In this document: positions 1 through 64,000 of the stretch, in pieces
Layout: every line of letters starts with the position of its first letter
Position numbering within the stretch: the first letter of the stretch is position 1
Source: Pecten maximus
Taxonomy: Eukaryota
Reading direction: 5' to 3'
DNA length: 64,000 nt
NCBI RefSeq assembly: GCF_902652985.1
Contig: NC_047033.1
Coordinates: forward strand, 10,106,001 to 10,170,000
Notes under the pieces: generated by a model
Told to the model about the DNA's origin: nothing
The model's database searches: none
Seen by the model: the letters and a program-made list of their open reading frames with translations, nothing else
Made by a program: the position numbers and the translations under genes

Positions 1-435
1 CGCCACAGCGTCAAAAGAAGACTGGTGTCTCTAGGGAAAATAAAGTGAGGAAGATTGAAAAAATAGACAGACAGAAAAAGATTAGACGTCAAACTAAGTA
101 AACGTCTTGATTGAGATTGACGTACAAGTGAGAATGAAATAAAACTAATAAGAGTGATAAGTAACAACGCCATAGAACAATTTATACCAGCTTGACAGTT
201 ATATTGAGCAAGCGTGTACTTAAAAAAGTGGGGAAAATACTAAAAACTGGTCAACAAACGTTTGTCGACGATTAATTTTGGGACACCAAAACTCGTATTC
301 TGATAAAATGTATGCAAAGTCTACAGTAAACATTTCTAAGATGTCTGCTGTATTGGAGATATTTTCCTAGTTCCTTTCATATGAGGTGCTACATGGAGTT
401 CCGAAAATCATGTACAAGACAAAGATCTAAAACTG

Positions 436-3400
436 CATCATACAGCTGTTTCATCAGTGATGTTAGGGACATCATACAGCTGTTTCGTCTGTGTGGGACT
501 CGTCAGTGATGTTAGGGACGTCATACAGCTGTTTCGTCTGTGTGGGACTCGTCAGTGATGTTAGGGACATCATACAGCTGTTTCGTCTGTGTGGGACTCG
601 TCAGTGATGTTAGGGACGTCATACAGCTGTTTCATCAGTGATGTTAGGGACATCATACAGCTGTTTCATCAGTGATGTTAGGGACATCATACTGCTGTTT
701 CATCAGTGATGTTAGAAACATCATACAGCTGTTTCATCAGTGTAGGACTCGTCAGTGATGTAATGGACATCATACAGCTGTTTCGTCAATGTAGGACTCG
801 TCAGTGATGTTAGGGATATCATACAGCTGTTTCATCAGTGATGTTAGGGACATCATACAGCTGTTTCATCAGTGTAGGACTCGTCAGTGATGTTATGGAC
901 ATCATACAGCTGTTTCGTCAATGTAGGACTCGTCAGTGATGTTAGGGATATCATACAGCTGTTTCATCAGTGATGTTAGGGACATCATACAGCTGTTTCA
1001 TCAGTGTAGGACTCGTCAGTAATGTTAGGGACAACATACAGCTGTTTCATCAGTGATGTTAGGGACATCATACTGCTGTTTCATCAGTGATGTTAGAGAC
1101 ATCATACAGCTGTTTCATCAGTGTAGGACTCGTCAGTGATGTTAGGGACACCGTACAGCTGTTTCATCAGTGTAGGACTCGTCAGTGATGTTAGGGATAT
1201 CATACAGCTGATTGGTCAATGTAGGACTCGTCAGTGATGTTAGGGATATCATACAGCTGTTTCATTAGTGATGTTAGAGACATCATACAGCTGTTTCGTC
1301 AATGTAGGACTCGTCAGTGAGGTTCGGGATATCATACAGCTGTTTCATCAGTGATGTTAGGGACATCATACAGCTGTTTCATCAGTGATGTTAGAGACAT
1401 CATACAGCTCTTTCATCAGTGATGTTAGAGACATCATACAGCTGTTTCATCAGTGTATGACTCGTCAGTAATGTTAGGGACATCATACAGCTGTTTCATC
1501 AGTGATGTTAGGGACATCATACAGCTGTTTCATCAGTGATGTTAGAGACATCATACAGCTGTTTCATCAGTGATGTTAGAGACATCATACAGCTGTTTCA
1601 TCAGTGTAGGACTCGTCAGTGATGTTAGGGACATCATACAGCTGTTTCGTCAATGTAGGACTCGTCAGTGATGTTAGGGACATCATACAGCTGTTTCCTC
1701 AATGTAGGACTCGTCAGTGATGTTAGGGATATCATACAGCTGTTTCGTCAATGTAGGACTCGTCAGTGATGTTAGGGATATCATACAGCTGTTTCATCAG
1801 TGATGTTAGAGACATCATTCAGCTGTTTCATCAGTGATGTTAGAGACATCATACAGCTGTTTCATCAGTGTAGGACTCGTCAGTGATGTTAGGGACACCG
1901 TACAGCTGTTTCATCAATGTAGGACTCGTCAGTGATGTTAGGGATATCATACAGCTGATTCATCAGTGATGTTAGAGACATCATACAGCTGTTTCATCAG
2001 TGTAGGACTCGTCAGTGATGTTAGGGACATCATACAGCTGTTTCGTCAATGTAGGACTCGTCAGTGATGTTAGAGACATCATACAGCTGTTTCATCAGTG
2101 TAGGACTCGTCAGTGATGTTAGGGACGTCATACAGCTGTTTCGTCAATGTAGGACTCGTCAGTGATGTTATGGACATCATACAGCTGTTTCGTCAATGTA
2201 GGACTCGTCAGTGATGTTAGGGACATCATACAGCTGTTTCGTCAATGTAGGACTCGTCAGTAATGTTAGGGGTATCATACAGCTGTTTCATCAGTGATGT
2301 TAGGGACATCATACAGCTGTTTCGTCAATGTAGGACTCGTCAGTGATGTTAGGGACATCATACAGCTGTTTCGTCAATGTAGGACTCGTCAGTGATGTTA
2401 AGGACATCATACAGCTGTTTCATCAGTGTATTAGGGACATCATACAGCTGTTTCATCAGTGTATTAGGGACATCATACAGCTGTTTCATCAGTGTAGGAC
2501 TCGTCAGTGATGTTAAGGACATCATACAGCTGTTTCATCAGTGTATTAGGGACATAATACAGCTGTTTCATCAGTGTATTAGGGACATCATACAGCTGTT
2601 TCATCAGTGTAGGACTCGTCAGTGATGTTAGGGACACCGTACAGCTGTTTCATCAATGTAGGACTTGTCAGTGATGTTAGGGATATCATACAGCTGTTTC
2701 ATCAGTGTAGGACTCGTCAGTAATGTTAGGGCCATCATACAGCTGTTTCATCAGTGATGTTAGGGACATCATACTGCTGTTTCGTCAATGTAGGACTCGT
2801 CAGTGATGTTAGGGACATCATACAGCTGTTTCGTCAATGTAGGACTCGTCAGTGATGTTAGGGATATCATACAGCTGTTTCATCAGTGATGTTAGAGACA
2901 TCATACAGCTGTTTCGTCAATGTAGGACTCGTCAGTGATGTTAGGGACATCATACAGCTGTTTCATCAGTGATGTTAGGGACATCATACTGCTGTTTCAT
3001 CAGTGATGTTAGGGACATCATACAGCTGTTTCATCAGTGTAGGACTCGTCAGTGATGTTAGGGACACCGTACAGCTGTTTCATCAGTGATATCAGGGACA
3101 TCATACAGCTGTTTCGTCAATGTGGTACTCGTCAGTGATGTTAGGGATATCATACAGCTGTTTCATCAGTGATGTTAGAGACATCATACAGCTGTTTCGT
3201 GAATGTAGGACTCGTCAGTGATATTAGGGACATCATACAGCTGTTTCGTCAATGTAGGACTCGTCAGTGATGTTAGGGACATCATTCAGCTGTTTCGTCA
3301 TTGTGGGACTCGTCAGTAATGTTAGGGATATCATACAGCTGTTTCATCAGTGATGTTAGGGACATCATACAGCTGTTTCGTCAATGTAGGACTCGTCAGT

Positions 3401-3896
3401 GATGTTAGGGACATCATACAGCTGTTTCGTCAATGTAGGACTCGTCAGTGATGTTAGGGACATCATACAGCTGTTTCATCAGTGATGTTAGGGACATCAT
3501 ACTGCTGTTTCATCAGTGATGTTAGGGACATCATACAGCTGTTTCGTCAGTGTAGGACTCGTCAGTGATTTTATCGACATCACACAGATATCGCGTCCTT
3601 GGACTCGTCAGCGATGTTAATGACGTCATTTAGTCCTGCTAGATCTCGTCAGTGATGCTAGGGACATTGTAAAGCTGTTTTGTTTTTCTAGTTCTCATCA
3701 GTGATGTTAAGGACATCATACAGCCCTTCGTCCTGCTAGATCTCGTCAGTGATGTTAAGGACATCATACAGCTGTTTCGGCCTTCTAGGAATCGTCAGTG
3801 ATGTTAAAGACATCATACAGCCGTTCGTCCTACTAGAACTCGTCAGTGATGTAGGGACATCATACAGCCGTTCGTCCTGCTAGGACTCGTCAGTGA
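436..3896 (-). ncRNA. Tandem array (~80 units) of hammerhead ribozyme monomers (49-nt full units mixed with 33-34-nt stem-II-less units)
   Basis: The reverse complement of the unit catcatacagctgtttcgtcaatgtaggactcgtcagtgatgttaggga reads acatca CTGACGA gtc-ctacatt-gac GAAAC agct GTA tgatgt cccta. This gives the conserved core CUGANGA/GAAA/NUH, stem I acauca:ugaugu, stem II GUC:GAC and palindromic stem III ACAGCUGU. Unit count is extrapolated from 31 units counted in the first ~1250 bp. Confidence 0.9.
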
Positions 3897-3954
3897 AACC
3901 AAAAGACAAGACGTCATTCTAATCCCTTCGCGTCTGAGAGCCAACGAAAATGAA

Positions 3955-4290
3955 AGAAGTTATGAAGTTTCATGGAAAGTCAGTAGGTCAAGGACGTCAA
4001 AATTCTATTTATAAATACAATCAACTTATTTTTTCCCCAGATGGTCGTTGCACCAAATCCTAAATGATGATTATGTTGCGACCAAGTCTATGCCGTTTCA
4101 TGATAATCAGATTAAAACTGATATCAGTAGTGGAGGGATGGCGTCGAAATTAGCTTTATGATAATGGTGACCTCATTTTTTACCCAAGATAGTTGAAACA
4201 CAAAATCCTACAAAATGTGATGCTGTGGCCACGTGTATGAAATTTTATGACAATTTGATTAAAAAATGAAATCGGTAAAGCAATGACGCC
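3955..4290 (+). repeat. Degenerate ~130-147 bp tandem units of a Helentron/HINE-like bivalve-type repeat
   Basis: Recurrent tatg..tttcatga..atcagattaaaa motif at ~3961, ~4089 and ~4236, plus a duplicated 'cccagatggt..caaatccta' block. Family assignment is inference. Confidence 0.45.
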
Positions 4291-4343
4291 ATCGGAGTTA
4301 CCTACGCGCTTACTGCATACGGGTATCTGGATCACATCAACGA

Positions 4344-4498
4344 NNNNNNNNNNNNNNNNNNNNNNNNNNNNNNNNNNNNNNNNNNNNNNNNNNNNNNNNN
4401 NNNNNNNNNNNNNNNNNNNNNNNNNNNNNNNNNNNNNNNNNNNNNNNNNNNNNNNNNNNNNNNNNNNNNNNNNNNNNNNNNNNNNNNNNNNNNNNNNN
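4344..4498. other. Assembly gap (N run)
   Basis: 155 consecutive N. Confidence 1.
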
Positions 4499-7400
4499 AT
4501 TCAGCCTGTCTCAATGGGAAATTTCGCATATTTGCTCATAAATAATGAGTTATATTAGAATAGAATCTCACACTCCTATTAATTCAATATGGAACTGATT
4601 AAACACTTTAAGAGTCGCGTCATATCCAACATTTAACATGATATGATATCCTGTATTTGGAAGTAATGTAAAACTCGCTACCTCTTGATGGGTAAAGCTG
4701 GAATGAATGGTAAACAATTGTAAAAAGCACACACAAGGTATAAACATCTGATTGTAGTCGTATTGGATTACAGTATTGGCCTCTGGACGGGCGGTTCTGT
4801 AGATGGCCTATATCACAATGCAGCTCTAGCTGAATATTCAAAAGTAAGAAGCGAAACCAACGTGTCCACAATTAACTCTAATTCGATACAACAGGAGAAA
4901 ATCATTAACAAATATAATGGTACACAAGACAATCATTAAAATAGTACAAGGAAGATAAAACCATTTGAAACCACCTCTAGAAATCCTGTTTGCATCAGCG
5001 TTGATATCTATTACAAAAATTGTAATATTGGAAACAATCCCTAGGATATAGAACTGTGACAATTTAACTCAGAAAGTTCGTGAAGCAGGAATGTCATTGT
5101 CTAGAAATGGAATATTGAATTTGGGAAATCGAAAACATAAAACTTATCATATTGCTTTGCAATAAATTGTTATAAAGACTGACTCTTTAGTATACATTGT
5201 ACTTGATTTCAATTACTATGGGTCATATCCTACCGATATGATCAATTGATTTCTTGCTATCTTGCTTCGATGAATCAGGCCTCCTTTGAAAGCAAACACC
5301 TTATATTCTAATAACGAATTGTTTTTGTCCCTGTTTACTGTTCTGATATTCGCTTCGATTGATCAGGCCTTCTATGAAAGTAAAAACAAATACTTCCTTA
5401 CTCTACACTCGACTAGAGAAAAAAATTATAACTGAACAAATCCAGAGATGGGTTTGACACTCTGCAATGTACCATTGGAACCATTAAACTGAAGAACATG
5501 GTAAGAGGTACCATTGCACTTATATTGATATGATATTTTCAACATGTCGCCTAGGTAGCTTGCATGCCATCATGAAATTGGTCTTTTGGTCAAGAATTTA
5601 AGTTGGGTAATACTAGTATGTGGAGAGATCCTAAATCACCCACACATCAGGACGTCACTCACCAAAACATTGCTGGACAGATCCTTATATAAACATGCAC
5701 CGAAATTACATTTTCCCCTGGCACGAGATTTTGTGACTTATTGTTTTGCGTCTGATAATGGAAAATATATTGTTTTTAGACCTTATTATATTGTCTTTTA
5801 TTATCTTTATAGTTTATCGGCACACAATTAATCTGTGGCGTTGTCTGAAGACATTTAAGAAAGTCAAAAAGATTTTCAAGGAAATGTACTTGCTTTTTAA
5901 GAACCAATATAGGAAAACGATTGAAGTTTGTGGCTTATTATTCTTTTTCACCTTTTCTACATTCAGACTTTGTAAATTCAATCAAACGATTCATCTTGTG
6001 AGAAAATATATGTACGTAAATCTTCAATTCAAAATAATATGTTATATCGAAATATACATGTACGCTCTATGTAAAGTGATTGTCTTTTAGTATCAACTTG
6101 CATATACCTCATTCATGATAGCAATTTAAAGAGAGTTATGATTTTCAATAATTTGTAGAATGTTTTTGAGCAAAAAATGTAAACGTGATTGTCGTTAAGC
6201 TGACACTGGGCTGGGCAGCCTTGATATGGAAACTACAATGTACATAGTTACATTGAGCACTGTCAGCTTGACTTCACTTTCAACGAAATCCATTGCATTT
6301 TCCACGCATTTAAAAAAATAGTCTTTTTTTCCCTAACTGAGGAGATTTGGAATAAAAGTTACAAATAGTCTTACATTATCTTTTTATTGATGTAAAAAAA
6401 AAACCTGTTCATTACTGAACCTCGGACAATCTATACTAGGGCTGAGTTCACGCAGCGCCATCAAGAAAGACGCAAAACGGAAAACTCGACATTAGGAGAA
6501 AGTCGCGCTTCATTAAAACCCATAACAGTTAAAAGCTTAACAGCCGAAACATGTAGTAAATATTACCAAACGAGACCGCTATGAGACATTCGTCATCACA
6601 AAGTAAAAAGCTTTCTTCGAAAAATCTTTATTAGACTAAATCGTTCTTCCGCAATGACGATTCTATATGTGGCGAATTTCTCACCAGTAACGATTGTGCT
6701 TACGTTCTGGAAACGACTTTTGGCGCATTAAATAAACTGATTGAAAGAGACCGATGTTTAGATTATTTTGCCATTATGATATTAACCAAGGCAAAAATAA
6801 CAGTTATTGTCACTAATATGGATTGAAATGATTTCGCATGATTATTGTTAACATATTAATAAAAAAAAACATACATTCATTGATAATGGAATCATGCAGG
6901 ATTGAAAGTATGCTCTGGTAGATAAGAAAGACAAGTGATTTGAGTATGAATACACTATGTTCATGTGACAACACAGGTGTTATTGGTATTGGCGGAAAAC
7001 GAGAAAAAGACGAAAAAAATGCTGAACAAAATAAAAATATATTAAATATATACATAAATGAATATGCCATAAATTTGTAAATCTGTAGAATGTGAAGTTA
7101 TAAGCATGCCTATGACAACAAGTGGATATTTTTCTATTTCCATGTATTGGAAGTTTCTCAATGGATATCAAATTGTCAATAATCTTGTGTGTGAAAGCAA
7201 CAATTTGCTACCACTAGAAACACAACTCACGAACTTGGTTGGATACAAAGAACGAGTACAACCTTATAACAATGACATAGGTTATGAAAATAAAGTGGAC
7301 ATTCTTAATCTCGAAAATAAGAATGATTTGAAAGTGATAAACATAACTCGAAAATAAGCCGGCATCAGAAGAAGCTATATTGTTATATAATACCAACGTG

Positions 7401-7647
7401 GATAAATGACCAAGATAATTTCACAGTAAGACGAAGATACGTTAATCACAATTCCTGTTATCAATTAATTATTTGATTCAGTCACATGAATTCCATATTG
7501 GGTTAATCCCAGAGTCACGTGACTAAATTTCTCATCAGCTGATTAGTACAAAAGCCATAAAATGACAATGGTAAGTTTTTCTACACCTAAAGGGTACTTC
7601 AACAATCTAAAGGTAACTGTCAGAGAAGGAGATGGAACCAGAAGGAT

Positions 7648-7850
7648 TTGTTTATTTATTTATTTATTTATTTATTTTTGTAACAAACATCATTAATGGT
7701 ATGGTGAAGGCAAAGAGCTGACTTGAAAGAATCTGTTGTGTGCCTGAAGGCGATAACTGGAGGAAGCTTGTTCCACTCAGGTATGGTTTGAGAGAAGAAT
7801 GTAGCCTTTCTCGTCCAAGGTTTATAATGGAAAAATTGTTGGAGAGGTTT
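7648..7850 (-). mobile_element. 3' fragment of a CR1/L2-type LINE with (TAAA)n tail
   Basis: The minus strand translates RKATFFSQTIPEWNKLPPVIAFRHTTDSFKSAL, matching the typical ORF2 C-terminus (FFPRTIxEWNxLP...SFKxxL). It is followed by (AAAT)n. Confidence 0.75.
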
Positions 7851-8034
7851 GATGAATATGCATGGACTATGTCACGGTATTACATTTGCTTAATTTAAAC
7901 GTATTTTCTTTCATTATTTGGGATCGACTTCCGCGCAACAGCCATTGTAAACTTATGTGCATGTATCATACATTCCACCACAATATGTCGGTGTTATTCA
8001 AGTACAAAGATATGAATTAATCATTACAACTGCT

Positions 8035-8560
8035 GAAAACAGTTTATACCACTTAAGGAATAAACTGTAAAAGCGTTTAGAATGATTGACACGCTGACCC
8101 TTTGACTGGGACTATTTCTTAATCACAGCGTTCAATGGGTTTTGTTTGGCCAATAATTGGAGGCCGCTTCAGGGGGGCGCGAAGTAGTTTTTGTGATGGT
8201 TATGTTTTTTAGGTCGATTCCTATCAAGGTAATAAACATGCGAATTATTTGTTACGATTAACAATAAATTGTAGTATATGCACATATTTCCGAAAAGGTC
8301 AGTTTTGGATATTAATTAGCGGGATTTTAATTTAGGTCATATCCTTACACCCCTTACTGATATTATGAAAATAACACAAGTTGACTCAAATAGGTCCTTT
8401 CAGAAAAGCTTTTCTATTGTGGCAGAAAAAGGTCACACATCTCGTGGCTGTTGTAAATGGTATTTCTTTCACTCTCGCTAAAACTCTTGTTTTTGTAAAT
8501 TTTGAAAAATAAATAACTCGAGTAAAAGAAATATATACAACAACCACTCGTTGTGTAATC
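8035..8560 (+). mobile_element. Non-autonomous dispersed repeat, copy 1 (inverted copy at 25350-25945)
   Basis: Colinear reverse-complement similarity to 25350-25945, e.g. gttcaatgggttttgtttggc / gccaatcaaaacccattgaac and acaaccactcgttgtgta / tacacagcgagtggttgctgta. Confidence 0.75.
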
Positions 8561-9572
8561 TCTGTATAAACAATGAGCGGATATCATGTATCTATCCGCG
8601 TACCATGAGGACGTCTCCTAAAGACAATTAATCAGTCAGTTAGTTAGTTAGTTAGTTAGTTGTTTACCACTTACTGAATAGATGGGGGATACCCTACCCC
8701 ATCGTGCAAGGATTGAAAATGACATGTTATTTAAGAGTAAGTTGACAGTACTCTGTGACTATTGTCTTGTCTATTTAGCTATTGAAAGTGTGGCTACTTT
8801 GCTGGCTGTCTGTACTCCATAAACAACAGCCAGGCTATCACGCCAGACCTCAATACATAAGCCGTCTCCGACCTACGTTAGGTAACATCCCGGAAATGTC
8901 TAAGGACACAATGTCAGGCTAAATCTAGCGAGAGCTTTCTATACGAGTATTGCGTTCTCGGTGTAATAAACGGTAAACTCTTGCTAAATTGTATAAGCAT
9001 CACAGAACGCACTGCAGCAATGCTACTTGGAATATTCGAATATGTTATATCGCATGTTTTAATGAATGCAATTACATGTACATCCTATCTGGTAACACGT
9101 TGGTTGGTAAAACACTGTTGATTCTGACGTCAGTATCGACATTGATTTATCAAATAAAATATTGCGATAGAAATACTAGTTTTGGCATATACCTCTTTGC
9201 ATCAAGGTAACACCCTCTACCCAGTCCTGTGTAGGAGTCACAGTGCTCGCCTCTTTAAATTCTACCAGGTCGATGTCATGGGTGATAGGTCCCTGATGAA
9301 AGTTCCCACAGATCAAATTTTGTATATTTCGTAATTGTTTTAGTTCGTTAATGGAGGCTTTTAAAAATCTTTTTGATCAAAAGAGAGAAAAGAATTGTTT
9401 CATGCATTTTGTCAACGGATCTGAAACACAAAGTTATACATGTATTATTCACCTTCTATATATATATGTATATATCAAAAAATAGTAATTGACAATCCAA
9501 GGCATGACTTGCACTCTGTCACCTACAACATTTTTGACATATACAATATATATATACATATATACATGTTCA

Positions 9573-9613
9573 GTCGCCTGAAGAAGCCTGAAAGGGCAGA
9601 AATCCATAGCGGC
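9573..9613 (+). ncRNA. Candidate minimal type I hammerhead ribozyme (different family from the arrays)
   Basis: gtcgc CTGAAGA a gcct-gaaa-gggc a GAAA t-cc-a TA gcggc. Stem I is 5 bp, stem II is 4 bp with a GAAA tetraloop, stem III is 2 bp, the triplet is AUA, and 10.1/11.1 is an A.A mismatch. Confidence 0.55.
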
Positions 9614-12409
9614 ATAGTCTTGTTTTTTTGTTATTTTTCAGACAATATACATGTATATGTAGTCTGTATAGGTAAGTATGTGTGAAAGTTGTCTTTACTG
9701 TATCATGTGAATACTTTATATGGGAAATCTGTATAAAAATGTCAAAAGTGAATTCCTCTTGCTTTGTGTGATAAATAATATCTTACATTCGTGTCAACGA
9801 TATATGCAAACATCAAGCTCATTCAATGAGTTGATATGATACCTCTTTCCTGAAGGCTCGTTCGATTTTCAGGGACACTGATTCAATATACTCTTCCTCG
9901 CAGATGAATTGAATTGTACCTGACCTAAATTTACTGTATACAAATGATTTTCATATTGTTAAAACATTTCTGAAAAAGTGCTCAAAATTCGGAGCCTTTG
10001 TTAAGCATTATAATTTGTTCTTGCAATGCTTTGTCGTGATTACGTAACTATGTAGTGATTGTTGCGAAAATGCTGAATGAGGACTTCGTCGTTTGAGCAC
10101 TTTATGTAACAAAAACGGTACAAAATATTAAAATTACCTCGAACGCTTGAAATGCTTCATCTACATTTCCGCTGACGGGGCAATTTCGTTCCTTCGTCAG
10201 CGCAGCCCGGCGTAACTTCCTTAGGTCATAGGCCGCCATTTTATGACGTAAAAGGTCAGGTGACGACGACACAAAACAAATCGATGTAGTCACATGCACA
10301 GTAATGCATTGTGACGTCACATGTCGAAGTAGCAGAAATCACGCACTGATAAAAAGGTATCCAATTTGCATGCTTCACAAAACATATGAGAATATCATAG
10401 ACTACATATTTAAATCACGACAATTTTTTCCACACATTTTCCTTAAGAAGTGAATCAATCTCCATAGAATTATCCAGCGACAATTATAAAATTCATCTTC
10501 AAGAATCACAGAATGTATTACACTGTTCATACATACAATTAACCTCTTCTGTTTTCACCATTTCATACAATTGTATACAAAGTCTGAATAGAATGCTATA
10601 AGTATGAAAACGAAGGCAGATTTTGAAATATCTCTTTTTTCCAAGATAATCTTCCACTGTCAAATATAATAAATATCTCTAATCCATTTTGTGGCAGTGC
10701 ACTTCCGATTTATAGTGTTTTTATTTCCGTTCCTGGCACTCGTACATAATAAGATCTTTAAATAGACTACCAATGTGACAAGTCTAATCGAAATGTGCCT
10801 GTACACACGATATCGCCGACAAAGCCTCCACTGCCCAATGTCTCAACGATTTAGGATTTTATGAGTTTGGTTTATACGGATGTAATATCGACAAAATAGG
10901 AAGTGACAAGTACGGCCGTAAAACAAAGTCTGACTGATATTTTTTTTTAATTTAGATTTTGTGTATTGTTTTCTGAATCTATGAAATATATTCATCATAC
11001 ATTTCTCGCTGTGATTATTTCATTAGTTCTAAAATCGTTTAACGCTGGATTTATTGTCTTCAAATTGAAATGGGGATGTATTTAGTCAGCAGTTTTGTAA
11101 AATAAATACAATATATGTAACCTATTTAGTAGGTATGTTTATCGTAGCGTGTGCTCTCCAAAATCAATGCGTGCTTAATTCAAACTCGGTCAAACAGACA
11201 GTGAGCGGGAACCTTCAGCGTGTTATTGAACCATAAACTCTCAGCTTGATCTATAGGAGAAAACATCACCAAGAGGTCTTCACATGAGCACGTGCATGAA
11301 GTTGATTTCCCTTAAGCGCGTGCATGAGTAACATAACAACTTACTCCAAATCTCATGGTGACTTTAAATAGCATTTGTTAATTTTCATTTTCAAGTTTCC
11401 GACTCATAAATTTAGTCAATGAAAACTCCTTTAAAAGCGCTTGAAGGCATTACTGTCTTTGAACGGTCTCTGTGATACCGCAGTCAGAATATTGCTGCTA
11501 CATACGAGGCTTTCGCATTAAAATATATTTCATTAACTCTTGTTTGATGCAAAGCGAAACATAATCTCACTGAAATGGTGTGAAATTCGATTCTCACAAT
11601 CACTTAATGATCATCGAGCCTTTTGGACCTGCTATTAGTCATACGAAATTTGGTCCTCTGCGCAAACAGGTTCCGGAAGTAAGCGCCAGGCGTATGTCTA
11701 TTACCTGGTTCAGAGTTAATGAAAGGTAACGTCACGGAAGAGATTCGAAATGGTTTCCTGCGTTTTGCTGAAAGCAATGACCGATATGAGAGAGACACTA
11801 GCAGGACAGATATCCGTTTCTAAATTGTTGAATGATTATAAATCAAAGTATTGGAAACATACACCGTGTTCGATAATTGAATGGGTGTTATTTGCTCTGA
11901 AAGTCACGACCGGTGTCGTGTGTATCAGTAGTTGCTATAGCTACGGATTTGATCACTAGGTAACGCTATTCTATTAGTTCCACATGCCACAAGATGGGTT
12001 TATATGAGTTTTGCAAATCAATGCTTCCTTGGTGTCACCGGCGGGGTAATATTTCTATAACGTATGAATAATTTTCTCACAAACGATGCACTTTTTGTTC
12101 AAGATTTCAGTCTGATTAGAGTAGATTTGGAAGTCGGTAAAGCTCCATCAATTTCATTTTTTAATACGACACTAGCCACACAACATTTATAACAATTTCA
12201 TATTCCAGATAGGGTTTCATTAAATGTGATGTATATCTCAAAAGAATAGCAAGGGAAGCTGACAAGTCTTGAGTGTAAAACTGTTGTCATAGTAACCAGA
12301 TGGTTAATATTCGTTGCAAAAGTGAATTCTGGTTGTTGTTGTTTTTTGTTTCTCTATTGAAGTTGCATGTCTTTTCATTTGTATCATATGGTATGGTAAT
12401 ATATTGAAC

Positions 12410-13680
12410 CTGTTTGTTTTGTCAAAGCTTCATTTAAGCAGTGACATTTGTCACCAACTCCACACAGATTAAATAAGCTCAAAACAAACACTTTTGACAC
12501 TGCATGTACAGCAGTGGAATATGGAAAAGAAATGAGCTTCAATGCTTTGATTCAGGCATTTGATTTATCTTGTAATTCTATCCAATAAAAATGGCCAGTC
12601 TAATATTCCATGTTTGTCATCAATTTAGAGATTGGTGTCTGATTTAATAGCACATATTTCTCAAAATATTCCATCTTCCATCTGACATCCTTTTATACTT
12701 CCAACATATTTTTACTTGTTTATAATCCAAATGGAAAATATTTCATCAGCGGAGAAAGAGTTGAAGGCAGTCGTGCACTGAAATGATATGATTTTCTTTA
12801 CAGATACTAGTTGCCAATGTAATTACAACTGCACTGGCTTCATTTGTACAAATTCTCCACAGAAATCTATCTATGCACTTATAACATTTTGTATTGCAGC
12901 CTCTCGATGTTCTCCTAGAATCAGCTTCAAACCCAGGGGACAGCGCACAGTGGCAGGAAAAAAAGATTTTTGATTAGCGATAACTGTTAATGGTCGGTTT
13001 AGGATATTGTGAAAACGTCACTAGGATTCTAAACACTGAGACACAACCTTAAATAATTTTCCTATAACAGATTTGGTCAATTGTACGACCTTAACTGAAT
13101 CATTGAAGGACGTTATTCCTCCAAAACAATTTGAAAATTCCTCACTGTTTCGCGTGATGCTGATACTCAACAGAAATGCTTGCACGCATGTTATTTCGCA
13201 AGAAATATTATTCTTGATAAAATGCTGTCATGTGCAGGCAATGATGTCAATGTATTCAATTTCATGTGACACATTAGTTTTTATTAAAACCCGTAAGCCT
13301 CGCAAACGTCTCATCTGCATCAATAAAGTTTGGATCGTCTTATTTCTGAATAGAGATTGTCATCATAACTTGTATGTTATCTTTTCCTGGTTTTCCACCA
13401 TAATACATGGACTTGACGCAACGGTATTCAGTTTTTTAAGTTTTCCACCAGACAACATACATTTGACGCACTGATATTTAGTTTAAGTTTTTCACTAGAC
13501 AACAGGCATTCGGTGCACTGATAATCAGTTTTCATAGCACGACGACAATCTCCTGTTAAGGCAGGTTTCGTAATACCAAATGCGTTAAATAGTTTATTTA
13601 TAGTCACTTTTAACAATGAAGAATGCAAGAATATGGTGCATTTCACTACTTTGCAGCTCTGCAAAATCCAAGATTGAAAA
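12410..13680 (-). mobile_element. Highly degenerate LINE ORF2 remnant (RT plus C-terminal Cys/His motif)
   Basis: ORF 13428-13664 has SSLLKVTINKL...ALTGDC...KLKLNISASNV, spaced like the RT motifs SPLLFxxxINDL / LxADD / LxINxxKTKV. LFNLCGVGDKCHCL near 12440-12480 resembles the C-terminal CxxC..GDExH motif. Confidence 0.45.
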
Positions 13681-16600
13681 TCTGCTCATTTTCGCTAATA
13701 TCACAATAAGGCCACTTTTGGACGTTGATGTAATCCATTATAAGTTCCGCTCCGATTTCAATAGTGTGATAGAGGGTTCGATTCCAGAAAAAAAAGGTCC
13801 AGGAACATGTTGAAGCTATCCATTACGGTTCTCAAGACTATTAATCCTAATCCTGTTGCTGATCTACCACTTAAGGTCTAAATATTATCAAAATATATAT
13901 TTCACTTTCAAGGTATCACAAGTTATTCAAAATATTATCAAAAATAGCGTTTTTATACATATACATAATCCGCTTCCGTTAAATATTCCGATATCCAAAA
14001 TATTTTGAGAAAATTATTCAAACACTGATTAATTTTCCAGTTGCCTGGTGAGTTCTAGACATATAAAAACAAACGGCAACATTAGATAAATCTCAGTTGG
14101 ATTCCTAGACCTTTGCAGTTATTACAATGCACACCAGTGGGCACCGATAACGGAGAGACTTGTACGCTAGACGTGTCACCTGTTGAGTCTTGCTGTGATA
14201 CATGACGGCCCCTGTGGTAGCTAGCACTTCATGAGCTGCTTAGCTCCTCGTGTAGTATCGATATCTCTATGCACGCCGCTAAGATATACCGGTAAGCGAA
14301 TCTTTCTCTCGTAGATGGCGCATGCTGTATGGTTTGTGCTTTCATCAAGGTCATACGCTTCGAATCAGTTTCACACAAAAAATATTCTCGCAGTTTCATA
14401 AACTAATACACTATTTCAGGAAATGAAAAAAAAAATCACAAATTTGTGTTGAACCCGCTTGAATTATCTTCGTTCAAACACAACAAAGCAAATTGCTAAT
14501 CCGATAATTGCATACAAGGTGTGTGTATATATCTATATAATCTTTGTAATTGCTGTTGACAGTTGAATTGAATTTGTTACCGTGACACAGAAAAAACGTT
14601 AACCATGTCAATTCACGAGTAGGACCCACACGTAATGGACGTCCCTAGACGTCGACAAATCAAATTGCTTAAAATAACTTGGAAGACTTATTTATCTATA
14701 GCGAAATACTGATTCAAGGACTACATTCACAAAAGAAATCAGGGACAACTTCCGGTCAAAGGCAGTCCATGTGTTTGATCGGAAAAATACACTTAATAAA
14801 CTGCTAATGCCATGCCATGTCTCATATGGACCTCCGTATCAAAGACCCGGCCATTTCACTGAGATCTAATATCCCAGAAAACATTACAGGTATTGAGCGG
14901 TGAAGGGAAGGGCAACGTTCGTAGTTTTATGGCATTGATTTGTCACCATGGACAATTCTAAATAACGCATGTAAGGAAAATTGCTGGGGCTTTTTTTTCT
15001 GTAAAGACGATTCTTCAACTGAAATTGCACACGGCTACTTAAAAGACGTAATGGTATTTGCTGGTTTGATTTTTTCTTCTTTAATTAAGAAACAGCCCAT
15101 TTATTCTACTTGTATTTCCGATAGTGTCCTTTAAGGAGCCTGTTAAATTAGTAAATGTATCATTCCTTGTTAAGACAAAGGTTTTCTCCTAACTTTGATA
15201 TTTAAGTTATTGCTGCTTTGAGAAAGCTTAACGATGTTTTTATTTCCTACTGTGAATAGTAATACTGTATTTCCGAATAGTGAAAATTGCCTTATTCGTT
15301 GAAAGGAAAAATAATATTTTCGATTTCTTTCCTTTAAACTTTAACAGATATCATAATCAAAACGGTGTTATATATATTCGAAAAGTGCTCTTTGTATCAC
15401 TTACGCTTACAATGGAATGATTTACCTAAAGTAACAAATCAAACTAACGATATCCGCACAATTAAATAAGGATTGCGATTATAGAACAGCTTTAATAGAT
15501 TTTTATTCTCCGCTGCAATAATGTTAATTGTGTGTCGAATAATTCTAAGCTAAGCCGTTTTAAATGTACATCTTATAATTTAAATTATATATTGATCTAG
15601 AAAGTGAAGTATAAACTTGTATCTCGAATACTGATATAACTTTCACATTTGATTTTGTAATCAAGTCACAGTTGTTTTCATACAAACTTTTACATTTCCT
15701 GAATTGTCGCATTTTCAAAACCCGTCAAGAAGTTAATGCGCTAACAAAATTAATTCAATATTTGTGCCGCTGTTGATTTACCCTCGCCATCTCCCACATT
15801 ACTAACGATCGCTTTAAAATGGTTATTTGCCGTTGATATATAATAATGAGGACACATTAAACGTTTATGTAAATAAGATATCTCATCCGAACAATTTGTA
15901 TATTATTGGCTTTTCAACAATTATTTGAGTTATTAACAATTGATCTCTAGGATCAGATTAAGTAACAAAACATGTGCTTTTCAGGTGTTTCGATATCGAT
16001 TGTTCGGTTGAGCTTGGATAAGCGGATCAATATTTTACCGATTTTTCACATAATCAAAGCCTGTGATAATGTTAGTTATCAGTACATCTTGAGTTAGTTA
16101 TTTTATCTTATAATCAATTCTATAACATGATAATATAAAATGTATATATCTCTAGATCAAAGATATCAATTACGGAAGTTATTTGTGACATATGGAAAGA
16201 AACAAAAGAATTCAATTGAAAAGGAATATATACCAACTGATTATATCCGTTTTCGGACGTAGGGGTATTTCACATACCCGACGCACGTCGACGCGTTTAA
16301 TCCACTTTTAAAATAATGTGCACGGGGTGCTATCAAGTGACATTCATTGGTAAATGTCAACTCTTGGAATGATGTTTAAATCCAAAGCAACTGATGGGAT
16401 CACTTAAATTCCGGACTTGTTATCTTCAAATTGCGTTTTCAAATGTCAGAACCATCTTTACACAAATTTATGGTTTTGCGATAATGACACTGCAGAATGG
16501 CTAGAGACGATTGCATTTAAGCATTGCAGCTTACAAATTCCACCATTAAAGACGTCATCCTAAGTTTGTTGATTGTATGTTTATTTCTTCTTATACACAA

Positions 16601-19417
16601 TCCGCACTTTATATATTTTCTGGCGATAAAATGTAAATTAGAAACTAGTAGATGGTGAACGTATTGTTTTCAAAATTAATTGTTACGGTAACGTCATTCC
16701 TAAAAAGTTACTGAAGGAAAATTGTTGAATCAACATAGCAGACAAAAGTAGTCGATGTATGAATTGACGAATTCATGATAATGGTAGACATCATTATTCA
16801 CGGAAGACATCGGTGGCGTCTGGCGTGAAAGACTAGATATATCCAGACCAGAAAATGTCACTTCAAAAAAATTCCTGACAATTCACAGTCCCGATATAAA
16901 GAAAGCATGTGACAACAGTAACGGAAATCACGTGATTAATGAACACCTGGTACAGGTGTCTGGAGGTCAATCAGCGACATAAGTGGATAGACAATCGATC
17001 TTATTGCTGTTTGCCTGACTCATTAGTCATTCTCGTCGTGGAACCACAAATTGTGATTACCGTAACTAGCTGCTCTATAACTGGCCATTACCGCTGTTCT
17101 CGCCTTTTCCCATTTCTGTGACCTCCTTCTGACGAATGCTTATCTGTTCACTTGCAGATCTTGTCGAAGACATTCATGTGGTCACATATACAGTAGGTGT
17201 AAATGTCAACCCCAATCAACGTTATCTATCAATTCTGCATATTTGTAATGCAATGACTAATTGCATCTCACGACAGAGAAAGGTCAATATATTTCAATGG
17301 CTTCTTTTCTCAGTTATGTTCATGAAATACAAATACAAACACAGGGGCCGTGTTCAGCAACAGTACGGCGAAAGACTGAAATCTCAATCTGACCACATTA
17401 AACTTAATCAAAATAATTTAATGGTCTCACCATCAACAAGCCACTTTTTAACAACCAATCTGTCTGTAACCTTAAATATAATTATTGTCGCTGTCGCACA
17501 ATTAGTTTCTCACAGAAACAGAAATGTCATTGACGCACAACATTATGACACATCCCTGAGTGTTATCCACAACACAACTTAATTATCACAATGGAAAATC
17601 CAAGTCTTCTCCCACTGAAACCAACACCAATCTGTTTAAATCAGAGAACGTTATACCCAGCACAAACTGATCATTGCTTCTGATTATCAGATTGTGTCGT
17701 GAATTTAATTAATCACCTATAGCTACAATGTTTGCTCGTGGTCTGTTGTCCACAGTAACGATCCATGTAAAATGACCTGTTCACCGCCGTCACTTTGATT
17801 AACCTTTTGTAAATGCATTAGGTTTTAAATAGATTATAATTCGGTCAATACCAACGCTCTCAGTCTCGCTTGTCGCTGATATACCGGCAGCGGTTATATA
17901 TATAAAAAAGCCACTTATCTAGAATGTCCAGTCTTAGTAAGCCTAACAGCTAAAGTTATAGCTTGACAAACTTTTATCTGGACAACTCGAAAGGGTGATC
18001 CTCTCCTGTCACGACAGTGTGAACAAATAGTACAGGCCCGTGATGCTGGCAGTAGATGTTCAGGCAGCGTGAATCAATGTAACGTTATCGTGATTAGCAT
18101 TCTACTACTATATTGGAATCAAAATAGGCTGACAATTCATTAAACACACATATATACAATGTATATATGAAGACCTTAATGGTTCTTAATGGTTCTAACT
18201 ACAGTATTGACGTCATATAGGTTGGAAAGGAAGATCACAAATCACTATTCTGGACTTGAGCCTTTTGTTTGATCCTAGTGGGTTTCCTTTCCAGACTATG
18301 TTTTCTCTATCCCTATATTTTTATATCCGGATGGCCAGTCACAACGACGTTCGCTTATTTTTACGGCTTTTATTTTTTGAGTTTTACTCTAAATATATTT
18401 GTAAATAAATCTTCCTTGATACATTTGCGAAACTAATCATTTATTTTAGTATAAGCAATGAATTCATAGATTTTTTATTCAATTATTTATATTTAATACA
18501 TAATATTATTATGAAGACAGATATGTCAGAATTCTTTTATCAATTTCAACAGAAGTACAAGTGTAGGTACACGGTATTGCTATATCAATATCGTTATCAT
18601 ACCCCTCATTCTATATTTAAACATCTGTTTAGGCTTTAATTTTCCTTATTTAGACTCTTGTACACTATTACTTTTGATATTGAAATGTTCTATTTACCAT
18701 TGTCATTTTCATACATTGTCATACTCACAAAACCACTAGCTTATACTTAAAGCTGCGTTCCAATGATCCCTTCTGTACTGGAACCAACGAAAACAGCACA
18801 TTCAGGTTGATATGGAATAGCGTAAAATACCACACTATCTGGCGTGTTCCAAATGAGTGATCGCTGATTAGACAATAGGCATCTCTAATGCAGACTGATG
18901 GAATAGGTATATATAATATATAGATATGTACACTGTATATATAAATTTGTATTTATATATACCGTGTAATAGAAGAGCTGGCTTCATAAATATAATTATC
19001 GTTCATTCCTGATGTGTCAACCGCTTTGACGCTTTAGGTTGCGTATTTAGAAGCCAGTTAGAATGCGTTGGTCCGCGCCATAGGATAATTGTATAGACAA
19101 TGAGCAGTAAAACACTATTAGATTTGCATCGATAGCAGACGATATTATCACATGTGCCACAGGTTCATATAGAATCGATAGAAGTGTTTAGGATGAAAGA
19201 AAATCAAATAAACTTCGTCAGTTATCATCAGTCATATACCGGACGTTTATGTCCCGTTCTAGTAAATCCATGCTACAAGAGCTATTTATATTTTCATTTA
19301 GGAAAATATTGAGGATGCATTCACATTTAAATAAACGCTATATGATTCATCGAACAAGTTTCCAACGAAACACAGTGAACAATTAGACGTACTGGTGATG
19401 GAATTATTCAATTGGAT

Positions 19418-19700
19418 TTACAGACAACCCTGTCTATCAAATAGAATAGTTAAACGGGCCTTAATAGTCAGGTGGTCGTAATATATAGGGATTCAAATAC
19501 ACCGGAATGTGTTTCATTGCTAATCAAAAACAGATGTACTTTATTGATATGTTTTCTTATGTACATGTGACCTTGCAGGAGAGAAAAGTTTTTTTATACA
19601 AATGATATTTAAAGACATACCATCTTATAAACAAGTGGTCTTGATAGACAGGTTTTCTTATAATTATACCGGTTGCCTTGTAAGGCAGGTTTTCGTTGAA
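19418..19700. mobile_element. MITE with internal caggtggtc..tagacagg repeats
   Basis: Starts tacagacaaccctgtctat and contains inverted atagacaggttttc / ggcaggttttc copies and repeated caggtggtc motifs. Confidence 0.45.
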
Positions 19701-20999
19701 TGGATATGACCTTATAAACGTAATATCGTTCAAATCAAACTGTAACAGAATGGTTTATATTTTGCGACTTATTGCGTTCATCAACAAATAACAACACAGA
19801 CTGTTCTTATGCTCATAGGGAAAGAGCACTAAAAATCCCTAATGCTCTATGCCTTTTCAGAGGCGTCTATACGTCATCTGTAATTAACACCTGGGTTTTC
19901 ACGAAATGAATTGCGTGTCTGATGAGTTTAGGCGAGATCCAAAGCGTACAAACCATCATCAAGGTTTTAATTACATGGTGTCAGAAGTGAGTCAACAAAT
20001 GTTGATAAAAAGCTCTACAGTCAATAACTTATCCATTGGATCCGGTGATGACAATCGACAACAAGGTTTCAGGCACGTGCTGTTGCCAATCAACTAGATT
20101 AGTTCTGAACTTCACATAACGCGAAACGTGTAATATCTCGACACTGCAGATTCTATTTTGTCGATTCATAAAATGAATGCCATTAACCTATCCTCTTCGG
20201 ATACATATATCGGTACCACGTGATACCCATTAACTGATATTAATCCTGGGAAGTCGACACAATATAACAACCTCAAAGCTGAAATGTTGTACATAATACA
20301 TACATATACATGTATGTATGTGACATTCAGGCTCAAGTTCTTAAATAAAAGTTATTCCTTAACTTCCTTCATAAGATATACACATCTTTTCTGGATCAAA
20401 CTCAAAATAAAGACATTCTTGCAACAGAACATGACCTGATTTTGAAACGTGATAATGACCTAAAATGATAAAAGGACATTGACCATGGATCTATTTGTTC
20501 AAAGGTCTATAAAGTCGCCCCTTCACTTCCTGCCCCTGCCCATTATACACCAGTGGTCGATTACAATGGCATAACATGACGTGTTATCTAAAGTTCATTT
20601 ATATAATACGAACATTAGGAACATCATTTCGCTTTTACTATCTGTGTGACATTGCAAACTCGAATGAAGACGGATGTTGCCATTCTAAAGCACTAATGGT
20701 AAAACTCCCTCGTAATATATTTTCGTATTTTGTAAATGAGAAAGCAAGCGCTGTGTCACGTGAATGATGGCATAAAAAGATATTGGTGACACAATGCGCG
20801 TGACTGTAGTACATCTTAAACCTTTATATATGGGGAAATCATTATCGTTTACAGATGATGATATATACATTTCTCCTGTTCTCACATTGACACCTCGTCG
20901 ACATATAGGCAATGGTTGTTAAGGCCTTCTTTGTTGTCCCATTTTCCCCTCCTCGATTGGCTTCCAGATTGACAACCTGATCGGTACATTTTCGGTCTC

Positions 21000-21051
21000 A
21001 ATTGTACCATTGGCGAGCGTTAGAAGGACCAAATAGCTGTATAGTACAATT
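21000..21051 (+). ncRNA. Decayed solo hammerhead of the array family with a different stem I
   Basis: aattgtacca ttggcga gcgt TAGAA GGAC caaat AGCT GTA tagtacaatt. Loop II, stem III and spacing match the arrays, stem I is AATTGTAC:GTACAATT, and the core is mutated. Confidence 0.7.
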
Positions 21052-23065
21052 CTATATTCATTATCTGACATATGCTGTATCCGCAATTGAAACCATATTC
21101 AAAGATATTATCAATCTAGGTGTCTGGGGCTTCCTTTAAAGTATCATATTGTGATGCCATATCAGCTACAAGGAAAACTCATTCTATTTTTTTTTTCTTG
21201 AAAACATAATCCCTACACGGTTAATTAAATGAGGACAAATATAGATAATACATTGCATTTTATTGCATGTAGACTGCACCCATACCTTAAAGTAGAAGTA
21301 TATGCTGATATATACATCACTGATTTTAGGGTGGTTAACATTATCAGACAATCGCAAGACTATCAACACGTGGTCTAGGTAATAATAGGGAAAACCAAAT
21401 CCTCATTAGTGTTGCCGGCCAGTTGATTGATTCATATCTCCAGGGTTACGTATCCATTTCATTCTGAAACAACCTCACACAACGCTGAAATTGACACACA
21501 CGAACGGAGACGCGTATTATAGGCCCGACTGTATAATTACTAGACGTATCAACCAGGGACATTCACAATGAATCGTTTGTCCTGATCTACGAGCAGAAAA
21601 AATGGTGACACGTGCATCACTGCGCCTGTTGATATTGCGCTGACTAGTACCACGTGGATTGATCAAAATGCTGATCAAAATGCAGATCAAAATATGAAAT
21701 CTAATCAAACGTAAATACTAAAAAAGTTATCAATTTTGGAATACACAAGCCCAGGTAGTGTTTAAATAATCATTAGCATCCTGGATGACGTCATAAACTT
21801 TATAGACCAATCGGTGAAAACAAGAAAAAAAAATCCAGCCATTTGTTACTATTTGTATGTAAGTATAATAATCATCCTTTCCCGCAAGAATGTGTTTTGA
21901 TCAGAATACCTATTTATAAAATAAATACTTATATTTTTGACGTGTCGAAAAGGCTGACTATGGTTAAAAACGTAGAACTCAGGGAATAATCATAATGGCG
22001 TCGTCATCACCATCCATTTTATTCGTTGGCTATATTCAAGCTTTACGATTTCCACTAGTGTGCAAACAAAAAGGTAAAAAGCGTCTGTATGGGTAGCAGT
22101 TTGGTGTGGCGATCAATATGGCAAGTAAATATTGGCATATAAATAATTCCAATTATAGTTTTTTTTTTCTATTTATAACAACGCTACTAAAAGTAATACA
22201 ATGCATTGTTATCTTTTCACTTAAGTTAATTCTCATTCAACATGTTGATAGGGTAGTTTACTGATGTCTTTAGGAAATTAACCTATATTTTAAATCCAGC
22301 AAAATGAACTAGTACACTTTTTTCTTTGTGACACAATCTATTTTACTGTTGGAATCGATACCGTCAAGATAACTATACTTTTGAAATATCGTCTTCAATT
22401 TTAGGAAAACGCTTCCTTGTTATCCATGGACCGTGTAATGGAGTTATTCATATACAGCGATATTGTAATCATTTCCAGGAATATTCTGTCAAGGCATTTT
22501 AGACGCATTGAATGTATCGAGTCATTTAAATCCAAATAAAACATTTTGTTCGATATTTCTTTAGAAAGTAACTTTCAAAATTGATGTTTGCTCATACTAA
22601 AAGCTCGGACCCAGAAATTGGTAATGAGAGGCACGAGACCCTTTCATACCTGTTATGGATGTTTAATCTAACTTACAATACACCGAATGAAGCGATATCT
22701 GTGTATATGAAATCGACATGGAAATCAACAACTGTCAATTACCTTCGTAAAATCAATGTAAATTATACATAATGTCAAATCAATTATAACTTCACGTGTA
22801 AATCTACTTAACAACATTTAGTTAGTTAGTTAAACGACGTTCTATTTATGCGGAGATGTAACACGCCGTTTGATTGGTCAGTGTTTGCTGAACAGAAGTT
22901 ATTTCAATGGAACATCATATGAATCAACGGACAACCAGTTGTACAGAATATGCAACAACTTGTACAGATGTTATACACAATGCAACACAACTAAAACGGA
23001 ACAGGACAAACTTATACAAAATACGAAACGTATATACAACGAAACAAAAAGTCTTGACATATGAT

Positions 23066-23310
23066 GGGTAGTCGGATGGCACAGTGGTAACAGACTTGCT
23101 TTTCACGTAAGCGGCCGGGGTTCGACTTCCCGATCGGATGTGAAAACATATGGGGTCAACTGCCCTACCACGTGGGTTTCCCCGGATACTCTGGTGTCCT
23201 TCCGCAGTAGGACTCCTCGCGCGCTTCCATCCGGGTCATCAAGAGTGACTAACATGAAAGTTGATTTAGCTTATTTCGCAATCGTTGTAAAATGAATAAA
23301 GTTTACATTG
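23066..23310 (+). mobile_element. tRNA-derived SINE (V-domain type)
   Basis: A-box tggcacagtggtaa, B-box ggttcgact, central gtgggtttccccggatactctggtgtccttcc, and aataaagtttaca tail. Homologous to 46211-46392, 56400-56612 and 25114-25240. Confidence 0.85.
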
Positions 23311-23350
23311 TATTTCGATTTTAGGTCGCCTCGTATGTATCAACACGAAA

Positions 23351-23381
23351 CTGACGAGTCCTAGAAGGACAACCAGCCGTA
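23351..23381 (+). ncRNA. Decayed solo hammerhead of the array family
   Basis: CTGACGA GTCC TAGAA GGAC aaccagcc GTA is identical to the 29854 array over 20 nt. GAAA is damaged and stem I is lost. Confidence 0.75.
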
Positions 23382-25113
23382 CGGAGCAGTTTAATTCAGT
23401 ATGACTCTGTATCTGCTATGTCTGATCTTGAATTTGTTTTAAAAGGTGTTGATATCGTGTGTGTCGTTTGTATAACCCTTTACAGAATACAAAACTACAT
23501 ATCACATATAAAGTACAACACACCTTATAGAGAACATAATTTATGTACAACAAAAGGCAAATAAAAAGAAAACACCATACAAATAACACCAACCGACTTA
23601 TTCACAACGGTACAGTAAATATAAAACACAAAGAAACTGAAAATAAATCTAACAAAGAGAGTAATTGTCCCCGTTGGCACCAGGACAGATGTATCTAGGA
23701 CTATTTTATGCACCCGAATACAGCTCTGAAGTTTGCAGAGTCGTGAACAGACACGTCATTTGAGATCTGCCGAAGCTGTATGGACAGACGTGTTTTCCTT
23801 TGGGAAGTCCTCCGCTCGCCAAAGCTCTGTGGCTCCTCTAAAAGTGCCTTTGATGTTGTCTTTTACAGGCGCTAATATACTCTCTTACATGCTAAATTGG
23901 CAAGTTCAGCATAAGACATGTGGTCTCTCACGTTTTTGAGTTGATTCCACTTTCTTGAATGTCGAAAGGGACTGATTATGTCCCTCCATACTTTGCCGAT
24001 ATTTGCTGCTGAGGGGGCATTAGGTTATCTAAGAATGAATTTAGATGTATCAACTTTCTGATATTGGAAGGTTATGGGAATCGAACCCCAGCAAAACATG
24101 TGTACATATAACATACAAGTTATCTTATAATGTAAGTATTTTTGCGAACTAACCTCTTCAGATTTATTCGCAAAAACATGATTTTGCGATCGGGCATCTA
24201 GAAATGACTTTAAATTAACGAAAGTTGAACTGTAAGAGTCACGAACTCCACCATACCCGCAATACTCCTATAACAGTAACCGGTAGTTTGGCCTTATTAG
24301 GGAACAACCAACCAATTGAAAACATAGATTTTTAAAACAGCCCCTGTGTATAGAAAGTTGAGCCAAGGATAAAATATCTGACAGCCACTGATTGGCCAGT
24401 ATGTTATGAAGCGAGAAAATAGATATGTAGCCTGATAGGTAGCTATCAATAAGAAATGTTGATATTAATTTCCTAAGTCCGATTGATTTTTTTCCCAATT
24501 GGCCGTATAACAGAGTTCTTACTTTCGTACTGTTAATCGCGAATTACTTAAATTTACAATTGGCGCTCCTCGCGGATTAAAATAGAAATAGAACGCGAAA
24601 AATATAAATCACAATTTATACACAAAACAACTTCTACATCACACAATTCTTACACGACAAAACTAGAACACAGCAATACAACGATACAATTAACAACTAT
24701 ATACAATGTAAACGATAATCATTACATCTAATACGACATTTCTCACAACAAACAGAATCTAGATACAAAGACAATAAATGCAGGTATGCTAGGGAATGAA
24801 AATTTAATATTATTCCTGAACGTAAGGAGGCCTACATGTCTGGCAACAGGAAGCAATCTATACTATTCTGATTATATTCCCCTTGTCGCATGATCTCCAA
24901 TTGCTTATAATCAGACTGAATTGCGTTCTGCCCTTTTTATTACCTCATAGCAAATATTATATAACTTCTAACACAACATCTCGGAAATGAGTAAAACATT
25001 AACAAGAAATGTCAAAAAGGAATTTGATACCCCAGACAAACAAGGCAGGTTTGATTACTTTTTGATAATTTTGGCGACAGGTATTTTCTGAAGATTATTT
25101 TTTTTATTTGTTG

Positions 25114-25240
25114 ATGTAAACTTTATTCAATTTAAAACAATTATGAAAAAAAAAATTAACTTATATTAATTACTCTTGTTGGCCCGGATGGAAGCGTGCG
25201 AGAAGTCTTATTGTGTGAGGGAATCGAACCCCGGACGCCT
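25114..25240 (-). mobile_element. Internally deleted SINE copy
   Basis: Reverse complement of the tail (tgtaaactttatt, ttggcccggatggaagcgtgcgag) and B-box (gggaatcgaaccccgg) of the 23066 SINE. Confidence 0.75.
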
Positions 25241-25349
25241 GATATGACCAACATTTATTGTATATAGGAGTTTATTTCGTCTTCATGATATGTCATGTTG
25301 CAATAAGCTAACAGATGGGTTACTTAAAGGTATCAACGAATTAAATAGA

Positions 25350-25945
25350 AGTTACACAGCGAGTGGTTGCTGTATATTGTATTTATATCACTCAAGTTAG
25401 TTATTTTTCAAAAGTTAAATAAAAAACCTTATTATAGCGAGTGTTTTTGTAACGTTGGGGAAATAAGTACCGAGAGAAAAAGAAATACCATACACAACAA
25501 CCACGAGCTTGTGTGACCTGTTTTTACCATAATAGAAAAGATATTCTGAGGATGAATTGACCTGTTTTTTGTCAACGTGTGTTACATAATATCACGTGGG
25601 TGTAAGGATATGATCTAAAGTAAAATGCCGCTAAGTAATAAGCAAAACTGACAATTTCATAAATGTGTGGGTATATTATAACGTATTGTCAGTTATAACA
25701 AATAATTAGCAAGTTTCTTATTTTTCAAAGCAATAATTTGATAGAAATCAATATAAAATATAAGATGATCACAAAAACAGTTGCGAACTACTTTTTGCCC
25801 CACTCTGTAAAGCGGCCTTCAAGTGGTAGCCAATCAAAACCCATTGAACCACGTGTTTAAAAAATAGTTTCGGTCAACGGTCACTGTGTCAACCAAGCAA
25901 AACGCATTTAGAGTATATTTTGGCGTGTGGTATATACTGTTTGTT
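25350..25945 (-). mobile_element. Non-autonomous dispersed repeat, copy 2 (inverted relative to 8035-8560)
   Basis: See 8035-8560. The motif tacacaacaaccacgag..gtgtgacctgttttaccataat also recurs at ~46407-46448. Confidence 0.75.
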
Positions 25946-26819
25946 ATTCAACAGTTAAAATGATTATATGCCTTGATTAACACCAACCTATTGTGGAAGA
26001 ACAGGTAATTCACAAGTAATGGCAAGACATTCAGCAGTAAATATTTTCCGAATATATATTTTGAGTGTATTTCCGTCGCTTTTGTTTGTATCGCATATGT
26101 ACATGTATAGTTGTTATGTTCTTCATGGTAAAAAGTCATGTATCAGTATATCCACAGATAATGGGTCACCTGAAGGTCCTGCGTTTCGAAAGGATAAGCG
26201 TCTTCCTCCTCTCGATTTTATGTCAAAACAACCAGATTGGTCTTCCATAAACCACGCGTACACTCCACATTAGAGACCATTTTCCATCTCAGAGCAGGGT
26301 CAATGTTGCCCCAGCCTCGGCTTGTGATGATTTTTTAAAGAGATTGCAGTATACTATACAATGAGAACAAAATAAATAAAAAATCACTTACCTAATGTCG
26401 GAACAGGAAGTCGAAAGCCGCATGAAAAGAAATTAAAAAAAACTTATATTAGAAATGGTCAATGTCGTGTAATTTTAAAATATCATTTGACAACATCGAT
26501 ATCTTATTTCCAATCTATGCACATAGCTGTAGGATAATAAAACTCAAAATGAGCTCAAACCAATAACGATTTCCATCAAGACCCTTGTGAAAGCCTAAAA
26601 ATGTAATAAAAACCAGACGTTCTGGAAGAGCAAGCGTTTTCGGCTTCATTGGCATGATCACCTACACGTGCTTTGAAAATGATATGGATTGACTAATAGC
26701 CTGTGCTGAAGTTATGATAATTCTGATACAGACAAAAGGGACATATTGGCGGCAAATATACAAAAGTAACATTTACATGCATATTTCAGTGGGACGTCTT
26801 TGTTAGCATCAAGAGACTG

Positions 26820-27190
26820 GAATCGGGTATATTGTTTAACGAGTTAAATTGCTACCCGCTGGTCATTAATTTTGCCATACTCTGCATTTAGATTTGATTA
26901 ATCACTAAATTTATATCTAAATGTTCTATTCAGCAGTTTCTACTATAGTTTGATGAAGACCTTTGGGAATTGTTATAGTCGACTTCTTGTCCGATTGTTA
27001 AATATACTATTTATTTGTTCGATATGACGTCAATCATGATTTATGTCTGTTAATATGTCTATTGGTTCCGCCGCCAACCTTATTTTTTCATTTAGAGAAT
27101 GCGACTTTTCCGGGTTTGACCTATATTTTCCTGGCGGGTATCATTCATGAAGCAGAGGACGCTTAATCTTTATGAACGTCTGGTCTTATA
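26820..27190 (+). mobile_element. Decayed Penelope-like element 3' fragment
   Basis: Residual translation LMKTFGNCYSRL...FDMTS resembles the PLE RT C-terminus (..KFYGR..DL..Y..SVSxMT). It is followed by the recurrent motif gaagcagaggacgcttaatc..aacgtctggtc, also seen at ~29090, ~57548 and inverted at ~26615 and ~37830. Family assignment rests on recalled motifs. Confidence 0.45.
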
Positions 27191-28589
27191 CCTTCTACAT
27201 TTTTAATAGCCTCAAGTTCGTGCGATTATATTTTGGCCCCGCATAGCCATTCTTTTTTGTTACAACTACAGTTTCGTTCCAATGCGGTAATTCTCTGGGG
27301 GGTTTTCACCGTCTGTGGAGCGAGGTACACTGTATGCAAACAATGTATTCATATATATATATAGTCAGCCTGACTCCGTAAATGTTAGCCGAGATACCTT
27401 AGGGAAAAAAAACAAAGAAAAAAAAAAAACACACACACACACAGACAAAAAATATTGTTTACCTTTATGAAGTTGGCGTTATTTGCAGTGTTCCTGAATT
27501 ATTAAACATGCACTGAAATATCTAAAAAAAAGCTAAACTCTAGGCGTATTGCTAACCCCTGAGGGTGTCCTAATCCGGATTTATTGACAGGTGGAGGCAA
27601 ATGATTTCTATAATTACACGTTATTCTGCTGATTAAAATTTGTCAATGCACTCTCCTATAATGATCCTTTTATTTTTTATGTTTTCGAACAGAAGTGGCA
27701 AGTCTATTTCTGAAGTCTCTTTAGATATGTCATTGTCCATTGGTGTTATATGTTCCTTTAAAACCTATTTTTTGGAGGAAAAGTGCATCTGCAATTTGGC
27801 TTATTTCGATCGTTATTGGGAAATGGCAGGTGATCGTATGATGGCTTCTCTTTTACAGTGAACAGAAGGAATATATTTCGTAAAGCACAGTCTATAAAAA
27901 GTACAAAGTAAATAATTCAGTAGGTGTACAGTTTAAACATTGAAGAAATCTGTCAATACGGTCCACACATATTAAAAGCTTATGCATTGCTGTACATGTG
28001 CTCTGCTAATAATCTAAATATTTCATTAACATTTCGTAAACGTGATTTGCAATAGTAATTGCTTTTTAATCAACAACATTTGTTTCCTCATAGAATGCAT
28101 TTTAAATGTGACTATTTTGGGATCATAACTTCTATCTTAATTGCAAGTCAATGAAACTCTTGAATATTTCTTAGTACGATTAACATTTCTCCTTTAGATA
28201 TCTGAAGAAAATTTAAACTGCAGAATTTTAATTATCAGCATTTTTATTAACTTTTTTCATAAATTCTTGTATTGATACGTGATGTTGCAGCGCTAGATAT
28301 TGTTTGAGATCATGTATGTCACTTACAATATACTGTAGGATTTCTACATTTCTATGTTGTTTTGCTTCCTACGGTAATAATTATCAAGAACTACTCCACA
28401 GACAATCAGGAACAGAAACCTTAACACAAATACAACTTTGTTTTCTTCATTTAACCATTTTTTTAGTATTTTAATTACAGTTTTAGCTATTGGCTATTTC
28501 TCGTGTATTCGTTTATTCTCGTTTATTCAATAAACACCAGATCTCGATGTCGTTCAATAATTGTATTTTCTGACATCAAAAGAGGAAGA

Positions 28590-29135
28590 TCAAATATATC
28601 GTATTTTAATTGGAATTCTGATGATTCCAGAGTTTTAATGAAATGGCTGGTACATTGGAGATGCTTTATATATAGAATCGAGTTTCATTTTCCCCCCTGA
28701 AAATCCTATAATTATTAAAAACAAAATGGCAAACGCTGTCGAGTTTCTATGACAAAGACAACAACAGACCAACGTATGTGCTGCATTCTCATTCGGATTA
28801 CTTCGTCTTCTTAAGATGTCCTTATTTTGGGAAAGGTTTCGCTTCGATTGTCACGATTTCCGTTGCAGATGTCGACTGCTGACATTAACAAACAAGGTTT
28901 CAATAGATACAGGATGATGATGACGACGTGGAACTTTTATGTTCGACAAAGTCTATTTCCGTGTGCGATATGACGACATCAGACATGTTTGATGCTTGTT
29001 GATATGCTTAGTAGTTCATTTGTTATCAATTGCAACCCAATTGTTAATCATCTAGGATTTGACCTAGCTGTGCACGACGGGTGCCATCGATGAAGCAGAA
29101 GACGGTTAACATTACGAAGCACCTGATCCTATTCC
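28590..29135 (+). mobile_element. Decayed Penelope-like element RT C-terminus and 3' region
   Basis: Frameshifted remnants ISYFN..., IEFHFPP, PTY..., KQGFNRY and ISVCDMT..DMF occur in the order of the PLE motifs ASYLDL / DDFNFPI / PAYG / QGF / ISVSQMTTDMF. They are followed by cacgacgggtgcc..gaagcagaagacggtta..gcacctg. Confidence 0.55.
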
Positions 29136-29853
29136 CTCCCTTAATACTTTTCCATGAGTCTCCATGCCAATTTATATTTTTCTTTGTATTTTGCCCAAAT
29201 CAATTCTTAATTTGATTTTTATTTTGTTATCATGTCATTGGGCTTTGTTGTTTGTGTATATGTAATATCGCCAGTGAGGTTACATATTTACTTTTTACTT
29301 GGATGACAAGAACGTTTTGATAAATATTCCTCAAATCCGAGTAGTTATTTGTTGCTTTATATATACCATCTAGATTTTTACTGGTTCATCGAAAAGGAAA
29401 TAATCACAGCTCTGTGATACTTACACCGATATACTGAATAGGTGGTGTATTGTATTAGTCAAAATTGATTTCCTTTCTTATTTCAATCATGTCCGTCTTT
29501 ATCACGACGTTAATTTGTCAAGAAAATCAGAAACCATCTGAAGAAGATTTCGATAATAGTGTCAGAAACACGAGCCCAAACGTGTTCTGAATAATCTCAG
29601 GCTTCGCTGGAAGTGGACTGGTATCCATAATGGTCAAAATAACAAATAAAAATCCCTGAGAATATGTCCGTTTACGCAGTATATTTCTAGTAACACTTGG
29701 AAAGTACGTTTTTGAAAGTATTTGATATTTATTGTTATCTCGCGAGTAAATATTTATTCATTAAAATATTAGACAACAATAATATTCAAAAATGAAGATT
29801 TTGACATTTTTAATCTGTTACCGGCGGTTTCTATGGTCACCTTAAGCCCTATG

Positions 29854-30231
29854 CATCACTGACGAGTCCTAGAAGGACGAAACAGCTGCATTGGCCCTAA
29901 CATCACTGACGAGTCCTAGAAGGACAAAACAGCTGCATTGCCCCTAACATGACTGACGAGTCCTAGAACGATGAAACAACTGTATTGGCCCTTATATCAC
30001 TGACGAGTCCTAGAAGGACGAAACAGCTGTAGGATGTCCCTAACATCACTGACGAGTCCTAGAAGGACGAAACAGCTGTAGGATGTCCCTAACATCAATG
30101 ACGAGTCCTAGAAGGACGGAACAGATGTATTGGCCCTTATATCACTGACGAATCCTAGAAGGACGAAACAGCTGTAGGATGTCCCTAACATCAATTATGA
30201 ATCCTAGAAGGACGGAACAGATGTATGATGC
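29854..30231 (+). ncRNA. Tandem array of 8 hammerhead ribozyme monomers (47-49 nt), same family as 436-3896
   Basis: For example 30043-30086 reads acatca CTGACGA GTCC TAGAA GGAC GAAAC AGCT GTA ggatgt. Units 4 and 5 have intact cores; the others carry core, stem or cleavage-site mutations. Confidence 0.92.
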
Positions 30232-32384
30232 CATATAATTAATTTTGTTTCTACTGTACCCAATTCTCGTTTCTGGCTCATTTAGATATAACTCTCAATT
30301 TGTTTTAAACGATGCTAATATCATGTGTCATTTGTACAGTCCAAAATCTTACCATAAAACAGTGGAACAGGAAGTGCACATCTAATTGCTGAAAAACTAT
30401 TTATAGCCAAACGGAAATAATTAGCGGAGCGTTTTAAATGATAAATAACCACTAACAGACTCAATGTTAGCAGGACAAACGCAGTAAAACGTGTCTGAGG
30501 ACTAATTACGTCAGCGGCAGACAATTTCTCAGAATAACTGTCACTAGGTAACAAACGATCTATTTCTGGGTGGCTTCCATGGAACAGTTATTGACTAGTT
30601 AAAGACAGTCGGCCCCTCTTTTTCTCTTAAATCTGATATATAAGTGTTTGTGTATTTATATTGCTTTCCTTTTACATAAAATAAACATGGTTTTATCGTT
30701 TAAAACATTCTTCGTTGATAAATTAATTAGGGAACTGGATCAAAAACCGAAGGAAACAGAGTGCAGTGAGATTAAAGCCATGGTATATGAAAGGGTAAAT
30801 GTCCTCTGTTTCGTCAAGTCATGGAAATGCAAAGTTGATCTCAGTAATGAACAATACCATGTCATCAAAGTGTGAAACAGGATATGGACCATGTTACCCT
30901 TAGATACACTTTCTATTCGCTCAATAAATCTTGCCATTTCTCAATGAGATTAACCAAAAATGTCGAAATATTCTATCAAGTTACTTTGTCCCAAACCAAA
31001 GGTCTTCCATCTTAAACCGGATGCTGATGTTATCATAAAGTGCTTATTATGCAAACCATAAAAAAAATCTTTATCGTTTCCTAAAACAATGAAACAAATC
31101 TCAGAGTGACTGTATGGAAGCAGTCTAAATGCGTAATATCCATTTTGAAACGAAAATCTTACGACCACGACCACGACCACGACGACGATGCTGTGATAAT
31201 CGAAGCCGAGAAAGTAACACTACAGTCTCGCTTTTGAGTCTTCTCGTCACAGACGAGACAGAAATTTCTCGAATCCGAATATTCTCATTTAAAGTTCTAG
31301 GCCGCGACAGGTCAACCCAAGGTAAATATCCGAAGTGCGTGGTTCTACTCTCCTTGCCCGTGTCGGTTTGCATTTCTCGGGAAGCTGCTCAAAATGACGC
31401 TGGATATTCAAAGGGGCGAACTTCAACCTTATTCCAACGTTATAAATTCAAAATATATTAATGTTCTACATCATTACTAGGCACTTCCTTCTTTCTAATC
31501 CGGGATGAACGAGATTTCACTGTATGCATAGTCGGATTTAGCGTTCATTCCAAGCGTTCGCATATTTCTTAAAAATTATGATTTCCAATAGGCTTAAAAA
31601 AAAAACACAAAAAAAAAAAACTAAAAAAATCCTTCATCGACAATTTACCATATTTCATTATGAGAAAATACTGCTGATATCTTAATATTGCTGTTTTTAT
31701 GTAAAAGTTTCTTCCAGGTTCGATTTGATTCCATGATCTTTTCAGGCTCGGAAAGTTTGGCTGCACTTCCATCACAATATTTTTGCACTTTTGCAGATAA
31801 GCCGTTGCACATCACTTTTACGAAGTACGCTTGACTCCAACGGCTTTCTCTTACAGTCGTAGATTTTTTTTAATTTTACAGGATTTTAATTCCATCGCCG
31901 ACAGAATTTCGTCAAAAAAAACATGACACTAAAACAAGATTTATTTTGAAGGAGAATTACGTGTTAAATATATGCTTATATTTGTCATGTGTATTTGTTT
32001 TAATTTCCAGTTTAACTGACGCGTCTGTAATTAGTTTCTGGTGTTTTCGTGTATTTCAGGAAGAGTCTGCAACAAAAATAGTCGTTTGTGTCAGTACTCC
32101 CAGAGGTGCTTGGCGTTAATGGAAGTCTGAGGATGCGATGTCCCCTACCAGGAACCATTCTTCTTCTTAATAACGCTACATGAATGTAATTTTGTTAAAT
32201 GAAAACTTACATATGGCATCTTCAAGTATGTAAGAGAAGAATAACCTTAGATAAAAAATCAAGATCCACATGCGCATTTATTCAATTGTGTAATTATCTA
32301 CGTACAGGTAAGCAACAGGTACTGTATGTACTTAATGTAATTATGTTTGTAAATCGTATGTATGTTAAATACAGAACCGATGTC

Positions 32385-33055
32385 AACACAAGATTGAAAT
32401 GCTATTATATGTCCCGCTGGGCCTGCTCTGTCAGTACAATAAGTTTTAGTTTTTCCAAAACATCACTATCCCCCGAGAGTCTGAAGTTATTCCGAGTTCT
32501 GAGTAAAAAAAAGCAAAACGGAAATAGGAACCAATTCCTAGTTTTTCTTAAAAGGAACTCGGAACAGAAAAAACATCAAATCTCAAACCCAAAAATTCTC
32601 AAAATTCACCTTAATAATAGTCATTGTTACACCGAAAATCACTCATTCTGGTGTAAAGGTGTAAAGATAATAAATCTGATATATTATATTATTAATTTCA
32701 CTTTAGCTATAGTCATATTTGCAAATCAGTTGGAGAAGCATTGTAATCTGCAGGGTGTGTCGAGACACCTAGACTGCAATACAGCTATTGTCCTGGTTCG
32801 ATTAGAGTAACACGTTTTGAGAAGCTGATCTAAACACAATTATTATAGTCCATATGCCCTAATGTCCAGAGTCACTGGACCACAAAGTCTGGATGATATT
32901 CTGTAAATGGAGGGGGATATAATAAAATGTCCGCTAAGTGGTCTAACTATACGCCAAGTTTGGTTGAACTTGGATTTAGACTTTTTGAGTAACGGATATA
33001 AACTGTTAAAGTTTAAAGTGAAATATTTATAACGCCGCAGGCGGGACAAAAAAAC
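32385..33055 (+). mobile_element. Helentron/HINE-like non-autonomous element
   Basis: Starts aacacaag, has the subterminal inverted repeat tgtcccgc (32410) / gcgggaca (33041) followed by an A-run, and an internal ccaagtttggttgaa motif. Confidence 0.5.
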
Positions 33056-34989
33056 AAGTCTATCGACGTTTAACGTTTCCGAGCTGAACAGCTAAATAGT
33101 TAGGATCTTAATTCAACCTAGTGTCTGTGCATGTAATAAAGCTTTGTGCAAATTATGTACTTTAGTTACAAAAATACAAAATTCAGTACTAAACTATTGA
33201 TTAAAACAAATCCCCAAGACTAAACTGTCGCCAATAAAGGTAATAGTGTCTTGGTCAAGTACACAACCACCACCAGCACCGACCGGTGAGTTTCTTGGAT
33301 TCCAGAAAACCCCAAAACCGACATGGATAGGGAGCGTGGAACCACACACCCCGGATCTTCACCTTTGGTTACTTAGCCGACGCTCCCAGAAGTGAGACAG
33401 CGGTTAAAGAATCATTAGGAAGAAGAAAGTGCCTTCGAATAAAGAGAAAATTTAAGATCCAAAGTTTAGTCGTCTCTAATGAATCATGCAATTTGGAAAG
33501 CAGGTAAACCCTACCTGCAGCTACCTGCAGGACAGGTCATCATAGAAATTGTAGCTTAAATTATTTTCAAATTTGATAGTTAGGAAAAAAATCTTAAGCA
33601 CAGCATTGAGGATTCATTTCAAAACGAGTTTCCTGTTAAATTTTGTTAGCCGATTTTGTGTTATACAGAAAACAACGGACTTTAGGAACATAAAAATACA
33701 TTTGAATACATATTATAATTTAAGTAGCAGTACACCAAATCCATGTTGACCAGGATCTACTCTGTGGTCATCGCTATCTTGACCATTGCGTGCAAGCGTA
33801 AATGAGATAGACACCCGGAGGATCGGGAACCCAGACGACGTTAGTGCGTTTGTCAGCAATGGGATTTAGCACTACATGAAATTATAGTTGAATCTTTATA
33901 ATCACGAACCCGGACAAATTAGCAGGTTTGGGGTGGACAACAGTACCACTATCAGTATTTCACTTTAGCACATGTCACTGTTATTTCATGGATTGTTATT
34001 AAGTCATTCTATCTGTCTAGACGTTAGTGTTATGTTCGATTTGATATCGTCTATAACCGCCATGTCTAACTAATATCGTTACTGTTCCTTGCAATATTTA
34101 TTTCGGCATTCGTGACAGGAAATACACCCACTTGTCATTTCCTAACGAAATATATTTTATCTATCATTGTTTGTTTCCTGTCTGCTGTACGTTTATTGGT
34201 CAACAAAACCGGAATTAAATATCCCGTCGACATGGTAACCAAATGGTGATCCCTCTGGGCCATCAGAAGGAATCAGTTTAACTCAACTTGTACACATTAT
34301 TCATATTTACAGAAAACACCAAAGAGTGAGATATTTTTAGATAATGAAAAAAAATGAACATTTTTACTTTCATAACGACGAAACACAAGACGTGTAGCGA
34401 AAGCGAATGTGGATGAGTGTATTTGCGAACAGCCGAGGGTCGCGAAGCTGAGGCACCCTAGAAAAGACAGCTGGCTTCCCTCCACTTACAACTTACAATG
34501 TACCTAACCCCCACCCCCTCCCCCACCCACCCTCGTTGCCTTCAGGTGAAAGCACGTTTTTCAAATGCATGCGTTGCAGTATGTTTTTATACGCTACATA
34601 GTTTCAATTACTATTGAGTTAAAAAGTTTAAATACTGATGTACATCATCTAACTCTGTTTATTAACAAATACCGCTCATTAAAAGAACGCATTAACTTTA
34701 GTATGTGGAAACAAATATGAAAAAATATCACAGAAAAAAGGGATTCAAGGGAGTGCGTCTGGCTACGCAAATCAAACAAAAGATAAGATGTCACCTATTT
34801 GCACGGTGTAAACAAGTGTTCTGTCTCCCCCGGCCAGCTCGTGCGGTCGCCAGGCAACAGGCAAAGAACAACACCGGAAGAGTTCTCTCTGTTTTCGCAG
34901 ACGGACTTGATTTTTTTGGTCTATTTTAAACAGTTATGTTTATAATTCAATAACACGAACGGGTTCAGTCTTCGGTAGATGGTGCTTTA

Positions 34990-35165
34990 AGTCATCAACT
35001 TGATGAAATCTGCAGCATTTTATTGCAGCAACATCGACGGAAAATCCATCTCGGAAGCAAAAAAAAATATATCGGCCTCACTTCGTCATCGTTGCTATGA
35101 CTACCGGATGTTAGATTCCGCCGTAAAACAATTTGTACTAAATAAATACCATATGCTGATCCCGC
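34990..35165 (-). mobile_element. Decayed Penelope-like RT C-terminal fragment flanked by TTAA-site insertions
   Basis: The ORF track shows SAYGIYLVQIVLRR...SHSNDDEVR, similar to PLE PAYGVYISQLIRY..ACSxYxDF. TTAA junctions lie on both sides (~34987, ~35167). Confidence 0.5.
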
Positions 35166-36589
35166 TTTAAAGGTCCCCCTTGACGACAGAGGATTGGAGT
35201 CCGTTTCCGTCCTCCGTTCATAAACATCCTCTGTACGGTGGTCACTTAAATGAAACCGGAAGCCAGGCCCGAACGACAGCAATACATAACATTTGTGGGG
35301 TGTTGTTTCAAGGTTTCTTAGTCGGCCATTTTGTAGCTGACATTTTAGCTGATTCGAATTCGTCATTATAAGTGCAAAAATATCTGATATTGTCCATAGA
35401 GACAAATGTAATGAAGATATGAGTAGGTTTTCCATACATCGAAACTTTTTTTGTGTTTTTTGGGTTTATTTTGGGGTTTTTTTCCTCCGTTTTTTTTTTT
35501 TTTTTTTTTTTTTAGATAAATGCATTTTGATTTAAACATATTTTATTTGTCAAAACACAAATGGGATAAGACACAAGTATAAAACTTATAATCCGTCTTT
35601 TCCCGTATAACATAAATGCTTAAATGAATATACATGACCGAAAATAATAAGGACAATTGATGATAATGTGACCATGTAAAAAATAGCTATAAGATAAAAT
35701 TTACCAAATACATTTGTCATATTATGAAGTCATTGTACCCGCATGTTTGTTTTTGTTTTTTTTTTTTTTGGTTTTTTTTTTGTTGTTGTTTTTTTTGTGG
35801 CTGCACATATACACAAAACGTGCTGCATGTGTAACAAATAAACTTCAAGTATCAGAGTTAATGACTATATTACTGATTAACATATTCATATGTATACATG
35901 TATACAATTACAGATAATGTAAACAAATATAACAACAGATTGCTAGCTTCGATAGACTTAGAATATTGAAATACATTACATTTAACATAAGGAAAATAGT
36001 TTTTGCACCTGTGCTGTAATAACTAATCAACTTTATCAGTAAATTACATATCAAAAATAACCTATTCATTAGTTTGCATGCTGATAGCCAATTGACCGAG
36101 TACACCGCAGACCGCTAGACACATCCAGAAACTCACTACACAAATAGCACCGTACCATGAATGTCTGTTCTTTCTTTACACTTGTACCACATCACAGATC
36201 CCGACTCCTGTAATTCCGAGCTTTAAACTCCTTGCTGGTGGGGACGCGGTGAACCATGTCAACATAGTATCACAATACCAACAAGATGTTAGGGTTAATC
36301 GTCTATAAGCTGAATTAATTAATCAACACGTTTACTATGGCCAAGAAAGTATTAGACTAATCAAAATAAGTACGGTTTTCGTTTTCAGAAAGCATGTCAG
36401 AACCGAATAACAACAGATCTGTTGACATATCAATTGAATTAAACAGCATACTCGAAATATCATATGAATATACACAACAGATATAAGTATATAACTCGAA
36501 ACTAAATTTTTCCAAATCCTCTCGAAAAATAAGTATACGCACATTTGTTATTGATAAATGATGTGAAATTCAGCGTAACATAAACATTG

Positions 36590-36792
36590 AACAACGTAAC
36601 CGCAATATAAGGACATAACTACCGAATAGAAATATAAATATAAGGAAGTGTCTACCGAATATAAAGACATATCTACCGCATATAAAGACATATCTACCGA
36701 ATATAAGGTTATGTCTACCGAATATAAAGACGTAACTACCGAATATAAGGATGTGTCTCCCTCATATAAAGACATATCCACCGAATATAATC
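36590..36792. repeat. 21-bp minisatellite (ccgaatataaagacatatcta)
   Basis: About 9 imperfect tandem units; explains the repetitive ORF 36548-36781. Confidence 0.9.
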
Positions 36793-38092
36793 ATATTTGA
36801 TCACCTAAGACAGCTCTGGCGTTCTATATAACACGGTATAGTTATACATCCAATGTCTAAATACAAGTATGGTCTATATATCTTTCATGGCGTCAATATC
36901 ACGTTAAAATGCTCACTGATTTAATTCTGGTTAGAAATAGAATGATTGATTTTGTGATATAACTTTTTAATCGTAACCTTATCTGATATAACAAACATCA
37001 TTCTCGATCCCTTATCCCATCACCAGGACCAATTATCTTTAAAATTCTCAGTTACCTCCCCCTGCTTGTTTCTCCATATTGTCACTTCTATGTATCTACG
37101 GCTACATCTGAAATTTAGTAGATTGTTAAATCAAACCACATTTGTGATTGAAATGTTGTTATATTTGTATTCTCTTCCATTTCATTAAATCCCATCTGAA
37201 TGCATCGTCATTAGGAATCCTTCCTCCCATACCCATAGAACGATAACTATCGGAACGAACTAGGACAGAACAAAGGGGAATAACTCTACACAACAATTTG
37301 TTAATGGCTTTTTATATCATCTGGTCATTAGGGGAAAGATAACACCAGGACTATTAATGTTTTAGAACCTGCGTTTACGTTTTCTGTGGCGTTCATCATC
37401 AATATAATCGCCATTACGTTGAGCCAGTACCATTAAATGGGGCCCAATTACTCCTTGGTGACGATTAAAATGTCCATTTAATATTAGAACAACGCAAATC
37501 TGTACTTTAATAGAAAGACTAAATCGATTTCTCCTCTTTTCAACTACACGTTTTTAACAAGAAATATGTATGTAACGTATTATATCTTCAAAGAAAGTAT
37601 TCTTGTTAGTTTTTTAATTCGACGAAGTCACAAAGTGTCCGTCGAATATCTAAAAATTCTTCTCTACTGTTCGACGTTGGTCGTTAAGCACGAGGTAAGG
37701 ACAACTTCAGGTATATTTTTTTTATAAGACAACAGAAAACTAGCTCAAAATTGACAAAAGGAGGATAAAAAAGAACAAATACAACCATATATTTGTATGG
37801 AGACTCTTGAAAAATTACAAGGAGACTCATCCAGGTGTTCAGGAAGAGTAATCGTCTTCTGTGTCATCGACGACACTTACAATACCGATCTGTGTCAAAT
37901 CCGTGTAAAGTCACAATCGCGATATGAAAAAGGGTTGGTGATAACGGAACCATTTGGCACATCAACAAACAGGTAACACGTCTGATTTCATATCTCATAA
38001 GGACATAGAATATTTCTCAATGCGAGACGTGCATCCATCGTTTAGTTTTTGATTTCACATTAAGATGGCAACTTACTATCTTGTATGTTCAC

Positions 38093-39250
38093 GATACTTA
38101 GTTGTACGTACTAGATATTAAGCCGTAGGTACAAAATACTTAGTTGTACATACAAGATACTTAGTTGTACATACATTTGTACAAGATACTCAGTTGCACA
38201 TATACGTACGATACTTAGTTGTACATACACGATACTTAGTTGTACGTACCAGATATTAAGCCGTAGGTACAAAATACTTAGTTGTACATACAAGATACTT
38301 AGTTGTACATATACGTACGATACTTAGTTGTACATACAAGATACTTAGTTGTACGTACTAGATATTAAGCCATAGGTACAAAATACTTAGTTGTACATAC
38401 AAGATACTTAGTTGTACATATACGTACGATACTTAGTTGTACATACAAGATACTTAGTTGTACGTACTAGATATTAAGCCGTATGTACAAAATACTTAGT
38501 TGTACATACAAGATACTTAGTTGTACATATACGTACGATTCTTAGTTGTACATACAAGATAATTAGTTGTACATACTAGATATTAAGCCGTAGGTACAAA
38601 ATACTTAGTTGTACATACAAGATACTTAGTTGTACATACATTTGTACAAGATACTTAGTTGTACATATACGTACGATACTTAGTTGTACATACACGTACG
38701 GTACTAAGGTGTATGTACAAAATACTGAGTTGTACGTACAAGATACTAAGTTGTACATACAAGGGAGACAAAGTTGTACGTACAAGTACGATACTAAGTT
38801 GTACATACAAGTACGATACTTAGTTGTACATACACGTACGGTACTAAGGTGTATGTACAAAATACTGAGTTGTACGTGCAAGATACTAAGTTGTACGTAC
38901 AAGATACTAAGTTGTACGTACAAGATACTAAGTTGTACGTACAAGATACTAAGTTATACGTACAAGATACTAAGTTGTACATACAAGTATGATACTAAGT
39001 TGTATGTACAAGATACTAAGTTGTACGTACAAGGGAGACTAAGTTGTACATACAAGTATGATACTAAGTTGTATGTACAAGATACTAAGTTGTACGTACA
39101 AGATACTAAGTTGTACGTACAAGATACTAAGTTGTACGTACAAGATACTAAGTTGTACGTACAAGGGAGACTAAGTTGTACATACAAGTACGATACTAAG
39201 TTGTATGTACAAGATACTAAGTTGTACGTACCTGGGAGACTAAGTTGAAC
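38093..39250. repeat. 21-bp minisatellite (gatact[t/a]agttgtac[a/g]tacaa) with higher-order variants
   Basis: Direct inspection; explains the repetitive ORFs YVQLSIL / CTYNLVS / YVQDTKL. Confidence 0.95.
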
Positions 39251-40876
39251 GTGCAAAATAAATATGTTTGGAGTGACCCTAATACGCTGCCTTATATTCA
39301 TATCATTATTCATTTTATCAAAATACAAATGTATATCAGGGTATCGTTTTACAAAGCTTCGTAACTTTGCGTAAGTCACATTTACGAATTACGTCTACTA
39401 ATTATAAATATAAGCGTTTCACAAAAACTTCGTAACTTACGAACGAAGTTACGCAAAACCATGCGTAACTTTATGCCATATCCACCCTGTTAACTTACGA
39501 AAACAATTTAAAAGCGTGCGCAAGCATGCCCTTTTGAACAGAAAATGACGTCGTACTCAGTCAAAAATTCGCATAAGAGAACAACTATGCCTTGTGAGCT
39601 TTGAATGTCGAGGAGGGATGCCGGCAAAATTACACATTGTTATGAAACTAATTGTACGTATATTCGTATAATGTGACAACAGTCAGTCTATTTTAAGAAC
39701 ATTACGTATATATATGAGCTTTGAGCAAAATCTGTGAAAATTTCGTTGTTACCGTTTGTTTTACGGTATGATCAACAATATAAAATTGGAATTTCATAGA
39801 AAATTTGATCTTCTATCAATAATACGGTTGTTTTGATAGCACAAAATAAAGTTCCTAGTCTGTGTACGGGACTCGGGAATAGAACCGGCGTACAATTTTC
39901 ACCTCAAAAGTGTCGTCCTTATAAATATTTTACTTGTTAGAAAATTGAAAATTCACCCCAAAACGAAAGAAATACATGTATCTACTACTTCTAAAACCCT
40001 TCAGTGCAATGTATTTGAGTGGCACCCCGCACATGCGTAGAATTTAAAAAAAATGAAACAAATGAGCTAACTATGAAATACAATTATAGTATCAAAAAAT
40101 ATAGCCTTTAATATCTAGGTTACTTGTATGTGCTTTTTAAAGAATAATTCTTAGCATTGACGTTTCAAACCTAAAAGTAATTTAAATCAATTGATATCCA
40201 TATTTTACCATTTTTAAAAAGTAATAATGATTACGATGAAACTGAACTGAAAATTTCATTGGAATGAATTTGACAGAAAAGTCCATTTAAACCAATTTCA
40301 GGTGCAATTTGGTAGCCGGGATGATTAAGAAACCACAGAACGAATTTGTGTCACTCTCACTCATACAGGTCTCTTTTCCCAGCCATTAATATTGCTAGTC
40401 GACAAAAAGTGGACACATTTTCTTTACGTGAACTAATTAACCAAACGCACCCTCAACCGGTGCGTTCGAGTGACATATGTTTTGAGTTCTCGTTACTCCT
40501 ATCCGGGAACCAATATTCTTTCCGTTCTATGCAATAATTACGGGGTCGTATTTTTCATCTAAAAGCTCATACTTCCATTCCCAATTCTCAATTAGAATCG
40601 AATACGTCTTTCCCCGACTGCCTACAATTCTGATCTTAATTCAGAGTGTATTGGGTATCTAATGATTCTCACTGCTGAGCTGTCATTTTATCGTCGATGT
40701 TTAGTTATCACCGTCATCCAGGACCACACTTGTCAAGATTTCATTGCCATAATTATTCTTAATAACGCTGAAAACAGTCCCTGTGGCCAAGAGAAGCTAT
40801 TTAAGCCCAGTATTTCACATACAATGTTTTTTCTTTGTTTGTGTAATAAATTCTCGCGTTCCAGTTACATGTATAT

Positions 40877-41303
40877 ATAGAGGATATCTAACAGAGTTTT
40901 CAGTAATACCAAATATATTTCACGAGTGGGGCTAATATTTTGATATTTTTCACGAGTGCGCAGCACGAGTGAAAAATATCTAAATATTAGCCTCACGAGT
41001 GAAATATATTTGGTATTACTGAAGACACTGTTAGATATTCTGTTTATTACATTTTTTATCAACGAAAAACCTACCCAGTATGCTAACTAGTCCTACAGCG
41101 ATAAGTTGTAACAAAAAATGTAGTTCCCCCTGTCCAGGTGCTGAGATCTATGTCGGGCTTTCTGATTGGTCAATTATTTTGGTATTTTCTCATCATTAAT
41201 TTGATTGGTCAAATCAGCAAAAGTGATATTTTTCACTAGTGAAAAATATAACTTTTATAGAATGAATAATTTTTGATATTTCACTGGTAAAAATGTAATA
41301 AAT
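40877..41303 (+). mobile_element. Hairpin-headed non-autonomous element, copy 1 (~160-bp palindrome plus unique tail)
   Basis: 40881-41041 is a near-perfect inverted repeat with apex GCGCAGC. The whole element recurs inverted at 42365-42694. Confidence 0.85.
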
Positions 41304-41304
41304 A

Positions 41305-41472
41305 ACCTTCTTTCTGGTAGAACTGACTTGACAAACTTTATGAAATTCTGTAATTATCAATTCTCCTCCAACTGGTATAATTTAAAGACAATATACTCAC
41401 AGGTTTTGCAACAAATTAGAAATGAAATTGTCTTTAATCAAGTGATTAAGCTAATCACCTTTTGAACAACTG
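41305..41472 (+). mobile_element. Right half of a Harbinger-type MITE
   Basis: atcaagtgattaagctaatcaccttttgaacaactg and ctggtagaactgacttga match the MITE at 57581-57754. Confidence 0.65.
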
Positions 41473-42364
41473 ATCTTTAATAACACTTTGATGTTCTTCT
41501 AATGGTAAAAAATGAGAAAATAAAAACTGGTATATTAGTTGATTTCAAATTGTATGCTATAATCATATTATAGAGATTTAAATCTTAACTCCGACACAAA
41601 CTCGTTTTATCTTGATGAATAGCTGAACGCCATCATTTACTTTTAATTAATAAGTTCCCGTTTGTCTGCGTGACTTTTGGAGTGTGGATCTGTACCTCAA
41701 TCAAACACATTACACTCATACACCTCGTTCTCATGTCTTTGCAAAAAATAATTACATTTAAAGCCATTTAGCATTCAACAACTCGACAAATCTCGCAGCA
41801 GGTTGAAACCACAAGCTTATCGCTTACTAAAAATAGCCCTCGAGATTTATCTCTTCTCTTGTATTTGATAATGATGAAAAAATATTGATGACGAGGATCA
41901 TTCCTAATAAAAACCACTCAAGATGATAACCTATAGCGCGAATCGAGTCAGATGATTAGGACTTTGTGGGGCATTGGATGTGAACATCCGATTTATAGAG
42001 TAATATCAAAACAACTAAATGAAATAAATCACGATGATTTCGAAACAAGACAAATTGTACAGATCAATGACAACCATTGGTGTAATTTATTTCAGCGCAT
42101 GCGTGTGCTCTATTTCATACCGAGCAAAGGATTAAATTAAACGCCCGTGCTATTTTTAATCTGATGAAGTGATATGTCCTATTGTGTGAATGTGATCAAT
42201 CTTATCACTTGAATATGAAGGAGAATTTTCACGTATTGGATTAGGTTTTTTTGCTCGTTTATTGCGTTTTATTTGTTTTCCCATAGCCCCCATATATTAA
42301 ATCAGGATGACTTCAACTGTGACAACCTTCAGTTTGAAATTCTTTCCGTTACTAAATAAAACCG

Positions 42365-42694
42365 TTTATTACATTTTTACCAGTGAAATATCAAAAATTA
42401 CTAGTGAAAAATATCATATTTTTCACATCACCTGGACAGGGGAAACTACTTTTTTTTGTATGCAAACTTTCGCTGTAGGCCTAGTTAGCATACGGGGTAG
42501 GTTTTTCGTTGATAAAAAATGTAATAAACAGAATATCTAACAGTGTCTTCAGTAATACCAAATATATTTCACTCGTGTGGCTAATATTTTGATATTTTTC
42601 ACGAGTGCACAGCACGAGTGAAAAATATCAAAATATTAGCCCCACTCGTGAAATATATTTGGTATTACTGAAGACACTGTTAGATATCCTCTAT
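42365..42694 (-). mobile_element. Hairpin-headed non-autonomous element, copy 2 (inverted, internal deletion in tail)
   Basis: Reverse complement of 40877-41303. Confidence 0.85.
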
Positions 42695-44011
42695 TTCCTG
42701 ATGCTTAACGCCTCTACCGCCCGTGTTATCACGAGGAATGTCGCCAATTTGCGCGGGACATCAACATCAGTGGTGCCATACTACTGAATACTGTCACGCT
42801 ATCTATGACGTTATCAGTGATAACACGCCGAAATGTTGTCAATCTACGTGTGACGTCATCAGTGATGACATCATATACATATATTTACATTTTCACTTCG
42901 CTCCGCCTCAATGAACATAGTAAACTCATTTCACTTCATTTCCCGTTGAAGATTTTGGGTCGCGTGCTTCTGTTCTGAGAGACGAATCACTTTGTTGCCG
43001 GCGTGTGAATACATTCACTGAATTTACAATGGCGATCGAGTTCTGTACCGCCACAGACTTGAATGCACTTTCATTTTGTGAATTGTTTAACATTGTTATA
43101 AACGTATATAAACACAAGTGGAATAGCCGCTTTATGTGCTAATAAAAATGACAGTATAATACAGACAGTTTAGAAAACAGGATCTGACAGAACACTGACA
43201 CCCCCGATAGCACCGAGCTCATGACCTACGTAGCGCAGTAGGTCTAACGTTAGCTGTATCTCGAATGCCATGCCTTGATACCATTTTAGTGGTCACAGAA
43301 AATAAACCTCAATTTTAACACTATTTAACAACACAAAACAGACTGGTAGCAGAAGCATGCTATATCGAGAACAGGGACACATTATTGTCGTAATTTGACT
43401 CAATCTAAACATATGGAGGACACAAGTTTCCGGCCGTCGAATACCGCCAATTTTCAAATCAATGTTTCTTTACTTACTATTATCAGAATTTACATCCCAA
43501 AACGCCAGTGCGACAATGAAATCCAATATTTCAAGAACACCATGTACATCACCAGCTAACCTGCGACTAAAATCCACATTGTTACACTTTTTCTAGAGCT
43601 ATGAATATCCCAGTTATTAGACTGCATCACGTCATTTTTTTAACCGAGTCCCTGTGTCTCGAGTGACCAAATCACACACATACTATACTGTCAACAATGC
43701 ACTTTAAATTCGTATTTATATGGGTATTGCTAAGTTTTTATTATACAATATCATAAATATTTGTTATAAATGAAAATTTTACCTTGAAAATATCGTATCT
43801 ATGTGTATCAACATCGTAATAATCAAAACGTGTATGGCACTATATTTTGTGTTGCCTTGGCGACGAGAATAGTTGACTGTCTGCTGTTCCACTACTGTGC
43901 ACACATGTACGATAAGTATAACAATGTTACAAAGTGACGCACTTACGTCACACTGTTGCGACCGAATTTTGCAATCTGGTGGCGAAGTTTTAAATTTGGT
44001 TAACGTAAATA

Positions 44012-44170
44012 TAAGGATTGATTGTCAATTTTGTTGCTTGCATGGACTGATGAAGGGAAGTGAACCTCGTGCAAATGGTACATGAACTGCTTCGCAGTTC
44101 ACTTCATTTGCACGAGGTTCACTTCCCTTCATCAGTCCATGCAAGCAACAAAATTGACAATCAATCCTTA
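44012..44170. mobile_element. Perfect palindromic MITE (66-bp perfect arms, TA ends)
   Basis: 44012-44077 is the exact reverse complement of 44105-44170. There is an inner stem tgaactgc-ttc-gcagttca and TA at both ends. Confidence 0.85.
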
Positions 44171-45771
44171 AGTACGGCATGGCGCCAATCTTTCTATGAA
44201 GTCATTAGTGTTATTATGTCGAACGTCACCAATTTACTATGACGTCATCAGTGTTATTATGTCGAACGTCACCAAGTTACTATGATTTTTTTGTGATATC
44301 ATACCGAATATTTCTTCAATCGACCCGTGAGGTTATAAGTGCGACAAGTCAAATTATTTACAGTTGTCTTATATTTACGTTATTTTATGTACATGTATCT
44401 ATAAATGGTCACAATATCAAATTGAAAACCATCAGTGACTATATTTAAATAAGCTGATCTGGTTGCCTGATTAAAAAATAAATTCTAACATTTTTTTAGA
44501 AACTATTTCTACAAAAAAAAATTTAGGGGGCAAGAGTTATAAAAAGTACAGAACAAAACAGGAACAACACTTACTTGCACAACAACAAATACGGGCAGGT
44601 CACGTGATCTATAACTTATATAGACTCTTTAAAGATAATACAAGGATAAAGAACAGCCCTAGGATCGTCAGCGGAAATAACGACATCCTAACTGTCATGC
44701 CAATGTCTTAAGCAAATAAACATCTTTTCTGACATGTTATTTCATCATGCGAGCTATAATTTTCATGAATCCAATTCCCGACCATGAAATAGAAAGGTTA
44801 AGTAACCAACCGTTAAAGCCATGGACGTCAATGGACTCTAGTCATTTTCTACTAATTTCCTATATTTGGATTGACATAGATATATTATCATTACGCGTCT
44901 TAGGCTTCTGTTCTTAATAATGTGGAAATCTCGTGCGATTTGATGTATTCTTATACAAAGGAGACGTGATTAATAACCATGCGCAATGCCTAACATCCGG
45001 TTTGTCGTTGTTCTGGCCTGTGGACCGGATATGGCAGTTTCGAATGACAATTGCTTGGCAATCGGCTATTCCATATATTGGTTACAAGCACTTTTAACCA
45101 ATCAATAACGATATTACAAAAGGAGGAATTCCGCAGATATGACAGAAATAAAAAGTAAAAGAAAATCAATAATATTTATCAGTATGAGAGGATGTTATTC
45201 GTAATCATACTTCCATTCAATTAAAGATGATTTTGTTAACAACTTATATACAGTAATTTTCATCGATTTTCTTTCTTTTTGTTGACCATTATGTGTTTCA
45301 TCAATTTTCTCTTATGTGTATAGGTATTTGCTACATTTTCCTGTTATACATTATTATATATACATGGGATCAAGTAAGTTAAAACGGCGGTATGGTCCAA
45401 TATAGGTACTGGATCCTATCAAACAGATGTTCGCTGGATGCGTATTACTAGAAAAAGATCATGTGTCAAGTAGTAATAACGACAGTACAGAAAAGTAAAT
45501 TGTCGAATTTTCGAGGCAATTTGCCCCAATATCAAGACACAAGTAAATTACAAACGATCACATATAGACATAGAACATGGAACAGTGTATTTATTAAAAA
45601 TATCGTTTTAAGTATACATAACACATGTAAATACATCTTTGTTTTAATCATTATTTGAAATCAAACAGGCGTGTTTCAGTTAAGGGATACTTTAAAGATA
45701 TAGATATACCAAAATGTCTATACCTTGAAACTCAGTTAACTCGTATCCTTTTGACGAAAAATTAAATAGAA

Positions 45772-45806
<35 letters not shown>
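45772..45806 (+). repeat. Poly-G tract (35 nt)
   Basis: Direct inspection. Confidence 0.95.
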
Positions 45807-45807
<1 letters not shown>

Positions 45808-46210
45808 TTTATACTCTCTGTCAAATCGGAAAAAGTACTTGATTATTAATTCCAAATAATTGATTTATTCGTCGGCAAATTTTAACAGGTAAATATGACT
45901 ATATAAAAAGGAAGTTGCACTTTACCAATTTAGCCAAAAAAGTCTTTTCAATCAAAAGGAAACATGTGGAAAAAGGGATATTATAAATCTTCATGATTAC
46001 TCTTCAGTGTCATGAATTTGCAAAACAAAACAAAAATGAAAAATTAATAAATGAAAAAAAAGAGAGAGAAAGAGAGACAGTGAGAAAAAAAAAAGGTTTT
46101 TGAGCCTTAAATCTTGATAAATCAGGTCCCTGCATAAGCGAAGGCCAAAATGGATGTATTACCAAGTAAGGTATTAGAAAACTAAAACAGCAATGTGTAT
46201 TCGAAATGTT

Positions 46211-46392
46211 GGGACGGATGCAACAGATTTCACCTAGGCGGCCGGGGTTCGATTCCCCAATCGGAGGTGAAAAGGTATGAGGTCACCTGCTCGACCACGT
46301 GGGTTTTTCCCGGGTACTGCGGTTTCCTCCCACAGTAAGACCCCTCGCCCGCTTCCAACAAGGCCATCAAGCGTGATTAATATAAGTTGATA
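46211..46392 (+). mobile_element. tRNA-derived SINE (V-domain type)
   Basis: B-box ggttcgattcc and core gtgggtttttcccgggtactgcggtttcctcccac; homologous to 23066-23310. Confidence 0.85.
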
Positions 46393-48861
46393 CAGTATAT
46401 AGAGGTTACACAACAATTACGAGTCGTGTGACCTGTTTTACCATAATAATATCGGCTTGAATCAAAGGGAAACGTGGCCAAGTATAATTTCGCGTATGCA
46501 GATAAAGAGTACCGCTGACGTCCGGGACCCGGTTATGTGACGTCATTCGATTATTGATGACGTCAAGAACACTTGCAGCTTGGGCCAAAGTTTGAATTCT
46601 TGACCAATCAAAAGACCGGAAGGTCATATGCCACAAGTGGTATATGACATTATATTTATCCAACAGTCGGCACATTTATACAATGGCCTGAGAGTGGAAT
46701 AACACAGCGTATTGTTGTAGAAAACTTGTTTCACAAAAGAAATAAAGTTTATAAATCAGGTCATGAATTCCATTTCTTCCAGACTTCGTGATTGACTTAA
46801 AGACACCTATATGCCACCAAGAAAATGTTCTTAGATTTGTACTAATGACACGAGAGTGGGTAACTTATTTACGATAAATGATTACCGAACGAACCCAGAC
46901 GTTATTATCCTATCTATCCACGGTGTAATCTCGGGTTATCTTGTCTAGGATGAACGTGGGATTTAACGAGCGTCTGGGGTAGTCTTAATTGGTCTAGAAG
47001 GCAGGTGTTTGGAAATATTGTCTAATGAAATGGTCATCACAGGTAAGGTTATATATAACATCCATATATCAGACACTATATCTGGCTCGTCAGCTGATCT
47101 GTGATATATCAATGGTACTGTTGTTTTATATTTCTTTTTGAAAAGTACATCCAACATCTGGAAGATAACGCAAGTAAAAACTGTTAAAAATCTATAAAGA
47201 TATCAAAAATATATCGAGACTTTAAGTATGTACATATAGCCAACACTGGTTTTCAATAAACCGTTAAATCCTCTATCGTTTCTTGGACAAAACCCAATTG
47301 CTTAAGGAAGCATGGACATTGGTTCCCCGTGTGATGTTCAGTGAAGTAGTCATCAGCTACCACTATGGGATCCCGTTTAAAAATAGCTATTCACAGGCTA
47401 ACACGGCAAGCAATCCCATGCTTAAATATTGAGATCGGACATATTGTTGGCAGTCTGAATGGAATGGGTTTCAATGAAGTAGTCACCAACTACTACAATA
47501 AGTTCCTACCGTAAAATGTTAAACTGTTTTTTGTGTTAACCCGTGGCTGTTCATGAGCTCACACAGCAAACAATTAAACATTTTTAATTTGGGATAGGAT
47601 TTATTTTTATAGTAATGTTATAGTGAGATTTGTTTTATGATAAACGTGACATGTTACGAAGAGACAAAATTAGTCTTAACCTAAACAAATGCGACAATCG
47701 ATATCCTCACCTGAAATCCACCCGCTCGGATGATTGCAATCGAACGCATTGTAAATACATTTGTCATCTTTATTCGAACGCGCCGGTTGGAAGCCAAATG
47801 CTAAATCTGGATCCCCCAGGCGCACTTTCGACCAGCTGGTCACACTTGTATACCGAGTATTAATATCATATCGACTCTTTGTTCACCCGATCATCTGTCA
47901 ATATATCGACTAATGTCATAACCCGAAGTACTTCATCACCAGTACGTTCCGACGCCATGACAGGAGGCATGTTTACAATTTTATCCGCAATTACGTGTTA
48001 TTGACCAGCCATGTATAGGTCGAGTCGACTATATATAATGTTGGGTTTAAAAAAGGAGCTGCTGGTATACATTGATCACTTAAAAAACTGTTAATCTGTT
48101 TTAGGAAGTTTGTAAATCAAAAACCTGCTACAGTACACTACATCACTTTCGCCCTCGCCATTTCTTTTTTCCTAAAGTCATCGTTCTTAAAAAATGGAAC
48201 CAGCTGCATGGATTGTATATGCCACACGTGACCTTTAAAATGTCAGTTTTTGAATGATAAATGAAAGTTAACTTGCAACCTGTTTCAAATGTTGATATGA
48301 ATCAGACTTATTGTTTAATTTAAACATCATGAAAGTCAGTAGGATAAGTACCGGATGTGACGTTTAGATTTTATAAATGTAATTCATAATTCCTAACTTA
48401 TTTTTTTTGTGTGGGTTCCACACAGGAAACAGTATACACCAGGGAACTTTTTAACTTAATTATTTGACAATTAAAATATGTATTCTACTTTATGTCTTCT
48501 GGTGTGTGGAACGTACAGTCACAGACACTTGCTAAAATTTAGCTATCTCTTTGTAATTACTTTATCCGGTTTTTATCTTAATGTTTAAGATACCTTATGA
48601 TGGTGTATTCTGTATATAGAATATATTGCATTTAGTCTCTCATTTATAAATAAAGGTTTCAATTATAGTCTTCTGAAACATTTTCACATACTACGTTTTT
48701 ATGTTATACGTCTATTCTCAATATAATTCTATACTGGATACATTTGCTAATTGTTAAATTGTAAGAACCCTATACATGAAATACTCACCAAAATATCAAC
48801 TGGAGTTTTGTAAGTTACTGGACGCATATCGGTCGTAATTTCTACGGGTGGATAATCCAAA

Positions 48862-48992
48862 AATCACAGGTAAACCACGTTAATCAAAGGTAAATCACAG
48901 GTAAATCACGGGTAAACCACGTTAATCAAAGGTAAATCACGTGAATCACAGGTAAATCACGGGTAAATCACATTAATCACAGATAAATCACC
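48862..48992. repeat. Short minisatellite (aatcacaggta / aatcacgt variants)
   Basis: Direct inspection. Confidence 0.85.
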
Positions 48993-50429
48993 GATATACA
49001 ATCCACACCTTACAGCAGGCTCAGTGCTCATTGGTAATGAGTACTAGATATGAAATTACAGGTAAATAAAAAAAATATCGTTACAGGTAATCAAGAAAGG
49101 CTGTGTTATATTTACGAACACTTTTGCCTCATCCTCGATATCGAAATGCATATACTCATTCCATGAAATCAATTTATGTAAACACTAATCCAGTGATGCA
49201 TAATCACCATAACTACATCATTAGTATTAATGATAAATGTCAAAAAAAATTATCCAGGAACATCTACAAAATCCAAGAGATTTGTTCCAGGCAGCTCTTC
49301 AATAGGTAATTATGTAGAGTTTTCACAACACCGTCACCATATTTGAATGAAAAGTACAATAATTCCGAAAGATATAAATGATATACGATGAGTCAAACAC
49401 ACCTGACCTTTTCGACAATAATCGCTAGTCAAAAGAGCGTATATCAGGATGCTGCGATATAGATATTGACATTTAAGGTGAAACATATACATGTACGTAA
49501 GAGTTCGCTCCAGTTTTCACAGATGATAATCACATACAATCAAACTAACATGTGTCATACATGTCACTAATCAAGGACGATGTTTAATGATAAACACGGG
49601 GACAGGTTCGGACAAACACGTGGTGATGGACATCTGGGATTTGTATAGGTCTGACCAATCACGGGGAATTTGCCGTAACGACCTGATAGGGATCGTACCT
49701 TGGTGCTTTATGAATTAGTAAAGATCTCATCACGAATACCTATTTTTCAATTAAGGTATTGTGAAACTGTTACACAATGTTATTTACTTTGTCATTAATA
49801 TTCTTATTGACAATCGTCATGTAACCAGGTGAAAATAAGTACACGTGTTTTTCAAAAACACCATTTCAGTGATTTCATTATTGTTTATGTACACATTTTT
49901 GCATTCATCATGATAGTATCGATTAGTGACGTAAATGTGATTCATAAATGATATAATTTATTATTAAAATGTATCGCTATAAATACAAAATAGTCTCTTG
50001 GTGTATGCGTGCTTCGTGACCATTCAACATTTCTATGTAATGTATATCGATAATTCAAGTAAAGTTTCTGAACTTTTAGCATCTGACGTATTAACACCGG
50101 TAAAAAAAAACATCGGGACATGAACATATTTACCGTAACAGACAAAAGGGACAAAATACAGGCAACGTAGCAGTTAAGCGTCTGTGTGATAGAACAAGAG
50201 TTGTATTGACCAAGATTTCTACGTCGATAACAACAGATTTGCCGGACTCGGCATATTAGCAGGCCAATTGGTGCCATCGATTAGTTAGCCTATTAAAGAG
50301 AGGAGTGTATAGGGCGGTGACCAATGAGATCGATATATTGATGAAATTTTTATATCTTAACAGGTGGTCGTATATAAACGGGCTGGAGACCAGAACTTCA
50401 TCATATCCTACTGTCATATAGTTTTGTCA

Positions 50430-50735
50430 GTCGTAGCGGAAACAACAACGAAGAAGGACCGGTTATCAAACTCGTGAAGTATGACGTAAACACCGAAGGA
50501 GGGGAACTGGTTATTAGACTCGTGAAGGTTGGCGGAAACACCGACGAAGAGGAACCGGTTATCAGACTCGTGAAAGTTGGCGGGAACACCGACGGGGATG
50601 AACGGGGCCAGACTCGTGAAGGTTGGCGGAAACACCGACGAAGAGGAACCGGTTATCAGACTCGTGGAGATTGCCGGGAACACCGACGTAGAGGAACCGG
50701 TTATCAGACACGTGATGGGTGGCGGAAACATCAAT
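50430..50735. repeat. 48-bp GC-rich minisatellite (~6 units)
   Basis: Unit cagactcgtgaaggttggcggaaacaccgacgaagaggaaccggttat; one unit has a 2-nt deletion. Confidence 0.9.
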
Positions 50736-52814
50736 GGATAGGGGGAAGTGGTGGGATTACATGAATTAAATGGAGGGGCTAATGTAACTGATTTAAGATC
50801 ATCAGAAAGTTATATAAATTTATCAAGCTAAAATCATATTAGCATTTCTAAATAAATATTATTCTATCTGTTTGATGGGCATTTCATTTTTACCTTAATA
50901 CTTCATGTTTTCATGTTTTTAAATTTCATTTTGGTCAACAGTTCATCGTTCAGGCATGATTACGACAACAACAAAAACATCTGTATCATAAATGTACGTT
51001 ACTTTAACAAATGCAACAATCAAATAAAATGCAGTACACGAATTCACCTAGCCAGCCCGAATGAATTGTCTCTTCTTATCTTTCCCCTGGTTATCTTTCA
51101 CCGCTTCCCTCGCCTTCTTTTCGTTTCTATGGGAATTCGAATATTACGTGTTTAAAATTGTGTCATCACGAGTTATCTGTAATCATTGTGTACTGTAGGG
51201 ATGGGAAGTGGCCTTGTAAGAACTTAGGCCCAATCCCTTTGATGTCTTGTCAATACAATATGCTTCACTGAGGAATTTAGCAAAGACTTTCGGTAATTAT
51301 GAATCAAAGTACTGAGAGTACTGGCATATAATTATGAAATTCTGAAAAAAAAAATGCAAATTTGTCCTCTGTGACCTTTGAAAGGGTTGAAGGTTCGTTG
51401 GACAAACTCAACAGCTAGTCAGCTTAGCAAGCTACATGTCATATATCATCACCCTAGGCCTTAAGTCACTTGTGTATCCTACGCTATTATGATGTTGAAA
51501 GTAACGGAAACCTCGAGCGTCTGCATAAAACAACCATGTTTAGTGTGCACATTCTATCATAAACAGCGGTAGTTAGAATTGTTTTCCATTTGAACACAAG
51601 TAATGTTTTCGATTATTGATCATTGTTTGCAAATTAATAAGTAGCAATGGTAAGAAATAGATGTTGTATTTTTTTCGTGAACATTCCCAGACCAATTTGA
51701 AAAAAGAATATTCCGTAGCCAATAAAAATGGCAGGATCGATAGCCCTGACCAGTCGTTGCATTTTCTAAGCGAAGCCTAGCGTAGAGTAGCATAAAGTAA
51801 AAGTAGAAAAAACCATGGTAAACAATCCCGTCTGTTCATAACGTAAAAAATGACCCCCCCCCCCCTGTTTGTAACGTCGCATTTGATTGGCTGATAAAGC
51901 AGCGTAATACTTTTTTAAACAAAAGAGTTCGTCAATAAATTTTTATTCCCAGGGATGGGTTATTTTTTTGCGGTTGATTGAGAGTAAACACATAACACAA
52001 ATATTTATATATTCAAGTCAATCCTTAATTAGATTTTTTGAGCATGACGTCATGGCGGCCAAATTGAGTTTTGATCAACTTGAAAATGCGTTCTGTATCA
52101 TGCCATTTATGAATCATTAAGTATTAAGCACTGTTCTATATGTATATAGGGTTTGCAAACAAAATGTTATGATTAAGTTATGCAATACATGTACGTACAT
52201 TGTACGCAGACAAAAGGTCGAGCAGACATGAGACCCTAATTATAAAAAAAATGCGATTTTAGTCTCATTGATCCGTGTTCAAATTTATATATTCACATGT
52301 GCGGTACCCAAAACAATTGAAAGGACTATTCAAAGTCTGTGCCACCGTTGAAAGATAGTAGCGGCTTCGTACCGATTCTGCTAGGGGGTGCAGTGGTCTC
52401 TTACGCTCAATCTGTAGAGCTTCGGATTACTTAGCCAGGAGTCCTTGGTTCGTTCTCGAGCAAAGACATTGAAATAATTATCATTATGACCTTTGCTACA
52501 TGTACCTATAAAGTTGAATGCAGTCATGCATTTGTACTCCTTACATAAAACAATTTTCGGAATAACGCCGTCTCTTAGATTTCAAAATGTGAGTGACAGA
52601 TTTTTGTTTTGATGTATCGAAATTTTGAAGTAATAAACGTTTGAAAAATGTAATGTTCCCGGATATTTGATATTTGATGGCGAAATACTCTTTTCTGTGA
52701 TTAATCACATCATGAACTTTTAGTTTTCAATGAACTTCCGGTTGTCAAAATATGCATGATACTAAATTTTCTGTATTTGATGCATTAAGGTCCTTTGTAG
52801 ACGACTGTTTTTGG

Positions 52815-53105
52815 GCACATGTCTATGAAGTGTACATGTTTAAGTCATATATGTCTATGGAACGTACAATTTTAAGAAGAAAATGTCTATGAAACTGCAA
52901 TTTTAAGGGATGTATCTGTATCGCTATGAAACTGTTTTTTTTTCTAAATCATACGTCAATGACAATTATTTACAATTTTAAAGGATTTGTCTATAAGATA
53001 TGCAATTTTAAGGCATATATGTATATGAAACTACAACTATTTGAAGGCATGCATTGTATAGTTAAAAACTGTATAATTTGTATGGCATATGTCTATGAAA
53101 CTGTC
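52815..53105. repeat. Degenerate ~31-bp tandem repeat (atgtctatgaaactgtacaattttaagg)
   Basis: Recurrent tgtctatg..aattttaag motif. Confidence 0.75.
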
Positions 53106-54638
53106 CAGTTTCCGTGGGAGCTTATTTTTGTGGTTTTTTTTTTGTGTGTTTTTTTTTTTTTTAATTCATAAAGAGAATTCTCATAGGAATATCGGCTTAA
53201 CCGAATGTGACAGGATTATAATTAGGGGTATGACTTCAAACAAAACATCCACATGCCGTTTAAGATTGTCTTAATTTTGTTTTATACAGTATGTGTGCAA
53301 ACCATGCGAAAGGAATGTTCTCAGCATGAGTTTATGGATATTGCACCACCGGAGTTTCATAGGTATCCCTGTGGATCTCGATGTGACAATTTTCCAAATC
53401 CAGTTAAGTCAACGACAATTTGGAAACGAAGACACAGCCCTTTGACTGATATCTCTATCTTCTCCGTGTGACATACGATTCGTTAAAGAGTCCACTCACG
53501 AGAAATGCTTTCTCTATGGGTCCAATGGGACTTGTTCCAATTCTTGTTCGACTGACCTGGAAGATTCTTGTCTTTCCGAAAAGATATCCAAAACAGTCGT
53601 TCAACGACTGTAAACGAACCTGGTAATCGTTGCATCTACGAAAGTAGTGATGTTTGAATAATTAAAATTGAAGAGAAAAAAACCTTTCGGATATGTTCAC
53701 ATCCAATATTTAACGTGACTAAATTTTCCACGAGAGATTTATAAAACAACGCGAGATTAGGCGACACATACTCTCACGACAAACTAATTTCTGAGGGGTT
53801 TCGATAATTCGGAACAAAAGTACAGAAATACATATATGTGCCCTACGACAATGGCAAATTAGGTCTCCATATGGTAGCTGGTTGTCGCACAATCGAAGTA
53901 ATTATTGAGTTTAACGGTAATTAGCTTCCGGGAATGATTTTTTGATTGATACTTAAAACATTGTTTATACTCATAAGCGTTCTCCGTGGATGTATTCATT
54001 AACACGTTCCACCTCCGCTTGAGCAGTTTACATAAATAATTGTGTTTGAACAAATAATACTGTTCCCGTATGCTGACAACGTTTACAGTACATTTCAGGT
54101 TAAAGTACACGTAATACCTACATAGGCATTATCCTATTATCAATTATTCTATCATCATTTTGAAGATCAATCAAAAGCATATTATAACATATCATATTAT
54201 AAATCTGGAGACTATGATTTTAACTGTCAGATTATTGGCGTTTATTTGTATGACAAATGACATTTTATGTTGACAAGTGTTGTTTACTAAAGCAGTTGCC
54301 ATGACAACTGCTCTGGGAAATCATACCGGATGACTAAAATTAATCCTGGAAGTAATCATGAGTGAGACAAATTGAACCCGAATTTGGAGGGAAGGAAATT
54401 CGTAGATTTATCTGAAACCGTAAAAGATCATTGGAGATTGTTTTATATTCCATTTTCCAATTCTGGCAGACTGAATTTTAGACGATTTTGTCAACATGTA
54501 GAAGTTAAGAATTGTACATGCTGGTGTTCCTGTACCGGTAGAGGAAATTTCCCTAAATTATCTTGAATAACGTCATCAATTTCTACACGTGAACGCGTTT
54601 ATTTATCTAAGACGTTGTATGTGAAGGTGTACCCGTAA

Positions 54639-54755
54639 GGGACCAGTTTCATTTCAGAATTTAAACGGGGGTTCTTTATCTAAGATTTTCCCCTTAAATT
54701 CTGCAATGGGAATTTTGAAGTTAAGGAATTTTCTTAAGTAAATGAAACTGGAGCC
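54639..54755. mobile_element. Small PIF/Harbinger-type MITE
   Basis: TIRs gggaccagtttcattt / aaatgaaactggagcc. Confidence 0.6.
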
Positions 54756-55078
54756 TGGTAACTTATATCCCTTTACATAAACACTATATCTAATAACTGA
54801 GAGTTCTGTTGCGCAAAAACGTATTAAGAATTGATTAAGGACATTGTAACTTTAGTATAATATATACTGACTATGTGTATTAAGTTTAACTTGTATCACT
54901 TCCTCCAATTGTCCAGTTGATTTAACTGACATATTAACTTGGTCATATGAATCTTGATATCTGGTAATGAAACGGACATTTATATGTTAAATGTAATAAA
55001 GTTAATATATGCTTCAACTGTATTTTTAGAACGTTTCTATTGACAAATATCAGACATTCAATATTTATTCCTAAATTG

Positions 55079-55295
55079 CGATGGCCGAGTGGTTAAGGTA
55101 TCCAGACACTTTATCACTAGCCCTTCACCTCTGGGTCGAGAGTTCGAAACCTACGTTGGGCAGTTGCCATGTACTGACTGTAGGCCGGTGTTTTTTCTCC
55201 GGGTACTCCGGCTTTCCTTCACCTCCAAAACCTGGCACGTCCTTAAATGACCCTGGCTGTTAATAGGACGTTAAACAAAACAAACAAACAAGCAA
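55079..55295 (+). mobile_element. tRNA-derived SINE (second subfamily) with 10-bp TSD
   Basis: A-box tggccgagtggttaa, B-box gagttcgaaacc, core ttttctccgggtactccggctttcc and tail gacgttaaac(aaac)n. The direct repeat tcctaaattg occurs at 55069-55078 and 55296-55305. Confidence 0.9.
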
Positions 55296-56094
55296 TCCTA
55301 AATTGTACAATTGATATGCTTCTTAAACATGCGTATCACAAATATGTCAAGACAATTTGAGAGTTGGAGGGGTTTATAAGATGGCATAATGTCATTAAAA
55401 CCATTCTAAGGTTTAAGCGCTAAAAACAACCCTATTTTACAGTTAGTCTACTTGACACGAATAGCATATTTAGTAAATCGTGGCGAAATACTATAAAAAA
55501 TAATCATCAGTAATCCAAGCGAATCGTATCCAATTCCTATTTTATTATATGTACATTTGTATATCATAGTTCACAACACGTATTAAAGAAGGTCAAATGG
55601 CTAATTTTTATCTCTCTGACGATATTACTTCCCTGTCTGTTTTTGACGACATACACTCTCAGCTCTCCCTAAATCAAACACCACATACCTAATTAGGCCA
55701 TAACATCATAACTGTAACGGACGTTCGTGGTGTTTATTATCAATCGACATCTCAAAAGCGACAGCACCCGATATGACAAATATATATTTATTAAAAGAGC
55801 GCGCTAATGAATTATCTGTGCCTTAATGTACTCTATTCAGTTAATCTATGGCTATGTTTTTTTCTGACTCTTAGAAAGTAGCTTTTCTCATACACGTACA
55901 TTGAATGATAGGAATGACGTCAAAATAGAGTCCTATTTTTTCTCTCCTGAGTATCAATACGTAAGTGATGGAAATATTATTTCAAGCGTATTCAATATTT
56001 TTCTTAATTAGATGTTTTTAGTTACTGAATGTCAATTCAGATTTAGCTCGGAGAATTTTAATGATTTGGATAAGTTTAAGTGCAATTAATGCTA

Positions 56095-56357
56095 GGAAAG
56101 AAGCATTCGCAATTTCACACATTGTGTTTTTTTTATTTATTAAAAGCAAACCGATGTGTGACAAAAAGAAACCTCATACAGAATTCTTCCAGCATTTGGC
56201 CACGTAATACAGTGGTTTTAAAAAACAATTTAACGGATAACAAGTGTTTTTAGCGGGTGGAGTACTACATGTTTAGTATTTGGCGGAATTTAAGACAGGT
56301 TTTCCTCAAGGTTCTATCTTACGATCCCTACTGTTTTTAATATTTATAAAGGACATA
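56095..56357 (+). mobile_element. Degenerate LINE reverse transcriptase fragment
   Basis: 56298-56357 translates GFPQGSILRSLLFLIFIKDI (compare GVPQGSILGPLLFLIFINDI), with QWF..LTD-like residues upstream. Confidence 0.8.
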
Positions 56358-56399
56358 ACGTTGATTGCATTTTGTATGTTGATGATACTTCAATTTATG

Positions 56400-56612
56400 T
56401 TCTGATACGTGCAAGGAAGAGTTATACGAACTTATGTGCATCAAAATTGTTGGCCCCGAAGGACGCGCACGAGGTATATATCTTACTGTGGGAGGAAAGC
56501 GGATTACCTTGAGAAAACCCACGAGGTCGGGCAGATGACCCCATACCTTTTCACGTGCGATCGGGGAACCAAACCGCCTAGGTGAAAGGCAAATGTGTTA
56601 CCACTGTGCCAA
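56400..56612 (-). mobile_element. tRNA-derived SINE (V-domain type)
   Basis: Reverse complement of the 23066/46211 SINE family (gagaaaacccacg, gaccccataccttttcac, gtgttaccactgtgcca). Confidence 0.85.
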
Positions 56613-57580
56613 CAGGCTAATACTCACCCAACTTATTACTAATCCAACTATAATTGGAAGGTGAACATTGTATATCTGTCTTTGGAAATATTTGAATAAC
56701 CTTATTGTTAAAACAGAAATATAAATCGAAAGTGGCGTTGAGAGTGAAATAATTGCAAACCGAAATGTGTCTATTTCGTTTCCATATGTTTTCTTGGTCG
56801 TCATCAATACGAACTGCCGATGTTACATCAACGGACACAGACATCTTCATATCTGAGGATGAAACACCGGTAAAAGGTCCACTATCAGACAAGAATTTAC
56901 ATGAATGTCAAGAGACAGTGGAATATTGCGTTATGGCATTATCGGTTTCTACTCTATGATAAGCGGCCACTGGTCAGCCGAGTTATTATCAGACGTTAAA
57001 ATTCCGGCCGCTATGTCACAAGCGTCTGTCAAAAGTAACTCGTCAGCAAACCTCTGGTATGGTAGTATCTTACCCTTAATCCCATGGCGGTCATGCTGCC
57101 AATAACTGCCCTAATCCACGCGACAGATGTATCAGGATTACAGGACCTGTCGGACTTGGAATTATGCAAATCAGGTTTCCGTGACCCAATATGTCTGTCT
57201 GTATTTCGAGAATTTTTCATTGCAGATTTTGTATAAATGACAATAGACATTTGATAACAAATTTAACGGAGCCAAACAAGAAAGAGTCGCTTGTCAAAAT
57301 CAGTTAAGCTTTTTGTTTCCTTGTATGATATATTACGTTAGACATATTCGATGTTTGTTGACACATTTCTGTGGTCTAATGGTCCTGTTGTTACAATCCT
57401 GGTTCTCATTTTGAACTTAATTGTCCCTTAAAACCGAATTGATTTCAGTGTTTGCTAGTATAATTACAATATCTATAAGATGTTAAAACGGCAGAAATAA
57501 TTGGGTTTTGAGACAATTTGACCGAGATTTGTAAAACGGTTGTCGCTGAAGCAGAAGATGCTTAGTCTCCCGGAACACCA

Positions 57581-57754
57581 GGGCCCAGTTGTTCAAAAGG
57601 TGATTAGGCTAATCGTAGTTTAAAAAATCTCGATAAAATCATTTCTGGTAAAACTAGCTTGATATTTCAATTTTACGAAACTCATGTTGTGTAGTGATGA
57701 GGAAATAAGATATTCCCTGATCAAGTGATTAAGCTAATTTTGAACAACTGGCCC
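57581..57754. mobile_element. PIF/Harbinger-type MITE inserted into a Penelope-like 3' repeat
   Basis: TIRs gggcccagttgttcaaaa / ttttgaacaactggccc. It interrupts gaagcagaagatgcttagtctcccggaacacc|..tgtctt, the motif seen uninterrupted at ~27150. Confidence 0.75.
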
Positions 57755-60700
57755 TTGTCTTCTTATACTTTGTTAATGGTCTATATATATATTTATAGTT
57801 TTTGCCCTCGGGTTATCGATTTTGGGTTGAAATTACAATTTCGTTATTTCGTTGTTTTTGCCATTTCAGTGTATTTTTCCATCTTAAAGAATTATTGTTG
57901 TTAGAGTATTAGTCAAAAAACAAAAGCGTGTTTTACAGACCCCTCGAATGCTTCGCCTTGGACTAGATTTCCCAGCTTAATTCTGCATATTTGACGAAAT
58001 TTTGGCCGCAGGCTTAGTTTTCAAATATCAATTATTTTTGCTTTTTGACATTTTCCCCTTGAAACTGAATCGATTTCAGTGATCGCTGCTGGAATAATGA
58101 TAATATGATGTTAAAATGAAAGAAATAATTGGGTTTAGAATACAAAAAAAAATCCCCAGTGGTTAAAGTCGTTCCAAACTGGCGATCCCCAGTGTTGCAT
58201 TTCTTTTGTTTGTTTGTTTCTTTCTTTCTTTCTTTCTTTTCATTTTTGTTTTTTGTTTTTGTTTTTTAACCTCTGAAGAGGAATTATATATGAATGGAAA
58301 AACAGACACAGAGACACTCTTTTTCTGACCTACATGTACCTAAATGTTCAAATAATTGCAAAATCACACTGGTAACTACTTCTGTATTTATTTTAGACAC
58401 ATCCTCTTACATGTATATTTGTTAACATCTGTCGCGCAGATAAAAAAAAAAAAAACCCCGTTTGAGTAATGTATGCCCCCAAACACCACGTTATGGACGT
58501 ACACCGCCGGGTTTTTAAAACAAAAACCCCACGAACTCCAAAGTTTTTGATTTCAAAACATTTGTATTCCAATGACCTTCCCAATTTAGGCGTTTGCACA
58601 TTGTAGAAATCGCATCCCATGAATGAAGCTTGATCAACAGCCATTCAGAATAAAGTTTACATATTATTAAAACAATGCAGCCAATCCGAATTAATGTTTC
58701 ATACCTAACAAACACGATTCAGCAAATCAAAACAATAGTTGCATAAATGTCATGTGTATTTTAACTAATCGTCGCCCCTTACGGAGTGTTCTCCGTGTTT
58801 CACTCTTTTGACCCGTGGGAGTACTGGCTTGAAAACCTCCTTTTTGACATGAATATTCGTATTTCTATCGACCAGTCACAATGCTTCTTTTAATGAATCT
58901 CTTCTTAGAATAGAAAATAGAAACAGTATACCAAGAGAGCTGCACTCATGTGTCGGCATTTATTTTGTTACCTGACATCTTTGCAGACAAGCTAAAAACA
59001 TATAAAACGAGGTTTCTGATTGGTCAGATTTTCTACGAAACCAATCAGATTACTAGAAATGGTTTGTAAATAATTCATTAATACGAGCCTTTTTGTGCCG
59101 GTGTCCCCACATGATCGATCGGAGCTGTTCGAAGACAGATCAGGCGAGTAACGACGGTGTCATAATGGCTACGTCCGAGTCACTGACGATGCAACCAATC
59201 AAAATGAGGGTTATAACTACGGAACAAATGAAGTCACCACTTCCGGTTTACGACAATGACGCTGCTTTACCTTAATCACACCATCAAATACATATTACCT
59301 TGATGTGGGGACCGATCATTTTTATTATTGATAATGGAACCATATCTTAAAAGTGTTTGCTAAGTTTTACAGCTCCTTAAGGTGTTGTTCTGTGAAGTAT
59401 TCGTCATCTAAGCTGAGATTAACACACTACATAACATCGGTGTGTTGCGTGAACGACAAAGCAGACATCGGGGTGAACATTATCTTGTATGTGTTTTAAA
59501 TATATATATATATCACTATGAATCTTTCATCGTTATACCTAGAAACCCTCGTTCCGTCGTCGTGTGGGGGAAATCTCCGAAAAAGTAATCATGAATATAT
59601 AATGCCAAAATGCCAGGTACGGAGTACAAACACAGCGCGTGCAAAAAGAATGCGTATCAACTGCACTTTTCGCATGAGTAAGGAAACATGTTATTTGCTT
59701 AATATGCATAAGCGGTATTTTACGACGGATCTTAACCATATATACATATATATATATATATATATACATAGTCACTAAGAGACAAAAGATAAACCCTCGT
59801 GCCAACGAGTGCTCGTGAAAATCTGAGGTGAGATAATGAAACTTTTGTTCTGATAGACATCACTTAACCCTCACGGCCGCTAAAAGAGAGAGCCACAAGT
59901 TCGAATGTACATGTACTTAAGCCGATATACATAGTAAGCTTTACTTCTGCATAAAAATCGTCCGAGAACTGATTGATAGCAGAATGATGTCCGTTTGAGC
60001 CAGAGCAGAAATCGATAACTCTGCCAGACATTGCCAGGCTTTGTTTGACAGTATTCCTCGTTATTGCATTGGAACTTTTTTTTCATTTTTTTTTACCAAA
60101 CCTCTCCCGTGTGGAAAGCGAAACTATTTTTCATTTGATCCAATTTTTCATTAAAGGAAACGACTTGAAGGTCAAGTTGTTTCAAATAAATAAAATGTTG
60201 GATCCCTTTGCCTTCTTTTCTACTTTCGGCATATTCTTTCAAGGAAATCATGTACAAATGTTCAGCTTATACTCCGTCCACCCTATAGAATTTAACAACA
60301 TACATTTTGACAAGACGGCATATTTACATATTTCCAGAAGATTTAAGTCGAGACACATGTTACTTGTACGAGATCCTGCGGCCCTCTGGTACCTCTCACC
60401 GATAAGTTTATTTTTTGGTATATAAATACCCTGAGATAAGGGGGTCAGGATATGACATGAAATAAAGGTCAGGTCTGCGACCATTTCGAGTTAAATGTAT
60501 TAAGGGGTAATGTATGGGGTCAATTTTCTGATTGGCTCAATTTTGACAAAGCGTAATGGTATTTTGGGAACCTTTTTTCATAACCATTATGCATTGATAT
60601 AATAAACCAGTGTCAAATAGTAGGTCACAGTGACATTGTTCAATATGTGGTAGAAGCTAATTGATATTAAGTCAAAACATTGAACCCTTCCCACCAGTCG

Positions 60701-62429
60701 AAGTTTTCTTTTTATTTTCGTAAAATTTCAATAATTTTTTTTCAAATTATTATTTGTTTTAAATTTTCTATTGTGTCTACAATCATAATTTGATGTTGGC
60801 ATTGATTTGCCGTTTGGTGCCGTTAAATCATGAGAAGGATGGAAGTGTTTACATGCAAAATTCACTGTAAATTAAATGAGTAACACTTACCTAATTGGAG
60901 AATAGCGAACCCCAATGGACATGAAAAAGAAAGAAAAACGGCTCCTATTAGCAGGTTAAAAAATATAGAATCATTATCATGCAACATTATATTTTGTTCA
61001 GTTTTAAGTGTCGAAAACATCTTATGATAAAACTATTATTGCATTTTGATTTCAGTTAATGTATAGTTTTATAATATAATATATATATATATATATACGT
61101 GTATATCAACCTCGGACTTCAATCTCATCGATATCATTCCTCAAGTTGAAAAAAGCATATATCTACCTTATCAAATGGCAATAACCGTATAGTATATGAA
61201 ACAATGCAACGCAGAGGTCACCCCAACATGCCGGCAATAATTGATAACTAAAATAGCAGTACAATACATTTTACCCCATGACACCCATCCTCGTGTTTCA
61301 ATGACACCAGTAAGAGTGTTATATAAATACATATCATCAACTTCCTAGCAGTTGTACCACCCGCGATCGGAGCTCTGCGAATTCGACTGGCTATCAAATC
61401 GATCCGATCGGCTGTGTGAAGCTCATCCGAGGGGTTCAGATTGACAGTTGAATCTATCAAGAGTTCACTCCCTTGGCTACAAATTGCGACTGTTGCTGTT
61501 TTTGTTGGATGAGTACCGATTACAGCCTGTGCCACCTACTTAAGCTATGTGGGCGGCATTAATGGGTGATATGTCTGCGAATTGTAACTATAGAATTACT
61601 CGAAGGAATAACTAGAAATACAAAATGTAAAACAAACTCAATTTAGTTCCTTTATAAGTTTCGTCATTATCTTTAAAAATAAGTATCAAAGTGAACGATC
61701 GAAATAGTTGATTGACATGAAACAGGAATCCCAAAGGACAGATTGTCGCTGAGTTCTAAAGATGGTTCATCAATCCAAAAATGCCTATCGGCAACTAGCT
61801 ACAAATTCGATAATGTGTTTCCCATACAGAGCATCTGTTGTGCTCGTAAAATATTTAAAGATTATATCAAGCAAAACTTATAAAATTACAGGGACGCATA
61901 ACAAAGCCGTGACGATCAAACTGGAGGGGACCAATTTAATGACAAAACACGATAACAAGTTTACGCGTATAGATTTTTTCTCGTGAAAGATGGTCAACAG
62001 TTTGTCGGATATTATTACGCGCAGTAATTAGGTCCAATGTGTTTGTTCACTTTCGTCTGGAGTACACAGACGTTGACGACACGGACGTATACTAGTCTTC
62101 ACAGAACGACCACACAGGCATTGAGTGTTATAAGCACTCATTTGGGGCTAACAAGTCTTACTAAGAAGAATTCATGCTATTTCTAATTTAATTTCGTGAT
62201 CTAAAACCGGAATATTTTCGCATTTTGGAATTTCAAAGTCATATACCAAGACTACTAGTCGCAAGTCCATAACACATTACCCAGTACAGATTAGTGATTA
62301 GAGACCCGACGAGGATTTAATGGACTCCGTGGAATACTTAACTGTCCCTTATGATGATAAATCATATAATTAGCCATAATAAAAGGACGCCTTGTAAGCT
62401 AAGGATGGCTAAAAGTATTGTTAGCTTAA

Positions 62430-63419
62430 GGGGCATCTAAACAGCAAATCCAGTCAAAACATTGATATTTTACAGGCCTATAAATACCTATTATGGTGCA
62501 ATGTCACAGAAGTAACATGATGAACTTTTAGTATGTATCATGGCAAACCGTGGGACTTAATGTTGACATGTAATTTGTTAAGCTGTTTGTAAATTTCAAC
62601 AAAATGTAAGAAAAATGCATGTTTCAGGGGGACATAATTAACTCATTTGTATCCCATATATTACACAAACTTGCCATGGCGTTTTGCTCACAAGTGTCTA
62701 AAGCACAAAATAGGAGCATTGGTTTGACCAGCTTTGATGTTATTATATGTATAAACGCTGTTTTTATTTTGACCTTGAATTGCAAATGGCGGTCGTGAAT
62801 GATATCACACAAATATGGCATATAAGGAGGTATTTAAAACATCAAAAATGCTCTTATTAGACAATATAAAGTATTTTTGAAGTGGCAAGAAGACTGCTCT
62901 TATGAAAAAATGTTCAACCGTTGAGTTTGGGGTAAAATATGCCTATTTCCGAAAAAGGCTGCAAACTCACCATTTTAACAAATTGACATTCAAATGTTCA
63001 TGTTACTATGATGAGATGTCTTAAAAGTATGATATAGGAGTTTTGTTATTAACTGAAATGCCTCCTTTAAGCCATATTTGTGTAATATTATTCTCAGCCG
63101 CCATTTGCATTTCAAGGTCAAAACAAAATAAGTGTTTATACGTACATACAGTAAAATCCGGTCAAACAAATGCTCCTACTCTGTGCTATAGACACTTGTG
63201 AACATAACAGCATGGCTACTTAGAATTATTCCATGCCAAATCTTACCACAAAGTTACTCTACAGAAGAAACTGGTAGCATCTATAGCATATTATTGGTGA
63301 TTGTGAGAGGGTACATGTCCAAACAAACATTTTGGTATATTACATGACATTTTTTGTGCAAATCTTAAGGTATTTATTCGTGTTTGAAATTCAACACTAT
63401 TCTGCTATATAGATGACCC
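62430..63419. mobile_element. Kolobok-like non-autonomous foldback element (TTAA TSD)
   Basis: TTAA|GGGGCATCTA ... TAGATGACCC|TTAA, with long internal inverted arms ~62666-62836 versus ~63056-63220. Confidence 0.75.
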
Positions 63420-64000
63420 TTAAAGAATATTTACTATTTAAAATTAATTCTAGGTATATTTTTTCATATATAACGTATTTGATTGCCAAAGTTAAATATC
63501 TTCCAAAATTTATGTTTTCTCAATCTATTTTGGCTTTCTAGCTGATACAATTTCCCATGGAAATACTTTCATAAAAAATATTTCAAAAATGAGACAAAAA
63601 AGGGAAATAATTTGAAAAAATGCATTGTATCAATTCTTGTCTTTAAGTTTGTGAATCTCTGGTAATATCTGTTTTGAAAAAGTGTGGGATTTAAAAAAAA
63701 ATTATTTCGACTGTCCCAGAACAGCTGTAAAATGTGTATAACCTCTACATAACGAATGTCCTATAATCCAGTAAATTATGTCCGCTCTATCGAGGTTGTA
63801 TAATATACAGTACTGGTGTTATTTGATCAACTCGCAGACTGACACTATCATAATCGTACCTAGTACGTATGTTCATCGGACGTGCAAATACACGTGTAAT
63901 GTTATTTTTAATGAAGCCACGAGCCTAGTCCTTACTAGACGCGTTTTGTAATTAAATCTCCCAAAGCTAATTAATTCACTAGTGTTGTCAGTTTCCGGCA

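What the first reader, a model, noticed from the sequence alone, without database searches (positions are those of the whole stretch)
436..3896. A 3.5-kb satellite whose monomer is just a hammerhead ribozyme: candidate ultra-minimal (49-nt) retrozyme array
Seen: on the minus strand each 49-nt unit contains, in order and with correct spacing, stem I 5' (ACAUCA), CUGACGA, stem II (GUC/GAC), GAAA, palindromic stem III (ACAGCUGU), the GUA cleavage triplet and stem I 3' (UGAUGU). Only a 5-nt linker (CCCUA) is left over. Established: hammerheads occur in animal tandem repeats (newt satellite 2, Schistosoma Sm-alpha, Dolichopoda pDo500, non-LTR retrozymes) and as minimal forms in Penelope-like elements, but those monomers carry one to several hundred nt of extra sequence. 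Inference: a transcript would be diced into ~49-nt RNAs with 5'-OH/2',3'-cyclic phosphate ends that could circularise. Rolling-circle reverse transcription of such a circle would regenerate head-to-tail arrays, giving a ribozyme-only selfish element.
Basis: partly seen in the sequence, partly recalled or inferred. Interest (0 to 1): 0.95.

Follow-up and report, generated by a model that had tools for sequence, protein, structure and literature searches.

The report
Hammerhead ribozyme minisatellite in king scallop
This 3.4-kb stretch of king scallop DNA really is a tandem repeat whose 49-base unit is one small self-cutting "hammerhead" RNA motif, but it is a locally over-grown and partly dead copy of the ribozyme part of a larger mobile element found all over the genome, not a free-living 49-base element.

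Summary
On the minus strand of 428-3898 I parsed 79 head-to-tail segments. Forty-three are 49-nt units made of a 44-nt type I hammerhead plus the linker CCCUA. Only 32 of them keep core and helices: 17 with a G-C pair at 10.1-11.1 and 15 with G-U. Another 32 segments are 33/34-nt deletion units without helix II and with an incomplete core. Only two units reach Rfam's Hammerhead_1 cut-off.

The genome's statistics match the published Pecten maximus assembly exactly. The same 49-nt unit forms arrays of 0.25-3.2 kb on most chromosomes (at least 1,447 candidate places). Its family consensus is an intact hammerhead that passes Rfam's cut-off.

About half of the 22 arrays studied sit, in fixed phase, between a conserved ~185-nt 5' arm and a ~115-nt 3' arm. 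Single-hammerhead copies with the same arms also exist. Whole arrays are homogenised for core-killing mutations, and this locus shows 83-181-bp higher-order repeats.

Best reading: ordinary DNA-level expansion of the ribozyme module of an old retrozyme-like or Penelope-related non-autonomous element. The "ribozyme-only 49-nt retrozyme" is not supported. Expression and cleavage remain untested. The scan has already noted this family on other pieces of this genome.

The parts
411..435 (-). Probable remnant of the element's 3' arm, internally deleted (CAGUUUUA joined to the arm's terminal ...UUGUACA)
   Evidence: The junction GUAUGAUG|CAGUUUUA is the same as at 11 other loci. nhmmer with the 3'-arm profile hits only 450-428 (E 0.008). 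The remainder is read by eye against the alignment.
436..440 (-). Last, partial unit (UGAUG): the helix I 3' strand that closes the final hammerhead
441..3533 (-). Young, homogenised part of the array: 41 units of 49 nt (17 intact with G-C at 10.1-11.1, 15 intact with G-U there, 9 defective) interleaved with 32 units of 33/34 nt that lack helix II. Irregular higher-order blocks of 83, 115-117, 132 and 181 bp.
3534..3898 (-). Older, diverged units at the hammerhead-5' edge: units of 47, 48, 49 and 49 nt, a 136-nt degenerate block and a last partial unit. Helix II is of the family-consensus type (GUCCU/AGGAC-like).
   Evidence: TRF finds period 49/97 at 74-82% matches over 3513-3896.
29665..29850 (+). 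5' arm of a second, small copy of the same element
   Evidence: nhmmer with the 5'-arm profile, 29665-29868, E 4e-9; sequence
29851..30225 (+). Second array: 8 units of 47-49 nt with the consensus 5-bp helix II. Hammerhead_1 scores are 24.5-30.9 bits, below the cut-off.
30226..30342 (+). 3' arm of the second copy, ending ...UUUGUACAGUCC
   Evidence: nhmmer with the 3'-arm profile, 30216-30397, E 1e-27; alignment
23313..23478 (+). Single-hammerhead copy of the element: a 5'-arm remnant, one decayed unit (CUGACGAG at 23351-23358) and a complete 3' arm
   Evidence: nhmmer with the 3'-arm profile, 23374-23491, E 2e-10; sequence

Best explanation
The array is a locally expanded, partly decayed copy of a dispersed non-autonomous mobile element of the king scallop. 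Shown: the element has a 5' arm of about 185 nt, one or more 49-nt hammerhead units, and a 3' arm of about 115 nt. The 49-nt unit is the 44-nt type I hammerhead plus the last 5 nt of the 5' arm (CCCUA). Inferred: the array began as a tandem duplication of that 49-bp segment inside the element and then grew and was homogenised by DNA-level processes (replication slippage, unequal exchange), whether or not the ribozyme still worked. Shown at this locus: a derived unit with a weakened helix II, and its 15-nt deletion product (34 nt, no helix II), were co-amplified in blocks of 83-181 bp to about 3.1 kb next to older consensus-type units. Inferred from the intact, well-conserved family consensus: the hammerhead mattered for the spread of source copies, most likely by processing the element's RNA, as proposed for retrozymes and Penelope-like elements. 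Predicted only: in a transcript of the array, neighbouring units would pair their CAGCUG palindromes into an 8-bp helix III and cut after GUA. Only 17-32 of the 79 junctions here are competent, so the products would be a ladder (49, 83, 98, 117 nt and so on), not uniform 49-mers.
For: The family is dispersed: at least 1,447 first-look candidates, with arrays on most chromosomes. Twenty fetched loci hold arrays of 6-66 units, nearly all of exactly 49 nt. The family consensus of 579 units from 20 loci is an intact hammerhead with a 5-bp helix II, and 33 units in 8 loci pass Rfam's Hammerhead_1 cut-off. Arms: the 3' arm is recognisable at 13 of 22 arrays and the 5' arm at 10 of 22, always joined in the same phase (...UUAGGCCC|UAACAUCA and GUAUGAUG|CAGUUU). 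One further 3' arm is displaced by a LINE insertion. The arms alone are dispersed repeats at 77-88% identity. Single-unit copies with arms lie at window 23313-23478 and L026:2780-2975. Growth is independent of ribozyme activity: array-wide G8A (L018, 4 of 65 cores intact), G12A (L013, L025, L028, L030) and A13U (L021); 33-35-nt units without helix II form arrays here and at six or more other places. Copies decay neutrally: mismatch to consensus is 0.041 at core non-CpG sites, 0.05-0.08 in loops and stems, and 0.17 at core CpG sites. Higher-order structure appears here and as haplotypes spaced about 3 units apart in L026, L018 and L030. A dimer's minimum-energy fold is a three-way junction with an 8-bp helix III. 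The same arms and units are abundant in contigs of two other, coded organisms. GIY-YIG (Penelope-type endonuclease) frames of up to 929 aa are present in the genome. The literature proposes exactly this route, from Penelope terminal sequence to local tandem amplification to non-LTR retrozyme, with consensus lengths from 51 to 972 bp (10.64898/2026.07.22.740005).
Against: No autonomous partner was shown. No target-site duplication or terminal hallmark was resolved, so transposition of the composite element is inferred only from its dispersed, bounded copies. Inside large arrays, identity between units hardly falls with distance, and edge units are only slightly more diverged than internal ones (0.940 against 0.955, p = 0.07). 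Simple neighbour-biased unequal exchange would predict a stronger effect. This window's main array has no recognisable 5' arm and only a short 3'-arm remnant. Cleavage and transcription are untested.
Confidence: 0.7

Rival explanations
1. The arrays are made at the RNA/cDNA level but as part of the larger element. During retrotransposition, a reverse transcriptase (for example that of a Penelope-like element, a relative of telomerase) copies the hammerhead segment or a small multi-unit circle again and again. On this reading an array is born in one event and later only decays.
For: The period of 49 nt is exact in arrays of up to 66 units. There is almost no distance decay of identity within arrays. 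Variant haplotypes are spaced about 3 units apart, as copying of a 147-nt trimer would give. The array consensus stays within 0-6% of the family consensus, while the arms are 18-40% from their consensus. Rolling-circle reverse transcription is the published model for retrozymes (PMC7229834).
Against: Arrays uniformly carrying G8A, G12A or A13U cannot come from self-cleaved units. The block patterns are irregular, not strict periods. Here, old consensus-type units lie beside young derived units in one array. The 34-nt dead unit was amplified too.
Confidence: 0.14
2. One reading: the 49-nt hammerhead is itself the whole selfish element. Transcripts are diced into 49-nt RNAs that circularise, are reverse-transcribed by rolling circle, and integrate as new arrays.
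For: The unit is almost nothing but a hammerhead. Arrays are numerous and dispersed. About 40% of the sampled arrays show no recognisable arm on at least one side. Dimers are predicted to fold into an active-looking junction.
Against: The arms join the arrays in fixed phase, and single-unit copies with arms exist. The linker CCCUA is the end of the 5' arm. Dead-core arrays and helix-II-less arrays expand as well. Genomic copies show no extra conservation of core positions. No RNA evidence exists beyond contigs of runs only guessed to be RNA; 488 of about 600,000 contigs of run X13 lay on the repeat, so there is no sign of high expression.
Confidence: 0.06
3. The composite is a DNA element of the bivalve tandem-repeat-containing MITE / Helentron-derived kind (CvA, pearl, DTC84). 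It happens to carry hammerhead repeats as its core, and the arrays grow by rolling-circle DNA replication or recombination.
For: The modular plan is the same: a 5' part of about 150 bp, a core of tandem repeats whose first unit is truncated at its 5' end, and a 3' part (PMC5874043; PMC3879986). Scallops carry CvA.
Against: The unit is 49 nt, not about 156-160 bp. The arm ends (about CAUGUACUG... and ...UUGUACAAUCC) show no 5'-TC or 3'-CTRR with hairpin, and no clear inverted repeats. The published CvA primer sequence is not in the arms (read by eye). The strongly conserved, strand-specific ribozyme points to an RNA stage.
Confidence: 0.07

Closest known systems
Metazoan non-LTR retrozymes (Cervera & de la Pena 2020, PMC7229834; Li, Clavereau & Pollet 2026 preprint, 10.64898/2026.07.22.740005)
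   Same: Head-to-tail genomic repeats, each with a type I hammerhead that has a 6-bp helix I, a short helix II and a 2-bp helix III capped by a palindromic tetraloop, so that two copies are needed for a stable active fold. Low GC content. Coexistence with Penelope-like elements. Copy numbers from dimers to tens of units. The preprint lists consensus lengths down to 51 bp and proposes birth from a Penelope terminal repeat followed by local amplification.
   Different: The invertebrate retrozymes described so far have 150-450-bp monomers (350-390 bp in mussel), with a long self-paired spacer, and are shown to be abundant circular RNAs. Here the repeating unit is the ribozyme plus 5 nt, and the spacer-like sequence sits outside the array as two arms. 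No circular RNA has been shown, and many arrays are catalytically dead.
Classical hammerhead satellites: newt satellite 2, Schistosoma Sm-alpha, cave-cricket pDo500 (my own knowledge; the first two are cited in PMC4209133)
   Same: Tandem or dispersed repeats transcribed into self-cleaving RNAs. Helix III is weak, so activity needs dimers.
   Different: Their monomers are about 330-500 nt. Sm-alpha is SINE-like with a pol III head, which this element lacks. The tRNA-like SINE next to one copy is a separate family.
Minimal hammerheads in the terminal repeats of Penelope-like elements (Cervera & de la Pena 2014, PMC4209133)
   Same: A small hammerhead inside a non-coding terminal module of a retroelement. 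Very numerous, mostly decayed copies. A palindromic helix III implying dimeric action.
   Different: Penelope min-hammerheads have a 7-8-bp helix II, a 4-5-bp helix I and an unpaired base between positions 9 and 10.1. This unit has a 5-bp helix II, a 6-bp helix I and no such base. Penelope hammerheads are usually single per repeat, not arrays of 6-70.
Bivalve tandem-repeat-containing MITE-like elements (CvA/pearl, DTC84; PMC5874043, PMC3879986)
   Same: The architecture of 5' arm, variable number of tandem core repeats, 3' arm, with the first repeat truncated. Such elements seed satellite arrays.
   Different: The core repeat is different (about 156-160 bp, no ribozyme). No sequence similarity was seen. 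This element has no resolved termini of that class.

Membership tests
Hammerhead ribozyme, type I (Rfam RF00163) | Conserved core CUGANGA ... GAAA with a cleavable N-U-H triplet | tested here: met
   Met by the family consensus and by 32 of the 43 49-nt units of this array. Not met by the 32 short units (CUGAUGAAAC lacks two core bases) or by 11 defective units.
Hammerhead ribozyme, type I (Rfam RF00163) | Three helices around the core, with helix I open | tested here: met
   The covariance model aligns full length (1-45) to 44-nt stretches. Helix I is 6 bp, helix II 5 bp (3 bp in this array), and helix III 2 bp plus the AGCU loop.
Hammerhead ribozyme, type I (Rfam RF00163) | Score at or above the curated gathering cut-off (34 bits) | tested here: met
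   Thirty-three units in 8 other loci score 34.1-36.6 bits. In this array only 2 units (35.7 bits) pass, and the rest score 19-33 bits.
Hammerhead ribozyme, type I (Rfam RF00163) | Mg2+-dependent self-cleavage 3' of H17 | not testable with these tools
   Needs in vitro transcription of monomers, dimers and trimers.
Hammerhead ribozyme, type III (Rfam RF00008) | Helix III open, helices I and II closed; score of at least 48.5 bits | tested here: not met
   The topology can form across two neighbouring units: an 8-bp helix III in the minimum-energy fold of a dimer. The best score is 37 bits, below the cut-off.
Non-LTR retrozyme | Tandem genomic repeats with at least two consecutive complete type I hammerheads | tested here: met
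Non-LTR retrozyme | Monomer of about 150-450 nt (51-972 bp in the 2026 preprint) comprising ribozyme plus spacer | tested here: inconclusive
   The unit is 49 nt, just under the lowest published value. If the arms are counted as spacer, the ancestral monomer would be about 350-390 nt, but no tandem of arm-hammerhead-arm was seen.
Non-LTR retrozyme | Expressed as small circular RNAs | not testable with these tools
   Only assembled contigs of runs guessed to be RNA hold the repeat (488 and 866 contigs), and they give no strand, ends or circularity.
Non-LTR retrozyme | Coexistence with, and sequence relation to, the terminal repeats of Penelope-like elements | tested here: inconclusive
   Coexistence is met: at least 150 GIY-YIG matches with frames up to 929 aa. 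Homology of the arms to a Penelope terminal repeat could not be tested because no more genome letters were available. No listed arm hit lies near a listed GIY-YIG hit.
Penelope-type minimal hammerhead | Helix II of 7-8 bp, helix I of 4-5 bp, and an unpaired base between positions 9 and 10.1 | tested here: not met
   The consensus unit has a 5-bp helix II and a 6-bp helix I, and A9 is directly followed by G10.1 (criteria from PMC4209133).
CvA/pearl-type tandem-repeat MITE (Helentron-derived) | Arms plus a core of about 156-160-bp repeats; Helitron-class termini | tested here: not met
   The modular plan is met, but not the unit length or the termini.
Satellite/minisatellite DNA evolving by unequal exchange | Long head-to-tail array, higher-order repeats, array-specific fixed variants | tested here: met
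   Periods of 83/117/132/181 bp; array-private fixed changes; linked variant haplotypes. Distance decay and edge effect are weak.

The most novel reading that the evidence does not exclude
Transcripts of consensus-type arrays are really diced by the tandem hammerheads into 49-nt RNAs or small multiples (98 or 147 nt). These are ligated into circles and serve as rolling-circle templates for a Penelope-type reverse transcriptase. That would make this the smallest known retrozyme, and it would explain the exact 49-nt period, the spacing of variants about 3 units apart, and the near absence of distance decay inside arrays.
Probability: 0.1. Interest if true: 0.85.

Novelty: new variant of a known kind. 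Interest (0 to 1): 0.4.

Why it matters
This shows how far a hammerhead-bearing repeat can shrink. In the king scallop the repeating unit is the ribozyme itself plus 5 nt, and neighbouring units can lend each other the missing helix III. The family gives a clean natural series for studying how a transposon module turns into satellite DNA: a single-ribozyme element, then short arrays, then kilobase arrays, then dead and truncated units. It also helps separate selection on a ribozyme in source copies from neutral DNA-level amplification. For ribozyme work it offers a compact natural tandem substrate to test dimer-dependent cleavage. For genome annotation it explains one fraction of the 'unclassified' repeats of this assembly. 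It does not by itself reveal a new kind of replicator.

Tried and rejected
- **blastn of flanks:** 2.5-kb flanks compared between loci gave almost nothing. The arms were found only by eye and then with MAFFT and nhmmer profiles.
- **Single-sequence nhmmer** was too weak to find the arms.
- **Target-site duplications and terminal hallmarks:** none was convincing at the loci with both arms.
- **SINE idea:** a tRNA-Glu-like head sits directly upstream of the single-unit copy at 23.3 kb. The genome search showed that the SINE family covers only the first ~250 nt and does not include the hammerhead part, so this is a nested insertion, not a hammerhead SINE.
- **Penelope remnant upstream of the second array** (another note on this window): nine ORFs of at least 60 aa between 26 and 33 kb and at 38.7 kb gave no Pfam match. 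The sequence directly upstream of the array is the element's own 5' arm.
- **Autonomous partner:** long open frames in the fetched loci gave one APE-type LINE, a galactosyltransferase and a GPCR, but no Penelope-like element.
- **Covariation:** weak overall. One helix II pair shows 33 compensated doubles in 6 loci, against 20.7 doubles expected.
- **Edge-versus-centre divergence:** not significant.
- **Reads:** I did not lay reads on the main array because the tool turns away long repeats; I used the small second array with its flanks instead. All runs were contigs, so strand, ends and level could not be read.
- **Assembly gap:** the N run at 4344-4498 was left untouched.
- **Literature:** no paper in the library links hammerheads and scallops.
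Full report
**Organism and place.** The window is G000:C19:10106001-10170000 of an assembly of 918,306,378 bases in 3,983 contigs; contig C10 is 44,824,366 bases long. These three numbers are exactly the total length, scaffold count and N50 published for the king scallop, Pecten maximus (PMC7191990). I therefore take the genome to be that assembly.

**The observation.** Tandem Repeats Finder reports overlapping periods of 49, 34, 83, 117, 132 and 181 bp over 454-3896.
- Cutting the minus strand at each CAGCUGUA gives 79 segments between 3862 and 428.
- A 49-nt unit reads, 5' to 3': UGAUGU, CCCUA, ACAUCA, CUGACGA, helix II, GAAA, CAGCUG, UA.
- Rfam's type I hammerhead model aligns end to end to 44-nt stretches spaced 49 nt apart, on the minus strand only.
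- The array is not uniform:
  - 17 units of 49 nt are intact with a G-C pair at 10.1-11.1.
  - 15 units of 49 nt are intact except that CpG decay turned GAC into GAU, giving a G-U wobble there.
  - 11 units of 49 nt have a broken core or helix.
  - 32 units are only 33/34 nt long.
  - 4 segments at the edges are degenerate.
- The short unit arose by deletion of 15 nt between two CACUGA repeats that exist only in the local variant of helix II. It reads CUGAUGAAAC, so it has no helix II and lacks two core bases. It cannot be a hammerhead.
- Only two units reach the Hammerhead_1 gathering score (35.7 against 34). The type III model reaches 37 bits against a cut-off of 48.5.

**The family.**
- A 230-nt piece of the array finds at least 1,447 candidate places and strong matches on most chromosomes, at about 80-87% identity.
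- Twenty fetched loci each hold an array of 6-66 units, almost all of exactly 49 nt.
- The consensus of 579 units from 20 loci is an intact hammerhead with a 6-bp helix I, a 5-bp helix II (GUCCU, loop AGA, AGGAC) and the palindromic helix III.
- Thirty-three such units in eight loci pass Rfam's curated cut-off.
- The window's array is thus a derived subfamily with a weakened helix II (GUC, a 7-nt loop, then GAC or GAU).
- The diverged units at its hammerhead-5' edge (3534-3898) are still of the consensus type. This shows that the derived unit arose and spread within this locus.

**Arms.**
- blastn saw no shared flanks. Printing the junctions showed the same sequences next to many arrays.
- Alignments and nhmmer profiles define a 3' arm of about 100-125 nt that starts right after GUAUGAUG and ends ...UUUGUACAAUCC. 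It is recognisable at 13 of 22 arrays.
- They also define a 5' arm of about 185 nt, from about CAUGUACUG to ...AUCAACACUUUAGGCCC, present at 10 of 22 arrays.
- Both junctions are in one fixed phase. The linker CCCUA of the repeat unit is simply the end of the 5' arm, and the final UGAUG that closes helix I of the last ribozyme is the start of the 3' arm.
- Used alone as queries, the arms are dispersed repeats at 77-88% identity.
- Copies with arms but a single decayed hammerhead lie at window 23313-23478 and at L026:2780-2975.
- In L019 a LINE has inserted between the last unit and the 3' arm.
- The window's second array (29851-30225, plus strand) has both arms.
- The main array has only a short, internally deleted 3'-arm remnant (about 411-435) and no recognisable 5' arm. 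An assembly gap lies 450 bp beyond it and was left alone.

**How the arrays grow.** Several observations show that growth does not need an active ribozyme.
- Whole arrays are homogenised for changes at catalytic positions: G8A in L018 (4 of 65 cores intact); G12A in L013, L025, L028 and L030; A13U in L021.
- Across copies the core is not more conserved than the loops. Mismatch to consensus is 0.041 at core non-CpG sites and 0.05-0.08 in loops and stems. The two CpGs of the core decay fastest, at 0.17.
- Units of 33-35 nt without helix II form arrays here, at a 97%-identical site 7 Mb away on the same chromosome, and on at least five other chromosomes. One array on C15 spans about 11 kb.
- This array is a patchwork of blocks (49+34, 49+33+33, 49+49+34 and so on).
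- Large arrays elsewhere carry linked variant haplotypes spaced about three units apart.
- These are signatures of satellite-type DNA turnover.

**Two observations that fit less well.** Identity between units hardly falls with distance, and edge units are only slightly more diverged than internal ones (p = 0.07). I therefore keep an RNA/cDNA-level origin of arrays as a rival at about 0.14.

**Is the ribozyme functional for the family?**
- The array consensus sequences stay within 0-6% of the family consensus, and units within 2-9% of their own array consensus. The arms lie 18-40% from their consensus (the arm figure is inflated by alignment error and subfamilies).
- One helix II pair shows compensated double changes in 33 units at 6 loci, including C-G to U-A in 25 units of L026, against 20.7 doubles expected.
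- This suggests, but does not prove, selection on the hammerhead in the lineages that seeded the copies, as expected if the ribozyme processes the element's RNA.
- ViennaRNA folds a natural dimer into helix I and helix II hairpins around a core closed by an 8-bp helix III made from the two CAGCUG palindromes. A monomer cannot form that helix. The energies are not unusual against shuffles (z from -0.3 to -2.0).
- This is the published principle of dimer-dependent animal hammerheads (PMC4209133), here in its most compact form.

**Expression and other species.** I did not lay reads on the main array because the tool excludes long repeats. I used the second array with its flanks.
- DNA runs of the same species hold the locus.
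- Two runs of that species, only guessed to be RNA, have 488 and 866 contigs on the repeat and on part of the 3' arm, and none on the unique flanks.
- Two other coded organisms have thousands of contigs with the same units and both arm junctions.
- Contigs give no strand, ends or level. Transcription is therefore only suggested, and nothing points to high expression. The family is shared with other species.

**Comparison with what is known.**
- Animal hammerhead repeats are well known, and since 2020 they have been called non-LTR retrozymes. Invertebrate monomers are 150-450 bp (350-390 bp in mussel) and are abundant circular RNAs (PMC7229834).
- A 2026 preprint reports vertebrate families with consensus lengths from 51 to 972 bp. 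It relates them to the terminal repeats of Penelope-like elements and proposes that a terminal sequence, once inserted, is amplified locally into tandem repeats.
- The scallop family fits that picture. Its hammerhead is of the canonical type I kind, not the Penelope 'min' kind.
- Penelope-type endonuclease frames are present in the genome, but I could not test whether the arms match a Penelope terminal repeat.
- The arm-repeat-arm plan also recalls bivalve CvA/pearl/DTC84 elements, but unit size and termini differ.
- No paper in the library links hammerheads with scallops.
- Earlier notes of this scan describe the same family on other pieces of this genome and reach the same reading. My analysis was made before I read them, and I list them as agreeing, not as evidence.

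**Verdict.** The feature is real. It is a new, very compact variant of a known kind (hammerhead-bearing tandem repeats or retrozyme derivatives), largely decayed at this locus. Interest is moderate (0.4). The most novel reading still open is that 49-nt or small multimer circles act as reverse-transcription templates. I put it at about 0.1.

Noticed in passing
window 23064-23312 (+): A tRNA-derived SINE with a tRNA-Glu-like head (ARAGORN, 23071-23140). The family has at least 2,588 first-look candidates genome-wide at about 84-85% identity. It abuts the single-hammerhead element copy but is a separate family.
   Followed up: yes
G000 C15:6244580-6255502; C3:9524350-9525311; C9:37287852-37289268; C2:2523313-2524904; C1:33981924-33983278; C19:2954339-2954624: Arrays of 33-35-nt units that match this locus's helix-II-less short unit at 80-97% identity. 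The C15 matches span about 11 kb, longer than any 49-nt array I sampled. Their sequences could not be fetched.
   Followed up: partly
L019:1147-3921 (+), with L019:1174-1241: A 925-aa open frame of an APE-endonuclease plus reverse-transcriptase LINE lies antisense between the last hammerhead unit of an array and a displaced fragment of the element's 3' arm. The LINE inserted into a hammerhead element.
   Followed up: partly
L026:3467-6603: In this 64-unit array, 25 units carry a compensated helix II pair (C-G changed to U-A) and 4 carry only the U-G intermediate. Several variants recur about every third unit (a 147-bp higher-order pattern).
   Followed up: partly
window 50436-50730: An unrelated 48-bp minisatellite (about 6 units) containing the palindrome AACCGGTT. 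It has no Rfam match and no hammerhead core.
   Followed up: no
window 38074-39231: A 1.2-kb satellite with a 21/42-bp unit (TACGTACAAGATACTTAGTTG) and a 109-bp higher-order period. It overlaps a meaningless 179-aa ORF.
   Followed up: no
window 44024-44158: A near-perfect 134-nt hairpin that hits several miRNA-precursor models on both strands, all below their cut-offs. It looks like an inverted-repeat (MITE-like) element rather than a miRNA gene.
   Followed up: no
window 4344-4498: A 155-N assembly gap lies 450 bp beyond the hammerhead-5' edge of the main array. The true extent of the array or of its 5' arm may be hidden there. It was not filled.
   Followed up: no
L020:4550-4674 and L022 upstream of its array: Other short satellites directly abut the hammerhead arrays: a ~39-bp GATAAAGTGGAGAA... 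repeat in L020 and a ~33-bp ACGAGAAATAAACTCGT... repeat in L022. Tandem repeats seem to cluster at these sites.
   Followed up: no
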